From contig JAADYW010000014.1 of assembly GCA_010092845.1 (NCBI GenBank), forward strand, positions 1 through 54,548: a stretch of DNA of 54,548 nt, given 5' to 3'. Made by a program: the position numbers and the translations under genes. This stretch comes from Chloroflexota bacterium (GTDB lineage Bacteria > Chloroflexota > Anaerolineae > Aggregatilineales > J027). This document shows, piece by piece, positions 1-54,548 of the stretch (the stretch's first letter is position 1; every line of letters begins with the position of its first letter). The notes under the pieces are model-generated. The model was not told where the DNA came from. It saw only the letters and a list, made by a program, of their open reading frames with translations, and searched no databases.

Positions 1-504
1 AAAGTGACCTGACTGGCCGCCAGACTTCTCCAGAAGACGGATGCCCTCGATTCGCATCTCGCGATCAATTGCTTTGGCCATATCATAGATCGTCAGGGCT
101 GCGACGCTGGTTGCGGTCAAAGCTTCCATCTCAACGCCTGTTTTTCCAGTTGTCTGGGCCACCGTGTAGATCGAAATTGCCGGGGTTGCCTTATCCATCG
201 TGAAGTCCACCTCGATATGCGTCAGCGCCAGCGGATGGCAAAGGGGAATAAGCTCGGCGGTGCGCTTAGCGGCCATGATGCCGGCCAGGCGGGCCACGGT
301 AAGCACATCCCCTTTGGCGAGATTACCAGACTCGATGGCAGCGAGCGTTGCAGGCTTCATGACAACCCGACCGCCGGCAACCGCGGTACGTCTGCTATCG
401 GGTTTCTGGCCAATGTCAACCATGCGTGCGGTGCCGTCCGCATCAAGATGTGTCAGCGGTTGCTCTGGCTCTTCGGAGGGCCTAATTGGTTTGGATGGGC
501 TCAT
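1..504 (-). CDS. moaC: Cyclic pyranopterin monophosphate synthase MoaC (3' end runs off the window)
   Basis: Manual translation from the ATG at 504 gives [34 protein letters not shown]...[29 protein letters not shown]...[12 protein letters not shown]...[29 protein letters not shown]. These are the MoaC hallmark motifs. It is missing from the ORF track because no stop lies in the window. Confidence 0.95.
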
Positions 505-994
505 CTTCAAAAGTAACCCGGCAAACCAGACGCCCCAGACGCATCTCATCACCATCCCGCAGGATCCGCGGCTCGTTGGGTACGATACGTTGGCCGTTAA
601 GATACGTGCTGTTTGCGCTACTGAGGTCGATCAATACGATGGTGTCATTCTGGCGCCGTAATAGCGCATGCCGCCGCGAAACCCCTGCATCTAACCCGCC
701 GAAATTACTGAAGTCAATATCGACTTCTGAATCGCCATGGGTGCGGCCCAGAACAAGTTCTTCCTGGTTGAAGCGGACTCGCAGCGGTGACTCATAGCCA
801 CGTACATGCAGTAAAACAAACGTCTCGTTGTCAAAGCGGGCGGTGCCCCAGCGGCGCTTGGGGATAACCGGCGAATCGTCTTGCTGGGCAAAAATACGGG
901 TATCTGGATGGATGTCATCTAGCAGGCCTCCACACCGATAGCAGATAGCCTCACCCTCTTTATTTTTAGCTCCACAGTGTGGACATTCGATCAT
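482..994 (-). CDS. Zinc-ribbon + FHA domain protein
   Basis: N-terminal CPHC...CYRC ribbon; FHA signature LGR...VSRRHA...STYLNG...[10 protein letters not shown]. Confidence 0.9.
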
Positions 995-1148
995 ATCTAA
1001 GACCTTTTAAGGCTGAATAGGTATAGTGTGGTATAGCACTCGGAATATGTCTGTCAAAAAACCAAAAACGACCTTGGTCATCTTTGTGCAATCTCAGGCC
1101 CTAATTATATACGCATTCGTCAAAATTTTATAACAGGGCGTGTTTTTT

Positions 1149-1157
1149 TGGTATAGT
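1149..1157 (+). promoter_or_regulatory. Putative extended -10 promoter for ftsY-prfB
   Basis: TG-G-TATAGT in an AT-rich intergenic region about 30 nt before ftsY. Confidence 0.4.
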
Positions 1158-1184
1158 ATTGAACGGCTTATTGAATAGCCAATT

Positions 1185-2126
1185 GTGATCAATGAACAAA
1201 CTGAAAATATCTGCGAGGATGTCGTGGGATCGCTACGTAAAGGTCTTTCAAAAACACGGACTTCGTTCTTTGGGCGTATCGCTCAAGCCTTGAGCAGGAG
1301 TGATGTCACCGATGAAACCTGGGACGAGGTCGAAGAAATGCTGTTACAAGCAGATGTGGGTGTGCCAACTACCCTGAAGTTGATGGATGCGCTCCAATCA
1401 CGCAATGTACGCCGCAGTGACCAGCTCCGCGAGGTGCTTAAGGAGGAGTTGACAGCTTTGCTGTCTACACCACAACCAATGAATATCAGCGGCCGGGCGC
1501 TTTCGGTTATCATGATTGTCGGGGTCAACGGTTCGGGCAAGACGACGACGATCGGCAAGCTGGCACGGCGTATGCAGCTGAATAATCGCAAGTGCATTAT
1601 TGCTGCCGGCGATACCTTTCGTGCTGCCGCAATCGATCAGGTCCAAATTTGGGGTGAGCGTGCCAATGTACCCGTCATCGCTGGCAAACCAGGCATGGAT
1701 CCTGGCGCCATTGTATTTGATGCCGTCGAAGCAGCGCGCGCCCGTAACGCCGAGATCTTGATTGTTGATACCGCAGGTCGTCTGCACTCAAATTTCAACC
1801 TCATGCAAGAACTCAAGAAGATCCGGAACGTAATGGTCAAGGTCGTTCCGGATGCGCCGCATGAGACCCTCCTGGTGCTCGATGGCACCACCGGGCAAAA
1901 CGCCCTCAACCAGGCCAAGAAGTTCCAGGAGTTCGTGGATATCACTGGTGTCATCATTACCAAACTGGACAGCACCGCCAAAGGTGGTATGCTGTTTGCT
2001 ATTCAACAGGAGCTTGGGCTGCCGGTTCATTATATCGGGATCGGTGAGACCATATATGATCTGGTGCCCTTCGATCCTGATCGTTTTGTTGATGGCCTAT
2101 TCGAAGATGAAGAAGAAGAGGAATGA
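1185..2126 (+). CDS. ftsY: Signal recognition particle receptor FtsY (short form, no long acidic A-domain; start may be the GTG at 1224)
   Basis: GVNGSGKTTT, DTFRAAA, DTAGR, TKLD.TAKGG and GIGE motifs. Confidence 0.96.
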   Translation: MINEQTENICEDVVGSLRKGLSKTRTSFFGRIAQALSRSDVTDETWDEVEEMLLQADVGVPTTLKLMDALQSRNVRRSDQLREVLKEELTALLSTPQPMNISGRALSVIMIVGVNGSGKTTTIGKLARRMQLNNRKCIIAAGDTFRAAAIDQVQIWGERANVPVIAGKPGMDPGAIVFDAVEAARARNAEILIVDTAGRLHSNFNLMQELKKIRNVMVKVVPDAPHETLLVLDGTTGQNALNQAKKFQEFVDITGVIITKLDSTAKGGMLFAIQQELGLPVHYIGIGETIYDLVPFDPDRFVDGLFEDEEEEE

Positions 2127-2132
2127 ACGGAA

Positions 2133-3222
2133 ATGGAAGCACTGATTAGCCAGCTAAACGAGATGCGGAAACGTATTGACAATTTAATGGTGCGTCTTTG
2201 ACATCGCTGACAAGCAGCAACGACTGAACGAGCTGGAAACCGCTTCAGCGAAACAGGATTTCTGGGACGACCCGTCCAGTGCTCAGAAGACGATGCAGCA
2301 CATTTCCAAACTGCGTAACGAGGTTGAGCGGTGGCAGGGAATCCATAGTCAAATCGCGGAGACTCTGGAACTGGCTGAGCTACGTGATGAGGCACTAGGC
2401 GATGAACTGACTAAGGAAGTTGAACGCCTTGAGAAGCGCGTCGAGGATATGTCCTTCCAAGCGATGCTCAGTGGCAAGCATGACAACGAAGATGCTATCC
2501 TGGCCATCCACGCCGGGGCCGGCGGGACGGACGCTCAGGATTGGGCTGGCATGCTGACCCGCATGTATCTGCGCTGGGCAGAGCAACAAGGCAACAAGAC
2601 CGAGGTCGTCTCGGAAACGCCTGGCGAAGAAGCCGGTGTGAAGAGCATCATGATCTCAGTTCAGGGCGATTGGGTCTATGGCTACCTGAGAGCAGAGCGC
2701 GGTGTCCACCGCTTGGTTCGCATCAGCCCCTTTGATGCCAATAGCCGGCGCCACACGTCTTTCTGTCTGGTCGAGGTTTGGCCGGATATTCACGATGAGA
2801 TCGAGATTGAAATCAACGACAAGGATCTTCAGATCGACACTTTCAGGGCGGGCGGTGCTGGTGGTCAGCATGTGCAGAAGAACGATACTGCTGTCCGGAT
2901 CACCCATCTGCCGACTGGCATTGTCGTCTCGTGTCAGAACCAACGCAGCCAGGTTCAGAACTTAAACCGGGCCATGCAGGTCCTCAAGGCACGTCTGGTT
3001 CAATTGGAAGAGCAGAAACGCGAAGAGGAGTTCGCAGAGCTGAAAGGTGAGCATGTCAGTGCCGAGTGGGGTAGCCAGATTCGCTCGTATGTCCTCCATC
3101 CCTACCAGATGGTCAAGGATCATCGTACCGACCATGAGACGGGACGCGTCGATGCTGTCCTGGATGGCGACCTGAATGAGTTTATGCAGTCCTATCTGCG
3201 TTTTTCGGTAGGTGAAATCTAA
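2133..3222 (+). CDS. prfB: Peptide chain release factor 2, with a programmed +1 frameshift at 2196-2202
   Basis: ATG 2133 reads MEALISQLNEMRKRIDNLMVRL and then CTT TGA C. The +1 frame from GAC 2200 (DIADKQQRLNELE...FWDDP) is continuous with ORF 2293..3222, which carries the SPF and GGQ motifs. Confidence 0.96.
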
Positions 3223-3260
3223 GCCCGCGGAAAACCGCTTCGGTTGGATTAGATACTACG

Positions 3261-3299
3261 AGTCGCGGCAGCCCTGATGAGAGGGTCGCCGCGACTTTT
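3261..3299 (+). terminator. Rho-independent terminator after prfB
   Basis: Long imperfect stem agtcgcggcagccct / agggtcgccgcgact followed by a T-run. Confidence 0.65.
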
Positions 3300-3367
3300 G
3301 CGATTACCCTGGCTCCTGTATAGTTGGGCTATTTGCAGCGAACTCGTGTTCAGGAAGGTGCCATATC

Positions 3368-4642
3368 ATGAATGAGGAACTCAAGCAGAAGATTCGGTCA
3401 CTTCGGCATGATTATGACAAATTGCTGGAGGCAGTGGCGATGTCGGATGTTAGCCGAGAGTTGAGCGATACCGCTACCAGGATTGCGGCACTGCCAGGCC
3501 GTGTCCAGGCTATTCGTGGCGCAGGCTATGCCTACGCCAATTACCTTGAGCACAAGGTGGATACCCTCAATGATCAGTGGTCTCAGGTTCGGTTCCAGAT
3601 CCAGCGGGCGATCCGCAATGAACTGGCTAATGCCCGCAGCGAAGTTGAACCCCTCGATGAGCTTTGGGATGAATTGGAGCGGGCGATCGCCGGTGGCGCC
3701 AAAACCGAAACAGCCAAAACAGCGGGTAAGGGGATGAGCGCGATGCTGTCAGCGGCAGTGGGGACCGGATCTGAAGAAGAAACCGAAGCCGATTCGACGG
3801 GCGGATTGTTGTCCCAATTGAAAGCGATGTCCGAGCAAACGAAGGCGGCGGGTGATCTGGCAGCCGCTGTCGAATCGGCGATAGATGCCTCAGGCGATGG
3901 TGTTGACGACGCTCAGGCTGCGGCAATTATTGGTCAGCTTGAAGGCGCGATGGCGCGTGCCGAGAAATCTATCGAGGGGTCCAAGGAGCGGATCCAGGCC
4001 CTCTATGGTAATGTGCCGGGCAATGTTGGCCAGACTGAGAGTCAGCTTTCAGATATCGAGACCTGGCTGGAACGGGCTAAAACGGCGAACTTTGAATGGA
4101 ATGCCGGTGAAGACATGTATATGGTCGTCAAAGCCGAATGGAAGAAAACCGGCAACAAGAAAGAGGACCCCGATGGCTTCCTCTATATCACCAGCCAGCG
4201 TCTTGTGATGGAGCAGGCCGAGAAGAAGGGCGGTTTCATGGGCTTTGGCGGCAAGCGTGTTGAGGAATTGCTGTGGGAGAGCCCGATTGGCGCGATGGAG
4301 GAAATCGATTATGAGAAGAAGGGCTTGCTGGGTGGCATTGACCTCATTCATATCCGGTTTGGCTCCGGGGGCCCTTTTGGTGATGTCACCCTGGAAGTAA
4401 AAGAAGGTATACACGCCAGGGTATTTGCCAGCAAACTTCAGCAAGCAGCAAGCGGCGCCATCGAGCGGGAGCGCGGTCTAGAGCGGAGCGATGCAGAAAA
4501 AGCCTTCGTCGACGCCATCGCGGACCTGCCGACAACTTGCCCCGTATGCGGAGCCACACTTGATCAAGAGGTCACCCGGGGGATGACCCAGCTTGAGTGT
4601 GCCTATTGCGGTGCGATTGTTCGTATCGGCGCGACATCATAG
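3368..4642 (+). CDS. Hypothetical protein: helical/coiled-coil N-terminus, PH-like beta domain, C-terminal zinc ribbon
   Basis: 424-aa ORF with an RBS (aggaagg). The DGFLYITSQRLVM segment is PH-like, and the C-terminus has CPVCG...CAYCG. Confidence 0.8.
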   Translation: MNEELKQKIRSLRHDYDKLLEAVAMSDVSRELSDTATRIAALPGRVQAIRGAGYAYANYLEHKVDTLNDQWSQVRFQIQRAIRNELANARSEVEPLDELWDELERAIAGGAKTETAKTAGKGMSAMLSAAVGTGSEEETEADSTGGLLSQLKAMSEQTKAAGDLAAAVESAIDASGDGVDDAQAAAIIGQLEGAMARAEKSIEGSKERIQALYGNVPGNVGQTESQLSDIETWLERAKTANFEWNAGEDMYMVVKAEWKKTGNKKEDPDGFLYITSQRLVMEQAEKKGGFMGFGGKRVEELLWESPIGAMEEIDYEKKGLLGGIDLIHIRFGSGGPFGDVTLEVKEGIHARVFASKLQQAASGAIERERGLERSDAEKAFVDAIADLPTTCPVCGATLDQEVTRGMTQLECAYCGAIVRIGATS

Positions 4643-4656
4643 ATTGCTGGTCGCGC

Positions 4657-4693
4657 AGATGCCCTCTACCTAGGTCGCTATTAGGGGGCATCT
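4657..4693 (+). terminator. Stem-loop, possible terminator
   Basis: Inverted repeat agatgccctct / agggggcatct just after the 4642 stop; the T-tract is weak. Confidence 0.4.
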
Positions 4694-4784
4694 ATTATGG
4701 TTCTTAGAAAACCTATCATGGTATTCTAAGCCGGCGTCGCTATAATGCTTGCTACTGGCAAACTGTATCTGCAAGAAGGGTCGT

Positions 4785-6173
4785 ATGCTTTTCTGGTTGC
4801 TGACGTTTTTCATCATACTCGTTCCCCTCGTGATTATTCACGAATTGGGTCACTTCTTCGCCGCCAAAAATGTTGGGATTACGGTCCTTGAATTTGGGAT
4901 TGGTTTCCCGCCGCGAGCTGCAACACTCTTCACGCGTGGTGATACCATTTACACTCTGAATTGGATTCCGATCGGTGGCTTTGTGCGGCCCTATGGCGAA
5001 GACATGGTACGCCCGAAGACGGACGAGGAAATGGAAGCCGATCTTCAGGAGATTGAAGGTCGCCATATCGAGAATCCCAAGAGCGTCTTTGAAGCGGGAC
5101 CGTGGGAACGGCTATGGTTCATGTTTGCTGGGCCACTGGCGAATTTCATTGCTGCCTTCTTCATCTTTGTCCTGATCGCCGTGATTGGGCAGCCTTATCG
5201 CGAGGAGTCTGGCGTCGCCGTATCGAGCGTGCTCGACGAGTCTCCAGCGGCCGCCGCAGGGCTGCAGGAAGATGACTTCATCACGCACATAGCGGGCGAA
5301 CGGGTCACCGAAGTTGAGGATTTCAACGCTCGCGTCAATGGGCCTGAGCCGGTTGCCCTTACAGTAGAGCGCGATGGGGACTCGTTTGAAACGACCCTTG
5401 CGCCGACCACATCGACCGATGTCTCTGATAACCGTGTTGTCGTGCTGGATATTGTTGAAGGCTGGCCAGCAGATGGTAAATTGGAAGAGGGCGATCTAAT
5501 TGTTGCCGTTGATGGCGAGGATGTGCATACGACCGAGGCGCTCATTGACCGCACCAAGGATCGTGACGGTGAGACCATTGTCTATACCATTGAGCGCGAT
5601 GGTGAAACCCTCGATGTTGAGCTTGTACCGGAAAACCTCGATGCTTCGGATAATGCCAAGATTGGCGTCACAATTGCTGCATTTAACCCCAGCCTGGGGT
5701 TCGGCTATGCTCAGGGCTACGATATCAAAACGCGCCCTGCCGATGGTCCGGTTGATGCCGTGGTCACAGGTGCCGAAGAGTTTGCCTTTTCGATGGAGCT
5801 GATTGTGCGCGCCCCTATCATGTTGATAGAGGGGCAGCTTTCGCCCGAGCAAGCGCGCCCGGTAAGTATTGTCGGTATCGGCCAGATCGGTGGTGAGGTA
5901 ATCCGCCAGAGTATAGAACTCGAGGCGGTGTTCCCGATCCTGAACTTCATGGCGATCATCAGCATTGCGTTGGCCGTGACCAATCTCCTCCCCATACCGG
6001 GACTGGACGGTGGCCGTATGGTGTTCGTATTCATCGAATTGCTACGTGGCAAGCCGATGGAGCCTGAGCGTGAGGGCTTTGTCCACATGATTGGTATTCT
6101 CTTCTTGCTGTCTTTGATGGCGGTAGTTATCTTCTGGGACATCGTCGACCCTATCGATCTGAATTCGTTCTAG
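4785..6173 (+). CDS. rseP: RIP metalloprotease RseP (site-2 protease, M50) with two PDZ domains
   Basis: HELGH zinc motif, FGIGFPP, AGPLAN, NLLPIPGLDGG, and two SPA/WPA..L..GD PDZ repeats. The ATG at 4785 is preferred over the TTG at 4749. Confidence 0.93.
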   Translation: MLFWLLTFFIILVPLVIIHELGHFFAAKNVGITVLEFGIGFPPRAATLFTRGDTIYTLNWIPIGGFVRPYGEDMVRPKTDEEMEADLQEIEGRHIENPKSVFEAGPWERLWFMFAGPLANFIAAFFIFVLIAVIGQPYREESGVAVSSVLDESPAAAAGLQEDDFITHIAGERVTEVEDFNARVNGPEPVALTVERDGDSFETTLAPTTSTDVSDNRVVVLDIVEGWPADGKLEEGDLIVAVDGEDVHTTEALIDRTKDRDGETIVYTIERDGETLDVELVPENLDASDNAKIGVTIAAFNPSLGFGYAQGYDIKTRPADGPVDAVVTGAEEFAFSMELIVRAPIMLIEGQLSPEQARPVSIVGIGQIGGEVIRQSIELEAVFPILNFMAIISIALAVTNLLPIPGLDGGRMVFVFIELLRGKPMEPEREGFVHMIGILFLLSLMAVVIFWDIVDPIDLNSF

Positions 6174-6186
6174 GGATTGAGTTTTT

Positions 6187-7284
6187 ATGTCTGAACAACC
6201 GAGCGACGCGAGGTATGACTTCGACTCGGGGTACACGTCGCGCCCTGAGCCGTACGATATTGATAAGACGATGGAGGTTCTTAAGAACGCCGATGAGCAT
6301 GCGGTATTGCCAGCTGGCGCCATTTACGGCCTCTCGGATCTGTCTGGTGAAGCATTGGTGACGTTCCGTGCGGGCTGGCAAACGCTGGCGACGGCGCGCC
6401 GTCGCCAGTTGGCTACATCCTTAGTCGAGTCGATTGAGACAAACTTTTTTCTCCACTATGAAGCTGTGGCCTACGTCCTCCTCGAGGATCCTGATCCAGA
6501 AGTCCGTCAGAAAGCGATTGAAATGCCGTGGTATGTGATCAGCGAGCGACTGTTCCATACCCTGATGACGATGGCCCAGAAAGATTCCTCGACACCGGTG
6601 CGCGCGACAGCGATGAGCGCACTCGGGCGCTTCATCTACGAAGGGGAAATGGAGGAGTTTGACGTCGCGTTGACTGCCCGTGCCCGCCAACTGGCAATCG
6701 CGTACTACGAGGATCGTAGCGAGGATCTCGATGTCCGTCGCCGTTCACTTGAAGCTGTCTCGCATAGTACGATGGATGAGCTTGATGCGATGATCCTGGA
6801 GGCTTATGAGGATGACGAGCCGATGATGCAGGCGAGTGCGGTCTTTGCGATGGGGGCAAGCTGCAAACCGCGGTGGGCAGAGCAAGTCATCCGCGAGCTG
6901 GATAACCCCATGCCCGAGATACGGTTTGAGGCGATCCGGGCTGCTGGGGAGCTTGCTCTTGCAGACGCCGTGCCTAAGCTGATCGCGTCTGCACAGGAAG
7001 ACGGTGACGATTATGAGCTGCGCTTGACAGCGATATGGTCGCTAGGCGAAATCGGCACCAAGGAGGCAACGCGTGGCCTACAGGCGCTGTTGTCCCAAGC
7101 AGAGGCCGCTGAGAATGACACTTTGATGGAAGCCATCGAGGACGCACTCGAGACGGCCGCGTTAATGAGTGGTTTCATGCTCCCTATGTTCGAATTCATG
7201 GACGATGAGCCTGAGCTCTCCGACGATCTGATGGACCTTGATGATCTAGACGAAGACGATAACGACCCTTCCCGGCTCAACTAA
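6187..7284 (+). CDS. HEAT-repeat (PBS lyase-like) protein with an acidic tail
   Basis: Repeated LEDPDPEVRQKA / VRATAMSALG / IRFEAIRAAGEL / LRLTAIWSLGEIG units. Confidence 0.88.
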   Translation: MSEQPSDARYDFDSGYTSRPEPYDIDKTMEVLKNADEHAVLPAGAIYGLSDLSGEALVTFRAGWQTLATARRRQLATSLVESIETNFFLHYEAVAYVLLEDPDPEVRQKAIEMPWYVISERLFHTLMTMAQKDSSTPVRATAMSALGRFIYEGEMEEFDVALTARARQLAIAYYEDRSEDLDVRRRSLEAVSHSTMDELDAMILEAYEDDEPMMQASAVFAMGASCKPRWAEQVIRELDNPMPEIRFEAIRAAGELALADAVPKLIASAQEDGDDYELRLTAIWSLGEIGTKEATRGLQALLSQAEAAENDTLMEAIEDALETAALMSGFMLPMFEFMDDEPELSDDLMDLDDLDEDDNDPSRLN

Positions 7285-7447
7285 AGCTCTGCTTACATAA
7301 ATGCGGCATCTGAGGCGCCAGGGAAATGAACTGACGTCTTTTTATCTTCTGAATCGTATTCGACGCCTTGGGCACCGAGCGCACTTCGTTGAAGTATCTG
7401 CCTACTATCCGGGTATACTTCTACGGGTCAAAAGCCCGGCAGGGGTA

Positions 7448-7456
7448 TGTTATAAT
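7448..7456 (+). promoter_or_regulatory. Extended -10 promoter upstream of acyP
   Basis: Perfect TG-T-TATAAT about 40 nt before the ATG at 7498. Confidence 0.5.
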
Positions 7457-7497
7457 CCGGATGCGCGTTGGAAAATTGGATTATCGTGGATGGGTTT

Positions 7498-7791
7498 ATG
7501 GCGAACAATCGAAATTTTGAACGACTCCATGCAATTGTCTCAGGCCACGTTCAGGGTGTGAATTTCCGACATAATACTGTACAGGAGGCGCGGCAGCTCG
7601 GCGTGGATGGGTGGGTCTACAATCGTCCCGACGGCACTGTCGAAGTTACCGCTGAAGGCCCCCGCTTGCAGCTAGAGCAGCTGGAAGCATTTTTGCATAG
7701 AGGCTCGCCAGCGGCTCGTGTCGAAGATGTTCGTGTCGAGTGGCAGCCCGCCACCGGTGAGTTCAGTGAGTTTGGGGTCCGCTATCGGTGA
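7498..7791 (+). CDS. acyP: Acylphosphatase
   Basis: VSGHVQGVNFR and GWVYNRPDGTVEV signatures. Confidence 0.93.
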   Translation: MANNRNFERLHAIVSGHVQGVNFRHNTVQEARQLGVDGWVYNRPDGTVEVTAEGPRLQLEQLEAFLHRGSPAARVEDVRVEWQPATGEFSEFGVRYR

Positions 7792-9137
7792 TCAAGACAC
7801 TCATGTTTGCTAAGCCGCATCGTGTCGCCTGGCTGACGCTAGTGGCTGCTTTCGTAATCTTCTGTATCGTGGCTGTGGGAATGGTCCAGCTTGTCCAGTA
7901 TGTGTTGTTCGACTGGACAACGAACCTGGAGACGACGGTTCATGTGGCACGTGGCACGCTGGTGGTCCGGAGTGCGGCCGATCCCAACGAGCATGCCGTG
8001 AGCTTGTGGCGGCAGATTGATCCTGGCGATCGTATTCGCACGGATGAGCTGTCGCAGGGGCATCTGACCTTTCGTGACCCGATTAACAGTGAGGTGGTTG
8101 TGGCCACTGTTCAATTGATTGCAGGGAGCGAAGTATCGATCAAGCAGTCGTCACGCCCGCGGTTTCTGGGTGACGGCCCTTTTTCGATTCGGCTGGAGGA
8201 CCTGATTGGCGAGGTTGAGATTACCATCTCTCCGAAGCTGGAGCGAGACGTGCGCGTCGAACTACGGACCAACGACCAGAAGGTACTCCTTAATGAGGCC
8301 GGGCTTTACCGGCTACGCGGCGAAACCGAGTCGCTACGGGTGACGGTGCACCGCGGAAGTGCGCTGTTGATCAACCAGGTGTCTCAGAACAAACTGGTCG
8401 AAGCCGGCGAGACAGGAACCAGTGGACGGTCCGTTGCACCCTACGTTGTCGAAGTAAACACTGCGAACCTGGTGACAAATAGCTATTTTCTGCCTGCGGG
8501 AGATGACCAGCTCCCTACGGGCTGGGGCTGCAGCGATGATCCAGATCCTGTGCTTGATCCTGAAACTGGCAACCCCGTTCCCCAACCTGCGGGCGAGTTC
8601 GCGGCTACGTTTTTCCAGGGCCGGCATACAGTACATATCAAGCGTGATGCCGATCGAACACTGGACCATTCTGAAACGCTCTGTACCCAGATTGTCAATC
8701 ACGATGTGAGCCAGTATGATAGCCTTCGCGTCCGGGCAACGATGTATCTTGAGTCCCACTCGCTGCCGGGCTGTGGCGAGCGCGCATCTGAGTGTGTGAT
8801 GATGTTGCGTGTTCGCTATATTGACCAGCAAGGGGTGCGCCGTACCTGGCTGCATGGCTTCTACGTTCACTATGATGAGAATCTGGGTTGGCCATTGCGG
8901 TGCGATACATGTGATCAGAATCATGAGCATGTGAATCCGGGCACCTGGTTTGTCTTTACTTCCGAGGATCTCATCCAGGATCTGCCGCCAGATCTACAGG
9001 CCAGGCGGCCTGTGGAGATTGTCGATGTTCAGTTCGACGCATCGGGTCACAAATATGAAGCTTATATTGGCGAGCTATCCGTGTTGGCGTCCTCGTCCGC
9101 CGCAGAAGTGGCGTCCAACGACGTCGTAACCGAATGA
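7788..9137 (+). CDS. Single-pass membrane protein with a FecR-like domain and a Cys-rich extracellular beta-sandwich
   Basis: N-terminal TM helix, then GDRIRTD...LRVTVHRGSA...VEAGE (FecR-like). The C-terminal domain begins NLVTNSYF and has several Cys. It overlaps acyP by GTGA. Confidence 0.7.
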   Translation: MIKTLMFAKPHRVAWLTLVAAFVIFCIVAVGMVQLVQYVLFDWTTNLETTVHVARGTLVVRSAADPNEHAVSLWRQIDPGDRIRTDELSQGHLTFRDPINSEVVVATVQLIAGSEVSIKQSSRPRFLGDGPFSIRLEDLIGEVEITISPKLERDVRVELRTNDQKVLLNEAGLYRLRGETESLRVTVHRGSALLINQVSQNKLVEAGETGTSGRSVAPYVVEVNTANLVTNSYFLPAGDDQLPTGWGCSDDPDPVLDPETGNPVPQPAGEFAATFFQGRHTVHIKRDADRTLDHSETLCTQIVNHDVSQYDSLRVRATMYLESHSLPGCGERASECVMMLRVRYIDQQGVRRTWLHGFYVHYDENLGWPLRCDTCDQNHEHVNPGTWFVFTSEDLIQDLPPDLQARRPVEIVDVQFDASGHKYEAYIGELSVLASSSAAEVASNDVVTE

Positions 9138-9784
9138 AAGCCAATGCCTCGTTCCCGAAGCGAGACCCATTCTTCGTTGCCGATGATGATATGGTCCAGC
9201 ACGGCGATATCCATCAGCTTCCCGGCCTCAACCAGATCATGGGTGAGGGCGATATCCTCTGGCGAAGGCGCGGCGGAGCCTGACGGGTGGTTATGCACAA
9301 CGATGATGCCGGCGCTATTGTGTTGGATTGCGCTCCGGAACAACTCCGCGATCCGGACGACGGTGCTGTTCAAGCTGCCGATATAGACGGTATTGACGTC
9401 CACAACATGATTCTGAGTGTCGAGCAGTACTACGATTAGATGCTCTTGCCGCAAGCCGCTGAACTGCCTGCGCACCAGATCGAAAACATCCGACGGACGC
9501 CGAATTACAGTGCGTGGGTGAGTGTGTCTCGACTGAAGGCGCCCAGCCAGCACCAGTAGTGCACTGATCTTGCTGGCGTTCACATCACCAACACCGGGGA
9601 GCCGGCGCAAGTGATCAGTGGTTACATCACCGAGCCCCGCCACGTGGTCCAGGACCGTGCTGGCAACTTGGCTGTCACCGAGTACCAGTGCGAGTAAATC
9701 GACATCGCTCAAAGCGTCAAAACCATTTTCGAAGGCTTCTCGTCGTAGCTCGGGAAGGTCATGCTTCCGGTCAGGTAGCTTCAT
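9062..9784 (-). CDS. radC: RadC family JAB/MPN domain protein
   Basis: ALSDVDLLALVLG, HhH-like PGVG, QEHLIVVLLD and HNHPSG....SPED...LDHIIIG motifs. The start could be at 9817. Confidence 0.92.
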   Translation of the reverse strand: MKLPDRKHDLPELRREAFENGFDALSDVDLLALVLGDSQVASTVLDHVAGLGDVTTDHLRRLPGVGDVNASKISALLVLAGRLQSRHTHPRTVIRRPSDVFDLVRRQFSGLRQEHLIVVLLDTQNHVVDVNTVYIGSLNSTVVRIAELFRSAIQHNSAGIIVVHNHPSGSAAPSPEDIALTHDLVEAGKLMDIAVLDHIIIGNEEWVSLRERGIGFHSVTTSLDATSAADEDANTDSSPI

Positions 9785-9822
9785 CGCTGATAATCCGATA
9801 ATTGCGTTGGTTTCCATGCGCA

Positions 9823-9831
9823 TGCTATACT
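9823..9831 (+). promoter_or_regulatory. Extended -10 promoter for the 9882 gene
   Basis: TG-C-TATACT about 50 nt upstream of an AGGAGA RBS and ATG. Confidence 0.4.
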
Positions 9832-9881
9832 TTCACGATGATAATGCATTTATCGGGAATTTTCAGGAGACCGCAAACCGC

Positions 9882-10469
9882 ATGGATCAGGCAACGCTCA
9901 ACAATATCATTTTGGTTATGGTCACTATTGTGGGGGCGGTTTTCACGGCGTTCTCGGTTGCTTTTGTAATCTGGACGTACAACGACATGAAGGCCCGCTC
10001 GCGGGACCCTCTGGCGCAGATCGCGGCGGCATTGGTGGTGGCTGTCCTCAATGTATTTGGCTTGATTATCTATGTGATGCTGCGCCCCCGCGAAACTCTG
10101 GTCGATGCCTACGAGCGTTCACTTGAAGAAGAAGCGCTTCTGCAAGAGATAGAGGAAAAGCCCGCCTGCCCTGGGTGTGGCAGACCGACCCAGAATGCCT
10201 GGCAAATCTGCCCTTATTGTCACACGCGCCTCAAACAGCCATGTATCAACTGCGGACATTTTTTGGAGCTGTCGTGGAAGCTCTGCCCCGTATGTGCAAC
10301 GGTCCAGGCCTCTGGTGTTGAGCCCAGTGACGAGCCGCTGCGGCAGCTTGGTAAAACCCCTGGCAATCCCCAGCTTAGGCGCTCACCCTATGACACCGGT
10401 ACGGCACCGGCTCAGCAAACCCCTCAGGTGCAGGAAGAGCAACTCGAATGGGTGGACAGCGAATTCTAG
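9882..10469 (+). CDS. Membrane protein with a double zinc ribbon
   Basis: AGGAGA RBS at 9865; two TM segments ending IYVMLRP; four CxxC pairs (CPGC, CPYC, CINC, CPVC). Confidence 0.85.
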   Translation: MDQATLNNIILVMVTIVGAVFTAFSVAFVIWTYNDMKARSRDPLAQIAAALVVAVLNVFGLIIYVMLRPRETLVDAYERSLEEEALLQEIEEKPACPGCGRPTQNAWQICPYCHTRLKQPCINCGHFLELSWKLCPVCATVQASGVEPSDEPLRQLGKTPGNPQLRRSPYDTGTAPAQQTPQVQEEQLEWVDSEF

Positions 10470-10524
10470 GCACTCTCCTGGTCACCCAGTTGTGGCTGCC
10501 GCTTTGCACTCTGGCTAAGTGTTC

Positions 10525-11907
10525 CTAGTGTGGATTCCGCCCTGGTGGGTCTTTGCCCTCCAAGCCCGGCGGATTGTTGTTGCTCTGGCCAAGTGGTCCC
10601 TCGTCAGAGTGCCCAGGGGTATTTCCACTGTTGCCGGGTGCCTCGTCAGATTGCCCTGGTGCATTTCGCCTATTTCCCGGTTCCGCACCCGACTGCCCTG
10701 GTGCATTTCCGCTGTTGCCCGGAGCCTCATCCGACTGCCCTGGCGCGTTCCCGCTGTTACCACGTGGCTCAACAACAATGCTCGAGGGGTCAGTAGGGCG
10801 AATAGATGTGCCTTTCCCGTTGCCAATGACTATGCCTGCGGCAAGGCTTCCAGGACTGAGGTCGTCGAGTTGGCTAAGGATTTCTCCCCACGAGCGGCCC
10901 TCCTGCCGCTCCTCAATAATCTGATCGACCTCAACATTCGCCTGGTCGGCCAAAGCATAGGCGCGACTGATCTCACCAACGCCGAGGCCTTCTGCATGCA
11001 ACGCCTCGAGTACGTCGCAATCAGTGCCATACGCATTCGCGATGATATGGAGAACTGGATGACAGTCGACTTCAGCCGGTACCATAACTTCTGGCCCGGT
11101 AGGTTGCAAGGTGTCCACTGCGATGTCTCCGGAATCAGAGAGCTCGCCGCTAATGGTGATGGTTTTCCCGGTCTCAATGCCGCGTATCTGCTCTGCATCG
11201 ACATAGGCCGTGATTCCATCGATTGTCAGGGTGCCCCCGGTTGCGTCGATCGTTTGGACTGTGCCTGTCAAATCAACGAAAATCGGGACCACCTCTTCTT
11301 CGGGGTCGGGGGTCGGGGTATCACTTGCCGTCGGAGTCGGCGATGGCGGTTGTGGTGTGGCTGACGCCGGCACCCGGGTCTCTGTCGTTGGTACTGGGGT
11401 GTACGTGACCGTCGCTGAAGCTATAGCGGCTGTTGGTGGCTCTGTCTCCGTCGCCGTGCTTGTTGATGTAGCGCTCATGTCCGCTGCGACGCGAGTTTGC
11501 CTGGTGGGGTCTTCGGTGATCTCTACAATTGATACGTCGTCTCCGGACGATCCGGGAGTGCCACCGTCATCATTGGACATGATGGCGAACGTACCACCGG
11601 CGACAATGAGGATCGTAGCTGCCGTTACCAGGATCCACGAGAGCGCATTTTGTGCTGTCTGGAGGATGGGGCTTGCTGTTGACGATCGGAGCCGCTGAAA
11701 AACCTGTTGTTCGATACGTCCTATCTGGCCTGGCTGCACTGCGGGTAAGGGAATGCCCTGAAGCTCATGTGCCATCCACAGCAGCGGCGCCAGTTCATCT
11801 GCATACCCGGGATATTTCGCAAGACATTCCTCCAGAGTAACGCCATGTGCCATCGCATCAGTGCACTCTGCCAGGATTTCTGCCAGGGATTTCTGGTCTC
11901 GGTTCAT
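10525..11907 (-). CDS. Putative membrane anti-sigma factor: N-terminal helical domain, TM helix, Thr/Pro linker, DUF5666-like beta domain, helical 'ISRAYALA' domain, GNSGNAPGQS repeats
   Basis: Overlaps the ECF sigma stop by ATGA. The N-terminus LEECLAKYP...ELAPLL is followed by the TM segment WILVTAATILIVAGGTFAI. Confidence 0.8.
   Translation of the reverse strand: MNRDQKSLAEILAECTDAMAHGVTLEECLAKYPGYADELAPLLWMAHELQGIPLPAVQPGQIGRIEQQVFQRLRSSTASPILQTAQNALSWILVTAATILIVAGGTFAIMSNDDGGTPGSSGDDVSIVEITEDPTRQTRVAADMSATSTSTATETEPPTAAIASATVTYTPVPTTETRVPASATPQPPSPTPTASDTPTPDPEEEVVPIFVDLTGTVQTIDATGGTLTIDGITAYVDAEQIRGIETGKTITISGELSDSGDIAVDTLQPTGPEVMVPAEVDCHPVLHIIANAYGTDCDVLEALHAEGLGVGEISRAYALADQANVEVDQIIEERQEGRSWGEILSQLDDLSPGSLAAGIVIGNGKGTSIRPTDPSSIVVEPRGNSGNAPGQSDEAPGNSGNAPGQSGAEPGNRRNAPGQSDEAPGNSGNTPGHSDEGPLGQSNNNPPGLEGKDPPGRNPH
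10590..10760 (-). repeat. Four imperfect 42-nt (14-aa) tandem repeats inside the anti-sigma tail
   Basis: GNSGNAPGQSDEAP / GNSGNAPGQSGAEP / GNRRNAPGQSDEAP / GNSGNTPGHSDEGP. Confidence 0.85.
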
Positions 11908-12464
11908 TCGTCCGCTCCTTGAGTAGGTTCAAGGTGCTTGGCCAGCGAACGCAATGCCCGCATCTGTAAGGCTTTGACCGCACCGACTTGTTTGCCCATC
12001 AATGCTGCTGTTTCACGAAGATCGTATCCCTGCAGGAATCGCAGCGAAACTACCTGTTGCTGTTCTGGGGTCAGTTTCCGGATATGGTGTAAGAGCTGTT
12101 CGTGGCGGATATTCTTGAATGCTGCTTGTTCCGGGTTATGGTCGGACGCGATAGTCATGTCGTGAATGGATTGAGCGGGCTGGCGGCGCGACTGCTTGCG
12201 ATAATAATCGACAACCAGGCCATGCGCCAGATGGTAGAGCCAGCCCAGGAACGGTATGCCCCGCTGCTCGTAAGCGGCTAGCTTCTCAATTGCACGGACA
12301 AATACGTCGCTGGTCATGTCTTCCGCCAGAGGACTATTGTTTACTCGCGATTGAATGTATCGATAGACGTTGTCAGCATGTTTCCGGTAAAGGGCCGCTA
12401 TGGCATGTTCATCACCCTGTTTAGCAGCCTCGACTAGTCTGGTTTCGTCTTCGTGTGCATTCAT
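11904..12464 (-). CDS. ECF sigma-70 factor, BldN-like
   Basis: Region 2 AEDMTSDVFVRA...FLGWLY; region 4 LTPEQQQVVSLRFLQGYDLRETAALMGKQVGAVKALQMRALRSL. Confidence 0.93.
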   Translation of the reverse strand: MNAHEDETRLVEAAKQGDEHAIAALYRKHADNVYRYIQSRVNNSPLAEDMTSDVFVRAIEKLAAYEQRGIPFLGWLYHLAHGLVVDYYRKQSRRQPAQSIHDMTIASDHNPEQAAFKNIRHEQLLHHIRKLTPEQQQVVSLRFLQGYDLRETAALMGKQVGAVKALQMRALRSLAKHLEPTQGADE

Positions 12465-12516
12465 TAGAGTGGCAATTCTCTTTGGACACTAGATGAATGC
12501 AGTCGGCTTGTATTGA

Positions 12517-12544
12517 ATACCGCTGCTGTAGGCAAAAAGATACG
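12517..12544 (-). promoter_or_regulatory. Putative autoregulatory ECF promoter CGTATC-N16-CGGTAT
   Basis: The minus strand reads CGTATC tttttgcctacagcag CGGTAT, ending about 50 nt before the sigma ATG. A matching copy faces the divergent gene. Confidence 0.65.
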
Positions 12545-12720
12545 AGGCTAACCCCTGTATATTAACACATCGCGAACAATTCTTATCATCTGATGGGGCA
12601 GATTTTACTGGCTTGATGACCTCTGGAACTACGAAGGCACATAATGGTTAGTGATACCCAACAATGTAACCAAGGGCATGCGATGGTTGTTTTTGCATTA
12701 ACAAAACATAACAATGATGC

Positions 12721-12748
12721 CGTAACTAATTCGCTTCTCAAGCGGTAT
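12721..12748 (+). promoter_or_regulatory. Putative ECF promoter CGTAAC-N16-CGGTAT
   Basis: CGTAAC taattcgcttctcaag CGGTAT, ending 60 nt before the ATG at 12809. Confidence 0.7.
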
Positions 12749-12808
12749 GCAGGGTACAGTCACCCAAGAAAGAAAACCGAATGTGATCCACTGGATCAAA
12801 GGAGAGGC

Positions 12809-13909
12809 ATGAAGATGCTAAAGCTTCGTTGGGGACTTCTTATCCCCATATTACTCGCGCTAGCTATCGCGCTCGTTTTGGTTCCATCAACTGGTCTGGC
12901 CCAGGATGGTGGCGAGGATGATGACGAACTCTGGGTCTATATCGAGATAGAAGGCGAAGTCGAGGCGCTCGAAGACGACTTGATCGTCGTTGATGGCTAC
13001 GAATTGGCCCCGGCGGGTGCATTCAATCCATCAACGCTAGAGGTTGGTGATTATGTAGTTGTTGCAGGCTATTTGCTGGATGATGATACCCTCTATGTCG
13101 AGTCCCTGGAAGTAGTTGAGGATTTCGATCAGGACGGCATTCTAGACAATGAAGATAATTGCCCGGAGGTGGCCAATCCTGAGCAGGAGGACACCGATGG
13201 TGACGAGGTCGGCGACGCCTGCGACCCCGACATGGTTGACAGCGACGGCGACGGTGTCGTCGATGCCGAAGAGAACTGCCCCGACGTAGCTAACTCCGAG
13301 CAGGAGGACACCGATGGTGACGAGGTCGGCGACGCCTGCGATCCCGACATGGTTGACAGCGACGGCGACGGTGTCGTCGATGCCGAGGACAATTGCCCCG
13401 ACGTAGCTAACCCCGAGCAGGAGGACACCGATGGCGATGGTGTCGGTGATGTCTGTGACAGCGATGAAGAGGATACCTGCTACTTCGAAAATCACCCGGT
13501 CGCCGAGGCAATTGCAGCCCAGTTTGACGTCAGCTATGAGGAAGTGATGGATCTGCATTGCAGTAGCGAGGGTTTCGGGAACATCAGCCGCGCCTATGCC
13601 CTGGCTGCACAGACCGATGCAACCGTGGAAGAGATCCTGGCATCGTCGAAGGAATCGGGTTGGGGCAACGTCTTGCGCGACTATGACGTGCACCCATCAG
13701 AGCTCGCTCCTGGACTTGCTGTTTCTGAGCGCAACCGCAACCAGCACCAGAACCGCGAGCATACGGGTCCCCCCGAAGACCGCGGTCGGCCTGATAATCC
13801 CGGTAATGGAAATGGTCCACCTGAGGACCGTGGCCGGCCTGACAACCCCGGCAATGGCAATGGCCCACCGGAAGGCCGAGGTCAGGGCAATGGCCGTGGC
13901 AATCGTTAG
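12809..13909 (+). CDS. Secreted acidic protein: DUF5666-like domain, thrombospondin type-3 Ca-binding repeats, helical 'ISRAYALA' domain, [16 protein letters not shown] tail
   Basis: AAAGGAGAGG RBS before ATG 12809; signal peptide ending GLA|QD; [23 protein letters not shown] repeats. Confidence 0.88.
13151..13460 (+). repeat. 117-nt (39-aa) intragenic tandem repeat, about 2.6 copies
   Basis: gagcaggaggacaccgatgg recurs at 13181, 13298 and 13415. The first two copies match at 88 of 89 nt from those positions. Confidence 0.92.
13768..13880 (+). repeat. 48-nt (16-aa) repeat [16 protein letters not shown], about 2.3 copies
   Basis: Visible in the translation; the copies differ at synonymous positions. 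Confidence 0.8.
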
Positions 13910-13940
13910 TTCGGCGTCTTGATTTGATGGAACAGCTTCC

Positions 13941-13970
13941 GCGCAGGTCCGGCACTGACCTGCGCTTTTT
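13941..13970 (+). terminator. Rho-independent terminator
   Basis: Perfect 9-bp stem gcgcaggtc / gacctgcgc, 7-nt loop, then TTTTT. Confidence 0.85.
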
Positions 13971-15021
13971 ACTCACCCACTTCCTCGATTACCAGGCTAT
14001 CACTATCGAAACTTACTACGGCAACGTATTCGACCCGCACGCCGATCTGGTGCTCGATAAGTAGATCGGTAAGTTGTTCACCGTCAATCAGAATGATGGG
14101 GACTGTATTCGGCAGGCGGGCTACGGCCAGAGCACCGCTGGAGAATCCGCTTGTCGTCAGTATCATCCCTTGATCAATATCCTCCATCGCCAGCATGTCG
14201 CCGCGAAATTGACTGACCGTCGGGCGGCCGATGTTCGATTGCATGCGCTTGACCTGGACGGCCGTGTGCACCTGCATCACGCCTACCGCAACATCAGCCA
14301 CAACATCTACCCCGCCATCTGGTCCCCGGCGGGTGACCAGGATGTTGTTGTAACCCATCTTCCCTAGAAGGCGCCCCACAAGATTCTCAAATGCAAAGGG
14401 ATCCATGTGGTTAATGACATTCAGCAGTTGTTGCTGGGCCTTGCCGCGCTGGCGAAGTGCCATCTGTGCGATGGTGTCGATTTCGTGTTCCCACTCTGCC
14501 AGGCTGAATATTCCCGGCCCATCCCGCCGGAAGGCTGAAGCCGAGCCGTGTTGCTGGATATCTCGGTAGAGCTGGGCTGAGAGCGAGGTCTCAGGTGTCA
14601 TGCTTTCGGGGTTGAGGAAGCCCCATTCGATGGCCAGGGCGGCGATGTTAGTGTAGTGCATTGGACGCCCCTCGGTCTTAAGAACCTCATAGGCGGCATC
14701 CCGGTAGGTTAGGTATTCTCCCTGTTGCTGAAAGATGGCATGATCGATGAAGTTGTCGGGTAGGGGATCCGCAGCAGTGCGTAGACGGTAGCGGCCGCGT
14801 TCCACCCGGACAAATGGCGACAGATCGCCAGTTTCTGGCTGACGACGCAGTGACCCGGTGATGACAGCGGACATCGTCTGGCGCGGCGTTTGGCCCATCG
14901 AGTCGATATAGCCGTGTTCAAGGGCCAGGCGGGTGATTTCTGAAACCGACAGAGGCCGCGGGGCCTGGCGTAGCACCTCAACAGCGGCCTGTAGGAACGT
15001 CATTCGTGCAGAATACTCCAT
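13969..15021 (-). CDS. mrr: Mrr-family (type IV-like) restriction endonuclease with two N-terminal HARE-HTH domains
   Basis: FENLVGRLLGKMGY...DGGVDVVA...AVQVKR...TTSGFS..A...LIDGEQL catalytic domain, preceded by two AA.EVL...RP...TP..T/S.SA...F.R...G...L winged helices. Confidence 0.85.
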   Translation of the reverse strand: MEYSARMTFLQAAVEVLRQAPRPLSVSEITRLALEHGYIDSMGQTPRQTMSAVITGSLRRQPETGDLSPFVRVERGRYRLRTAADPLPDNFIDHAIFQQQGEYLTYRDAAYEVLKTEGRPMHYTNIAALAIEWGFLNPESMTPETSLSAQLYRDIQQHGSASAFRRDGPGIFSLAEWEHEIDTIAQMALRQRGKAQQQLLNVINHMDPFAFENLVGRLLGKMGYNNILVTRRGPDGGVDVVADVAVGVMQVHTAVQVKRMQSNIGRPTVSQFRGDMLAMEDIDQGMILTTSGFSSGALAVARLPNTVPIILIDGEQLTDLLIEHQIGVRVEYVAVVSFDSDSLVIEEVGE

Positions 15022-15097
15022 ATCTGGTCTTCATCCGAGTCCGGGATGCGTAACCCGGCTCGATTACTATGGTCTGGCTGAGAAGCCTGGCGTGAGG

Positions 15098-16900
15098 CTA
15101 GTCCTCGTCGAGGCTCAGGACGGCCATGAAGGCTTCCTGCGGAACTTCCACACTACCGATCATCTTCAGGCGCTTCTTGCCTTTCTTCTGTTTCTCCAGT
15201 AGTTTGCGTTTGCGGGTGACATCGCCACCGTAGCATTTGGCCAGCACATCTTTCCGCACGGCCTTCACGTTCGCACGGCTGATTACCCGCTTGCCGATGG
15301 AAGCCTGGATCGGAACGACAAATTGCTGCCGTGGGATGAGCTCCTTGAGCTTGGATACCAGCTTCTGACCCTTATGGAACGCTTGATCGCGATGGACAAT
15401 CATCGCCAGCGCATCTACCGGATCACCATTGACCAGAATATCCATTTTGACCAGATCTTCGGGCCGATATTCCTTGAAGTGGTAGTCCAGGCTGGCGTAG
15501 CCCTGGGTGACGCTTTTCAGTCGATCGTAGAAATCCACGATCAACTCGGATAGCGGCAGATCGTAGGTAATCATCACGCGCGACATATCCAGATATTCCA
15601 TGTTGACGTATTCGCCACGCTTACCGGTGACCAGTTCCATCACCGGGCCAATGTAGGTCTCGGGCGTAAACACCTGGATCGTCATCCACGGTTCGCGGAT
15701 TTCGCGGATCGTCGACTCATCAGGTAATTCGGCCGGGCTATCGATAAGCTCTGTCTCTCCGCTGCTAAGTATTATCTGGTACTCCACGCTTGGTGCTGTC
15801 GCCAGGATATCCAGATCGTATTCACGCTCGAGTCGTTCTTGCACAATCGTCATGTGAAACAAGCCGAGAAAGCCCACCCGGAAGCCCAGGTTGAGCGCCT
15901 GCGAAGTCTCGGGGACAAAGGTCAACGAGGCGTCATTGAGCTGAAGCTTTTCGATGGCATCGCGCAGATCGTCGTAGTCATCATTGTCAACAGGATAGAA
16001 TCCCGCAAAGACCATCGGTTTGGCTGGCTTGTAGCCTGCCAGCGGTTCCTCGGCGCCATTGATGATCGTCGTCACGGTATCCCCGACGCGGCAATCGCGC
16101 ACCGTTTTCAGCCCGGTCGCAATATAGCCAACACTGCCGACAGTCAGGGCTTCGCGTTTGGTCATTGTCGGGGTGAAGACCCCAATCTCGATCGGTTCGA
16201 CCTTGACACCGTTTGACATCAGGACCAGCTTGTCCCGATGCCCCAGTTTTCCGTGGACAATACGCACATACGAGATCACCCCGCGATAACTATCGTAGTG
16301 GCTGTCGAATACCATCGCCCGCAGCGGGGCATCCGGATTACCCCGGGGTGGGGGCACACGATCAACGACCGCCTGAAGGATGGCCTCGACATTGTGACCT
16401 GTCTTGGCGCTGACCGGTATGATGGTTTCCGGCTCAACACCTAGTAAATCAACGATTTCCTGGGTGATTTCCTCGGGACGGGCTGCCGGGAGATCAATCT
16501 TGTTGACGACGGGGATGATCTCGAGGTCGGCTTCCATTGCCAGGTAGAGGTTGGCCAGGGTTTGAGCCTCAATCCCCTGCGACGCGTCAACTACCAGCAC
16601 GGCGCCCTCACACGATTGTAGTGCCCGACTCACCTCGTAGGTGAAATCGACGTGCCCCGGCGTGTCGATCAGATTCATTTCATAGTTATCACCATCAGCT
16701 GCTGTCCAATCCATGCGTACTGCAGAGGCCTTGATGGTTACGCCGCGCTCGCGTTCCAGATCCATGTCATCTAGAAGTTGGTCCTTCATTTGGCGTTCGT
16801 CGATGGTATGGGTAATCTGGAGCAGCCGGTCGGCGAGAGTGCTCTTACCGTGGTCAATATGGGCGATAATGCAGAAATTCCGAATATGCGTGATTTCCAT
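15098..16900 (-). CDS. lepA: Elongation factor 4 (LepA)
   Basis: IRNFCIIAHIDHGKSTLADRLL, DTPGHVDF, KDVLAKCYGGD. Confidence 0.98.
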   Translation of the reverse strand: MEITHIRNFCIIAHIDHGKSTLADRLLQITHTIDERQMKDQLLDDMDLERERGVTIKASAVRMDWTAADGDNYEMNLIDTPGHVDFTYEVSRALQSCEGAVLVVDASQGIEAQTLANLYLAMEADLEIIPVVNKIDLPAARPEEITQEIVDLLGVEPETIIPVSAKTGHNVEAILQAVVDRVPPPRGNPDAPLRAMVFDSHYDSYRGVISYVRIVHGKLGHRDKLVLMSNGVKVEPIEIGVFTPTMTKREALTVGSVGYIATGLKTVRDCRVGDTVTTIINGAEEPLAGYKPAKPMVFAGFYPVDNDDYDDLRDAIEKLQLNDASLTFVPETSQALNLGFRVGFLGLFHMTIVQERLEREYDLDILATAPSVEYQIILSSGETELIDSPAELPDESTIREIREPWMTIQVFTPETYIGPVMELVTGKRGEYVNMEYLDMSRVMITYDLPLSELIVDFYDRLKSVTQGYASLDYHFKEYRPEDLVKMDILVNGDPVDALAMIVHRDQAFHKGQKLVSKLKELIPRQQFVVPIQASIGKRVISRANVKAVRKDVLAKCYGGDVTRKRKLLEKQKKGKKRLKMIGSVEVPQEAFMAVLSLDED

Positions 16901-17090
16901 TGTTTACCTTCACCGCGCTAACCCATTGAATGCAACAAGTATAGCGAATGGGGGCACTACATATCAATGGCGACGCCGCCGCATTGCCATTCACTCCATT
17001 GGCTGCGTGATGTGATCCTGAGTAGCATGCGCTGCGTAGTTGGATTATCGTTTGACGGATGAACCGCTGTCAGGGAAAGGTAGGTGAACT

Positions 17091-17492
17091 ATGCCAGGCG
17101 ATTGGTTCCTGTGGTTGCGACGTCTCCCGTTGGCGTATCGAAGGCACCCCCTGGCGAGTCTGGCGGATATTGAGGCGAATTTCCGCATTGTCCAGCGTCA
17201 TGCCCGCGGGCATCAACAGGTTCCGCTGGAGGCCATTGGTGGCAGCCTTAACCGAACAGCTACATTTGATCACCGCTTCCGCCCGACGCCAAAATGCGAC
17301 CATCTTCGGCTGGCGCGTATTACGTCAGCGCTGATCGCTGGCGTCGAATTCGCCCCAGTTGAGCTGGTTCTGGTGCAAGGGCTGTACTATGTGGTTGACG
17401 GCCATCATCGTGTTGCGGCAGCCCGCGCATTGAAGCGGGCCACGATCGCGGCGGTGGTTACTGAATGGATCGTCGAAGAACGCCAGACCTAG
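17091..17492 (+). CDS. Small ParB/Sulfiredoxin-like domain protein
   Basis: VPLEAIGGS..R...FD..FRP and YYVVDGHHRVAAAR motifs; AGGTG RBS. Confidence 0.75.
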   Translation: MPGDWFLWLRRLPLAYRRHPLASLADIEANFRIVQRHARGHQQVPLEAIGGSLNRTATFDHRFRPTPKCDHLRLARITSALIAGVEFAPVELVLVQGLYYVVDGHHRVAAARALKRATIAAVVTEWIVEERQT

Positions 17493-19268
17493 TTAATTGT
17501 TGTGAGCAAGTGCCTGGATCGCGGCGTGGGCGTTCAGGAATACCCTCTCAATCCCCAAATGATCAATGAAGCCGATCCGCTGCAAGCGGTCCATGACGGG
17601 GCCCTTGACCTCTGCTAGGTAGAAATTGACACCACTACTATGCAGCTGGTCAATCAACTTTTCCAGGGCTTCGAGGGCGCTGGTGTCAATATAATTCACG
17701 CCACTACAGACCAGCACCAAATGCTCGACCTCCTTGTGTTCGGCAATGGTGTTGAGAAGCGTGTTCTCAAGATACTGCGCGTTAGCGAAATAGAGACTTT
17801 CATCGACCCGAATGGCCAGGATTTCGGGATGGATCCGGGTCTCATAGCGCAGGATGTTGCGGAAGTGCTCGGTCTCGCCAACTCGCCCCACGATCGCGAT
17901 GTGGGGGCGGCTGGTTCGCCACAGATGGATCAGCAAGGCAGAAGCAGCCCCCAATAGAATGCCATATTCGATGCCGAGCGCCAGGACGCCGATGAACGTG
18001 ACCACAAACGAAATGGCATCTGTGTGATCATAGTGCCAGGCATGCGCCAGCGGTTGGAAGTCGATCAAATTAGCGACAGCGACCAGAATAATCGCCCCCA
18101 GAACGGCATTTGGCAGGAAGTAGAAGAGTGGCGTAAAGAAGATGACGGTAATGCCGATTAAGAGCGCAGTGATGATCGATGCCAGGCCCGTATTGGCCCC
18201 GGCGGAGAAGTTGACCATCGAGCGCGCCAGCCCCCCCGTTACAGGATAGCCGCCGGTGAACGCGGCCCCGAGATTCGCAGTACCCAGCGCAACCAGCTCT
18301 TGATTGGCATTTACCTTTTGGCGCCGCCGGCTGGCCAGTGATTTGGCGACGGTGATGCTCTCCATGAACCCAACGATGCTGATCGTGAGCGCAATTGGCA
18401 GCAGAACCTGGATGTCGCTTATCTGTAGGTCTGGCGCGGCAATCGTCGGTAGGCCCGCTGGTACATCTCCCACAATTGGAACCTGGGCGGATTGGTTGAG
18501 ACCGAAGACAGCCACCAACAGCGAACCGACCACGACCACCACCAACGGCCCAGTTTTGGTAATTGGCACCAGCAGTGCTTCTCGGAGGCCGAATCTTGCC
18601 AGATGCCTTGCAAATGCCGTCTTGAAATACACCAGGACGGCGATTGCGCCAAACCCCAGACCGAGCACCGCAAGATTGCTCTCTCCGAAATGCCCGACGA
18701 GATAGAATAGGGTCTCATAGGTGTGTTCCTGACGCGGCATCTGGACTCCAAGAACATGCTTCACCTGGCTCAGGCCGATGTAAATGGCGGCGGCGTTGGT
18801 GAACCCAGACAACACAGGATGGCTGAGGAAGTTCACCAGAAAACCGACTCGCATCAAGCCCATGGCAACTTGAATAATCCCGACCATAAGCGCCAGCACA
18901 ACTGCCAACGCGATATAGTCTCCTGTGCCCGCCGTTGCGATGGCGCCCACACCCGTGGCCACCATCAGCGAGACGATGGCGACTGGCCCGACCGCCAATG
19001 TGCGGCTGGTCCCGAGAAAGCCATAGATGATGAGCGGGCTGATGCTGGCGTAGAGGCCAACTTCAGGGGGCAGCCCGGCCAGCATCGCATAAGCCATGGC
19101 CTGCGGAACCAGCATGATGGCGACGATGATTCCGGCCAGCAGATCGCCGAGAAGATCCTCGCGCCGGTAATTGGCGAGCCAGCTTAAGAAGGGTAGGGCG
19201 CTACGCAGATCGAAACGGTCGCGGATCCCCGTATTGGTCTGGGGCGATGCGGGTGAAAGAGTCGCCAT
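17493..19268 (-). CDS. sulP: SulP/SLC26 anion permease with STAS domain
   Basis: DLLAGIIVAIMLVPQAMAYAMLAG, NQELVALG, and a STAS domain (SLYFAN...YIDTSA). AAGGAAGGA RBS precedes ATG 19268. Confidence 0.93.
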   Translation of the reverse strand: MATLSPASPQTNTGIRDRFDLRSALPFLSWLANYRREDLLGDLLAGIIVAIMLVPQAMAYAMLAGLPPEVGLYASISPLIIYGFLGTSRTLAVGPVAIVSLMVATGVGAIATAGTGDYIALAVVLALMVGIIQVAMGLMRVGFLVNFLSHPVLSGFTNAAAIYIGLSQVKHVLGVQMPRQEHTYETLFYLVGHFGESNLAVLGLGFGAIAVLVYFKTAFARHLARFGLREALLVPITKTGPLVVVVVGSLLVAVFGLNQSAQVPIVGDVPAGLPTIAAPDLQISDIQVLLPIALTISIVGFMESITVAKSLASRRRQKVNANQELVALGTANLGAAFTGGYPVTGGLARSMVNFSAGANTGLASIITALLIGITVIFFTPLFYFLPNAVLGAIILVAVANLIDFQPLAHAWHYDHTDAISFVVTFIGVLALGIEYGILLGAASALLIHLWRTSRPHIAIVGRVGETEHFRNILRYETRIHPEILAIRVDESLYFANAQYLENTLLNTIAEHKEVEHLVLVCSGVNYIDTSALEALEKLIDQLHSSGVNFYLAEVKGPVMDRLQRIGFIDHLGIERVFLNAHAAIQALAHNN

Positions 19269-19352
19269 GTATCCTTCCTTATTCGCTGGCTCAGCGTGGG
19301 CGGTGGGCAGAGCCGGACTTGATGACCGCTCTCTACCCACGGCGCGACTGAC

Positions 19353-20753
19353 CTAACTGGCACTTGTCTGCAGGATTGATTCCCACTCTTCGGGGCCGGC
19401 GTTTAGATTCGTCACGTTCTCAAAACCATAGCGCCGCAGCAGGCTGGCGCCGATCTGGGACCGGAAGCCACTGGCGCAGTTCATCACGATCATCCGGTCC
19501 CGTGGCAGTTGGTTGAGATGACGGGGCAAGTAGCCCAGGGGGATATTTGTTGCTCCAACGATATGCCGGGATGTGAATTCGCTTCTTCCTCGCACATCAA
19601 TGATCACCGGGTTGTCTGTCCCGATGCGCTGGCTCAGCTCTTGAGCCGTCATCAGATGCAATCTGGCATCTGCATCGCCGACGACCTCCGGTGCCCAGTA
19701 GCCGCCGACGTTATCGACCCCAATCGCCCGCAAGGCCCCCAGGATTTCGTCAACTTGCGGCAGGCCGGGCGCGATGAAGTACAGGGGCCGTTCGTAGTCG
19801 ACGAACCAGCCCACATAGGTGTTGAAGCCGCCACTATTGACCGGGATATTGACCGTTTTCGGACGATGGGATGCCGCGAAAGCCTCCATGTCTCGCATAT
19901 CAATCACCAGTTCATCCGACGCGAGCACGGTGTCCAGTGCGGCGCGATCCAATTGCCGCGGAGCCGTGAGTTCGCTCAGGGGGGCAGGGCCAAGCTTGTT
20001 GACCTTCTTCATCTGCGCGAAGTAGCGCGGCGCTTCGGGCTGACCTTCAAGGAGCCATTCGACGAAGCTGTCCTCATCGTCAATCTGGAAAGCCGGATTG
20101 AAGCGCTTCTCATAACCCAATGTCGTTGAGGGGATTGCGCCCAGAGCCTTGCCACAGGCGCTGCCCGCACCGTGCCCCGGCCAGACCTGGAGATAATCCG
20201 GCAGCGCCTTGATCCGCTGTACACTCTCAAACTGGAGCCGGGCTCCTGCTTCCTTGGTTCCAGCAATGCCCGCGGCTTCCTCCAGCAGGTCGGGGCGGCC
20301 AATATCGCCAACGAACAGAAAATCCCCGGTGAAAACGCCAATAGGCTCATCGGCGGCAGCGGTATCTGTGATCAGAAAGGCGAGGTGTTCGGGGGTATGC
20401 CCCGGTGTGTGCAGGACATCGACGCGGACGTTGCCCACCATCCATGTATCGCCTTCGCCGACCAGTCCTGCGTTTTCATCAGCGAAAGCATATTTCCAAT
20501 CGGCATCCCCCGCATCGCTGAGGTATAGCGTGGCGCCTGTCGCAGCCGCCAATTCACGGCTGCCGCTGACGAAATCGGCATGAATGTGGGTTTCAGTAAC
20601 GTGTGTGATTCTCAGGCCCTCAGCCTCAGCAGCTTCAATGTATTGCGCAATGTCGCGTGCCGGATCAACGATGAGTGCTTCGCCAGTCGCTGCGCAACCA
20701 ACCATATAGGAAGCCTGGGCGAGTTTTTTGTCGTAGAAGTATTTCAGTAACAT
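19353..20753 (-). CDS. MBL-fold persulfide dioxygenase-rhodanese fusion (CstB/Blh-like)
   Basis: ETHIHADFVSG, TPGHTPEH, GDIGRPDL and PGHGAGSACGK motifs, then a pseudo-rhodanese and a C-terminal rhodanese with CASGFRS. Confidence 0.92.
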   Translation of the reverse strand: MLLKYFYDKKLAQASYMVGCAATGEALIVDPARDIAQYIEAAEAEGLRITHVTETHIHADFVSGSRELAAATGATLYLSDAGDADWKYAFADENAGLVGEGDTWMVGNVRVDVLHTPGHTPEHLAFLITDTAAADEPIGVFTGDFLFVGDIGRPDLLEEAAGIAGTKEAGARLQFESVQRIKALPDYLQVWPGHGAGSACGKALGAIPSTTLGYEKRFNPAFQIDDEDSFVEWLLEGQPEAPRYFAQMKKVNKLGPAPLSELTAPRQLDRAALDTVLASDELVIDMRDMEAFAASHRPKTVNIPVNSGGFNTYVGWFVDYERPLYFIAPGLPQVDEILGALRAIGVDNVGGYWAPEVVGDADARLHLMTAQELSQRIGTDNPVIIDVRGRSEFTSRHIVGATNIPLGYLPRHLNQLPRDRMIVMNCASGFRSQIGASLLRRYGFENVTNLNAGPEEWESILQTSAS

Positions 20754-20789
20754 GTGTTGACTCCTCGGTCTGCAATGCTTTCAGCGGCA

Positions 20790-21137
20790 CTAGTGATCCA
20801 GGGGCAGGCCGTTCATCATCCACATCATGGTGCCCCCGGCGAGATTGTAGACGTTGTCAAAGCCTGCATTGGCGAACGCATAGGCAGCATCGGCGCTGCG
20901 GGTGCCCGTTGCGCACACAAACACAACCGGCTTATCGGTGGGAACCTTATCGGCCTGAAATTGGAGTTGGTTCAACGGGATATTGATGGCACCCGGGAGA
21001 TGACCGCGAGCGAATTCGAAGGGGGTGCGCACATCAATCAACGCGTGATCGGTGTTCGTGTCGAGGAAGTCACTGCGGTACTCTACAATGGTGATATCTT
21101 TGTGGGCGGCATTCTGATAGTCAAAGAGTGAACTCAT
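20790..21137 (-). CDS. Single-domain rhodanese
   Basis: LIDVRTPFEFARGHLPGAINIPL, active loop CATGTRS, YNLAGG; GGAGG RBS before ATG 21137. Confidence 0.9.
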   Translation of the reverse strand: MSSLFDYQNAAHKDITIVEYRSDFLDTNTDHALIDVRTPFEFARGHLPGAINIPLNQLQFQADKVPTDKPVVFVCATGTRSADAAYAFANAGFDNVYNLAGGTMMWMMNGLPLDH

Positions 21138-21300
21138 GGCGATGTCCTCCGGGGCCTTGATGTTATTGATCCATTGGACACCAGCATAGCGGAAATCGGG
21201 CGCCATGTATTCGGGCCAACCCTTTATGGCTAGCTATTAGAATCCGCTTGGGTTAATGGGTGGGATACATTAGCGCAAGATGAGTGTGGCTATCGCCTAG

Positions 21301-21936
21301 CTAAGGGATAAATGGGGTGTTTTCGCTCTGCCAATCCTGAATTGCGTGTGATAAGCGCTTGCTGATGAGGTCATTGGTTTGCCAGAAACTGGCCATCTCC
21401 TCTAGCGTGATGAGGGCGCGAATGTCTGCGATGTCGGTATGCTCTGCAAGTGCGGATTGATCGAGTCTCTCAGTCGCAACGATAGCGCGCAGGCGCTTCA
21501 CTGGCAGGCCGACTCGTTGCGATCGCCGCGCGATCTCGATGATGGGCACGGCATCGAGCAGAACATCGGTCAACAGTGTCACTGGATTGCCGACATCGGC
21601 TGCGCCCTCGATTGCAAAGGCGGGCGCCAACTGCGGCGCATTATGCCGCGGATACAAAAGCGGGATCCCGGTTTCGACCGCCAGAACAGCCCCGAGAGGG
21701 ATGGTGTCGTAGGTGGCCAGCAAGCGCGCCGCTGGAGCGGTCGTGCTCACCAATGGACGTAACGCCTGTGCGGTAGCGTGCATCAGCGCCGGGAAGGAGG
21801 GTAGCAACGAGAAGGCAAACTTGATTGGGCCTGCGGGGGCACCAAATGACGTCGTGAAGTATCCAAATTGGATGAGACCGGCGTTCAGATACTCTCGTAG
21901 CAGATTCTCATTCTGGGTTTTCATTTTGGAGTGCAT
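21301..21936 (-). CDS. Orotate phosphoribosyltransferase-like protein with a degenerate PRPP loop
   Basis: GLIQFGYF, IPLGAVLAVETGIPLLYPR and IEG follow the PyrE pattern, but the PRPP motif reads VTLLTDVLLDA. Confidence 0.65.
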   Translation of the reverse strand: MHSKMKTQNENLLREYLNAGLIQFGYFTTSFGAPAGPIKFAFSLLPSFPALMHATAQALRPLVSTTAPAARLLATYDTIPLGAVLAVETGIPLLYPRHNAPQLAPAFAIEGAADVGNPVTLLTDVLLDAVPIIEIARRSQRVGLPVKRLRAIVATERLDQSALAEHTDIADIRALITLEEMASFWQTNDLISKRLSHAIQDWQSENTPFIP

Positions 21937-22345
21937 GTTCTAGCCACCGCAGTTGCTGGGCGGCATTCATCCCGCTAAGCGGCACCGTGACATTAAAGCG
22001 CCGGCCTTCCATGACGGGGATCAGGAATTCCTGAAAATGCTTGCCAGCGAAGATGGCAATCGTATCATGCGTCCTGATGCGCTGGTGAGACAACCGTTCA
22101 ATGACGCGGCGCGCCCAGCGGAAACGTTCATCCCGAGACAGATCGTGAAAGCTGAGCGAATAGGGCTCAATCACTGTATCGGGTTCAAGTAAGCCGTATT
22201 TGGCCGATAAGATATACCAGCGTTCGTAGTGCTGCTCGACATAGAGGCTCGTTTTCTGAAATAGAGGTGTCCGATAGAGTAACTGGCTCAGGGCGGGGAC
22301 TTTTTGCTGGGATTTCGAACCTGCCACCAGCGCAATTGTGGTCAT
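21908..22345 (-). CDS. DUF6884-like (YaaA-related) protein
   Basis: LY.TPLF...WYILSAKYGLLEPDTVIEPY...W...V motif. Confidence 0.7.
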   Translation of the reverse strand: MTTIALVAGSKSQQKVPALSQLLYRTPLFQKTSLYVEQHYERWYILSAKYGLLEPDTVIEPYSLSFHDLSRDERFRWARRVIERLSHQRIRTHDTIAIFAGKHFQEFLIPVMEGRRFNVTVPLSGMNAAQQLRWLEHALQNENPE

Positions 22346-22351
22346 ATGGTG

Positions 22352-23548
22352 CTACTCCTGGATCTGGATCTCGCGGAGGAGCCGCCAGGCAAAACTCAAG
22401 CCCCAGGTAGCGGCCCACAGGTGGGCCTGGGTTTCCTCGCCGCCGAAGCCATACGTGCGTTGCCGGATGCGTTTGCCGTCCGAAACGGCGATGGCCGTGC
22501 TGCTACTCTGGGTCGCGATAGCAATAGCAACGGTTGCCTGGCCCTCGGCCACCAAACGCTTGGCGGCAGCTTCGGTGAGTTCATCCAGCGTGTCGGCGCT
22601 ATTCGGGTAGGCCTGGCGCAACGCGCCAACGTCGGGATACGCCTCTGCCTGGGCAAGTACCCCCGGCCCCTGGGGAACACTCTTGAGTCGCTGGTGGAGG
22701 GAGCCATCTGTGCCGGCTTCACAGATCGCTAGCTTCTGGCCATGCATCTGGAGAACATCGACGATGGCATTCTCCAGAGGGTAGTCGCCTTCACCGTAGA
22801 TATAGTCCCCGATACGGTTGCGCACCTGTGCTGCCATATCCTCGAGCATGCTCATGGCGAGCTCAACCGTCTCGGCGCTGGCCGTGATGCGAATATCAGT
22901 CTGGCCCGTGTGAGCAGAGAGTCCAATCGTTGGATTTGCGTTCGCCATCAGTTCACCGATCTTCTCGTCGAGGTGGCTTTCGCCGATACCGGCCGTCTTG
23001 AGGATCAGTGACTTGATAATCTTGCCGGTTCCGTTGCGCTGTTGTAGATATGGCACCACATGGGACTGCATCAGGTGCTTCATTTCGCGGGGGACACCCG
23101 GCAGGCTGATGATCGTTCCGGCGCTGCTCTCCGCAATGAAGCAGGGGGCTGTGCCAACAGTGTTCTCAATTGGAAGGGCGCCTTCAGGTATATAGGCCTG
23201 CTGGCGATTGTTCTCGCTCATACGGGCGCCAAATCGCGCGAAACGGTCAGCGATCTGGTCGTATAGATCCTGACGGAAGACGAGCGGTTTTCCCAGCGCA
23301 GAGGCCACCGCCGGGCGCGTCATATCGTCGACTGTCGGGCCCAGGCCCCCGGTTGTGATGATCACATCACTGCGCTCCAGACCTGCTCTAAGGACCTGAG
23401 TAATCCGTTGTTGGTTGTCGCCGACGGTGGTGAAGAAGTAAACATTGATACCGGAATCGCGCAGGATGCGGGCGATGTAATTGGAATTGGTATCGACAAG
23501 CTCACCTAACAGGATCTCGGTTCCGATGGCGATGATTTCAGCGTTCAT
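22352..23548 (-). CDS. cinA: CinA family protein (intact MoCF-like N-domain, divergent PncC-like C-domain)
   Basis: IGTEILLG..VDTN, VGDN, TGGLGPTVDDMT, GTAP, LPGVPREM and GIGES motifs. Confidence 0.92.
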   Translation of the reverse strand: MNAEIIAIGTEILLGELVDTNSNYIARILRDSGINVYFFTTVGDNQQRITQVLRAGLERSDVIITTGGLGPTVDDMTRPAVASALGKPLVFRQDLYDQIADRFARFGARMSENNRQQAYIPEGALPIENTVGTAPCFIAESSAGTIISLPGVPREMKHLMQSHVVPYLQQRNGTGKIIKSLILKTAGIGESHLDEKIGELMANANPTIGLSAHTGQTDIRITASAETVELAMSMLEDMAAQVRNRIGDYIYGEGDYPLENAIVDVLQMHGQKLAICEAGTDGSLHQRLKSVPQGPGVLAQAEAYPDVGALRQAYPNSADTLDELTEAAAKRLVAEGQATVAIAIATQSSSTAIAVSDGKRIRQRTYGFGGEETQAHLWAATWGLSFAWRLLREIQIQE

Positions 23549-23716
23549 GGTGCCTTTCTGGTGGAAGTCTGCGCGCGGTTAGCGGCTGGTTGTCGGTCGA
23601 TCAAAGTTGTTTAACAGTGCAAATCCATCATAGAAGATCAAGGGGAAGTATGATACGCTACAGCCGTTACTGGACCCCAATAGTACGGCAATCGCTACAG
23701 ATTAGAAAGGCCAAAC

Positions 23717-24052
23717 GTGAACATACTGCGGACACTTTTCGGTGGTGTCAAAGAAATCAGCCCGGAGAAATACCACCAGGCATACGAGACTCAAGAGCAT
23801 ATTCTGTTGGATGTTCGAAATCCCAGCGAATTTACTGCTGAGCATATTGATGGCGCGGTGAACATACCCCTCAACAAACTGCAGAAGAAACTCAAAACCC
23901 TTCCCCAGGACCGGCCGATCATATGCGTGTCGCGCAGTGGCGACCGGGGGCGCGAGGCCACCGATCTGCTGCACCATGCTGGCTATAACGCTGCCAACCT
24001 CGCCGGGGGGATCCTGGCCTGGCGCAAAGCGGGTGAGCGGCTCGTCCATTAG
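23717..24052 (+). CDS. Rhodanese-like protein (Ser at the catalytic Cys position)
   Basis: LLDVRNPSEF...HIDGAVNIPL, ICVSRSGDRG, NLAGGILAW. Confidence 0.85.
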   Translation: MNILRTLFGGVKEISPEKYHQAYETQEHILLDVRNPSEFTAEHIDGAVNIPLNKLQKKLKTLPQDRPIICVSRSGDRGREATDLLHHAGYNAANLAGGILAWRKAGERLVH

Positions 24053-24171
24053 GGAGCAGGGTGCTCTCCGGCGTATGTCGTCAAGAGGTCGCCTTCAAGT
24101 CTGGTTGGGCATAGCCGGCAAGCTGGCCGGGGCCAAATAGCGATCTGGCACATGCGGTGCTAGCGCTACTG

Positions 24172-24675
24172 CTATTCTTCTTCCTGGCCCCCTGGTGTCC
24201 AAAGCAACTTCTCGCGCAGATGAAGATCAGCATGACGGATCTTCATCGAGAGATCAACCGCCACGTTGTACATCAGCCGGTAGCCAAGCTCTGGATAGGT
24301 CTCGCATAGCGTGATAAGCTTATCCCGCGGAACAACAATGAGCTGCACATTTCCCTGGGTACAGCGCGCCGATGCTGAGCGCCGACCCTCATCAAGGAGC
24401 GCCATCTCCCCAAACGACTGCCCACGCCGAATGGTAGCAATGGTCTGCGGTCCGGAGACACGTGCTTTGTCGGCGCCGATGATGTTGGGGTCTATCTGGA
24501 TTTCAACCTCGCCCTCGGCGACGACATAGAGCTCATCGCTGGCGCTATGCTCGGCGAATATGGTGTCACCGTAGCTGAATTCCTTCTCGGTACAGATGGA
24601 GGCAATCAATTCGAGCTGGCTGGGTGTCATCTCATAGAAGATGTCTGCGTGGCTTAAGATGGCCGTAAGTGACAT
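24172..24675 (-). CDS. Stand-alone cyclic-nucleotide-binding domain protein
   Basis: LYVVAEGEVEI, GQSFGEMALL...RRSASA; no HTH domain. Confidence 0.88.
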   Translation of the reverse strand: MSLTAILSHADIFYEMTPSQLELIASICTEKEFSYGDTIFAEHSASDELYVVAEGEVEIQIDPNIIGADKARVSGPQTIATIRRGQSFGEMALLDEGRRSASARCTQGNVQLIVVPRDKLITLCETYPELGYRLMYNVAVDLSMKIRHADLHLREKLLWTPGGQEEE

Positions 24676-24816
24676 TGTATGTGCTCCGTATCGCTTGCGC
24701 TCGGTGGTCTAAGCTATTGAATTATAGCATGACTTGCTCCGTCTTGGTCGTATCGGGCTGATCTTTGCAGTATAATACAGGCGATATTTGCTTCAGGCTT
24801 CAGAAAGTCCCACTTG

Positions 24817-25206
24817 ATGGCTGAGAATCGGGACAACGCTGGGAAACGTCGTGCTCTGGGCGTCCTGGGCGAGGACGCCGCCACAAGATATCTCGAGGCT
24901 CTTGGGTGGTCGATATGGGCGCGCAACTGGCGCTGTCCCTATGGTGAGATTGATATTGTCGCCCAGGACGAATCAGTTGTGGTCTTCGTCGAGGTTCGCG
25001 CGCGCCGCGATGGGAACGGTGGTCCCGATCTTGCGCTGGCCAGTATTGGTCCCCGTAAACAGGAGCAGCTCCTGCGCCTCGCGGAATACTACGCAAGCAG
25101 TGAGCTTTCGCCTGGCGTTCCAGTCCGGCTAGATGTGGTGGGCGTTGCCGTAGCACCGGATGGCCGCGTTAGAATTGAGCACGTGCGTGATGCCGTTGAC
25201 TGGTGA
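24817..25206 (+). CDS. yraN: YraN (UPF0102) family nuclease-like protein
   Basis: G..GEDAA.RYL...G..I.ARNWRCPYGEIDIVA...VFVEVR...RLDVV. Confidence 0.92.
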   Translation: MAENRDNAGKRRALGVLGEDAATRYLEALGWSIWARNWRCPYGEIDIVAQDESVVVFVEVRARRDGNGGPDLALASIGPRKQEQLLRLAEYYASSELSPGVPVRLDVVGVAVAPDGRVRIEHVRDAVDW

Positions 25207-26143
25207 AATAGCGACTGCCCAGCCTGTCATGGTTATTGTCGGGCCAACCGCCGTCGGTAAAACGGATGTTGCTATTGCGGTAGCCATGGCCCTGGGCGCT
25301 GAGATCATCAACGCGGATAGCCGGCAGATCTACCGGTATATGGATATCGGTACCGCTAAGCCAACGCCTTCCCAGCAAGCTAGCGTCCCCCATCACCTAG
25401 TTGATATCGTCGATCCGGACGAGATATTCAATGTAACCGATTTTCAGCGGGCTGCCTTTGCTGCGATTGAGGCGATTCATGGACGTGGCCACTTGCCAAT
25501 GATCGTTGGTGGCACCGGGCAATACGTTTCAGCGACGATTGAGGGTTGGCAATTTCCGGGCGTCGCGCCTAATCTCGCACTGCGTGCTGAGCTCGAAGCG
25601 TATGCGCAATCAGAGGGTTGGCAGGCACTCCTTGAGCGCCTCCGGCTGCACGATCCGGTCAGCGCGGAGCAGATCGATGGGCAGAACATCCGGCGCGTGA
25701 TCCGCGCGCTGGAGGTCTCTCTGGAGACAGGGCGGCCCTTCTCCGATTTTCAGAAGAAAGTGCCACCAGGCTACGCTGTTCAGTCGTTTTGCCTTACACT
25801 GGAACCACGGGAGGCGTTATACGAGCGAGCTGATCAACGCATCCAGCAGATGCTCGATGCCGGCTTTGTTGATGAAGTGCGGTACCTGGTTGATCAGGGC
25901 TATACCTGGGATCTCCCGGCAATGAGCGCCCTTGGCTATCCTCAAATCGGTGATTATCTTCAGGGCGACGTAACGCTCTCCGAGGTGGTTGTCGAATTGC
26001 AGCGGGCGACTCATCGGTTCATACGCCGGCAAATGACCTGGTTTCGAAAGTACAATGCAGATGCACGGTGGCTTCAAAGTGACGGCGCCGCGGATGAAAT
26101 CTTATTCATGGTCGAGAATTGGCTTAGGACACTGGCGGGGTAA
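25190..26143 (+). CDS. miaA: tRNA dimethylallyltransferase
   Basis: GPTAVGKT, NADSRQIYRYMDIGTAKP, VPHHLVD, VGGTGQY and RRQMTWFR motifs. Confidence 0.96.
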   Translation: MPLTGEIATAQPVMVIVGPTAVGKTDVAIAVAMALGAEIINADSRQIYRYMDIGTAKPTPSQQASVPHHLVDIVDPDEIFNVTDFQRAAFAAIEAIHGRGHLPMIVGGTGQYVSATIEGWQFPGVAPNLALRAELEAYAQSEGWQALLERLRLHDPVSAEQIDGQNIRRVIRALEVSLETGRPFSDFQKKVPPGYAVQSFCLTLEPREALYERADQRIQQMLDAGFVDEVRYLVDQGYTWDLPAMSALGYPQIGDYLQGDVTLSEVVVELQRATHRFIRRQMTWFRKYNADARWLQSDGAADEILFMVENWLRTLAG

Positions 26144-26148
26144 ATCCT

Positions 26149-26880
26149 ATGCGACGTGCACGACGGGCAGTTGTGGATACAGATAACATTATCCTCATTT
26201 TGGTGGTGGTAGGGATTGTACTGGTCGCGACGCTGGGGCTCCCCGTCGCACTTCCCGATTTGCAGCAAGGGGCACGCTGTACAAATCTGCCCTCCCCAAA
26301 AGGCGGCAACCATCAGTCACTGCTAGCGTTGGCTAGCGATAACCAGGATATGACGCTTGAGTTGACGGTCGTCACCGAGCAGGTGGAGGGGAATATCCCG
26401 ATAGTTGAGGCTGGGGATCCGCTCAACGTGCGTGTGACGTTCAACAACAATGATGTTGGTCCCATAACCCTTTACCTCAGCGAAGACGATCGGGTTGTCG
26501 GCGATTTCGAGGCGCTAGCAGGTCAGGGAATTGTCGGCCTCGTCTTTGAGATCACACCAGTTGATTCTGAAGTGACCTATACCGACACTGGAGTCACGGG
26601 CCAGATCCAGCCGCAAGTCTTTGAACTGGATAACCTGCACATCCTCCGCGCGCAGGGTAGATGCTTTGTTGAGGCGGATTTCACGCGCGAGCGCTTCATC
26701 CGTATGAACATTCAGCCTGGTGAATATGAGATCAAGGCCTACTATCGCAACGCCTATGAAGGGGACTACATCCCGCCAACACCCGCGGGCAATAACCCCA
26801 CGCCGACGCCGATGTTCGAGAATATGAACGTGTGGGTTGGTCGGGTTGAGAGCAACAGCGTGCGGTTCATCGTCGAATAG
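26149..26880 (+). CDS. Hypothetical membrane-anchored extracytoplasmic protein (Ig-like beta domain suspected)
   Basis: N-terminal hydrophobic helix, a beta-rich body with PGEYEIKAYY.N and C-terminal W.G.VESNSV.F.VE. It follows miaA directly. Confidence 0.7.
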   Translation: MRRARRAVVDTDNIILILVVVGIVLVATLGLPVALPDLQQGARCTNLPSPKGGNHQSLLALASDNQDMTLELTVVTEQVEGNIPIVEAGDPLNVRVTFNNNDVGPITLYLSEDDRVVGDFEALAGQGIVGLVFEITPVDSEVTYTDTGVTGQIQPQVFELDNLHILRAQGRCFVEADFTRERFIRMNIQPGEYEIKAYYRNAYEGDYIPPTPAGNNPTPTPMFENMNVWVGRVESNSVRFIVE

Positions 26881-27661
26881 GCCGAGAAAATGCATCGGCA
26901 CTGATTTCGGCCAGCCAGACAGTCAATGCCAAAAATCCCCCTGGCAGCAGGACGAGCTGTGGGGCCTGGGTGAGAACACCCCGACCCTGAGCAATCATGA
27001 TCCCCCAGTCCGGCGCTGAAGGATTCCCGCCCAACCCCAGGAAGGCCAGCGCTGCACCGTAGAGCATTGACCAGGCAAAGACTACCGACGCGAAACTCAG
27101 CAGGGTCGGCAGTGCGCCGGGAACGATATGACGTGTCAGGACGCGCCATTGGCTGGCTCCGATACTCTGTGCGCCCTCAATATGAGGTTGAAGTGCCGCA
27201 GTATTTAAAGCGCTGATCGTCACGCGAGCATAAGGGGCGATACTGGCTACCCCGATAGCCAGCGAAAGTGTAACCAGGCTGCCCTCTAGCGCTGTCCGGA
27301 CCACGAGCGCCAACAATATAGCGGGAAAGGCCAGCAGAGCATCGATCAGGACGGTGGCTGTTTCGCGCATTAGGTAAGGCCCAACTGTTGCGAAGCCGCC
27401 TAGCATGGTGCCGATGCCAATTGCAATGCCGGTGGCCAGAAACCCACCTGTGATGGTTCGTCGTCCCCCGATCACAAGCCGGCTCCATACATCGCGGCCC
27501 AGCCGGTCGGTGCCCAGCCAATGATCTGCAGATGGTCCCTCCAACTCACGACCCGGTGTGGCGTGGATCGGGTCATGAGTTGCCACTAGCGGGGCCAACA
27601 GGACCAGGCCGAGCAGAATCACGGCTGGCAGCCAATAGCCAGGGTGCTGGAATGACAACAT
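26867..27661 (-). CDS. Peptide/nickel ABC transporter permease (DppC/OppC-like)
   Basis: PSADHWLGTDRLGRDVWSRL, EAA-like HIEGAQSIGAS, FLGLG...PDWG. Confidence 0.9.
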   Translation of the reverse strand: MLSFQHPGYWLPAVILLGLVLLAPLVATHDPIHATPGRELEGPSADHWLGTDRLGRDVWSRLVIGGRRTITGGFLATGIAIGIGTMLGGFATVGPYLMRETATVLIDALLAFPAILLALVVRTALEGSLVTLSLAIGVASIAPYARVTISALNTAALQPHIEGAQSIGASQWRVLTRHIVPGALPTLLSFASVVFAWSMLYGAALAFLGLGGNPSAPDWGIMIAQGRGVLTQAPQLVLLPGGFLALTVWLAEISADAFSRPIRR

Positions 27662-27664
27662 GAC

Positions 27665-28609
27665 TCAGGCCGTTCGAACCTCGCGCAAGCGCGGATCAAG
27701 GGTGTATCGTGCGACGCTGCTGGTGCCGTTGGCCAACAGGTAGAGCAGCGCACCAAGTAGGGTGAGCGCCTGTACGACTGGATAGTCTCGATTGAGCACC
27801 GATTGGTAGAGCAGAGTTCCCAGGCCACGCCGGACGAATAGAACCTCCAGGATGACGCTGCCACCCAGGATGAACCCCGCCTGAATGGCGACTACGCCCA
27901 GTGTAGGCAAGATCGCGATACGCAACGCGTGATCGAGTAAGTCGATTGGGGCGAGGCCTTTGGCTCTTGCAGCCAGAATATAGGGTTGGCGATAGGTATC
28001 TTGTAAATTGGCGCTCAGTACACGGGCAATGGCTCCGGCGGTATGAAATCCCAGTGTCAGTGCTGGCAGGATAAGGTGACTCGGTGTTTGCGATCCTGAA
28101 GCTGGAAGCCAATCGAGCTGGACACTGATGAGATGAATCGCCAGGAGTGCTGTGACATAGAAAGGAATGGCCTGGGAGATGGTAATGAAGAAACCTGTTG
28201 CTGCCGATAGCCATACCGGTCCATTCAGGCCATTGCCCAACCCCAGGAGCAAACCAAGTGCGATGGCAACACCGAAGCTCGCCAGGCCGAGCGAAAGCGT
28301 GGGTAGCAGGCGGGCGCCAATCATATCGCTGACACGTTCTGATGTGATTAGCGAGTACCCTAGATCGCCCTGGAGTAGATTGCTCAGATACCTTAGATAT
28401 TGCTCGGCGTAGGGATCATCCAGGCCGAGCTGCTCGCGGCGTGCACGGATATCGGTGGCGGAGGCCTCGATGAGTGTTCCCGAAACAGCATCGCCAGGCA
28501 ACACGCGCAAAGCGAGAAATACCAGTGTCAGCGCTACCCAGAGCACAAGAACACTCCGGGCGAGCCCCGTCAGTAGGCGCGGCCCCAGATCGACGCCCGG
28601 CGTGATCAC
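27665..28609 (-). CDS. Peptide/nickel ABC transporter permease (DppB/OppB-like)
   Basis: LPGD, LGLDDPYAEQY, GDLGYS, YILAARAKGL and RDYPVVQ motifs. The GTG start overlaps the binding-protein stop. Confidence 0.9.
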   Translation of the reverse strand: MITPGVDLGPRLLTGLARSVLVLWVALTLVFLALRVLPGDAVSGTLIEASATDIRARREQLGLDDPYAEQYLRYLSNLLQGDLGYSLITSERVSDMIGARLLPTLSLGLASFGVAIALGLLLGLGNGLNGPVWLSAATGFFITISQAIPFYVTALLAIHLISVQLDWLPASGSQTPSHLILPALTLGFHTAGAIARVLSANLQDTYRQPYILAARAKGLAPIDLLDHALRIAILPTLGVVAIQAGFILGGSVILEVLFVRRGLGTLLYQSVLNRDYPVVQALTLLGALLYLLANGTSSVARYTLDPRLREVRTA

Positions 28610-30267
28610 GGCGAGTCTACTACCAGATTCGACAATAGTGGCCACCATCCGTGAGCAGCATAGATGAGTCCGTCAAGCCGTGTAGTAATCCCAACCAGAT
28701 TCACATAGTCTCTGATGGGAAGAATAAGCCCCTGTTCCATAATCCGCCGTTGGATGGCGCTGTAGAGCTCTTGTCGCGTCTCCAGGTCGGTGGTCCGGGT
28801 GGCTTCGATTAGCCAGCCATCCAATTCGGGGTCACTGAAGCGCGTCCAGTTGCTGTCACCTGAAGAGAGATAGAACCGGTTGATGAAAGCTGGATCAACC
28901 CCGAAATCGTTGAAGGCAATAAGATTGAAATCACCCGACTCGGCGTACTCACGCAGGTCTGCAAAACTACCGAGTTGAACCAGCTCGACTTCGAGGCCGA
29001 TCTCCCGCCATTGGCTCTCAAGGAGCTGGCTGACTTCTGGCAGAAAGCCAAAACCCATAAAGACGACCTTAAGCCGCAGCGGTTCACCATTAAGATCCAG
29101 GATATTGTCGCCATCGCTATCCTCAACACCGGCGCTCTCAAAGATCGTGTTGGCCCGTTCCAGGCTATGCGGATAAAGCGTCTGCATCGCCGGGTCGTAA
29201 AACTGGGTTGCGGCGCTCAGCGGTCCGTAAGCCATTGGCGAGAACTGATCGAAGAACACTGTTCCGACAACTGCCTCGCGGTTGGTAGCATACAACAGGG
29301 CTTGCCGGATCCGAATGTCGTCGGTTGGGAACTTGGCGGTGTTGAAGAAGAACTGCAATGGCTGTCCTGGGATGAGTTCTTGGTGGATGCGGAAATCCTG
29401 GTTGCGCAGGATGAGATCAGCATCGGTTGGCGGGAGTTCGCCTACAAGATCAACATCGCCAGCCTCAAGCGCGATGCGCCGCGTTTCAGGGAGTTCGTAG
29501 AACCGGAAGATGACACGCTCGACGGAAGTGTCGGTATAGGACGCCAGGTAAACTGGCCCCCAGTTGTAGTCAGGGTTGCGCTTGATGACAAAGCGGTCGC
29601 CAGGTATATACTCGACCATTTCAAATGGGCCAGTCCCAACTTGATGATACTGGTATGTCGCATTGGTTGTGTTGGCCAGTGCGGTGGGGCTGGCGATACC
29701 AAAATACGGCTGACTGAGCGCATCCAGCAGTGGCGCGTATGGTTCGCTGAGCTGGAGTTCAAACGTATACGCGTCCACGGCGCGATGACCAGCGTAGGGC
29801 CCCAGTAGTGCCAGCGCCTTTTGGGATCCAGTCTCGGGAGCTATTATACGGTCAAAGGTGACGGCGACAGCATCAGCATTAAAGGGCGTGCCGTCGTGGA
29901 AGAACACACCCTCTTTAAGTCGAAAGGTGTATATCAGGCCGTTCTCACTAACCTCCCATTCGTCAGCCAGGCCGGCGACGAATTCCAGGGTTTCAGGATG
30001 CCGATAGACGAGGGTGTCATACACGCTGTGTAGGGGGATGCCTAGTTCGGCAGATCGATGAATGTGGGGATCAAATCCACTGGGCAATAGCGTCAGCCCG
30101 TAGGTAATGGTGAGCAGATCATCATCTTCCTCATCGACCGACTCGGACATGATCGTTCCGATGACGGCGAGACTGATAGCACTCAGCGCACAGGCGAACA
30201 CCCCAACCAGTGGAAGCCACAAACCCCACCGCGTGCGCCCTCGAGAGCGCGACCGCAACAAGCTCAT
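28606..30267 (-). CDS. ABC transporter substrate-binding protein, family 5 (DppA/OppA-like), with an N-terminal membrane anchor
   Basis: YDTLV...GLADEWEVSENGLIYTFRLKEGVFFHDGTPFNADAV, VGTGPF. Confidence 0.93.
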   Translation of the reverse strand: MSLLRSRSRGRTRWGLWLPLVGVFACALSAISLAVIGTIMSESVDEEDDDLLTITYGLTLLPSGFDPHIHRSAELGIPLHSVYDTLVYRHPETLEFVAGLADEWEVSENGLIYTFRLKEGVFFHDGTPFNADAVAVTFDRIIAPETGSQKALALLGPYAGHRAVDAYTFELQLSEPYAPLLDALSQPYFGIASPTALANTTNATYQYHQVGTGPFEMVEYIPGDRFVIKRNPDYNWGPVYLASYTDTSVERVIFRFYELPETRRIALEAGDVDLVGELPPTDADLILRNQDFRIHQELIPGQPLQFFFNTAKFPTDDIRIRQALLYATNREAVVGTVFFDQFSPMAYGPLSAATQFYDPAMQTLYPHSLERANTIFESAGVEDSDGDNILDLNGEPLRLKVVFMGFGFLPEVSQLLESQWREIGLEVELVQLGSFADLREYAESGDFNLIAFNDFGVDPAFINRFYLSSGDSNWTRFSDPELDGWLIEATRTTDLETRQELYSAIQRRIMEQGLILPIRDYVNLVGITTRLDGLIYAAHGWWPLLSNLVVDSP

Positions 30268-30409
30268 ATTGACGTCAATGACCTCTAGGATTCAGTGTTT
30301 TTCGTTGGCTAGTGAGTATACCTGGAATGCCAACACCTTTGCAGGGGGAGTATTCCGCCGGGCTTCCCACGCTTAGGCGAATGAGGAGCCCGGGGATAGC
30401 TCGTGGTCT

Positions 30410-32446
30410 CTAGTTTTGTGGGAACGCGAAGTTCGCAATCACAGGGTCATGGTCGGCGGCCCGATAGGGCGTTGTTGCATCGGTACCATATTGGAATGGG
30501 TAGTCGGCGTTAATATGCGCGACCTCCACGCTGAGCAAGCTCTGCATCAGGCTGGGTGTGGCGTAGATGTAGTCCAACGTCTGCGTTTGACCAGCATAGA
30601 TATAGGTGTATCGGGACACCGCCGGGATTTCATCCCACAGGCTCTCCAGTGTCGGCTCTAGAACGGACAATTCTTCGGACTCCGGGAAAGAATTCAGGTC
30701 GCCCAGCACGAGGAAATGGGCTTCTGGCTGGGTTGCCAGGACGCTATCAACCAGATCAAGATTGTACAGACTCTGCGCACGGCGCAACTGGATAAATGCG
30801 GTTGGATCGCTCTTGAAGTGATTATTCGAGACGTAGACCTCGACATAGTCTTGGCTGCCTACCGCCTCACGATGAATCCGGAAAAGCGCGACGACTGGCG
30901 CGCGCGAGAATGTTGGTGTCCCGGGGCCAAAGCGCTGGTTGAGCGCCTTCGGATTGCTCACCTCCTGGTTAAACGCGTAGATAGCACTGGCGGGGTCATC
31001 GGGACGGGCGCCGAGTAGGGGGTGCTCTGGGGTGGCTGGCACCAGTTCGACGCGGTCGGTGCGATACAGGTATCCCTGTGCAATGCCCCGGTCGTCGGCG
31101 CTATCGCGGTCGGTGGCCGCTACATAGATGATGTCCCCGTCACTAATAATCGCGACAGCCGCCGCTACATCCTGGAGGACATCAGGCTGGCCGTCCAGAT
31201 TGTCGGTTGACTCACTACAGGTGCCATATAGCTGCCCCCCCTCGTGGCAGACATCCTGATCCTCGATTTCCTGGAAAGCGATGATGTCTGGTGCGTGCAG
31301 TTCGTCCACGATGGAAAGCGCGATCTTGTTGATATGAGTCTGGTAGTCTTCCAGTGAGTAAGGGACATAGTTGAGGCGTGTATCGCCCGGTGTATCCCGG
31401 AAGTCGAAGGGGTCATTATAAAAATCATACAGATTCTGGACGTTATAGATGGCGACACTAAAGGCCTGGTCGCGTTCGATTGCCGTGGGGGGCAGATTCT
31501 CATCTGGGGGGACCGTCGTCTCCACCTCGGGGAGTGCTTCGATATGGAGCGTGTAACGGCCATAGGCGTAGACCAGATTGCCGGTGAGCGGCGTTTTGAA
31601 CACGTCATAGGTCTGGTAGGGGGGTAGGTTGACCTCATAGTCGCCTGCGTTGGCTTTGAGGATATTCGCCTCAACGGATATGCGATATGGATTCTCGCCT
31701 GGCAACCCGTCATCCAGCACGTGAGGATCGCGGAAGACCCGCCGTGCATAGACTGTTTCGCGGCTGGCCACTGGATGATCGTCCCGGATGACGTAAGTCT
31801 CGGTATCGTTGGTCGATGTGAAGATATGCGTTGGCGCAACGACCAGCGTGTCGGTAGGAACGTAGACGCGCATACCTTCCAGCCGCTCGTACATTCTGGA
31901 CACTTCCTCGAAACTACCGGTTGGGTTGATCTCGATGGGTGGCATAACGCTGTCCAGGTCCTCTATGCGGCCGTCAACACTGACCAATGCCAGGTCGATC
32001 AGACGGGTGTTGTCATAGAATTCGTCAACCTCACCCTCCAAGGTGATGAGATCGCCTACCGCCAACGGATGACCATCCAGGCTGCTGCTCGCGCCAATGA
32101 TCGCCAGGATACCGTCTGATGTCAACGGGTCTCCGTCGCTTTCGCTGGGCAGTTCTTGAAGAAAGAAGGCGTTGACCACCCGACTGTCAGTCGTGATCAT
32201 GATTCGATTCGTAACCACACCGCTTATCCGTACCCGCTGATCTTGCATTGGCGACTTAAACGTCTGCGGATCGGACATGTTTTCACCAACGGATCCCTGT
32301 ATGTCACCGATATAGACGCTCGGTGCAGCTTCCTGGCCGCGGTAGCTGTTGGGGGCTTCTTGTGCCGCAGCGAAGATTATGCCTGCGGGAAGCCCCATGA
32401 TTAACAAGAGCAAGAGAGGGGTCAGAATGCTCGGGCGATTTCTCAT
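30410..32446 (-). CDS. Secreted endonuclease/exonuclease/phosphatase-family nuclease with an OB-fold (ExeM/NucH-like)
   Basis: Signal peptide; IGDIQG...SP...G.VT, GEVDEFY, YNVQNL, QEIE, NHFKS, GDLN, LDYI and DHDPV motifs. Confidence 0.88.
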   Translation of the reverse strand: MRNRPSILTPLLLLLIMGLPAGIIFAAAQEAPNSYRGQEAAPSVYIGDIQGSVGENMSDPQTFKSPMQDQRVRISGVVTNRIMITTDSRVVNAFFLQELPSESDGDPLTSDGILAIIGASSSLDGHPLAVGDLITLEGEVDEFYDNTRLIDLALVSVDGRIEDLDSVMPPIEINPTGSFEEVSRMYERLEGMRVYVPTDTLVVAPTHIFTSTNDTETYVIRDDHPVASRETVYARRVFRDPHVLDDGLPGENPYRISVEANILKANAGDYEVNLPPYQTYDVFKTPLTGNLVYAYGRYTLHIEALPEVETTVPPDENLPPTAIERDQAFSVAIYNVQNLYDFYNDPFDFRDTPGDTRLNYVPYSLEDYQTHINKIALSIVDELHAPDIIAFQEIEDQDVCHEGGQLYGTCSESTDNLDGQPDVLQDVAAAVAIISDGDIIYVAATDRDSADDRGIAQGYLYRTDRVELVPATPEHPLLGARPDDPASAIYAFNQEVSNPKALNQRFGPGTPTFSRAPVVALFRIHREAVGSQDYVEVYVSNNHFKSDPTAFIQLRRAQSLYNLDLVDSVLATQPEAHFLVLGDLNSFPESEELSVLEPTLESLWDEIPAVSRYTYIYAGQTQTLDYIYATPSLMQSLLSVEVAHINADYPFQYGTDATTPYRAADHDPVIANFAFPQN

Positions 32447-32716
32447 AGTAAGGTCTCCTTGGAAGTAGGATGGAAGTTCACATGATTGTTCACAAGGTGA
32501 TTTTAGCGCCCTCTCACTGTTGTTTGCCCTGGTTTAAATAAGCTTTCGAAAGTAGTGCCCGAATACACCCGTGGGGACTTGTTTCAGGACAACAAGCATC
32601 AATGGATGCTGATACTTGTCAGTCGCGATAATCGCTGGTAATGCCGATTTCTGGTATGATCAAGAGTGAATTGTGACAATGCCAGCCGGCATTTACAGAT
32701 GGGAGACATTAACCCA

Positions 32717-34303
32717 ATGGCATTTGAGCGCGCGAGTGGCATTCTGCTCCATCCAACATCCCTACCGGGAGCCTATGGAATAGGCAGTCTCGGCGATACA
32801 GCATACCGGTTCATTGATTTTCTCAGCGAAACGAAGCAGCAGCTCTGGCAGGTATTGCCCCTTGGCCCAACCGGCTACGGCGATTCCCCGTACCAGTGTT
32901 TTTCCGCCTTTGCGGGTAATCCACTGCTTATCAATCTGGAATACCTGGTCGAAAAGGGGCTGCTTCCTCCCGAGGATACGCAAGCCGGCGCTGATCATTT
33001 TCCTGCCGAGTATGTCGACTATGGTCATGTCATTACGCACAAGACCTCGCAGCTAGCGCGCGCCTTCGAGCAGTTCCGCCGGCAGAAGATGGAGCGCGCG
33101 GATTACGACGCCTTCTGTGAGGAGCAGGCAGGTTGGCTTGACGATTTTGCCCTGTTCATGGCGCTAAAGGCGGAGCAGGGTGGTGGGTCGTGGGTGAAGT
33201 GGCCTAAGGAACTTGTTCAGCGTGATGCTGTGGCTCTGGAAGCTGCCCGTGAGCGCCTCGCGGATTCAATCGCCTATCATAAGTTCACCCAATGGATATT
33301 TTTCGAACAATGGACTGCGTTGAAACGTGCCGCCAACGATAAAGGCATCAAGATCATTGGTGATCTTCCGATCTTTGTGGCGCACGACAGTGCCGATGTT
33401 TGGGCGAATCCTGACTTATTCTATCTCGATGATCTGGGCAACCCGACAAGCGTGGCGGGTGTACCGCCGGACTACTTCAGTGCCACTGGGCAGCGCTGGG
33501 GCAATCCGCTCTATCGCTGGGATGTCATGAAAACTCGGGGCTATAGCTGGTGGTTATCCCGCTTCAAGCAGATGTTGACTCTGGTCGACATCGTGCGCAT
33601 CGACCATTTCCGTGGATTTCAGGATTATTGGGAGATCCCGGCGGATGAACCAACGGCTGTCAACGGGAAGTGGGTCCCCGGCCCGCGGGATGATTTCTTC
33701 AATGCAATCCGCGACAATCTAGGCGAGTTGCCCATTATCGCGGAGGACCTGGGCCTCATTACCCGCTCGGTGACTGAACTACGCAAGCGATTCGATCTGC
33801 CGGGAATGGCCGTGCTGCAGTTTGCATTTGCTGAAGACTCGACGAATGCGTTTTTGCCCCACAATCTTGAGCCCAATACTGTGGTCTATACAGGCACTCA
33901 CGACAACGAGACGACTGCCGGGTGGTTCTTCCGGGCCGACACGGCCGGAACTACCGTGGATGTAAGCTCTCTGGTGCAGGAGCGTCATTATGCGCGCCAG
34001 TATGCCAAGATACTCGTCGACTCTGAAGTTCACTGGGATTTCATCCGGCTCGCTTTCCAGTCGGTAGGTGTTTTTGCAATTGTCCCTATGCAAGACGTGC
34101 TGGGACTGGGCAACGATGCCCGGATGAACTTTCCCAGCAGCGAGCGCGGGAACTGGCAGTGGCGGATGCGTGAAGAGCACCTGACAGACGAAATCAAGCG
34201 CCGTCTGACCGAGCTGACGACCATCTATGGCCGGCACGTGGGCGGCAATTACAGGCAAGAGCCACATGCGCCGAATGAAGATGAGCATCCGGCGGGGCGA
34301 TAG
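32717..34303 (+). CDS. malQ: 4-alpha-glucanotransferase (GH77)
   Basis: RASGILLHPTSLPG, WQVLPLGPT, GQRWGNP, RIDHFRGF, IIAEDLG and YTGTHDN motifs. Confidence 0.96.
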   Translation: MAFERASGILLHPTSLPGAYGIGSLGDTAYRFIDFLSETKQQLWQVLPLGPTGYGDSPYQCFSAFAGNPLLINLEYLVEKGLLPPEDTQAGADHFPAEYVDYGHVITHKTSQLARAFEQFRRQKMERADYDAFCEEQAGWLDDFALFMALKAEQGGGSWVKWPKELVQRDAVALEAARERLADSIAYHKFTQWIFFEQWTALKRAANDKGIKIIGDLPIFVAHDSADVWANPDLFYLDDLGNPTSVAGVPPDYFSATGQRWGNPLYRWDVMKTRGYSWWLSRFKQMLTLVDIVRIDHFRGFQDYWEIPADEPTAVNGKWVPGPRDDFFNAIRDNLGELPIIAEDLGLITRSVTELRKRFDLPGMAVLQFAFAEDSTNAFLPHNLEPNTVVYTGTHDNETTAGWFFRADTAGTTVDVSSLVQERHYARQYAKILVDSEVHWDFIRLAFQSVGVFAIVPMQDVLGLGNDARMNFPSSERGNWQWRMREEHLTDEIKRRLTELTTIYGRHVGGNYRQEPHAPNEDEHPAGR

Positions 34304-34393
34304 ATCGTATTCATTTATTATCTGAGCGTGATGTACCCGGTGAGTGATTGCCGGGTATTTTGAACTTTGTCCTCCGGGGAAGGGGCGCATTTT

Positions 34394-35896
34394 GTGGCAG
34401 TGATGCTGAATGGTGGTACCCTCAGATTTTCGGATGTTGTTACTGTTGCCCGGCAGCAGGTGCCGGTAGAGCTGGATGCTGACGCTGTTAACCGGCTCGA
34501 GGCCGGTCGCAGGCTCGTGGATCACGTCGTGGATCAACAAGTGGTGACCTACGGCGTCAATACCGGCTTCGGTAGCCTGAGCCGGGTCCGGATCCCTGCT
34601 GAGCAGGTCCGGCAGGTCCAGCGGAATCTCGTGCGTAGCCATTCGGCGGGAATCGGTCCGCCGTTGCATCCTGAGATCGTGCGAGCGGTAATGGTGATAC
34701 TCGCTGCTAGTCTGTCACGAGGGCATTCGGGCGTGCGACCTGTCGTGGTTGAGACACTGGCCGATGTGCTCAACGCTGGGGTTGTGCCTGTTGTCCCGTC
34801 TCGGGGGTCCGTGGGTGCTAGCGGCGACCTCGCACCCCTGGCGCATATCGCGGATGTATTGATCGGCGAAGGCGTCGCCGAATATCAGGGGCAGCAGATG
34901 CCAGGCGGTCAGGCACTCTATGCGGCGGGCATAAAACCCCTGGTTCTGGAAGCCAAAGAAGGCCTGGCCCTCATCAATGGCACCCATTTGATGACGGCGA
35001 TGGGGGTCTTGCTTATTGAAGACACCAGCAAGCTCCTAAATGCAGCAATTGGGGCGGCGGCGCTTTCTATAGATGCGTGCCGTGCGACCGACGCATTTCT
35101 TGACGCGCGAGTTCATGCCGCACGGCCGCATCCTGGCCAGATCGCCGTGGCCGGGCGAATGCGTGGCCTGCTCGAGGGCAGCACCATTCTGCCCAATCAC
35201 AAGACGGACGATCCCCGCGTACAGGATCCCTACTCGCTGCGATGTATGCCTCAGGTCCTGGGCGCGGCTATGGATACCATTGATCACGTCCGAACGGTGT
35301 TTGAGCGAGAATTGACTGCGACGACTGATAATCCACTGGTTTTTGATGATGGTGCAATTATCAGCGCCGGAAATTTCCACGGCATGCCCCTCGCGCTGGC
35401 GCTGGATACGCTAACAATGGCGCTGGCCCAAATTGCCGGGATCAGCGAACGGCGTGTCTATTTCTTGCTGAGTGCTTCCGATAGCGAAAATCCCTTGAAT
35501 CCTTATCTCAGCCCGCATCCTGGCCTCCACAGTGGCTTGATGATTGCCCAGTATACCGCCGCCGCCGCCTGCAACGAGATCCAGACCCTGGCCACCCCGG
35601 CCAGTGTTCACAATATCCCGACAAGCGCCGGTATGGAGGATTACAACAGCATGGGGGTTACGGCAGCGCACCAGGCCTGGCAGGCACTTGATTTGGCGAT
35701 GCATGTGGTGGCTATCGAACTCCTTTGTAGTGCAGAGGCGTTGGAATACCAGCGCCCCCTACGCAGTGGCGCAGGTGTCGAGAAAATTCATGATCAGGTG
35801 CGCGCGCGGGTACCACGGCTTACGGAAGACCGCCCGCCGCAGCCTGATATCCAGCAAATTGTCCGTTTGATACGGGAAGGAGTATTTGTGTCATGA
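34394..35896 (+). CDS. hutH: Histidine ammonia-lyase
   Basis: [11 protein letters not shown]-forming [21 protein letters not shown] and QDPYSLRC motifs; adjacent to hutU. The start is uncertain (34367-34403). Confidence 0.93.
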
Positions 35897-37539
35897 CCCG
35901 TGAAATCCGTGCCCCTCGTGGGACCACGCTCTCTTGCAAAGGCTGGCAACAGGAAGCCGCTTTGCGCATGCTAATGAATAATCTTGATCCCGAAGTGGCT
36001 GAAGACCCGGAGCGCCTGATCGTCTATGGTGGACGCGGCCAGGCCGCGCGCAATTGGGAAGCCTTTGATGCCATCGTCCAGACGCTCCAATCCTTAGAGG
36101 ATGACGCGACTCTGTTGGTTCAGAGTGGAAAGCCTGTCGGCGTGGTCAGGACAACTCCCGACTCGCCCCGGGTGATGATCGCTAACAGCAATCTGGTCCC
36201 CCATTGGGCGACCCAGGAACACTTCGACGAACTTGCTGCCAAGGGGCTGATGATGTACGGTCAGATGACGGCAGGGAGTTGGATCTATATTGGTACGCAG
36301 GGGATCTTGCAGGGTACCTACGAAACACTGGCTGAAGCGGCGCGCCAGCATTTTGGCGGCTCCCTCAAGGGACGATTGACCGTTACGGCTGGCCTCGGCG
36401 GGATGGGAGGCGCCCAGCCATTGGCTGTCACCATGAATGATGGCGTATGTCTCATCGCTGAGGTTGATGAACACCGCATCCAGCGGCGAATCGAACATCG
36501 CTATCTCGATGAGTGGACGGCTGATCTTGACGATGCCATCCAACGCGCATTGGCCGCCAAGCAGGCGGGTGCGGCGCGCAGTATCGGTGTCCTGGCAAAT
36601 GCGCGCGACCTCTACGAGGTGTTGTTGCGTGAAGCGGTGATTCCGGATGTTGTAACGGATCAAACGCCGGCACATGACGTGATGAGCTATGTGCCCGCAG
36701 AGATGAGCTTCGCGGAGGCAAGCGATCTGCGCGTGCGCGATCCCCAGGCCTATTGGGCGGCCAGCATGGATACCATGCGACGTTCAGTGGAGGCAATGGT
36801 CGCCCTGCAGGAACACGGGGCCGTGGTATTTGACTATGGCAATAACCTGCGGCAACGTGCCTTCGATCATGGCTTCGCGAATGCCTTTGCATTTCCCGGC
36901 TTTGTCCCGGCCTTTATCCGTCCCCTATTCTGCGAAGGCAAAGGCCCCTTCCGGTGGGCCGCACTCTCGGGCGATCCCCAGGATATCTACCGCACCGATG
37001 CAGCTATCTGCGATCTTTTTCCCGAGGACGCGGCACTGAAACGCTGGATTTCGAAAGCCCAGAACGCCGTGGCCTGGCAGGGTTTGCCAGCCCGTATCTG
37101 TTGGCTGGGGCAGGGACAGCGGGCCAGGGCGGGTCTGGCATTCAATGAGCTGGTGGCTAGCGGCGAGGTCAGCGCGCCGATCGTCATCGGCCGCGATCAT
37201 CTCGATACAGGGAGCGTGGCCAGCCCTAATCGCGAGACCGAGGGTATGCGAGACGGCACGGATGCGGTGAGCGATTGGCCGTTATTGAACCTCATGGTCA
37301 ATGTTGCCAGCGGCGCAACGTGGGTGAGTTTTCATCATGGGGGTGGAGTCGGTATCGGCTTCAGCCAGCACGCTGGCCAGGTAATCGTCGCTGACGGGAC
37401 GCCCGAAGCAGCCGCACGGCTCCAGCGCGTGCTCACCAACGATCCCGCCTTGGGTGTGTTTCGTCATGTTGACGCCGGTTACGACCTGGCCAAGCAGACA
37501 GCGCGGCAGCACAATCTTGACATTCCCATGCAAGACTAG
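35893..37539 (+). CDS. hutU: Urocanate hydratase
   Basis: [43 protein letters not shown] and HHGGGVG motifs. Confidence 0.97.
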
Positions 37540-37574
37540 CGGTGGGTTTCGGCCTCGAGTAGGGCGCTCACGCC

Positions 37575-38360
37575 TTAGAGTCGGTCAATGCTCAATATGT
37601 CGGGGCGGTTGGTGGTGATGCCATCAACCCCCATCCATAACAGGAGGCGCATCAGAGCGAGATTGTCAACGGTCCACACCAGGACCTGATGGCCATCTGA
37701 TTTCAGCTTGCGAAAGCGCCAGGGTGTCATGAGCACGCGTGTCCAGTGGATATTGGCGAAAACGGCGTTCTCCAGGTTATCCTCATCCTTGACATCGAAG
37801 CCGAGACAGCCAATCTGGATGTCAGGGGCGGTGTTTTGGAAGTCTTGAAGCCAGTGGCCGTCAAATGACATAACGATGACCCTTTCCGCTAGCTGGTGGG
37901 CGCGAATCGCCTCCGCGATGCGCATTCCCAGGTCGGGATAGCGTGCTGGCTCTTTGACCTCCATAAGTAGATTTACAGCGGGTGACGCTTCCAGCAACTG
38001 TAGCACCGCGCTCAGTGTTGGGATGTGCTCGCCCGAGAACGTACGCGAAAAATGGCTGCCAGCATCAAGTTGCTGGAGATGGTCGAGCGTCAGCTTGTCC
38101 ACCGTGCCAACACCGTCAGTGGTCCGATTCACCGAACGATCATGCAGGAGTACGGGGATCTGATCCGCCGTTTGGCGGACATCGACTTCCAACCAGGTGG
38201 CTTCGCGCTGTATGGCGTCGTGGAGAGCGGCGAGAGTGTTTTCAGGGGCGTACGCTGACGCGCCGCGGTGGGCGATGATCAGGGGGGCAGCTGGTCGTGT
38301 CTGGCGCGCCCACCAGAGTATCGCTCCCCAGATTAGAAGCGCAAGAAAGACAAGTTGCAT
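37575..38360 (-). CDS. Glycerophosphodiester phosphodiesterase
   Basis: IIAHRGAS..APENTL, EVDV, HD.SVNRTT, VWTVD and GVDGITTNRP motifs. Confidence 0.92.
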   Translation of the reverse strand: MQLVFLALLIWGAILWWARQTRPAAPLIIAHRGASAYAPENTLAALHDAIQREATWLEVDVRQTADQIPVLLHDRSVNRTTDGVGTVDKLTLDHLQQLDAGSHFSRTFSGEHIPTLSAVLQLLEASPAVNLLMEVKEPARYPDLGMRIAEAIRAHQLAERVIVMSFDGHWLQDFQNTAPDIQIGCLGFDVKDEDNLENAVFANIHWTRVLMTPWRFRKLKSDGHQVLVWTVDNLALMRLLLWMGVDGITTNRPDILSIDRL

Positions 38361-38397
38361 AGACTTTGCCGCCTTGAGAAGATGGTTACGAACGAAG

Positions 38398-39654
38398 CTA
38401 CTCGTTGAAGGTGGTGGTGGTGGGCAGCGTGAAGAAGAATGTCGACCCTACTCCCGGGTCACTCTCCAGCCAGATTCTGCCGCCATGTGCCTCAACGATA
38501 CGCTTGGCGATCGCTAGGCCGAGACCAGTGCCCTGAGTGCCCTCCGAGCCGGGCACGCGGAAGAACCGCTCAAACATGCGCTTCTGGTGTTCCTCAGAAA
38601 TCCCCTGGCCGGTGTCACGGACGGAAACCTGTATCCAGTCGATCTCCTCAGCGGACTGCACGGTAACATGGATTTCACCGTTCTCGCGGTTGTATTTGAT
38701 CGCGTTGGTGAGGAAGTTGAGCAACACCTGCTTGATCTTCCCCCGATCGCCGCGTACAGTGGCCGCTTCGCCATGTAGTTCGGTGGAAATGCCTTTCTCG
38801 TCCGCCTGGTGATGGATGATCTCCAGGCTCTCTTTGGCCAGGACTTGCATGTCAAAATCTTCAGTCTCGATCCGGCTACGGCCAGACTCGAGCCGTGCAA
38901 GGTCCAGGAAATCCGTGGCCATGCGGCTCAGTCGTTCGGTTTCACTTTGCATCGTCTGGATGATCTCTGTGCGGCGATCATCGGGAAGGCTTGGCCTCAG
39001 CAAGAGAACAGTGCTGGCTTTCAGCGCCGCCAGGGGGGTGCGCAGCTCATGCACCATCTCAGAGATGAAGTCGCTCTGTTGGAAGAGGCGTGCGTTTTCG
39101 ATGGCGATGGCCGCTTGCGCTGCCAGCGTGCTGAGTGTATCCATATCCTCTTCAGTCCACGGCCGGTCGTCAATTTTGTTGATAGCTTCGACAACACCGA
39201 TAATTCGGCCATGAACTTCCATGGGCACGCCCAACAGGTTGCGGGTGTTGAAGCGCAGAACCTTATCAGCCTGGCTGAACCACCTTTTTTCATTTCGGGT
39301 GTCCTCAACCAGGACCGGCTCCCCCGTTGTCGCGACCCAGCCCGCGAGGCTGCCTTCCATTGGCACGGGTACAGCTGCCATTGCGCCAGGGGACATATTG
39401 GAAGCTGCCTCGAACCTTAGCTCGCCGCTGCTGGGGTCAATCAGCATAATGGAAGCTTCTTCGGTTTGTGTGAGTTCGGTAGCAGCCTTGATGATCTGAT
39501 TGAGGAGGGTGCCTACGTTGAGGGTGGAATTCAACTGGCGACTGATCTCCATCAACCGCTCATAGCGCGCCATCAAGCGCATATACTTACTGGCCGAATC
39601 TGAAGACGGGTCCGTCATGGGGATGTCTGGCCCGCTGCCATTGATGTCAGTCAT
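38398..39654 (-). CDS. Cytoplasmic GAF-domain sensor histidine kinase
   Basis: GAF domain ending AAIAIENARL, H-box HELRTPL, N-box NAIKYN, DTGQG and GTGLGL. The ATG at 39654 overlaps the cobB stop, so the ORF-track 5' extension is unlikely. Confidence 0.92.
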   Translation of the reverse strand: MTDINGSGPDIPMTDPSSDSASKYMRLMARYERLMEISRQLNSTLNVGTLLNQIIKAATELTQTEEASIMLIDPSSGELRFEAASNMSPGAMAAVPVPMEGSLAGWVATTGEPVLVEDTRNEKRWFSQADKVLRFNTRNLLGVPMEVHGRIIGVVEAINKIDDRPWTEEDMDTLSTLAAQAAIAIENARLFQQSDFISEMVHELRTPLAALKASTVLLLRPSLPDDRRTEIIQTMQSETERLSRMATDFLDLARLESGRSRIETEDFDMQVLAKESLEIIHHQADEKGISTELHGEAATVRGDRGKIKQVLLNFLTNAIKYNRENGEIHVTVQSAEEIDWIQVSVRDTGQGISEEHQKRMFERFFRVPGSEGTQGTGLGLAIAKRIVEAHGGRIWLESDPGVGSTFFFTLPTTTTFNE

Positions 39655-40420
39655 TCCGTTCACCTTGTACCAGCTTGACGATCTGTGGCAAAACCTCAGC
39701 CACGTCACCATGAATGACGATATCAGCGATACGGTCATAATCGGTGCTTGCCAGGTTGACCAGGATAAGTTTACCGCCTTTTTCCTTAACCCGCCGTGGC
39801 AAATCAGCAATTGGATAAACCTCAAGCGAAGAGCCCGCAACCAGCATTAAGTCAGCGCGGCGGGTGTCGCGCTCAGCTTTCATAAGGATCTGAGCGGGTA
39901 ACTGCTCGCCAAACAGCACGACATTCGGCTTGAGCACACCCCCGCAGTCCTCGCAACGTGGTATATCATCCAAATGGCTATCCAGCAAAGCCCGTAGAAT
40001 CGGCTCGCCGGGATAGACCTTGAAGCACGAGATACAGGTCGCCTCCCGTATGTGGCCATGTACCTCGTACACAGTTTTCGACCCGGCCCGGGTGTGCAAC
40101 ATATCGATGTTCTGCGTGATGACGCTCTTGATGAAACCGTGCTGCTCAAGTTCAGCCAGGGCATAGTGGGCCGGATTTGGCTCTGTCTCGAGCATCTTCC
40201 TGGCCAGTGGTTTTATCCAGCGATAGAAGGCTTCAGGGCGGTAACGGAATCCTTGCAGACTGGCGACTTCAAATGGATTGACCTGGTGCCACAGACCGGA
40301 TTCGGGGCTGCGAAAATCTGGAATGCCAGAGTGTGTACTACTACCGGCTCCCGTAAGGGCAATAGCGTACTCGGCTCGCATCAACAATCTACTGGCTTCA
40401 ATAAGTAGTTCTGTTGGCAT
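39647..40420 (-). CDS. cobB: NAD-dependent protein deacylase (sirtuin)
   Basis: TGAG.ST.SGIPDFRS, ITQNID.LH, HG..., CISC...CEDC, KPNVVLFGE and GSSL.VYP motifs. Confidence 0.94.
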   Translation of the reverse strand: MPTELLIEASRLLMRAEYAIALTGAGSSTHSGIPDFRSPESGLWHQVNPFEVASLQGFRYRPEAFYRWIKPLARKMLETEPNPAHYALAELEQHGFIKSVITQNIDMLHTRAGSKTVYEVHGHIREATCISCFKVYPGEPILRALLDSHLDDIPRCEDCGGVLKPNVVLFGEQLPAQILMKAERDTRRADLMLVAGSSLEVYPIADLPRRVKEKGGKLILVNLASTDYDRIADIVIHGDVAEVLPQIVKLVQGERND

Positions 40421-40586
40421 TAAGGCCGCCCTGGCTCACTTGCCCAAATTATAGTTGAGTTGCATCGGTCCGTACACAACCTCATACGGCGGTTTCTGAT
40501 ACCTGGATAGGGTTTTGAGTTTGACGTGCTATCAAGGAGTACAAAGAGTATTTAAGTATAGTCATTATTCTGTGTGCCAGACACAC

Positions 40587-41720
40587 CTAACCGGCAGCAT
40601 GTTTATGGAGTTCTTCTACGAGTTTGCTGAACTGCCCTACAACGGCTGAATCTGGCTGGTACTTCACGATGGGTGTACTGGCTTCAGTGGCTTGATAGGC
40701 GAGCTCAGGTACTGGTGAAATGATCGCAGCGATCGTCTTGCCAAGCAGTCGCTCTGCTTCCTGCCAGGCTGTTTGCACACCCGATTGTACGCGATTGATG
40801 ATGACGACGTGGATATTGGCGTCGCTAATGCCAATCTGCTGCAATTCCTGCAACAGGTTACGCGCGAGCGTTAGGCAGACTCGGTTTGGCTCGGCAGTGA
40901 TGATAACATGGTTGGTTTCGCGGACGACGCGCGCCGTCAAGCGGTTGAGGCCCACCCCTAGATCGACAATCACGTTGCTGTTGAACGCCCGGAGACCCTT
41001 CAGCACAGCCAGGACGGCTTCAGGGGTTGGGTTCAGTTGGCTTTCGCGGGGACGCGAGGAGGATAATAAAACGCGCATGCCCGAGTTGTGCTCGACGATC
41101 TCGCGCTGCAGGACTTGCTCATTGATGTCAGCGGCCGAATGTCCCAGTACATTGGCCAATGTGGTATTACGGCCCAGTCCCAGGCTTAATCCCAACGAGC
41201 CCTGCCCCAAACGTAGATCTAACATTGCTGTGGTATCATGAGATGCGAGAAGCGCCCCGATGTTGGTTGCCAGTGTGGTAGTGCCAACACCGCCCTTAGC
41301 GCCCAGGAAAGCATAGGCAATGCCCAGATTTTCGCCGCGCCGTGCTGCTGCACTCCGTGCCAGCACGGCCTTCACACGCGATGCAAGTTCCGCGGGATGC
41401 GTTGGCTTGGTCAGGTAGTCATCGGCCCCGGCTTCGAATCCGGCAACTTTGTCATCAATAAGCGTTTTGGCGGTGAACATGATAATCGGAATACCGCGTG
41501 TCCGCTGGTTTTCGCGGAGCTGACGACAGACTGTGTACCCATCCATGTCGGGCATCATGACATCCAGGATAATCAAATCCGGCTGCTCAGCCACAGCGCG
41601 CTCAATGGCCTGACTGCCAGAGTTTGCCCCGTTGACCTCGTAGCCTTGCCGCTGGAGCATCAGCCCGATGAGTTTCAGGCTGTCAACGTCGTCATCGACG
41701 ACTAAGATTTTGGTAGCCAT
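40587..41720 (-). CDS. Response-regulator receiver fused to a CpaE/TadZ-like MinD-family domain
   Basis: Intact receiver (VDDD, LDVMMP, FTA, KP) followed by a deviant P-loop GAKGGVGTTT. Confidence 0.88.
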   Translation of the reverse strand: MATKILVVDDDVDSLKLIGLMLQRQGYEVNGANSGSQAIERAVAEQPDLIILDVMMPDMDGYTVCRQLRENQRTRGIPIIMFTAKTLIDDKVAGFEAGADDYLTKPTHPAELASRVKAVLARSAAARRGENLGIAYAFLGAKGGVGTTTLATNIGALLASHDTTAMLDLRLGQGSLGLSLGLGRNTTLANVLGHSAADINEQVLQREIVEHNSGMRVLLSSSRPRESQLNPTPEAVLAVLKGLRAFNSNVIVDLGVGLNRLTARVVRETNHVIITAEPNRVCLTLARNLLQELQQIGISDANIHVVIINRVQSGVQTAWQEAERLLGKTIAAIISPVPELAYQATEASTPIVKYQPDSAVVGQFSKLVEELHKHAAG

Positions 41721-41962
41721 AGAGTACTTTTCCGTATGCAATGCTGACGCTAAACTCCGCACAATCCATCCAGTTTCTGGAGTGTTTTCGACCTATTCCT
41801 GAACAGACTTGCGGTAGCCGGCAGTGTATCACGGATAGATCATGCGTGCAACAGCCATTCGCCCCGCACAGTTTTGGCAGAATTCTATGCAAAAACTTAG
41901 AACCAGCAGGGGGTGTCGGAGGTTATAATCAGCAGACCGAAGGGAACGACAAGGACAAAGCA

Positions 41963-42997
41963 GTGAAAATTGATACATACACCACGTCCTCGGTATTTGA
42001 CGAGTTGCAACATGAATGGAATGACTTGCTATCGCAGGCATACAGTGATCGTGTCTTTTTGACGTGCGAATGGCAGTCATCCTGGTGGCAGGCTTACCAG
42101 CCAGGTGACCTCTGGGTTCTGGCCGTGCGTAATGACCAGGGCCAGCTGGTCGGGTTGGCTCCCTGGTTCATCAAGCCGGGCGCGGATGATCTGCGCGTAG
42201 TCCATACCATAGGCTGCGTAGATGTTACCGACTATCTTGAAGTCATCGCGCATAAGGACTGCGAGGCCGAGGTTTTTGCGGCCCTGGCAGAATTCCTCAA
42301 AGCGAACCTGGCCCGCTTTGACAAGATTGACCTGTGCAATATCCCCCAAGCCTCGACGATGTTACAGCATTTCCCGGGGGTGCTTCGGGATCAGGGCTTT
42401 ACGGTAGAGGTGAAGCAACAGGAAGTTTGTCCGGTCATTGATCTACCCCCGAGTTTTGCGGACTATGTCAATGGCCTCGATAAGAAAGACCGCCATGAAC
42501 TACGCCGCAAAATGCGCAAAATCGACGGGATCGGCGAAGGCGTTGAATGGTACATCGTCGGTGAAGAGCATGATCTGAGCAGCGAACTTGAGAATTTCCT
42601 TGACCTCATGCGGTCTGCCAGCCAGGAGAAAGCTGAATTCCTGGGAGATGAGCGCAATCTGCAGTTTTTCCGCGATATCACCTCACGTGCTTATGCGGCG
42701 GGTTGGCTCCAGCTTGCATTCATGATTATCAACAACAAACCTGCTGCGGCCTACCTGAATTTTGACTATCACAACGATATTCTGGTCTATAATTCAGGGC
42801 TCGATCTTGCGGTCGCCTCAAATCTGAGCCCGGGCATTGTGCTGCTAGCCTATCTGATTCGCCACGCAATCGAAAAGGGGCGTAGGCGCTTCGATTTCCT
42901 GCGGGGAGATGAGGAATACAAGTACCGGATGGGTGGCAAGGACACAGATGTCTTCATGTTGTTAGCGACAGTGCCTGAGACTATTCAATCATCCTGA
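41963..42997 (+). CDS. GNAT-fold protein, CelD/BcsL-like
   Basis: EWNDLL...FLT.EW..SWW, LVGLAP, VTDY, YNSG.D....SPG..LL and FDFLRGDEEYKYR motifs; GTG start after an AAGGA RBS. Confidence 0.85.
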   Translation: MKIDTYTTSSVFDELQHEWNDLLSQAYSDRVFLTCEWQSSWWQAYQPGDLWVLAVRNDQGQLVGLAPWFIKPGADDLRVVHTIGCVDVTDYLEVIAHKDCEAEVFAALAEFLKANLARFDKIDLCNIPQASTMLQHFPGVLRDQGFTVEVKQQEVCPVIDLPPSFADYVNGLDKKDRHELRRKMRKIDGIGEGVEWYIVGEEHDLSSELENFLDLMRSASQEKAEFLGDERNLQFFRDITSRAYAAGWLQLAFMIINNKPAAAYLNFDYHNDILVYNSGLDLAVASNLSPGIVLLAYLIRHAIEKGRRRFDFLRGDEEYKYRMGGKDTDVFMLLATVPETIQSS

Positions 42998-43012
42998 GCA
43001 AAAGGTTGCCAC

Positions 43013-44350
43013 ATGCCCGCACAGTTAAAACAACCGCCCGTGAAGCGTATTGCCATGCTGAGCGTCCATACGTCACCGTTAGCCAGGTTAGGGCGCAAGA
43101 AGACCGGCGGTATGAATGTCTACGTTCGCGAAATTGCCCGTGCACTTGGTGCAAACGGAGTTCAGGTCGATGTGTTCACTCGCGTTGCCTCACCTGCGGA
43201 GCGTCATCAGCAGGTTACCGAGATTGCCCCCGATGCGCGGTTGATTTATGTGGCGGCAGGGCCGGCGGCTCCACTCGATCCTTCAGAAATCTACCGCCAT
43301 CTGCCGCAGTTTCGCGATGGCGTGCTGGCTTTTGCCGCCGAGCAGCAACTCGCTTACGAGCTTATCTATAGTCACTATTGGCTGAGCGGCTGGGTTGCAC
43401 TTGCCCTCAAAGCGAGCTGGCAGTTACCTGTCGTGCAGATGTTTCATACCCTGGGCAGAATGAAAGATCGAATTGCTGAGGGCAACTCGTCGCTCGATAC
43501 ACCAACCATTCGCCTCGATGAACGCAATATTCGCGTTGCGGTGGAAACGGAGATTATGAACAAGGTTGATCGGCTGATTGCTGCCACTCCGGCGGAGCAG
43601 ATTCAGATGCTCTGGCTCTACCGGGCTGACCGCCGCAACATTGAGATCGTCCCGCCTGGGGTTACCCTGAACCATTTCCGCCCCATGGATCGCGCTGAGT
43701 CCAGAGCCGCGATTGGCCTGCAGCCAGAGGAGCGGATGCTTCTGTTTGTAGGGCGTATCGAGCCGTTAAAGGGGGTGGAAACTATTTGTCGTGCGCTCAA
43801 TCATCTCTTACCAGAGTGTCCTGACATTCTGGAAAACCTCACCGTACACATTGTTGGAGGGGATCCTGATCGGGAATCACCCGACAATGCTGAGCTACAG
43901 CGCCTACGTGCTTTGTGCCATCAACTTGGTTTGGAGGACATTGTCCGGTTTGTGGGCAGCCGCGAACAATCCGTTTTGCCTTACTATTACAATGCAGCTG
44001 AAGCCTTGATTATGCCCTCAGACTACGAGAGTTTTGGGATGGTAGCCCTGGAGGCGATGGCGTGCGGCACACTGGTCATTGCCTCCCAGGTAGGCGGTCT
44101 GGCGTTCCTGGTGGACGATGACGTGACTGGATTCCATGTGCCGGTGCGGGATCCCGAATCGCTGGCGGAGCGTATTCGGGTGGTGCTCAGGGAGCCGGAG
44201 CGCCGTCAACATATGGCTCAGGCTGCACGCCACGCCGCGGAGAGTTATAGCTGGGATCTCGTTGTTGAACGGCTTTTCGCTGTGTTTAGCGGCGTGTTGC
44301 CCGAGAAACAGCAGCCCCTGGACCTCACGTCGCGGTGCGGCGAAGGCTAG
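43013..44350 (+). CDS. GT4 glycosyltransferase, MshA-like
   Basis: SVHTSPL...TGGMNVYV, SHYWLSG, FHTLG, FVGRIEPLKG and ESFGMVALEAMACG motifs. Confidence 0.88.
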   Translation: MPAQLKQPPVKRIAMLSVHTSPLARLGRKKTGGMNVYVREIARALGANGVQVDVFTRVASPAERHQQVTEIAPDARLIYVAAGPAAPLDPSEIYRHLPQFRDGVLAFAAEQQLAYELIYSHYWLSGWVALALKASWQLPVVQMFHTLGRMKDRIAEGNSSLDTPTIRLDERNIRVAVETEIMNKVDRLIAATPAEQIQMLWLYRADRRNIEIVPPGVTLNHFRPMDRAESRAAIGLQPEERMLLFVGRIEPLKGVETICRALNHLLPECPDILENLTVHIVGGDPDRESPDNAELQRLRALCHQLGLEDIVRFVGSREQSVLPYYYNAAEALIMPSDYESFGMVALEAMACGTLVIASQVGGLAFLVDDDVTGFHVPVRDPESLAERIRVVLREPERRQHMAQAARHAAESYSWDLVVERLFAVFSGVLPEKQQPLDLTSRCGEG

Positions 44351-44676
44351 CCGCCATACGAACGACGCGTATTGATAATCGGTGCAGTCATGTATGGCTC
44401 GCTATTCTGGATCGTGAAAGCGTCTTCCTCAGCGATGCTGCGTTGGCCTTTGTAGTGCAAGACGTCGGTGAAGGCGTCATACCGATAGCGCCGGTTGACC
44501 CAGTTATACTCGGGGTGGTGAAATACAACATTGAACTGGACGGCATCCTCATTCGGAATTGGTTTCTCTTCGACCAGCCAGATTGGGGCATATTGTCGTA
44601 GGTGCTCTTGCACCTTGCGATCTCGCATGTCAAGGATCTGTTGCACGCGTTCCTCGGTTGAGGGTTCCTTGCTCAT
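44347..44676 (-). CDS. Hypothetical 109-aa protein ending in Gly-Gly
   Basis: GGAGG RBS upstream of the ATG, protein-like composition, and it fills the gap between two plus-strand genes. Confidence 0.75.
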   Translation of the reverse strand: MSKEPSTEERVQQILDMRDRKVQEHLRQYAPIWLVEEKPIPNEDAVQFNVVFHHPEYNWVNRRYRYDAFTDVLHYKGQRSIAEEDAFTIQNSEPYMTAPIINTRRSYGG

Positions 44677-44786
44677 AGACTGGTGGCCTCCATTGCCTGA
44701 AAGTCGCGCTTGCCTGTATTGACCACCTATTGTAATCTACCCGGCTAGGAACGTAAACCTCTTTGTGCGTCTAGACTGGAAGAGTC

Positions 44787-46703
44787 GTGCCGCTTCATCC
44801 GTTTGGTGTGGGCAGTTTTCGACCCATATTTCTGTGGGGCGGGCCGGGTACCTATCGTGTGACCCAGCTGTCCTTTCCGCGCGTACCTGTTGACGAAAAG
44901 ACCTTCCTCTTTTCGCATTCCATTGAAGGCGCTGAACGAGTTGCCGCAATGGGCTTCAATTGGGTTTTCCTTGCCTTCCACTGGGGTTTCCCGCCAGAAT
45001 TGGAGGACTCGCATCGTGAGTCATTTCGTGCGGCGGTGCATCACTTTCATCAGGTTGGAGTGAAAGTCATTGGCACGATCCAGACGTCCAATTGCATCGC
45101 ACAGGGAAGCTATGCTGAAAAGGATTGGTACGCCCAAGACACCTACGGCCACAAGATCTACTGCTTCACCGGCCGCTCCTATACATCCCTGTTTCATCCT
45201 GATTGGCTAGCAGAGATCCGCGAACGTATCCGCGAACTCATCGCGACGGGTGCTGATGGCATTTTCTTCGACAATCCATGGATCGGAGGCGTTGGGCATG
45301 ATGTGGCTGAGATGCCGCTTGGTCCTATCGGGAGCCACGACCCGTACACACAAGCAAGCTATGAGCGCAGCTTTGAGGGCGAACGTGTCCCGGTTGCCTT
45401 GAGCACACGCAAGGCGCGCGATCAGCAGTATCTCGAGTGGCGTGCCAGGAGCGCTGCCCAGCAGCTTGGCAAATGGGTAGAGGTGGCCCGCAATCTCAAG
45501 CCGGATACCGTAGTCATAGCCAATAACTTCGCGCCCGTTGCCCGCAATAGCTTCGCCACCATGGGAATGGACCTTAAGGCATTGGCGGCGAATCAAGATG
45601 TCGTTTTCGTGGATGATTTGGCCTGGCCCCGCCTCCAGGAGGATTCATCTGTGGTTGCCAATGCAATAACCCTAGCTGCTAGCATGTCACAAGTCGATCC
45701 GAAGCCTGTGGTATCCAAAACTGCGATCAAAGGCTATGGTTTTGAGCGCATGTGGACGCCCGATGATATCCGGCGTGCGATAGCCGAATCGGTGGCGGTG
45801 AATGCTCCTCTTGTCGTCCAGGGCAGCGGGATCCGGCACCTTGACGAGATTACGCAATTGCTCCATAGTCGGTATCGACCCCAGCACGACGCCCTTGAGG
45901 GTATGAACCACTGGCTTTCCGAACATGCGGACTGGTTGCAAGCCCGGCAGCCTGCCAGTCCGCTTGCTATCTATTACCCTTTCGATGCGGCGCATTGGAA
46001 TTGGAATCAAGTAACCCCGATCTACTTTGCTGCCTGTGAGACACTGTTGCTCAAAGGCTACCCTCTGCGTGTGATTGGGGCCAACGATAGCTGGGAACAC
46101 GTTAAGATTGTGCTGCTTCCGCCCGGCGAGCTGGGTGATGCCCAGGATCGTCTGGCATCCTTTGTCGCCGGTGGTGGGCGTGTCATTGCCTTGGGGCAGA
46201 AGCGTCCCGGCCTTGCCGATCGCACGGTATGGGACGGATGGCGACCGCTCCGTGCGCGCATTCCCCATTGGCGCTGGTTACGGCGACGCCTGAACCAGGG
46301 AGCGACCATCTCCTGGCGCTTCTATCATCGCTATCATGTTGTGCGTTGGTTGGCCAAGCGGCTCAAGGTCCAAGAAGCGATGGTGCATTCGCCAGCGTAT
46401 ATTGTGCCCCCCCAACCCTTCCAGCAGGTGCTCATCGAGGCGATTGGACGTGATTTCTCGCCTCGTGTTGAGAGTGAGTTTCCCGTTTTGTTGACAATGT
46501 GGCAAGAACCGAACGGTCAGAGCCAATGGCATCTGGTAAACTATGCAGAGGCGCCACAAAAGGTCACACTCCAAGTCGGTGATTTGCGGGCCTTTGAGGT
46601 GTTCACGATGGGGAGCAATGCGCTACCAAGCCGAGTAGTCGGCTCCGCCGTGATGTTGACCCTTGGGCTGGGTAAGATTGTCCGTGCCGTCGAATCAGGA
46701 TAA
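44787..46703 (+). CDS. Hypothetical glycoside-hydrolase-like TIM-barrel protein with a class-I GATase-like domain
   Basis: HFHQVGVKVIG...W.AEI....GADGIFFDN barrel motifs, then LAIYYP...VLLPP...LASFVAGGGRVIA and a C-terminal HLVNY. Confidence 0.65.
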   Translation: MPLHPFGVGSFRPIFLWGGPGTYRVTQLSFPRVPVDEKTFLFSHSIEGAERVAAMGFNWVFLAFHWGFPPELEDSHRESFRAAVHHFHQVGVKVIGTIQTSNCIAQGSYAEKDWYAQDTYGHKIYCFTGRSYTSLFHPDWLAEIRERIRELIATGADGIFFDNPWIGGVGHDVAEMPLGPIGSHDPYTQASYERSFEGERVPVALSTRKARDQQYLEWRARSAAQQLGKWVEVARNLKPDTVVIANNFAPVARNSFATMGMDLKALAANQDVVFVDDLAWPRLQEDSSVVANAITLAASMSQVDPKPVVSKTAIKGYGFERMWTPDDIRRAIAESVAVNAPLVVQGSGIRHLDEITQLLHSRYRPQHDALEGMNHWLSEHADWLQARQPASPLAIYYPFDAAHWNWNQVTPIYFAACETLLLKGYPLRVIGANDSWEHVKIVLLPPGELGDAQDRLASFVAGGGRVIALGQKRPGLADRTVWDGWRPLRARIPHWRWLRRRLNQGATISWRFYHRYHVVRWLAKRLKVQEAMVHSPAYIVPPQPFQQVLIEAIGRDFSPRVESEFPVLLTMWQEPNGQSQWHLVNYAEAPQKVTLQVGDLRAFEVFTMGSNALPSRVVGSAVMLTLGLGKIVRAVESG

Positions 46704-46738
46704 TCTCCTCTTTATAAATTGAGAAGTCAGGGGCACTC

Positions 46739-49132
46739 TTGGATAACAAGATCGAGACGATCGAGGAAGCACGACGCCGAACTGCTGCCAGTCTGGGACC
46801 ATTGTTTCAGTCAACTAACGAGCTCACTCATCTGTCGCTGAAAGATATAACGGAGCTTGCCGATGAGGTAGCACGCGTCTTGCCAGCGGGAAATGTCGTC
46901 AAGATGGTCTTCTCGCAGCTTCGGTCGATCAAAGGGCGCCGTATCCCCGCCGATGAATCACGGCGGCTGCTGGGTTTATTGCACCAGGGCATTGCGACGT
47001 TATTGGATCGTGCCACCTACATGGCCTTCTACACGACCCCAGCGCTGCTGATTTCCGGATACCAGTTGTTGCTTCAGGCGGCTGGCAAGGACCCGCAAGC
47101 TGCCTTCACAGATGGAACCTGGCAATTCTACCTTGAATTTGGCCTGCGCGCTGATACGGCACGCCATGCGTGTGAAACGACTGGTTTCCATCAACAGATC
47201 GCCCGCGCTGGTTGGCAGCTCTCAGAAATGGACCAATTGGCTGCCTGGATTATGGCGGCGAGTTGGTTAGTCGCCAGTTATCCTAGCCTGCTGGCCCACG
47301 AATGGTACGAGCACATGCAGCTCAAGCGTCTGGGGGACCGCCTTGGCGATTCTCGCATGTTGAAGCAGTGGGTGAAGCAGCGTCCCTACCACGTGCCTGG
47401 GCACCGTTCTGATGGCTATATCCGTTATCGCCGTGAGGTATTTGCCACTTTCGTCTATGATGTATTGTCGGGCGATTTGCCCGCCCACGAGGTTGACGAG
47501 ACCTTGAACTTCTGGCATCAAGAGGTGACGCTGGATAATGCGGCCCGGGCCGCGTATCAGACCCAGATGTCGCTTCAAATGGCGCTGACGCCTGAACCGT
47601 ACTTCGACCGGCGTGACCCCATCCCCCTCGAAGCCTGCACCATCGCTGTAGCCTGGAATGGAGAGTATTACCTTGTCCCTATCTTCCACAATGGGGCACG
47701 TCTCAATCAGCAAACGGTGCGTGCCATGGCCTCGACGATCCTGGCGAATGGGCCAGCCCGTGTGCCGACGCCAGTCGATACGCTTCTGGTGCATGTGCCG
47801 CGTTCCCAGCAGGCCACTGTCCGCAACTCGTTGCCCGCGGGAATGCTGGAGACGCTACGTACTGCACCGATTATCATCAATTGGAATACTGCGGATGCCG
47901 CATTACCCCTTGCCGAAATCCGGCGTGGGCGCCGTGGCATCGGTGATCATGCTTTGACCCTGTTCCGCACCGACCAGAGCATAGTTTTCGATCAGTCGCA
48001 TATTTTCTTCGACGCCATTTGGGGTATGGCTATCGCTGAAATCCTGACGGGGCAAGCGATCCGGCATGCAGGTGAAATGAAGGATCTGGCGCCGATTCGC
48101 GATTCACATGTTCGCGCCCGCCCGGTGAATATGGCGCTGCCATCGCCAGTGATCGAGAAAATTCGGCGGCAGACTGAGCCCACCATCGAGGTCGCGGCCG
48201 AGACAGAAACACGCATCCTCGAGGAGATCAATTACGTAAGGCGCCTGCTGAAACGCCGGAACTCCGAGCTCGATCTCACCTTCAACGATTTGCTCGTATT
48301 GTATCGGTCAATGCATAATCAGCTTTATCGGCCAGCGAAATCCCTCATGCAATCGCTAAAGATGCTGGCCATGGCCGGCCGGCGCCAGGAAGCGGTTGTC
48401 GACAATGTGCGGGTGATGCTGGACAATCTGCTACGGGAAAGCCCGGCATTCCTGATTCCTATTGACGCCACTACGATCAATCCCCGCGCCCGGATATTCC
48501 CTGTGACGTTTTCCCCTCAACCTCCCTGGACGACGATCGCGCCCCAACACGAGCAAACCTGGGCCCGCCTTGATCTCTATCGAGAGCAACCTACGGATGC
48601 CAACTGGAAAGCCTTCAGTGAGGCCCGGAGCTACTATCTCGGGATGCTTCGGTTGTTTGGTGCTCTGATGCAGCGCTACAAGGATCTCGCTCTCGAAGGC
48701 AAGAGCATCAGCACAATTTCGCTCGAGTTTCTGGGCAGTGTGCCCCGGCGCTTGCAGCCATTGCTGCGTGACCTGCCTGATCATATAGATTTGCTGAACG
48801 ATATGCTGAAGGGCACTGAGGTCTTCAGCAATGTGGGCCACGTAGCGTCGACCTCTTCTCTCAAACGTTTCATCACGGCCAAGGACGATAATCGGAAGAA
48901 GGAACTCTGTTGGGGGGTTATGACCCGCGCAGATGGTACAACCGCGATCTCCTTGCGGGATTTCAGGCCACAAGTGACAGCCCTGGTTGACATCAACGCA
49001 TCCGATATCGCCCTGATGATTACCCGCGATTTCCTGGAAAGTTATGCCTATGGCCTACGCCAGTATGTTCTTGAGCTTACCGAAATGGCCGGTATGCGTA
49101 AACAGCGAGGTGGCAACCGTAATGAGCTTTGA
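46739..49132 (+). CDS. Large hypothetical protein with a possible CoA-dependent acyltransferase (HxxxD) fold
   Basis: 797-aa ORF with the segment GDHALTLFRTDQSIVFDQSHIFFDAIWG; it overlaps the purB start. Confidence 0.7.
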   Translation: MDNKIETIEEARRRTAASLGPLFQSTNELTHLSLKDITELADEVARVLPAGNVVKMVFSQLRSIKGRRIPADESRRLLGLLHQGIATLLDRATYMAFYTTPALLISGYQLLLQAAGKDPQAAFTDGTWQFYLEFGLRADTARHACETTGFHQQIARAGWQLSEMDQLAAWIMAASWLVASYPSLLAHEWYEHMQLKRLGDRLGDSRMLKQWVKQRPYHVPGHRSDGYIRYRREVFATFVYDVLSGDLPAHEVDETLNFWHQEVTLDNAARAAYQTQMSLQMALTPEPYFDRRDPIPLEACTIAVAWNGEYYLVPIFHNGARLNQQTVRAMASTILANGPARVPTPVDTLLVHVPRSQQATVRNSLPAGMLETLRTAPIIINWNTADAALPLAEIRRGRRGIGDHALTLFRTDQSIVFDQSHIFFDAIWGMAIAEILTGQAIRHAGEMKDLAPIRDSHVRARPVNMALPSPVIEKIRRQTEPTIEVAAETETRILEEINYVRRLLKRRNSELDLTFNDLLVLYRSMHNQLYRPAKSLMQSLKMLAMAGRRQEAVVDNVRVMLDNLLRESPAFLIPIDATTINPRARIFPVTFSPQPPWTTIAPQHEQTWARLDLYREQPTDANWKAFSEARSYYLGMLRLFGALMQRYKDLALEGKSISTISLEFLGSVPRRLQPLLRDLPDHIDLLNDMLKGTEVFSNVGHVASTSSLKRFITAKDDNRKKELCWGVMTRADGTTAISLRDFRPQVTALVDINASDIALMITRDFLESYAYGLRQYVLELTEMAGMRKQRGGNRNEL

Positions 49133-50522
49133 CTTCGACACCTATCTTTCCACTTTCACCTGGCGCTATGGCTCCACCGAGATGCGCGAGATATGGAGTG
49201 AGACCTATAAGCGAAAGCTTTGGCGGCGTTTGTGGGTGGCCCTGGCCCGCGCCCAGCAAAGGGCCGGGCTGGTGAGGCAAGCTCAAGTCGATGAACTTGA
49301 AGCACATAAGGGCGAAATCGACGTCGCAGCCGCCCACGCCATCGAAGCGCAGATCCATCACGACTTGATGGCTGAGGTACGCGTGTTCGCGGAGCAATGC
49401 CCAAATGCGGGTGGCATTATTCACCTGGGTGCAACCAGTATGGATATCGAGGACAACGCCGACGCCATGCGCTTGCGAGATGCCCTCGACTATGTTATCG
49501 CTGGGCTACGTGGTTTGCTGGCCATTTTCTGCGACCAGATTGAACAACATGCCAATCTGGCATGTATGGGCCATACCCATATCCAACCGGCTGAACCAAC
49601 AACGGTCGGTTTCCGCCTGGCACAGTACGCGCAGGACCTGCACACCGATCTGCTGATGTTGCACCATATTCGCGCGGGGATCCGTGGCAAGGGTTTCCGC
49701 GGAGCTGTGGGCACTGCTGCCTCCTATCACGAGCTGCTCAGCGGCACAGGTCTCACTCCGCAGATGATGGAACAGCAGATCATGGCGGAAATCGGTCTTG
49801 AGGCTTTTGATGTAACCACGCAGACCTATCCGCGCAAGCAGGATTGGCATGTGTTGAACGCGCTAGCCGGATTGGCAGGTAGTATCTATAAGTTCTCGCT
49901 GGACTTGCGTATCCTGCAGGCGCCGCCTTACGGAGAATGGGCGGAACCCTTTGGTAAGAAGCAGGTCGGCTCTTCAGCAATGCCCTTCAAGCGCAATCCG
50001 ATTCGCGCTGAGCGCTTGAGTAGCCTGGGACGGCTGGCGATTGCATGGCCACATGTGGCATGGGACAATGCTGCCCACTCAATGCTTGAACGGACGTTGG
50101 ATGACTCGGCCAATCGCCGCACGATATTGCCGCAAAGCTTTCTCCTCGTGGATGAGATGTTGCGTCTGGCAACACGTATTGTCAAGGATTTGCGCCTGGA
50201 TACAGATGCAATTGGTCACAATCTTGAACGCTATGGTATCTTTAGTGCGGTTGAACGGGTCCTGATGGCTCTCGGGCGAGCGGGAGCAGATCGCCAAGCC
50301 ATGCACGAAATCCTGCGAGAGCACTCGATGGCGGCCTGGGAGGCGGTCTCGACGGGGCAGCCTAATCCCCTGGTACAGCGCCTATCGAGTGATGATCGGC
50401 TGCTGGCTTATCTCTCAGGCGCTGAGATTGTGTCCCTTTTGGACGCAAGTGAATATACAGGCGACGCTGCTCATCGCGCGCGCCAGTTGGTTGAACTTAT
50501 ACGCACAACACTACAGGTTTGA
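49122..50522 (+). CDS. purB: Adenylosuccinate lyase
   Basis: RYGSTEM, HHDLMA, IHLGATS, GHTHIQPAEPTTVG, signature QVGSSAMPFKRNP and ERTLDDSA. Confidence 0.95.
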   Translation: MSFDFDTYLSTFTWRYGSTEMREIWSETYKRKLWRRLWVALARAQQRAGLVRQAQVDELEAHKGEIDVAAAHAIEAQIHHDLMAEVRVFAEQCPNAGGIIHLGATSMDIEDNADAMRLRDALDYVIAGLRGLLAIFCDQIEQHANLACMGHTHIQPAEPTTVGFRLAQYAQDLHTDLLMLHHIRAGIRGKGFRGAVGTAASYHELLSGTGLTPQMMEQQIMAEIGLEAFDVTTQTYPRKQDWHVLNALAGLAGSIYKFSLDLRILQAPPYGEWAEPFGKKQVGSSAMPFKRNPIRAERLSSLGRLAIAWPHVAWDNAAHSMLERTLDDSANRRTILPQSFLLVDEMLRLATRIVKDLRLDTDAIGHNLERYGIFSAVERVLMALGRAGADRQAMHEILREHSMAAWEAVSTGQPNPLVQRLSSDDRLLAYLSGAEIVSLLDASEYTGDAAHRARQLVELIRTTLQV

Positions 50523-50546
50523 TCGTTGGTTTATGGAGGAAACAAG

Positions 50547-51884
50547 ATGCTGAAGTTACATCATTTTGCTGTGATCCTATCGGTCGTGGGCCTTATGCTC
50601 CTGCTGCCGGTTATTGCGCAGGGCCAGGGCGGGGGCGAGGACGATCCAGTTGCACCACCTGATGATGTACGGCTGCCCCTGGTAGAACTTGTCTACACTG
50701 CCGATTTCACCGATGAAGCCGCTTGGCCTTCCGGTCAGACATCGGATGGATCGATGGGTTTCAATCTCACGCCAGAAGGCTACTCGATTGCCAGCCTGGA
50801 TCCAGAGGGCGGGATTGGCGTCGCTAATCCTATCGATCTCGTTATTGATGATTTCTACGCGGAGATTGCCTTCACGGTCGATACCTGCAATAGCCCGGAT
50901 AGCGCGTTTCTCTTCTTCACCCGCTTTGGGTCCAGCACGCTAGACCCCGATGCCCCGGCTTCCTATGTGTTCGTAATCCAGTGTAGTGGTGACTACCGGT
51001 CGCGGGGACTTGATGCTGGAGAAATCCTGCCGGTAACGGTCAGCGGCCAGACAATGGCGCTGGAAGAAGGCCAGGAAGTTGTCATGGGCGTGTTGTTTGT
51101 TGGGGATCAAGTGGTGTGGTTCTTGAATGGGGAAGAGCTCGAAAGCTTCGCCATTGGCGATGCCGCATTGCCCGAGGGTTCCTTGACTGCCGGCGCACAG
51201 CTTGGTTTTGGCTACACCGTGACCGATTGGCGTGTTTGGAGCCTTAAGTCAACGGGATCGGCTGCCGATACTGCTTCGCAACCGACGCAATCTCCCCCTA
51301 GCGATGGCGATCCCCTCAACCAGCAAGGACCAGGTGACATTGTCTACCAGCCGGACTTCAATCCGCCAACCAGCCTTGATTACGGCTTGCATAATCCGGT
51401 TGCAGCTTATATTTCCGGAGACAACCTGACGCTCTATAACACTGAGCCGCTGGCCGTCTGGCCATTAAGGGGCCTCGATGCTAGCGAATATTACCTCGAG
51501 GTCCCCATCGCAGTCCGCGACTGTGAGGATACATCGTCGGTTGGTTTTGCTTTCAACGCGGCTGATGATTACAGTAGCTATTTCGCTTACCAGGTGCAAT
51601 GCGACGGCCAATATCGTGTAATCCGCGTTGAAGATGGTACCGTCGTCGAGGAATTGGCCTCTGGGGAAACTGGTATGGACCTGCGGGACTTTTCGCGAGG
51701 CCTGGTGCTGGGACTCTATCTGCAGGGGGACACTGCCTGGCTGTATCTGGACAACCAGCTTCAGGGATCGTTTACCGACTCGCGGCTAGCTGGTGGAGAG
51801 GCGGGTCTTTTGCTGGCCTCTGGCGAGAACAGTCGACGGATGGACGTTCTGGTCTTTAATATTGCCGCCTTTGACATTCGGTAG
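50547..51884 (+). CDS. Secreted acidic protein with two tandem beta-sandwich (concanavalin/DUF1080-like) domains
   Basis: GGAGG RBS and a signal peptide. There are two similar halves (LVYTADF...DTC...YVFVIQCSGDYR / IVYQPDF...RDC...FAYQVQCDGQYR) joined by an S/T/P/Q linker. Confidence 0.72.
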   Translation: MLKLHHFAVILSVVGLMLLLPVIAQGQGGGEDDPVAPPDDVRLPLVELVYTADFTDEAAWPSGQTSDGSMGFNLTPEGYSIASLDPEGGIGVANPIDLVIDDFYAEIAFTVDTCNSPDSAFLFFTRFGSSTLDPDAPASYVFVIQCSGDYRSRGLDAGEILPVTVSGQTMALEEGQEVVMGVLFVGDQVVWFLNGEELESFAIGDAALPEGSLTAGAQLGFGYTVTDWRVWSLKSTGSAADTASQPTQSPPSDGDPLNQQGPGDIVYQPDFNPPTSLDYGLHNPVAAYISGDNLTLYNTEPLAVWPLRGLDASEYYLEVPIAVRDCEDTSSVGFAFNAADDYSSYFAYQVQCDGQYRVIRVEDGTVVEELASGETGMDLRDFSRGLVLGLYLQGDTAWLYLDNQLQGSFTDSRLAGGEAGLLLASGENSRRMDVLVFNIAAFDIR

Positions 51885-51961
51885 TGTGCGCTTGCAGGCT
51901 CAACTGGCTGTGTAATGCTTAGTTGGTGCTAGACGCTATTCATTGAACTGAGAAGTGCTTT

Positions 51962-53503
51962 ATGCCACGTGCATTGTTTAGTGTTTCGGACAAGACAGGT
52001 CTGACGCCTTTTGCCGAGGCGTTGGCACGCATTGGCTGGGATATCGTTGCTACCGGGCGAACCGCCACGACATTGCAGGATGCAGGAATCACGGTGACGC
52101 CAGTTGAGCAGCTCACGGGCTTCCCTGAGATGTTGGGTGGTCGCGTCAAGACGTTGCATCCTGCTGTTCACGCAGCTATTCTGGCCCGTGATCATAGCCG
52201 CGACATTGCCGAGTTACAGGAATCCGGCTATGCTCCCATTGATCTGGTCGTGTGCAATCTCTATCCCTTTCAGCAGACAATCGCCGCGCCTGATGTCAGT
52301 CTCAACGAGGCAATTGAGCAGATCGATATTGGCGGTGTTGCCATGATCCGCGCGGCGGCCAAGAACTTCGAGCGAGTCGGTGTTTTGGTTGATCCCGCTG
52401 ATTATCCGGCTGTTCAGGATGTGCTGATTGCAGACGGCAAACTGCCACCTGCCACGCGTCGTCAGCTTGCGATCAAGGCCTTTGCCCATACTCGTGATTA
52501 CGATACAGCAATTCACGGCTATCTTGCGGATGAGAATATCCTGGTTGAGGATCGACCGGAATTGCCAAAGACCTTTACGCTGGGAATGGCCGAGGTTCAA
52601 CCGTTGCGTTATGGCGAGAACCCACACCAGCAGGCAGGTCTGTATGCTCTCCGGGCGGCGACTGGTCCCCTGGGGGGAAGGCTGCTGCGCGGCAAGCCCC
52701 TCTCCTATAACAACCTGTTGGATGCAGATGCGGCCTGGCGTGCCGTCGCGTCTTTCGATGAGGAAGCTGCGGTGGTCATTGTCAAACACTTGAACCCGAC
52801 AGGGATTGCAGTGGCCACGACCCTGGCTGAGGCTGCCCCGGCGGCCATTGCCAGTGATCCGGTGTCAGCTTTCGGGGGCGTAGTCGCCGTGAATCGTGTG
52901 GTTGAGACGGACTTTGTGCACGCGCTGGGCAATCTTTTTGTCGAAGTCATCATTGCACCGGATTTCGCGGAAGCAGCCTCGAATCTTCTGGCAGAGGGTC
53001 GCAAGAACTGTCGCCTGCTGATGATACCAAACGCCAAGACTGCACCACATCTAGAATTCCGGACGATACGCCATGGCGTTCTGGTGCAGCAACGCGACTC
53101 AGGCGATCCTGCTGATGTGCAATGGGAGGTGGTGACGCGACGGCATCCAACGGAGCTTGAGGTCGTCGCTCTGAAATTTGCCTGGCGTGCGGTCCAACAT
53201 GTCAAGAGCAATGCCATTGTCCTGGCGGGGTCGAGCGCGACTGTTGGTATCGGCGGGGGCTTGCCGAGCCGCGTCGATGCGGTCCGGCTGGCGGTCCAGA
53301 AAGCTGGTGACGCGGCGCAGGGGGCCGTTCTGGCCTCGGATGCGTTTTTCCCGTTCCCGGATGGTGTCGAAGTTGCCGCCCAAGCAGGGGTATCTGCCCT
53401 GATCCAACCTGGCGGCTCCATTCGGGATCAACAGGTGATCGAAGCCGCCGATGCGGCGGAAGTGGCAATGGTGTTTACCAAGACCCGCCATTTCCGCCAC
53501 TAG
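51962..53503 (+). CDS. purH: Bifunctional AICAR formyltransferase / IMP cyclohydrolase
   Basis: RALFSVSDKTG, GGRVKTLHP, IDIGG, LRYGENPHQ, KSNAI, SDAFFPF and RHFRH motifs. Confidence 0.97.
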   Translation: MPRALFSVSDKTGLTPFAEALARIGWDIVATGRTATTLQDAGITVTPVEQLTGFPEMLGGRVKTLHPAVHAAILARDHSRDIAELQESGYAPIDLVVCNLYPFQQTIAAPDVSLNEAIEQIDIGGVAMIRAAAKNFERVGVLVDPADYPAVQDVLIADGKLPPATRRQLAIKAFAHTRDYDTAIHGYLADENILVEDRPELPKTFTLGMAEVQPLRYGENPHQQAGLYALRAATGPLGGRLLRGKPLSYNNLLDADAAWRAVASFDEEAAVVIVKHLNPTGIAVATTLAEAAPAAIASDPVSAFGGVVAVNRVVETDFVHALGNLFVEVIIAPDFAEAASNLLAEGRKNCRLLMIPNAKTAPHLEFRTIRHGVLVQQRDSGDPADVQWEVVTRRHPTELEVVALKFAWRAVQHVKSNAIVLAGSSATVGIGGGLPSRVDAVRLAVQKAGDAAQGAVLASDAFFPFPDGVEVAAQAGVSALIQPGGSIRDQQVIEAADAAEVAMVFTKTRHFRH

Positions 53504-53641
53504 GGTCGCTGGTTGGTACCGGAAAGGGCAGTGGCGGCGTAAGAATTGGGTAAGAACATCCTGGGGCAGCGCAATGTCTTTGATGCTGATTGCGTCAAGA
53601 TTCTATGCTTATTCGTGTTGATGATGTAGAAAGTGACTGTA

Positions 53642-54079
53642 ATGGCAGATCATACTGCGAAGATTGCCTGGAAAGAAAGCATGACATTTGATGCCGTTTC
53701 TGATGAGAAGACCCACCTCAATTTCCCCTTGAGTTCTTCTCACTTTGACGAGGCCGAAGGCGACAAGGGCCTGTCGCCGATGGGCCTGGTGCTGGTAGGA
53801 CTTGCTGGCTGCACTGGAATGGATGTGGTGAGCATTCTGCGTAAGAAGCGTCAGGAGATCAGCTTCTTTGAGATTGAAGTTGAGGGTGATCAGGATGACT
53901 CCCACCCACGCGTTTACCGGAACGTCACGATTGTCTACCGTATTGCAGGCCCGGATCTGGATGAACAGGCGGTGGCACGTGCGATCGAGCTCTCTATGAC
54001 CAAATACTGTCCCGTGAGTGGTATGCTACGCGAGGTGGGTGAAATCAACTATCGCTACGAGATGGTGAATGCCGACTAG
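53642..54079 (+). CDS. OsmC/YhfA family protein
   Basis: SPMGLVLVGLAGCTGMDV and KYCPV Cys pair. Confidence 0.9.
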   Translation: MADHTAKIAWKESMTFDAVSDEKTHLNFPLSSSHFDEAEGDKGLSPMGLVLVGLAGCTGMDVVSILRKKRQEISFFEIEVEGDQDDSHPRVYRNVTIVYRIAGPDLDEQAVARAIELSMTKYCPVSGMLREVGEINYRYEMVNAD

Positions 54080-54099
54080 ACTTAGGAGATTTTAATGCC

Positions 54100-54124
54100 G
54101 GATGTGGTCAGGAAGGCCACATCC
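54100..54124 (+). terminator. Stem-loop after the OsmC gene
   Basis: Stem ggatgtgg / ccacatcc; the T-tract is short. Confidence 0.45.
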
Positions 54125-54163
54125 ATTTGCATCGTTTAGAACTTTCAGAATATTATGAATATA

Positions 54164-54192
54164 TTGACGGTTGCAGTGCTATTCAGTATACT
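54164..54192 (+). promoter_or_regulatory. Sigma-70 promoter TTGACG-N17-TATACT with an AT-rich upstream element
   Basis: Near-consensus -35 and -10 with 17-nt spacing, about 80 nt before the ATG at 54274. Confidence 0.7.
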
Positions 54193-54273
54193 GAAAACAA
54201 GTTCAGCAATTCACAAAGCTATGAGCAACTGCGCAAACAGAGGCGTTGCCCTTCTGAAAGGAACCACATACTT

Positions 54274-54548
54274 ATGACCGTATCCCGCGATGCTGTAGCC
54301 AAACCGTCACTTTCCTGGATGGAAAGCGTCCGCGCTGATCTAGTGCAGGTGACGGAGAAGATGCGGGCTGCCTCATTTCTCGACAATGACCTGATTGATG
54401 CAGCGCTGACTATGATTCTGGCATCAGGGGGCAAACGGATGCGTCCGTCGATTACGCTTCTGGTGGGTCGCGCGGTTGATACGCCCTACAGCAAGTTAAT
54501 GTCTGTGGCAGCATCGGTTGAGCTACTACATACTGCAACGTTGGTGCA
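54274..54548 (+). CDS. Polyprenyl diphosphate synthase (partial, runs off the window)
   Basis: Manual translation MTVSRDAV...ASGGKRMRP...AASVELLHTATLV matches the trans-prenyltransferase N-terminus; AAAGGA RBS. Confidence 0.9.
   Translation, partial: MTVSRDAVAKPSLSWMESVRADLVQVTEKMRAASFLDNDLIDAALTMILASGGKRMRPSITLLVGRAVDTPYSKLMSVAASVELLHTATLV

Follow-up and report, generated by a model that had tools for sequence, protein, structure and literature searches.

[quoted passage not shown] The grouping of sigma factor, anti-sigma factor, and secreted target into one regulatory module is well supported, and we infer that the anti-sigma factor may monitor the secreted protein or its polymer. The paralogy between the anti-sigma ectodomain and the secreted protein is an unusual design within an otherwise ordinary kind of switch. 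The unit lies in the window (the whole 54.5-kb stretch of DNA analyzed), and the named homologs of the neighboring proteins come from Anaerolineae. The sigma and anti-sigma genes diverge from the secreted-protein gene across an intergenic region of 344 bp (Table 1). All the parts that a previous sequence-only reading had placed at this locus are present there: the sigma stop codon TGA overlaps the next ATG, an ATGA coupling that can be read directly on the minus strand (...GACGAATGAACCGA...), and the secreted-protein gene is followed by the terminator it had been assigned, a hairpin with a T run.

Table 1. Features of the three-gene unit (positions counted from the first nucleotide of the window).
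Feature	Position	Strand	Basis
ECF sigma factor, 186 aa	11904-12464	-	Pfam Sigma70_r2 E 9.8e-16, Sigma70_r4_2 2.4e-10, Sigma70_ECF 3.5e-9
Membrane protein (probable anti-sigma factor), 460 aa	10525-11907	-	one hydrophobic stretch
Predicted cytoplasmic helical sigma-binding domain, anti-sigma residues 1-80	11668-11907	-	complex prediction; no Pfam match
Single transmembrane helix, anti-sigma residues ~88-110	11578-11646	-	sole Kyte-Doolittle 19-residue mean >1.6; maximum 2.26
Thr/Pro/Ser-rich extracytoplasmic linker, ~95 aa, anti-sigma residues 111-204	11296-11577	-	T 21, P 15, S 11, A 11 of 95
OB-fold beta domain of anti-sigma ectodomain (DUF5666-like)	11092-11295	-	AF2 pLDDT 90.0, pTM 0.83
Five-helix domain of anti-sigma ectodomain, two Cys (C282, C297)	10813-11082	-	BLASTP to secreted protein; model pLDDT 86.2
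Gly/Pro/Asn repeat tail of anti-sigma (PGNSGNAPGQ-type units)	10528-10782	-	tandem array 42 nt x 3.9 at 10595-10758
Predicted ECF-type promoter, sigma/anti-sigma operon, CGTATC-N16-CGGTAT	12517-12544	-	-10 element ends 52 nt before sigma ATG
Predicted ECF-type promoter, secreted-protein gene, CGTAAC-N16-CGGTAT	12721-12748	+	ends 60 nt before ATG at 12809
Secreted protein, 366 aa	12809-13909	+	N-terminal hydrophobic signal-like stretch; domain searches
Signal peptide of secreted protein	12809-12901	+	N-terminal hydrophobic stretch
OB-fold beta domain of secreted protein	12914-13123	+	profile homology to anti-sigma beta domain
Thrombospondin type-3 (TSP3) repeats of secreted protein, ~120 aa	~13124-13474	+	Pfam TSP_3 E 5.7e-26
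Helical domain of secreted protein	13481-13738	+	BLASTP to anti-sigma
Gly/Asn/Pro repeat tail of secreted protein	13739-13906	+	tandem array 48 nt x 2.4 at 13766-13878
Intrinsic terminator-like hairpin	13941-13965	+	9 pairs (7 G-C), loop of 7, then TTTTTACTCA (TTTTT); 3' of secreted-protein gene

The sigma factor belongs to the ECF (group IV) branch of the sigma-70 family, with Sigma70_r2 over residues 25-94 and Sigma70_r4_2 over residues 122-174, and it scores 91.5 bits with TIGR02937 (cut-off 42.9). Its nearest solved and named relatives lie in the Streptomyces sigma-BldN/RsbN system and its family: the best PDB chain is 6dxo_A (110.8 bits, E 6.9e-31; next chain 55.3 bits), the best NCBIfam model is TIGR02952, the BldN family (166.9 bits; next model 101.5), and among named proteins it has 40-42% identity to actinobacterial 'BldN family' members from Glycomyces. 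The likeness of region 4 to BldN, noted in the sequence-only reading, is borne out by alignment to 6dxo_A. Nevertheless, the description 'BldN-like' holds for these nearest relatives and fails for the features that define BldN and ECF121. The score of 166.9 bits is below the curated TIGR02952 cut-off of 206.45, and the protein has 186 aa, compared to 260-295 aa in the named BldN-family relatives, with sigma-2 beginning at residue 25 and no N-terminal extension. According to excerpts of PMC7826278, group ECF121 of the ECF classification 2.0 is 100% actinobacterial, and all its members have an extension that adds about 30-130 aa to the N-terminus ahead of sigma-2. Membership of ECF121/BldN was rejected on the NCBIfam cut-off, the missing pro-extension, and the non-actinobacterial host, which all set the protein apart from BldN. 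One ECF121 trait is found here, a single-pass anti-sigma factor at +1 (ATGA-coupled, with one membrane helix). The available portion of the PMC7826278 supplement text contains no Anaerolineae, Anaerolineales, thrombospondin, CGGTA, or CGTAAC.

In both BldN/RsbN and the present unit, a single-pass anti-sigma factor is encoded directly 3' of the sigma gene, and secreted surface proteins make up the regulon (PMC6101532, in part). The anti-sigma factor shows no sequence match to RsbN, and the secreted target, composed of an OB fold, TSP3 repeats, and a helical domain, is unrelated to chaplins and rodlins, which reduces the chaplin/rodlin parallel drawn from the sequence alone to an analogy. BldN is also described as not autoregulated (PMC7826278 supplement, in part), whereas the sigma gene here is preceded by a predicted promoter of the cognate type.

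The protein encoded downstream of the sigma factor has a single segment hydrophobic enough to span the membrane, in agreement with the single-pass topology read earlier. A complex between the sigma factor and anti-sigma residues 1-95, an interaction that the sequence-only reading had anticipated, is predicted with an ipSAE of 0.79 in each of three runs, compared to 0.28 for the best of three controls; the ipSAE mark is reached by 58 of 80 solved complexes versus 2 of 110 mismatched pairs, and, as solved sigma/anti-sigma complexes exist, this pass may reflect likeness to them. At least 85% of the contacts agree between runs, and the partner pLDDT is at least 76. The predicted contacts join anti-sigma residues 7-20, 41-57, and 61-76 to sigma residues 23-60 and 120-180, and in the model the anti-sigma helices are packed against both sigma-2 and sigma-4; RsbN-type (class III) anti-sigma domains are defined by three helices, with α3 held between sigma-2 and sigma-4. 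The anti-sigma sequence matches no PDB chain at E<=1. Its N-domain is common to all 37 proteins in one alignment of relatives, none of which (0/37) matches the Pfam anti-sigma-domain families. The ATGA coupling, the single helix, the conserved gene pairing, and the predicted complex together support a role of this protein as the cognate anti-sigma factor.

A pair of matching promoter elements, CGTA(A/T)C-N16-CGGTAT, is new in the present analysis and was absent from the sequence-only reading. The pattern, which was derived from the two window sites before counting, has these 2 matches in the window versus 0.01 expected, one 5' of each divergent start codon, and 3 matches in the 3.86-Mb assembly. 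A relaxed form (<=1 mismatch, spacer 16-17) has 21 matches genome-wide, among which, by context reading, only the two on the window contig (C7) are both intergenic and 5' of a start codon; since these are the only well-placed sites in the assembly, the regulon looks essentially self-contained. Two other relaxed matches, on C43 and C55, are covered by short open frames only. Matching sites occur 5' of sigma genes in G001, G162, G248, and G068, and equivalent sites 5' of secreted OB/helical genes in G162, G248, G068, G114, and G170. Paired divergent promoters are thus present in two other families, with CGCAAC-N16-CGGTAT on both sides in G162 and CGTATC-N16-CGGTAT on both sides in G248. In a scan of 46 loci (330,980 bp), 13 matches to the pattern compare with 0 to its reversed control, and 7 of the 13 fall in the 26 loci that were not used for deriving it; for looser patterns, genome-wide counts in relatives are not above those of reversed controls. 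The secreted paralog of genus g5 is encoded away from the sigma/anti-sigma pair, and a one-base-shifted CGTAAAG-N16-CGGTAT lies upstream of it in five genomes, with CGGTAA at that place in a sixth (G017); the exact pattern is present in four of the five g5 genomes scanned. The common motif and the recurrence of the design in other families support the secreted gene as a probable target of the sigma factor, as the sequence-only reading had proposed. Autoregulated Tt-RpoE1 of Thermoanaerobacter tengcongensis, with its anti-sigma factor Tt-TolB encoded directly 3', has a promoter of like build (tGTTAC-N16-CGTC; PMC3397946, in part) and serves solely as a reference for promoter architecture; it differs in its -10 element, in the anti-sigma ectodomain, and in having no paralogous secreted target.

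The start of the secreted protein at 12809 is preferred because it is preceded by AGGAG at 12800-12804; the alternative start at 12644 is disfavored, as the predicted promoter lies 3' of it. The TSP3 repeats score 90.4 bits with TSP_3 (PF02412) in four stretches (gathering cut-off 25 bits), and within this region a 117-nt unit is repeated 2.4 times at 13151-13434. The repeat number varies among relatives: the protein of the window has about three, and the highest number, about seven, is that of G017. The anti-sigma factor has no thrombospondin type-3 repeats by PF02412. The sequence-only reading had given both proteins the same order of parts: this holds for the beta domain, the helical domain, and the repeat tail, but the ~120 residues of TSP3 in the secreted protein had been overlooked. 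Indeed, these repeats lie between the beta and helical domains of the secreted protein, whereas the anti-sigma factor has instead a linker between the membrane helix and the beta domain.

The proposal that sensor and target are paralogs stands for both domains. The helical domains align by BLASTP with 32% identity (E 3e-11; anti-sigma residues 283-418, secreted residues 229-352). The beta domains are not significantly similar pairwise by BLASTP (E 3.5), but the profile comparison of 6 anti-sigma-type with 8 secreted-type sequences gives an hhalign probability of 97.4% (E 1.4e-11, 64 columns). When 30 helical domains are placed in a tree, those of the anti-sigma type form a clade (support 99/98) separate from the TSP3-secreted clade (94/72); the duplication is therefore old, and g1 and g5 have kept both copies. 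These comparisons support the anti-sigma ectodomain as an old paralog of the secreted protein.

Both domains belong to wider families. The model of the anti-sigma beta domain aligns by VIA-align with the single-stranded DNA-binding protein SSB (4dam_A; Z 8.7, rmsd 2.5, 71 aligned) and with PilY2 (3tdq_B; Z 8.2), and the domain thus folds as an OB like bacterial DUF5666, yet neither protein of the window reaches the Pfam cut-off of 27 bits for PF18914 (the secreted protein scores 15.2 bits, and the anti-sigma factor has no match). The five-helix model has no clear fold match in the PDB. At E<=1e-3, the helical-domain family comprises 365 clusters, and its members are proteins of many kinds. Among 106 members, 32 match DUF5666 and 22 match DUF433 over the helical domain (best E 7e-11), although the window's own proteins score under the DUF433 (PF04255) cut-off, the anti-sigma factor reaching 18.3 bits versus 23.6. 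Family members also carry signal peptides, FecR (17/106), DUF5667 (13/106), or LysM (8/106), and the PGNSGNAPGQ-type repeat is likewise C-terminal in many FecR-domain and other proteins.

The sigma factor, the anti-sigma factor, and the OB/helical secreted gene recur across the order and class of the window, with varying adjacency. The sigma/anti-sigma pair is kept in G001 (sigma 59% identical) and in five g5 genomes (54%). Among loci with a secreted homolog, a BldN-like sigma gene is found <=6 kb away in 4 of 14 at the order level and <=1.5 kb away in 7 of 26 at the class level. In G040, the sigma factor, an anti-sigma factor with OB and helical parts, and a TSP3 paralog lie within 5 kb. The three-gene synteny expected by the sequence-only reading is therefore found as a recurrence of components across the class and not as a stable arrangement: the secreted paralog is unlinked in g5 and was not found in any of the five other genomes of the window's own genus (G001-G005), four of which (G002-G005) also gave no match to the anti-sigma query. 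The anti-sigma factors of G162, G068, and G272 have the same N-domain without the OB/helical ectodomain, and those of G032, G049, and G024 have only the repeat tail in common with their neighbor, which indicates that the paralogy is dispensable for the module. In genus g3, the anti-sigma-type module is a free secreted protein, and some genomes and loci with a secreted homolog lack a helical-domain anti-sigma factor.

We consider the core of the following mechanism highly probable. A sigma factor sister to actinobacterial BldN would be held at the membrane by the N-terminal ~80 residues of its co-translated anti-sigma factor, placed between sigma domains 2 and 4, as suggested by the predicted complex with its controls and by the conserved gene pairing. 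Once released, it would read two back-to-back promoters, one for its own operon and the other for the secreted protein, for which the basis is comparative genomics. The anti-sigma factor carries, on a ~95-residue Thr/Pro-rich stalk, a tethered and anciently diverged paralog of the OB, helical, and tail module of the product, as the sequence and the models directly show. Beyond this core, and with somewhat less than even confidence, we suggest that sensor and product, because they carry the same module, bind the same partner, maybe an envelope or extracellular ligand, or each other; the state of the ligand or of the product layer might then set the stability of the anti-sigma factor, presumably via regulated proteolysis, and hence sigma activity. 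A more specific version appears unlikely: homotypic contact or competition between tethered and free paralogs in a calcium-dependent surface layer would set sigma activity in a product-sensing loop. The unit would then exemplify a module found widely in Anaerolineae; it would define an undescribed ECF clade that is the sister of BldN, the anti-sigma N-domain and the extracytoplasmic helical domain would each be new, and in a sister genus the targets of the sigma factor would include a small RNA that bears an anti-Shine-Dalgarno-like motif.

The same circuit could operate with incidental paralogy, if OB, helical domain, and tail formed a general module for placement in the envelope, the anti-sigma factor sensed an unrelated cue, and the secreted protein were pure output without feedback. 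The breadth of the helical-domain family, the occurrence of the tail alone in many unrelated FecR-type proteins, the related modules that work with anti-sigma factors lacking the OB/helical part, and the free g3 protein all agree with this; being so widespread, the module fits a general envelope address as well as a specific sensor. We nevertheless find this explanation rather unlikely, as g1 and g5 have retained the two copy types together despite family-level divergence and the G040 locus repeats the arrangement, although neither point is decisive.

The secreted protein might instead be mainly a co-regulator, not structural, that uses the homologous domains to bind the anti-sigma ectodomain and protects this ectodomain against the initial proteolytic cleavage in a negative feedback, for which RseB with RseA in E. 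coli and CseA in Streptomyces are precedents. Apart from the sigma operon, its gene alone in the assembly has the predicted promoter in a suitable position, and the protein has two domains in common with the ectodomain; however, its homologs that are encoded where a helical-domain anti-sigma factor is missing, and the variable number of TSP3 calcium-binding repeats, which look more structural or adhesive, make this role improbable. Finally, the secreted gene could be a mere neighbor that is transcribed independently of the sigma factor and carries the motif by coincidence. A sigma-70-like match (10/12) at 12562-12589 could also drive it, the pattern was defined post hoc on the two sites, and conserved adjacency is lacking both in g5 and within the window's own genus. 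This reading is disfavored and very improbable, given the paired motifs in G162 and G248, the single motifs 5' of secreted homologs in G068, G114, and G170, the 13 matches against 0, and the motif retained by the unlinked g5 paralog.

The preferred circuit, with its sensor resembling the product, has partial precedents. RsgI anti-sigma factors and cellulosomal proteins have carbohydrate-binding modules in common. The clostridial sigma-I/RsgI system is the closest of these precedents, since the outer domain of the anti-sigma factor is homologous to modules of secreted proteins controlled by sigma-I, and sensor and output recognize the same external material (in part after excerpts of PMC6582324). 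It differs in that sigma-I is not an ECF factor and in that the N-domains and carbohydrate-binding modules of RsgI are unrelated to the domains described here. In E. coli, sigma-E, RseA, and RseB form an autoregulated ECF system in which the secreted RseB acts on the outer domain of the single-pass anti-sigma factor RseA. This system is like the present unit in that the operon is autoregulated, the anti-sigma factor is single-pass, and the sigma factor also controls a secreted protein; it differs in showing no homology, and RseB is encoded within the operon and is not a paralog of the RseA periplasmic domain.

The analysis gives good in silico support for a core in which an ECF sigma regulates its own operon, is paired with a cognate anti-sigma and has as its main target a secreted protein with OB, thrombospondin type-3 (TSP3) and helical parts. 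The ORF list and translations place the three genes where the sequence-only reading had put them. The anti-sigma contains a single hydrophobic helix (residues ~88-110), and the secreted protein begins with a signal-like stretch, probably cleaved after Ala31 as read by eye. The neighbouring genes (13969-15021 and 9062-9823 on the minus strand, 9618-10469 on the plus strand) are unrelated to the module; they encode an Mrr-type restriction endonuclease carrying two HARE-HTH domains, a RadC-like JAB protein and a membrane protein that contains a double zinc ribbon. As listed, the double-zinc-ribbon ORF runs into the RadC gene and probably starts further in.

Features of the sigma/anti-sigma/secreted-protein module
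Feature	Position	Strand	Remark
Anti-sigma gene	10525-11907	(-)	460 aa; ATG overlaps sigma stop as ATGA
Sigma gene	11904-12464	(-)	186 aa; ORF list and translation
Predicted promoter CGTATC-N16-CGGTAT	12544-12517	(-)	52 nt before sigma ATG
Predicted promoter CGTAAC-N16-CGGTAT	12721-12748	(+)	60 nt before secreted-protein ATG
AGGAG	12800-12804	(+)	precedes secreted-protein start
Secreted-protein gene	12809-13909	(+)	366 aa; divergent from sigma/anti-sigma
Hairpin and T-run	13941-13965	(+)	3' of secreted-protein gene

Both candidate promoters were found by reading the 344-bp divergent region. Their pattern has no other match in the window (2 matches, 0.01 expected) and only one more in the whole assembly (3 matches). 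With up to one mismatch and a spacer of 16-17 there are 21 matches genome-wide, of which, as we read their context, only the two window sites are both intergenic and upstream of a start codon. Because these two sites supplied the pattern, the real test lies in other genomes. Sites are found upstream of the sigma genes of G001, a genome of the same genus (CGTAAC-N16-CGGTAA), and of genus g5 (GGCAAC-N16-CGGTAA); in g5 the unlinked secreted paralog is also preceded by CGTAAAG-N16-CGGTAT in the five genomes shown, and by CGGTAA at the corresponding place in a sixth, G017. Two other families repeat the window design exactly, with divergent sigma and secreted helical-protein genes and the same site on each side, CGCAAC-N16-CGGTAT in G162 and CGTATC-N16-CGGTAT in G248. 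In G068 one site precedes the sigma and another precedes a convergent OB/helical secreted gene; G114 and G170 each show a single site, upstream of the secreted homolog. Over 46 loci (330,980 bp), the pattern gave 13 matches versus 0 for its reversed control, and 7 of the 13 fall in 26 loci that were added once the pattern had been fixed. The AAC-type -35, 16-nt spacer and CG-containing -10 of these predicted sites give them the build of an ECF promoter; for comparison, the Tt-RpoE1 promoter is given as tGTTAC-N16-CGTC (PMC3397946).

Looser patterns, run across the whole genomes of relatives, gave counts not above those of reversed controls, so regulons cannot be listed by such patterns. One site in G001 (C1:14006) shares the T-rich spacer of the others and precedes a membrane-protein ORF by 320 nt; it was ambiguous and was dropped. 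Further intergenic CGTAA(T/C)-N16-CGGTAT sites occur in g5 at loci L079 (G015:C19, ~205989) and L078 (G018:C115, ~5004), ahead of genes for other signal-peptide or membrane proteins. Sites of the L079 type are present in 3 of 5 genomes, and the finding suggests a somewhat larger regulon in g5. Five g5 loci (L024:5868-6100 in G015, and L025-L028) also carry CGTAAC-N16-CGGTAT directly 3' of the anti-sigma gene, pointing back at that gene. It is followed by ~125-185 nt of conserved sequence holding TTAGTTCCTCCTCCCTTCC, which has an anti-Shine-Dalgarno-like look and no equivalent in the window; Rfam gave no match at gathering score for L024 or for the window part (L084). This stretch finishes in a strong hairpin and T-run (GGACGGCCACGAAGCCGTCC TTTTTG) and, from its sequence, looks like a sigma-dependent small RNA.

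The best NCBIfam model for the sigma is the BldN family, with 166.9 bits (101.5 for the next model), which is below the curated cut-off of 206.45. The best PDB chain is 6dxo_A (110.8 bits versus 55.3 for the next), which we take to be sigma-BldN in the complex with RsbN described in PMC6101532. Of the 233 homologs at E≤1e-20, those of an unnamed metagenomic clade (43-97% identity) rank first and 'BldN family' proteins from Glycomyces and relatives (40-42% identity, 260-295 aa) next. The ECF classification (PMC7826278) assigns BldN to ECF121, a 100% actinobacterial group with an N-terminal extension in every member, and describes BldN as not autoregulated; the 186-aa Anaerolineae-type sigma differs in all three respects. 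The earlier description of this sigma as BldN-like holds for kinship. Judged by these differences and the score below the cut-off, it functions as BldN relatives do and is a sister of BldN, not a member of the group.

A second clade of BldN-like sigmas (L035, L036, L039, L041), 31-38% identical to the window sigma, adjoins secreted TSP3/helical genes in other families, and all its members have a conserved RH(Y/H)LRG end after region 4. The strict promoter pattern gave no match in the loci of this clade. By eye, CGGTAT precedes the secreted gene by ~50-60 nt in L035, L036 and L040, and L041 has the element on both sides; these sites were not counted as evidence.

The N-terminal ~80 residues of the anti-sigma match no Pfam or NCBIfam family and no PDB sequence. 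They define a family common to 37 proteins (alignment A4), whose ectodomains carry DUF5666 (19/37), FecR (17/37) or DUF5667 (3/37). The expected binding of this domain to the sigma was borne out in prediction: folded together from alignments of 41 (sigma) and 37 rows, the sigma and anti-sigma residues 1-95 scored 0.79 in each of three runs (best of 3 controls, 0.28), passing a mark that 58 of 80 solved complexes reach, as do 2 of 110 mismatched pairs, a pass that may partly reflect likeness to the solved sigma/anti-sigma complexes that exist. The runs agree in at least 85% of contacts, with a partner pLDDT of at least 76, and the predicted contacts reach sigma-2 (residues 23-60) and sigma-4 (120-180). 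The pair is kept in G001 and in five g5 genomes. In G040 (L039:5580-7212), the anti-sigma adjoining a BldN-like sigma is split over four overlapping reading frames, holding the N-domain and membrane helix, a DUF5667-like part, the beta domain, and the helical domain and tail; this may reflect either gene decay or frameshifts in the assembly. Beyond that sigma, at a distance of 2.3 kb, is a TSP3 secreted paralog.

The proposed paralogy of sensor and target rests on several observations. In the helical-domain alignment, anti-sigma residues 283-418 and secreted-protein residues 229-352 are 32% identical (BLASTP, E 3e-11). The beta domains give no significant pairwise BLASTP match (E 3.5), and their profiles, each built with orthologs, do match (97.4%, E 1.4e-11, 64 columns; alignment A7 of 6 rows against A8 of 8 rows). 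Both proteins end in Gly/Asn/Pro tandem repeats. The shared order of beta domain, helical domain and tail was correctly described, except that the secreted protein also carries ~120 residues of TSP3 repeats (TSP_3, E 5.7e-26), which had been overlooked. No gene other than these two in the 3.86-Mb assembly (92% complete) has the helical domain. In a tree of 30 helical domains, from which only segments <60 aa were left out, the anti-sigma-type domains of the window's genome, G001 and g5 form one clade with two free secreted proteins of genus g3 (99/98), separate from the TSP3-secreted clade (94/72), which indicates that the duplication is old and not a local event.

These two g3 proteins, which group within the anti-sigma clade, are the OB, helical and GNG-tail module as a free protein (L034:5992-6900 in G007 and L042:2421-3287 in G012), with a signal peptide, a length of ~290-300 aa and 45-50% identity to the window ectodomain. 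No sigma lies within 6 kb in L034, and L042 is a 5-kb contig on which few surroundings are visible.

The AlphaFold2 model of anti-sigma residues 200-375 (pLDDT 90.0, pTM 0.83) contains an OB-fold barrel resembling the SSB 4dam_A (VIA-align Z 8.7, rmsd 2.5, 71 aligned) and PilY2 3tdq_B (Z 8.2), the best Foldseek matches being RPA and YgiW (best E 3e-3). For the adjoining five-helix domain, modelled by itself (pLDDT 86.2), Foldseek gave no clear match among solved structures (best E 0.74), and its best VIA-align matches, the designed toroid 4yxy_A (Z 6.2, rmsd 4.7, 76 aligned) and DnaD-like 2zc2_B (Z 5.9), are both under the level that counts for helical models. In the ESM Atlas it matches only unnamed clusters (scores ≤0.85). 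At E≤1e-3 its family comprises 365 clusters, of which 56 remain at E≤1e-10, with DUF5666 (32), DUF433 (22), FecR (17), DUF5667 (13) and LysM (8) among the 106 members scanned.

The anti-sigma query matches 31 of 61 genomes of the order sample (19/34 genera), and the 86-aa secreted helical domain matches 27 of 301 class genomes (22/176 genera). In 4 of 14 order-level loci a BldN-like sigma lies ≤6 kb from the secreted homolog, and in 7 of 26 class-level loci it lies ≤1.5 kb away. The three-gene synteny proposed as a check is not stably conserved, and the gene arrangement varies (divergent, tandem or convergent). In g5 the secreted paralog is on a different contig. Among the five other genomes of the window's own genus (G001-G005), the anti-sigma is found only in G001 and the secreted paralog in none. 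In G001, the nearest relative, the gene divergent from the sigma (L023:900-5483) encodes a protein of 1527 aa. This protein combines TSP3-like repeats and long Pro/Thr/Glu repeats with six copies of a ~95-aa unit and with PD40 (TolB-like) propeller repeats; the helical domain is absent from it, and no CGGTAT-type site is seen on its side of the intergenic region.

Our preferred inference is that the tethered and free copies of the module recognise the same partner, which would be either an envelope ligand or each other, so that the circuit would report on its product or on a shared ligand; the nearest precedent in principle is clostridial RsgI/sigma-I sensing. We keep alive the alternative that the OB/helical module is only an envelope-address module, which its wide use would favour, as would the existence of related anti-sigmas without it: those of G162, G068 and G272 keep the N-domain with a DUF5667-like or other ectodomain and no OB/helical part, whereas those of G186 and G040 have the helical domain. 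The paralogy between sensor domain and target yields a concrete and testable idea of what is sensed, either the product or its ligand.

ECF sigma/anti-sigma pairs are common, and most groups have no known signal or regulon; here the regulon is legible in the DNA, as two predicted promoters and one target. Through this module, secreted surface proteins are also linked to a BldN-related sigma beyond the Actinobacteria, in Anaerolineae, which are for the most part uncultured and often filamentous, and whose envelope biology is little known. The available literature on BldN/RsbN, on ECF sigmas in Chloroflexi/Anaerolineae and on DUF5666/DUF5667 does not describe the module, although the supplement of PMC7826278 possibly includes a Chloroflexi ECF group. 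Three unannotated modules, carried by hundreds of protein clusters, are defined here: the anti-sigma N-domain, the Cys-containing five-helix domain and the PGNSGNAPGQ/Lys-rich tail. This last type of tail (window 10528-10782; proteins P0012-P0045) mostly finishes Lys-rich (e.g. ...APGQxKK) and is common to many otherwise unrelated proteins (55-77% identity), including FecR-domain and HD-domain ones and one fused to a sigma, from sources named, among others, Acidimicrobiia, Desulfarculus and Gaiellaceae; the tail may be in common use for envelope attachment or sorting.

Follow-up and report, generated by a model that had tools for sequence, protein, structure and literature searches.

Two sites of the form CGTAWC-N16-CGGTAT lie between an ECF sigma factor gene and a divergent gene for a secreted protein, one facing each gene. 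From comparison of sequences, we consider it very probable that the BldN-like ECF sigma next to them reads them as -35/-10 promoters, one for its own operon and the other for the divergent secreted protein. Both sites were found in a stretch of 54,548 nt, which we call the window; the features are listed in Table 1.

Table 1. Features around the twin sites in the window, with the second-site elements of relatives in the last row.
Feature	Position	Strand	Remarks
Likely anti-sigma, 460 aa	10525..11907	-	ATG overlaps sigma stop
Helical domain of anti-sigma ectodomain (C..HP....A...G.G.I..A....W)	10804..11085	-	homologous to domain in divergent gene
ECF sigma, 186 aa, BldN-like, regions 2 and 4 only	11904..12464	-	Pfam PF04542, PF08281/PF04545
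-10 box CGGTAT, sigma-side site	12517..12522	-	predicted start ~12510, ShbA-style numbering (-12 to -7)
T5 run directly 3' of minus-strand -35 box	12534..12538	-	T majority at four positions in orthologue sites
-35 box CGTATC, predicted autoregulatory promoter of sigma/anti-sigma operon	12539..12544	-	matrix score 24.4, rank 2 in assembly
-35 box CGTAAC, predicted promoter of divergent secreted-protein gene	12721..12726	+	matrix score 24.9, rank 1 in assembly
-10 box CGGTAT, divergent-gene site	12743..12748	+	predicted start ~12755
Ribosome-binding site AGGAGAGG	12800..12807	+	favours ATG 12809 over ATG 12644 as start
Predicted target, secreted or surface protein, 366 aa	12809..13909	+	PF02412 match
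Helical domain of target	13463..13756	+	five-helix model, pLDDT 84.3
Terminator-like hairpin and T run 3' of target gene	13941..13975	+	
Second-site elements of relatives	L064:3617-3771 (+); L065:6251-6406 (-); L087:264-417 (+); L309:2156-2276 (-); L310:801-979 (+)		genomes G001, G006, G003, G004, G005

The twin sites and the genes around them

The initial annotation had read CGTAAC-N16-CGGTAT on the plus strand (12721-12748) and CGTATC-N16-CGGTAT on the minus strand (12544-12517), and both readings are exact. The two sites have the same spacing, as it had stated, with 16-nt spacers that each contain AGCGGTAT, and they stand 60 nt (ATG 12809) and 52 nt (ATG 12464) before the starts, within the 50-60 nt that had been claimed. 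The remark that the rest of the spacers differ holds in part: the spacers are not unrelated, and the 28-mers are identical at 19/28 positions. Allowing at most one mismatch, the pattern has two matches in the window against 0.29 expected, a number reached in 4/100 shuffles. A twin likeness between two shuffled 150-nt upstream stretches arose in 104/2000 shuffles under a loose criterion, and in 17/5000 under a tighter criterion that was chosen after seeing the sites. Judged from the window alone, the likeness of the twins is suggestive, not decisive; the decisive evidence for the sites is comparative, namely discovery of the motif in orthologues, matrix ranking and held-out loci. The genome scan for CGTAWC-N16-CGGTAT that had been proposed as a check returned exactly two exact matches in the whole assembly (3.86 Mb, 92% complete), both of them the twin sites. 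About one exact match is expected per spacer length in the assembly, and spacers of 15, 17 and 18 nt give 0, 3 and 0. Low-depth contigs from the X1 run cover the plus-strand site only and are without differences there. A housekeeping promoter scan gave four weak sites against 2.4 expected, and Rfam had no match at gathering score in window positions 10000-14200.

Read from ATG 12809, the product of the divergent gene begins with a hydrophobic signal-like stretch (residues 3-33), followed in order by a beta-rich domain, thrombospondin type 3 repeats, a helical domain and a G/N/P-rich tail. A Foldseek search of the PDB with the helical-domain model returned no match at E <= 0.001, and an Atlas search with this domain gave 0.83 at best, to unnamed clusters. 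Convergent with the target gene is a gene for an Mrr-like restriction endonuclease with two HARE-HTH domains (window 13969-15021, minus strand).

The sigma has the small ECF (group IV) architecture and is without an N-terminal (pro-sigma) extension, its open frame having just 194 codons for 186 aa. It scores 166.9 bits against the BldN-family model TIGR02952 (under the cut-off of 206.45) and 101.5 against the ShbA model NF007230 (under the cut-off of 209), and its best PDB match is 6DXO_A (E 7e-31). In quick trees, BldN-named proteins (support 98-99) stand apart from the clade of the window sigma (83-88); an AU test did not reject a grouping of the window's subclade with the BldN-named proteins (p 0.26). 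The sigma has RadC-like, zinc-ribbon, Mrr-like and LepA-like genes in its neighbourhood, with no match to the haem-synthesis context of ECF121, a group described as 100% Actinobacteria (PMC7826278). The sigma is BldN-like and does not appear to be an ECF121/BldN member. A region 4.2 stretch, A[IV]KALQxR, is common to the motif-bearing clade and the BldN-named proteins and differs in a sibling branch; its distribution is in step with the -35 box, and it is not diagnostic, since some further sigma branches have it too. The sigma is patchily distributed (58/301 genomes of the order at E <= 1e-40, an undercount because four more genomes were positive with a closer query). At least five other ECF-like sigmas are encoded in the assembly.

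The 460-aa protein encoded next to the sigma is likely its anti-sigma. An N-terminal region of ~85 aa is followed by a hydrophobic helix (residues ~85-110), an S/T/P linker, a beta-rich domain, a helical domain and a G/N/P-rich tail. With this one hydrophobic helix, the likely anti-sigma would be a single-pass partner at position +1, as in ECF121. Its N-terminal region is kept in 19 loci, and a profile built from these 19 regions had no match in the PDB to RsbN, whose anti-sigma domain is of class III; the orthologues have DUF5667 or DUF5666. The anti-sigma and the divergent-gene product match each other by BLASTP (E 3e-11, 32% over 136 aa) with the helical domain aligned, and the G/N/P-rich tail is also common to both. 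The outer domain is swapped by lineage while the N-terminal region is kept (L063 and L065 versus L066 and L076), with DUF5667 in family f6, where many loci also have a sortase-like gene, as we read the sequence, just upstream. A same-genus orthologue has DUF5666 plus the helical domain. Downstream of the anti-sigma in the window are genes for a RadC-like JAB protein (9062-9823, minus strand) and for a double-zinc-ribbon membrane protein (9735-10469, plus strand).

A conserved motif upstream of orthologous sigma genes

We counted spaced 4-mer pairs blindly upstream of 26 orthologue loci, with the window left out and four near-copies dropped. CGTA-N18-CGGT and CGTA-N19-GGTA, which are one motif, came out on top with 17/26 each (16/25 distinct, L023 and L062 being one locus), and the best pair in 50 shuffles of these upstream stretches reached 5. 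Motif discovery upstream of orthologous sigmas had been suggested as a check, and it returned the word pair seen in the window. At least nine of the 11 motif positions were matched in 24/29 orthologue loci. The orthologues have one non-palindromic copy each, which always points the same way and lies 20-70 nt ahead of the position that aligns with the sigma start. Its two boxes are conserved, and the spacer between them varies in sequence but not in length.

A matrix was built from 21 orthologue sites, leaving out three near-copies and five non-matching loci; the window was not in the training set, the training sites were chosen with a window-derived pattern, and the relatives are not independent. 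Its consensus is cCRTAWC-yTTTT-N10-RCGGTAW, with T at 16-18 of the 21 sites at each of the four positions after the -35 box. The variant -10 box proposed in the initial annotation is supported, and is better written CGGTAW, with the conserved T-run after the -35 box added. Such runs raise the activity of ECF promoters in B. subtilis (PMC5758882). When the matrix was run on the assembly, the twin sites took the first two ranks and the next site scored 18.5, a gap of 6 bits. Further orthologues of family f6 served as a held-out test: 21/21 scored at least 17, nine of them having surfaced before as pattern matches and kin not being independent, whereas a score of 10 was reached by 0/18 other sigmas and 0/78 control stretches. 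The motif is thus conserved before the orthologues, fixed in orientation and absent before ECF paralogues, which agrees with the claim that it is the adjacent sigma's own. No site was found in any of the eight loci of the f8 branch, though this branch is nested in the same sigma clade; at the two f8 loci examined for context, the adjacent anti-sigma is missing. One further locus (L046) has a variant only, with a 17-nt spacer and CGATAT.

Other sigmas have related sites. Upstream of a paralogue in this assembly (C212; G000:C212 3845-4445, L003) lies CGTATC-N16-CGTCAT, and CGTATC-N16-CGTC(A/T)T occurs in 4/8 loci of its branch (C212, L025, L028 and L030; one reads CGTCTT). CGTATC-N16-CGTCAT is probably this paralogue's own autoregulatory promoter. 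A CGTTAT-like -10 box precedes four more distant sigmas. In the branch next to L002, a sigma from this assembly, which is widely conserved, five sigmas (L257, L263, L264, L269 and L271) show CG(T/C)AWC-N16-GGTT(T/A)T by eye, and the L002-containing branch may use this form. In a sibling branch with a C-terminal RHYLRG, the sigma genes are divergent from or adjoin the same secreted-protein family, and twin divergent sites read TGCGAC-N16-CGGTTT in L148 (1143-1500) and L152 and TGTAAC-N16-CGTTTT in L150 (1234-1500). The BldN-type promoter (CGTAAC-N16-CGTTGA) has no exact site in the assembly.

The predicted regulon in this assembly and in relatives

The initial annotation had expected the motif to make the regulon predictable. 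In this assembly it leads to the twin promoters only, and a wider regulon is seen in relatives. A looser scan of the assembly gave 12 intergenic candidates against 13 with the reversed pattern and so, with no excess, no further targets; its filter lost the plus-strand site because that site lies inside the in-frame extension from ATG 12644. Queries with the giant protein and the lipoprotein described below had no tblastn match in this assembly or its family. Additional targets here were ruled out by the 6-bit matrix gap together with the lack of excess in the loose scan and of tblastn matches. The regulon predicted here consists of the sigma/anti-sigma operon and the divergent gene only.

Across 40 sigma-bearing genomes, a stricter pattern gave 100 matches in sum against 59 for the reversed pattern. 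It supersedes an earlier loose scan of 42 genomes, in many of which the reversed control was equally high. We fetched 60 non-sigma sites from the stricter scan; those left out include three of four in G273, one in G169, one in G185, two in G071, three in G283 and near-duplicates in G284, G295 and G227. About a quarter of the 60 fall inside long frames and look like chance. The families that recur downstream of them are (i) giant secreted proteins, (ii) a T/P-rich lipoprotein, (iii) other subtilases, and (iv) a protein of 72-77 aa, and two of the sites (L098, L141) precede genes homologous to the divergent gene of the window. The giant proteins are open frames of 3,300-5,000 aa that occur in 41/301 genomes of the order, among them L307:255-10235 (plus strand) and L308:358-12750 (minus strand). 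Their domains are lectin-like (PF06439/PF13385), subtilase (PF00082) and beta-helix, and they are mostly without Pfam coverage.

A reverse test started from the proteins. For the giant protein we took the best 30 of 54 matches, 12 of which were already known by motif. Among the blind loci of these best 30, a score of at least 12 was found in 11/12 from genomes with the sigma and in 3/6 from genomes first scored as sigma-less; three of those six genomes do have the sigma, and the counts become 13/15 with it and 1/3 without. For the lipoprotein (best 30 of 42 matches, 16-nt matrix), the blind counts were 6/17 with the sigma and 0/9 without, and eight of the misses show CGTAAC-N17-CGGT by eye. 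Controls gave 0/60 for either protein. One genome that is 98% complete (G291) has a strong site before the giant protein (27.2), and another (G260) has a 17-nt variant before the lipoprotein; neither assembly yielded an orthologue of the sigma, and these sites point to assembly gaps or to cross-reading by another BldN-like sigma. In two more genomes (G183 and G286), no sigma orthologue was found and the giant protein is without an upstream site.

The family of the divergent gene has matches in 121/301 genomes. None of its 28 blind homologues has a CGTAWC/CGGTAT-type motif at a score of at least 10, and on these loci we ruled the family out as a general target of the window sigma. A Gibbs search upstream of the family found a sibling motif, TGYRAC-RTT-N13-CGNT, at 11.2 bits against 7.2-7.6 in shuffled sequences; a simple 3-mer pair count gave 7/28, the same as shuffles. 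Since many homologues use the sibling motif, the link between sigma and target appears to be lineage-specific (the window, L098 and L141). A same-genus genome (G012) has the sigma-side site only, and its divergent gene encodes a different protein. This gene (L311:5903-10483, minus strand), which is without a second site, encodes a repeat-rich surface protein of 1,500 aa.

Five genomes of the same family have a second consensus site ~2 kb downstream of the sigma, facing the 3' end of the anti-sigma gene, with no open frame after it. A conserved 120-nt element (z -7.7 and -5.4) follows the site, with one hairpin at its 5' side, a second one that is terminator-like, and the stretch UUCCUCCUCCCUUCC left unpaired. 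The element had no Rfam match. It occurs in 5/19 family genomes (genus g2), all of them sigma-bearing, and is absent from this assembly. We regard it as a candidate sigma-dependent small RNA.

Alternative readings, proposed mechanism and known systems

The resemblance of the twins might have arisen by chance in an AT-rich intergenic region, given that a loose twin match appears in ~5% of shuffles and that the assembly should contain about one exact match for each spacer length. This reading is already contradicted for the sigma-side site, and with the motif recovered independently from orthologues and the twins ranked first and second genome-wide, its probability is negligible. A very improbable reading takes the twins not as promoters but as an operator of a DNA-binding regulator, or as the arms of an inverted repeat spaced by 176 bp: a single non-palindromic copy of fixed orientation and spacer length is what the orthologues have, and two ECF promoters known from experiments have exactly this -35 box and spacer, even though opposite strands and 19/28 identity do make the twins a long-range imperfect inverted repeat.

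A different sigma might also read the sites. They would then be ECF promoters used mainly by another BldN-like sigma, through a cascade or cross-talk, and one of the further ECF-like sigmas of the assembly (at least five) has the same -35 box upstream. The genomes with sites and no orthologous sigma found (G291 and G260) and the f8 orthologue branch without a site fit such a reading, as does BldN, which is reported not to be autoregulated (PMC7826278). The site, however, tracks the clade of the adjacent sigma (21/21 versus 0/18), the paralogue branches have different -10 boxes of their own, and the genomes without an orthologue, G183 and G286, are also without a site before the giant protein. 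We therefore think control by another sigma improbable. We also counted in favour of the adjacent sigma that its region 4.2 helix resembles that of BldN, whose promoter has the same -35 box.

If the adjacent sigma reads both sites, its region 4 would recognise CRTAWC and its region 2 would melt CGGTAW. The -10 box would then separate it from paralogues with the same -35 box, which have CGTCAT (C212), CGTTGA (BldN) or CGATGA (ShbA). By analogy with established ECF biology, the single-pass anti-sigma would tether the sigma to the membrane until a signal from outside releases it, and the freed sigma would amplify itself and turn on surface or secreted proteins. The output would be one protein here; in the largest family of relatives, the 3,300-5,000 aa secreted lectin/subtilase proteins and the T/P-rich lipoprotein would be part of it. 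The signal, at a best guess, reports on the condition of the outer cell surface, given that the outer domain of the anti-sigma resembles the target protein.

A broader picture, which we put forward as speculative and rather unlikely to hold as a whole, is a BldN-like surface-building programme of Anaerolineae, in which sibling ECF sigmas with a common -35 box are told apart by their -10 boxes. CRTAWC-N16-CGGTAW would lead to giant lectin/protease surface proteins and a lipoprotein, with an anti-Shine-Dalgarno small RNA added in one genus. In the lineage of the window, the anti-sigma would have captured a copy of the extracellular domain of its target and so detect a protein under its own control. 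The literature searched held no description of such a self-sensing loop of an ECF anti-sigma.

The transcriptional wiring of Chloroflexota is poorly charted, and the motif offers a testable promoter for an ECF clade, leading to a predicted surface-protein regulon across many Anaerolineae genomes. The series of paralogues, with a common -35 box and the -10 boxes CGGTAW, CGTCAT, CGTTAT and GGTTTT versus CGTTGA and CGATGA, could serve for testing the ECF specificity code and orthogonal switches. A textbook mechanism and a regulon of just two promoters in this assembly limit the significance.

A literature search returned no description of a CGTAWC-N16-CGGTAT-type motif, nor of a Chloroflexota ECF regulon. 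Neither CGGTA nor any Chloroflexota name occurs in eight supplements of PMC7776599, whose two largest datasets may hold the clade. Among the ECF group descriptions compared from PMC7826278, none has the window motif or context. Two Chloroflexi groups are set apart by their descriptions there and do not fit: ECF247 has a two-helix partner and a bactofilin at +2, and ECF271 has a soluble zinc anti-sigma and the motif GCTGCTG/GxTCA. The recognition sequence appears to be a new specificity variant of a known ECF type, in a clade that matches no published group description compared.

The closest known system is that of sigma-BldN and RsbN in Streptomyces (ECF121), sigma-BldN being both the best family match and the best PDB match of the window sigma. 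The BldN promoter is CGTAAC-N16-CGTTGA (PMC2375139), and the -35 box and 16-nt spacer given for it in the initial annotation were correct. Alike in the two systems are the -35 box, the 16-nt spacer, the region 4.2 helix and a single-pass partner, predicted in the window, directly downstream. Unlike sigma-BldN, the window sigma has CGGTAW as its predicted -10 box, is without an N-terminal pro-extension, stays under the TIGR02952 cut-off, belongs to a Chloroflexota host and appears to be autoregulated, and its gene context differs from that described for ECF121 (PMC7826278). BldN drives rsbN and surface-protein genes (PMC6101532), which resembles the output predicted here. The window partner has no sequence match to RsbN, and no chaplin- or rodlin-type target was seen. 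Streptomyces sigma-ShbA reads CGTAAC-N16-CGATGA, whose -10 box spans -12 to -7, and resembles the window sigma in the -35 box, the spacer, the CG start of the -10 box and the autoregulation that is predicted here; its own promoter also has the T-run after the -35 box (PMC12019637). ShbA differs in its -10 box and in driving the principal sigma gene hrdB, and the window sigma scores below the cut-off of the ShbA model NF007230. With canonical modules of an ECF sigma and a membrane anti-sigma (Casas-Pastor classification; Todor specificity code), the system shares its operon layout, a bipartite promoter that is predicted to be autoregulatory, and predicted envelope or secreted targets; it is unlike them in that the ectodomain of the anti-sigma has a domain in common with its own predicted target.
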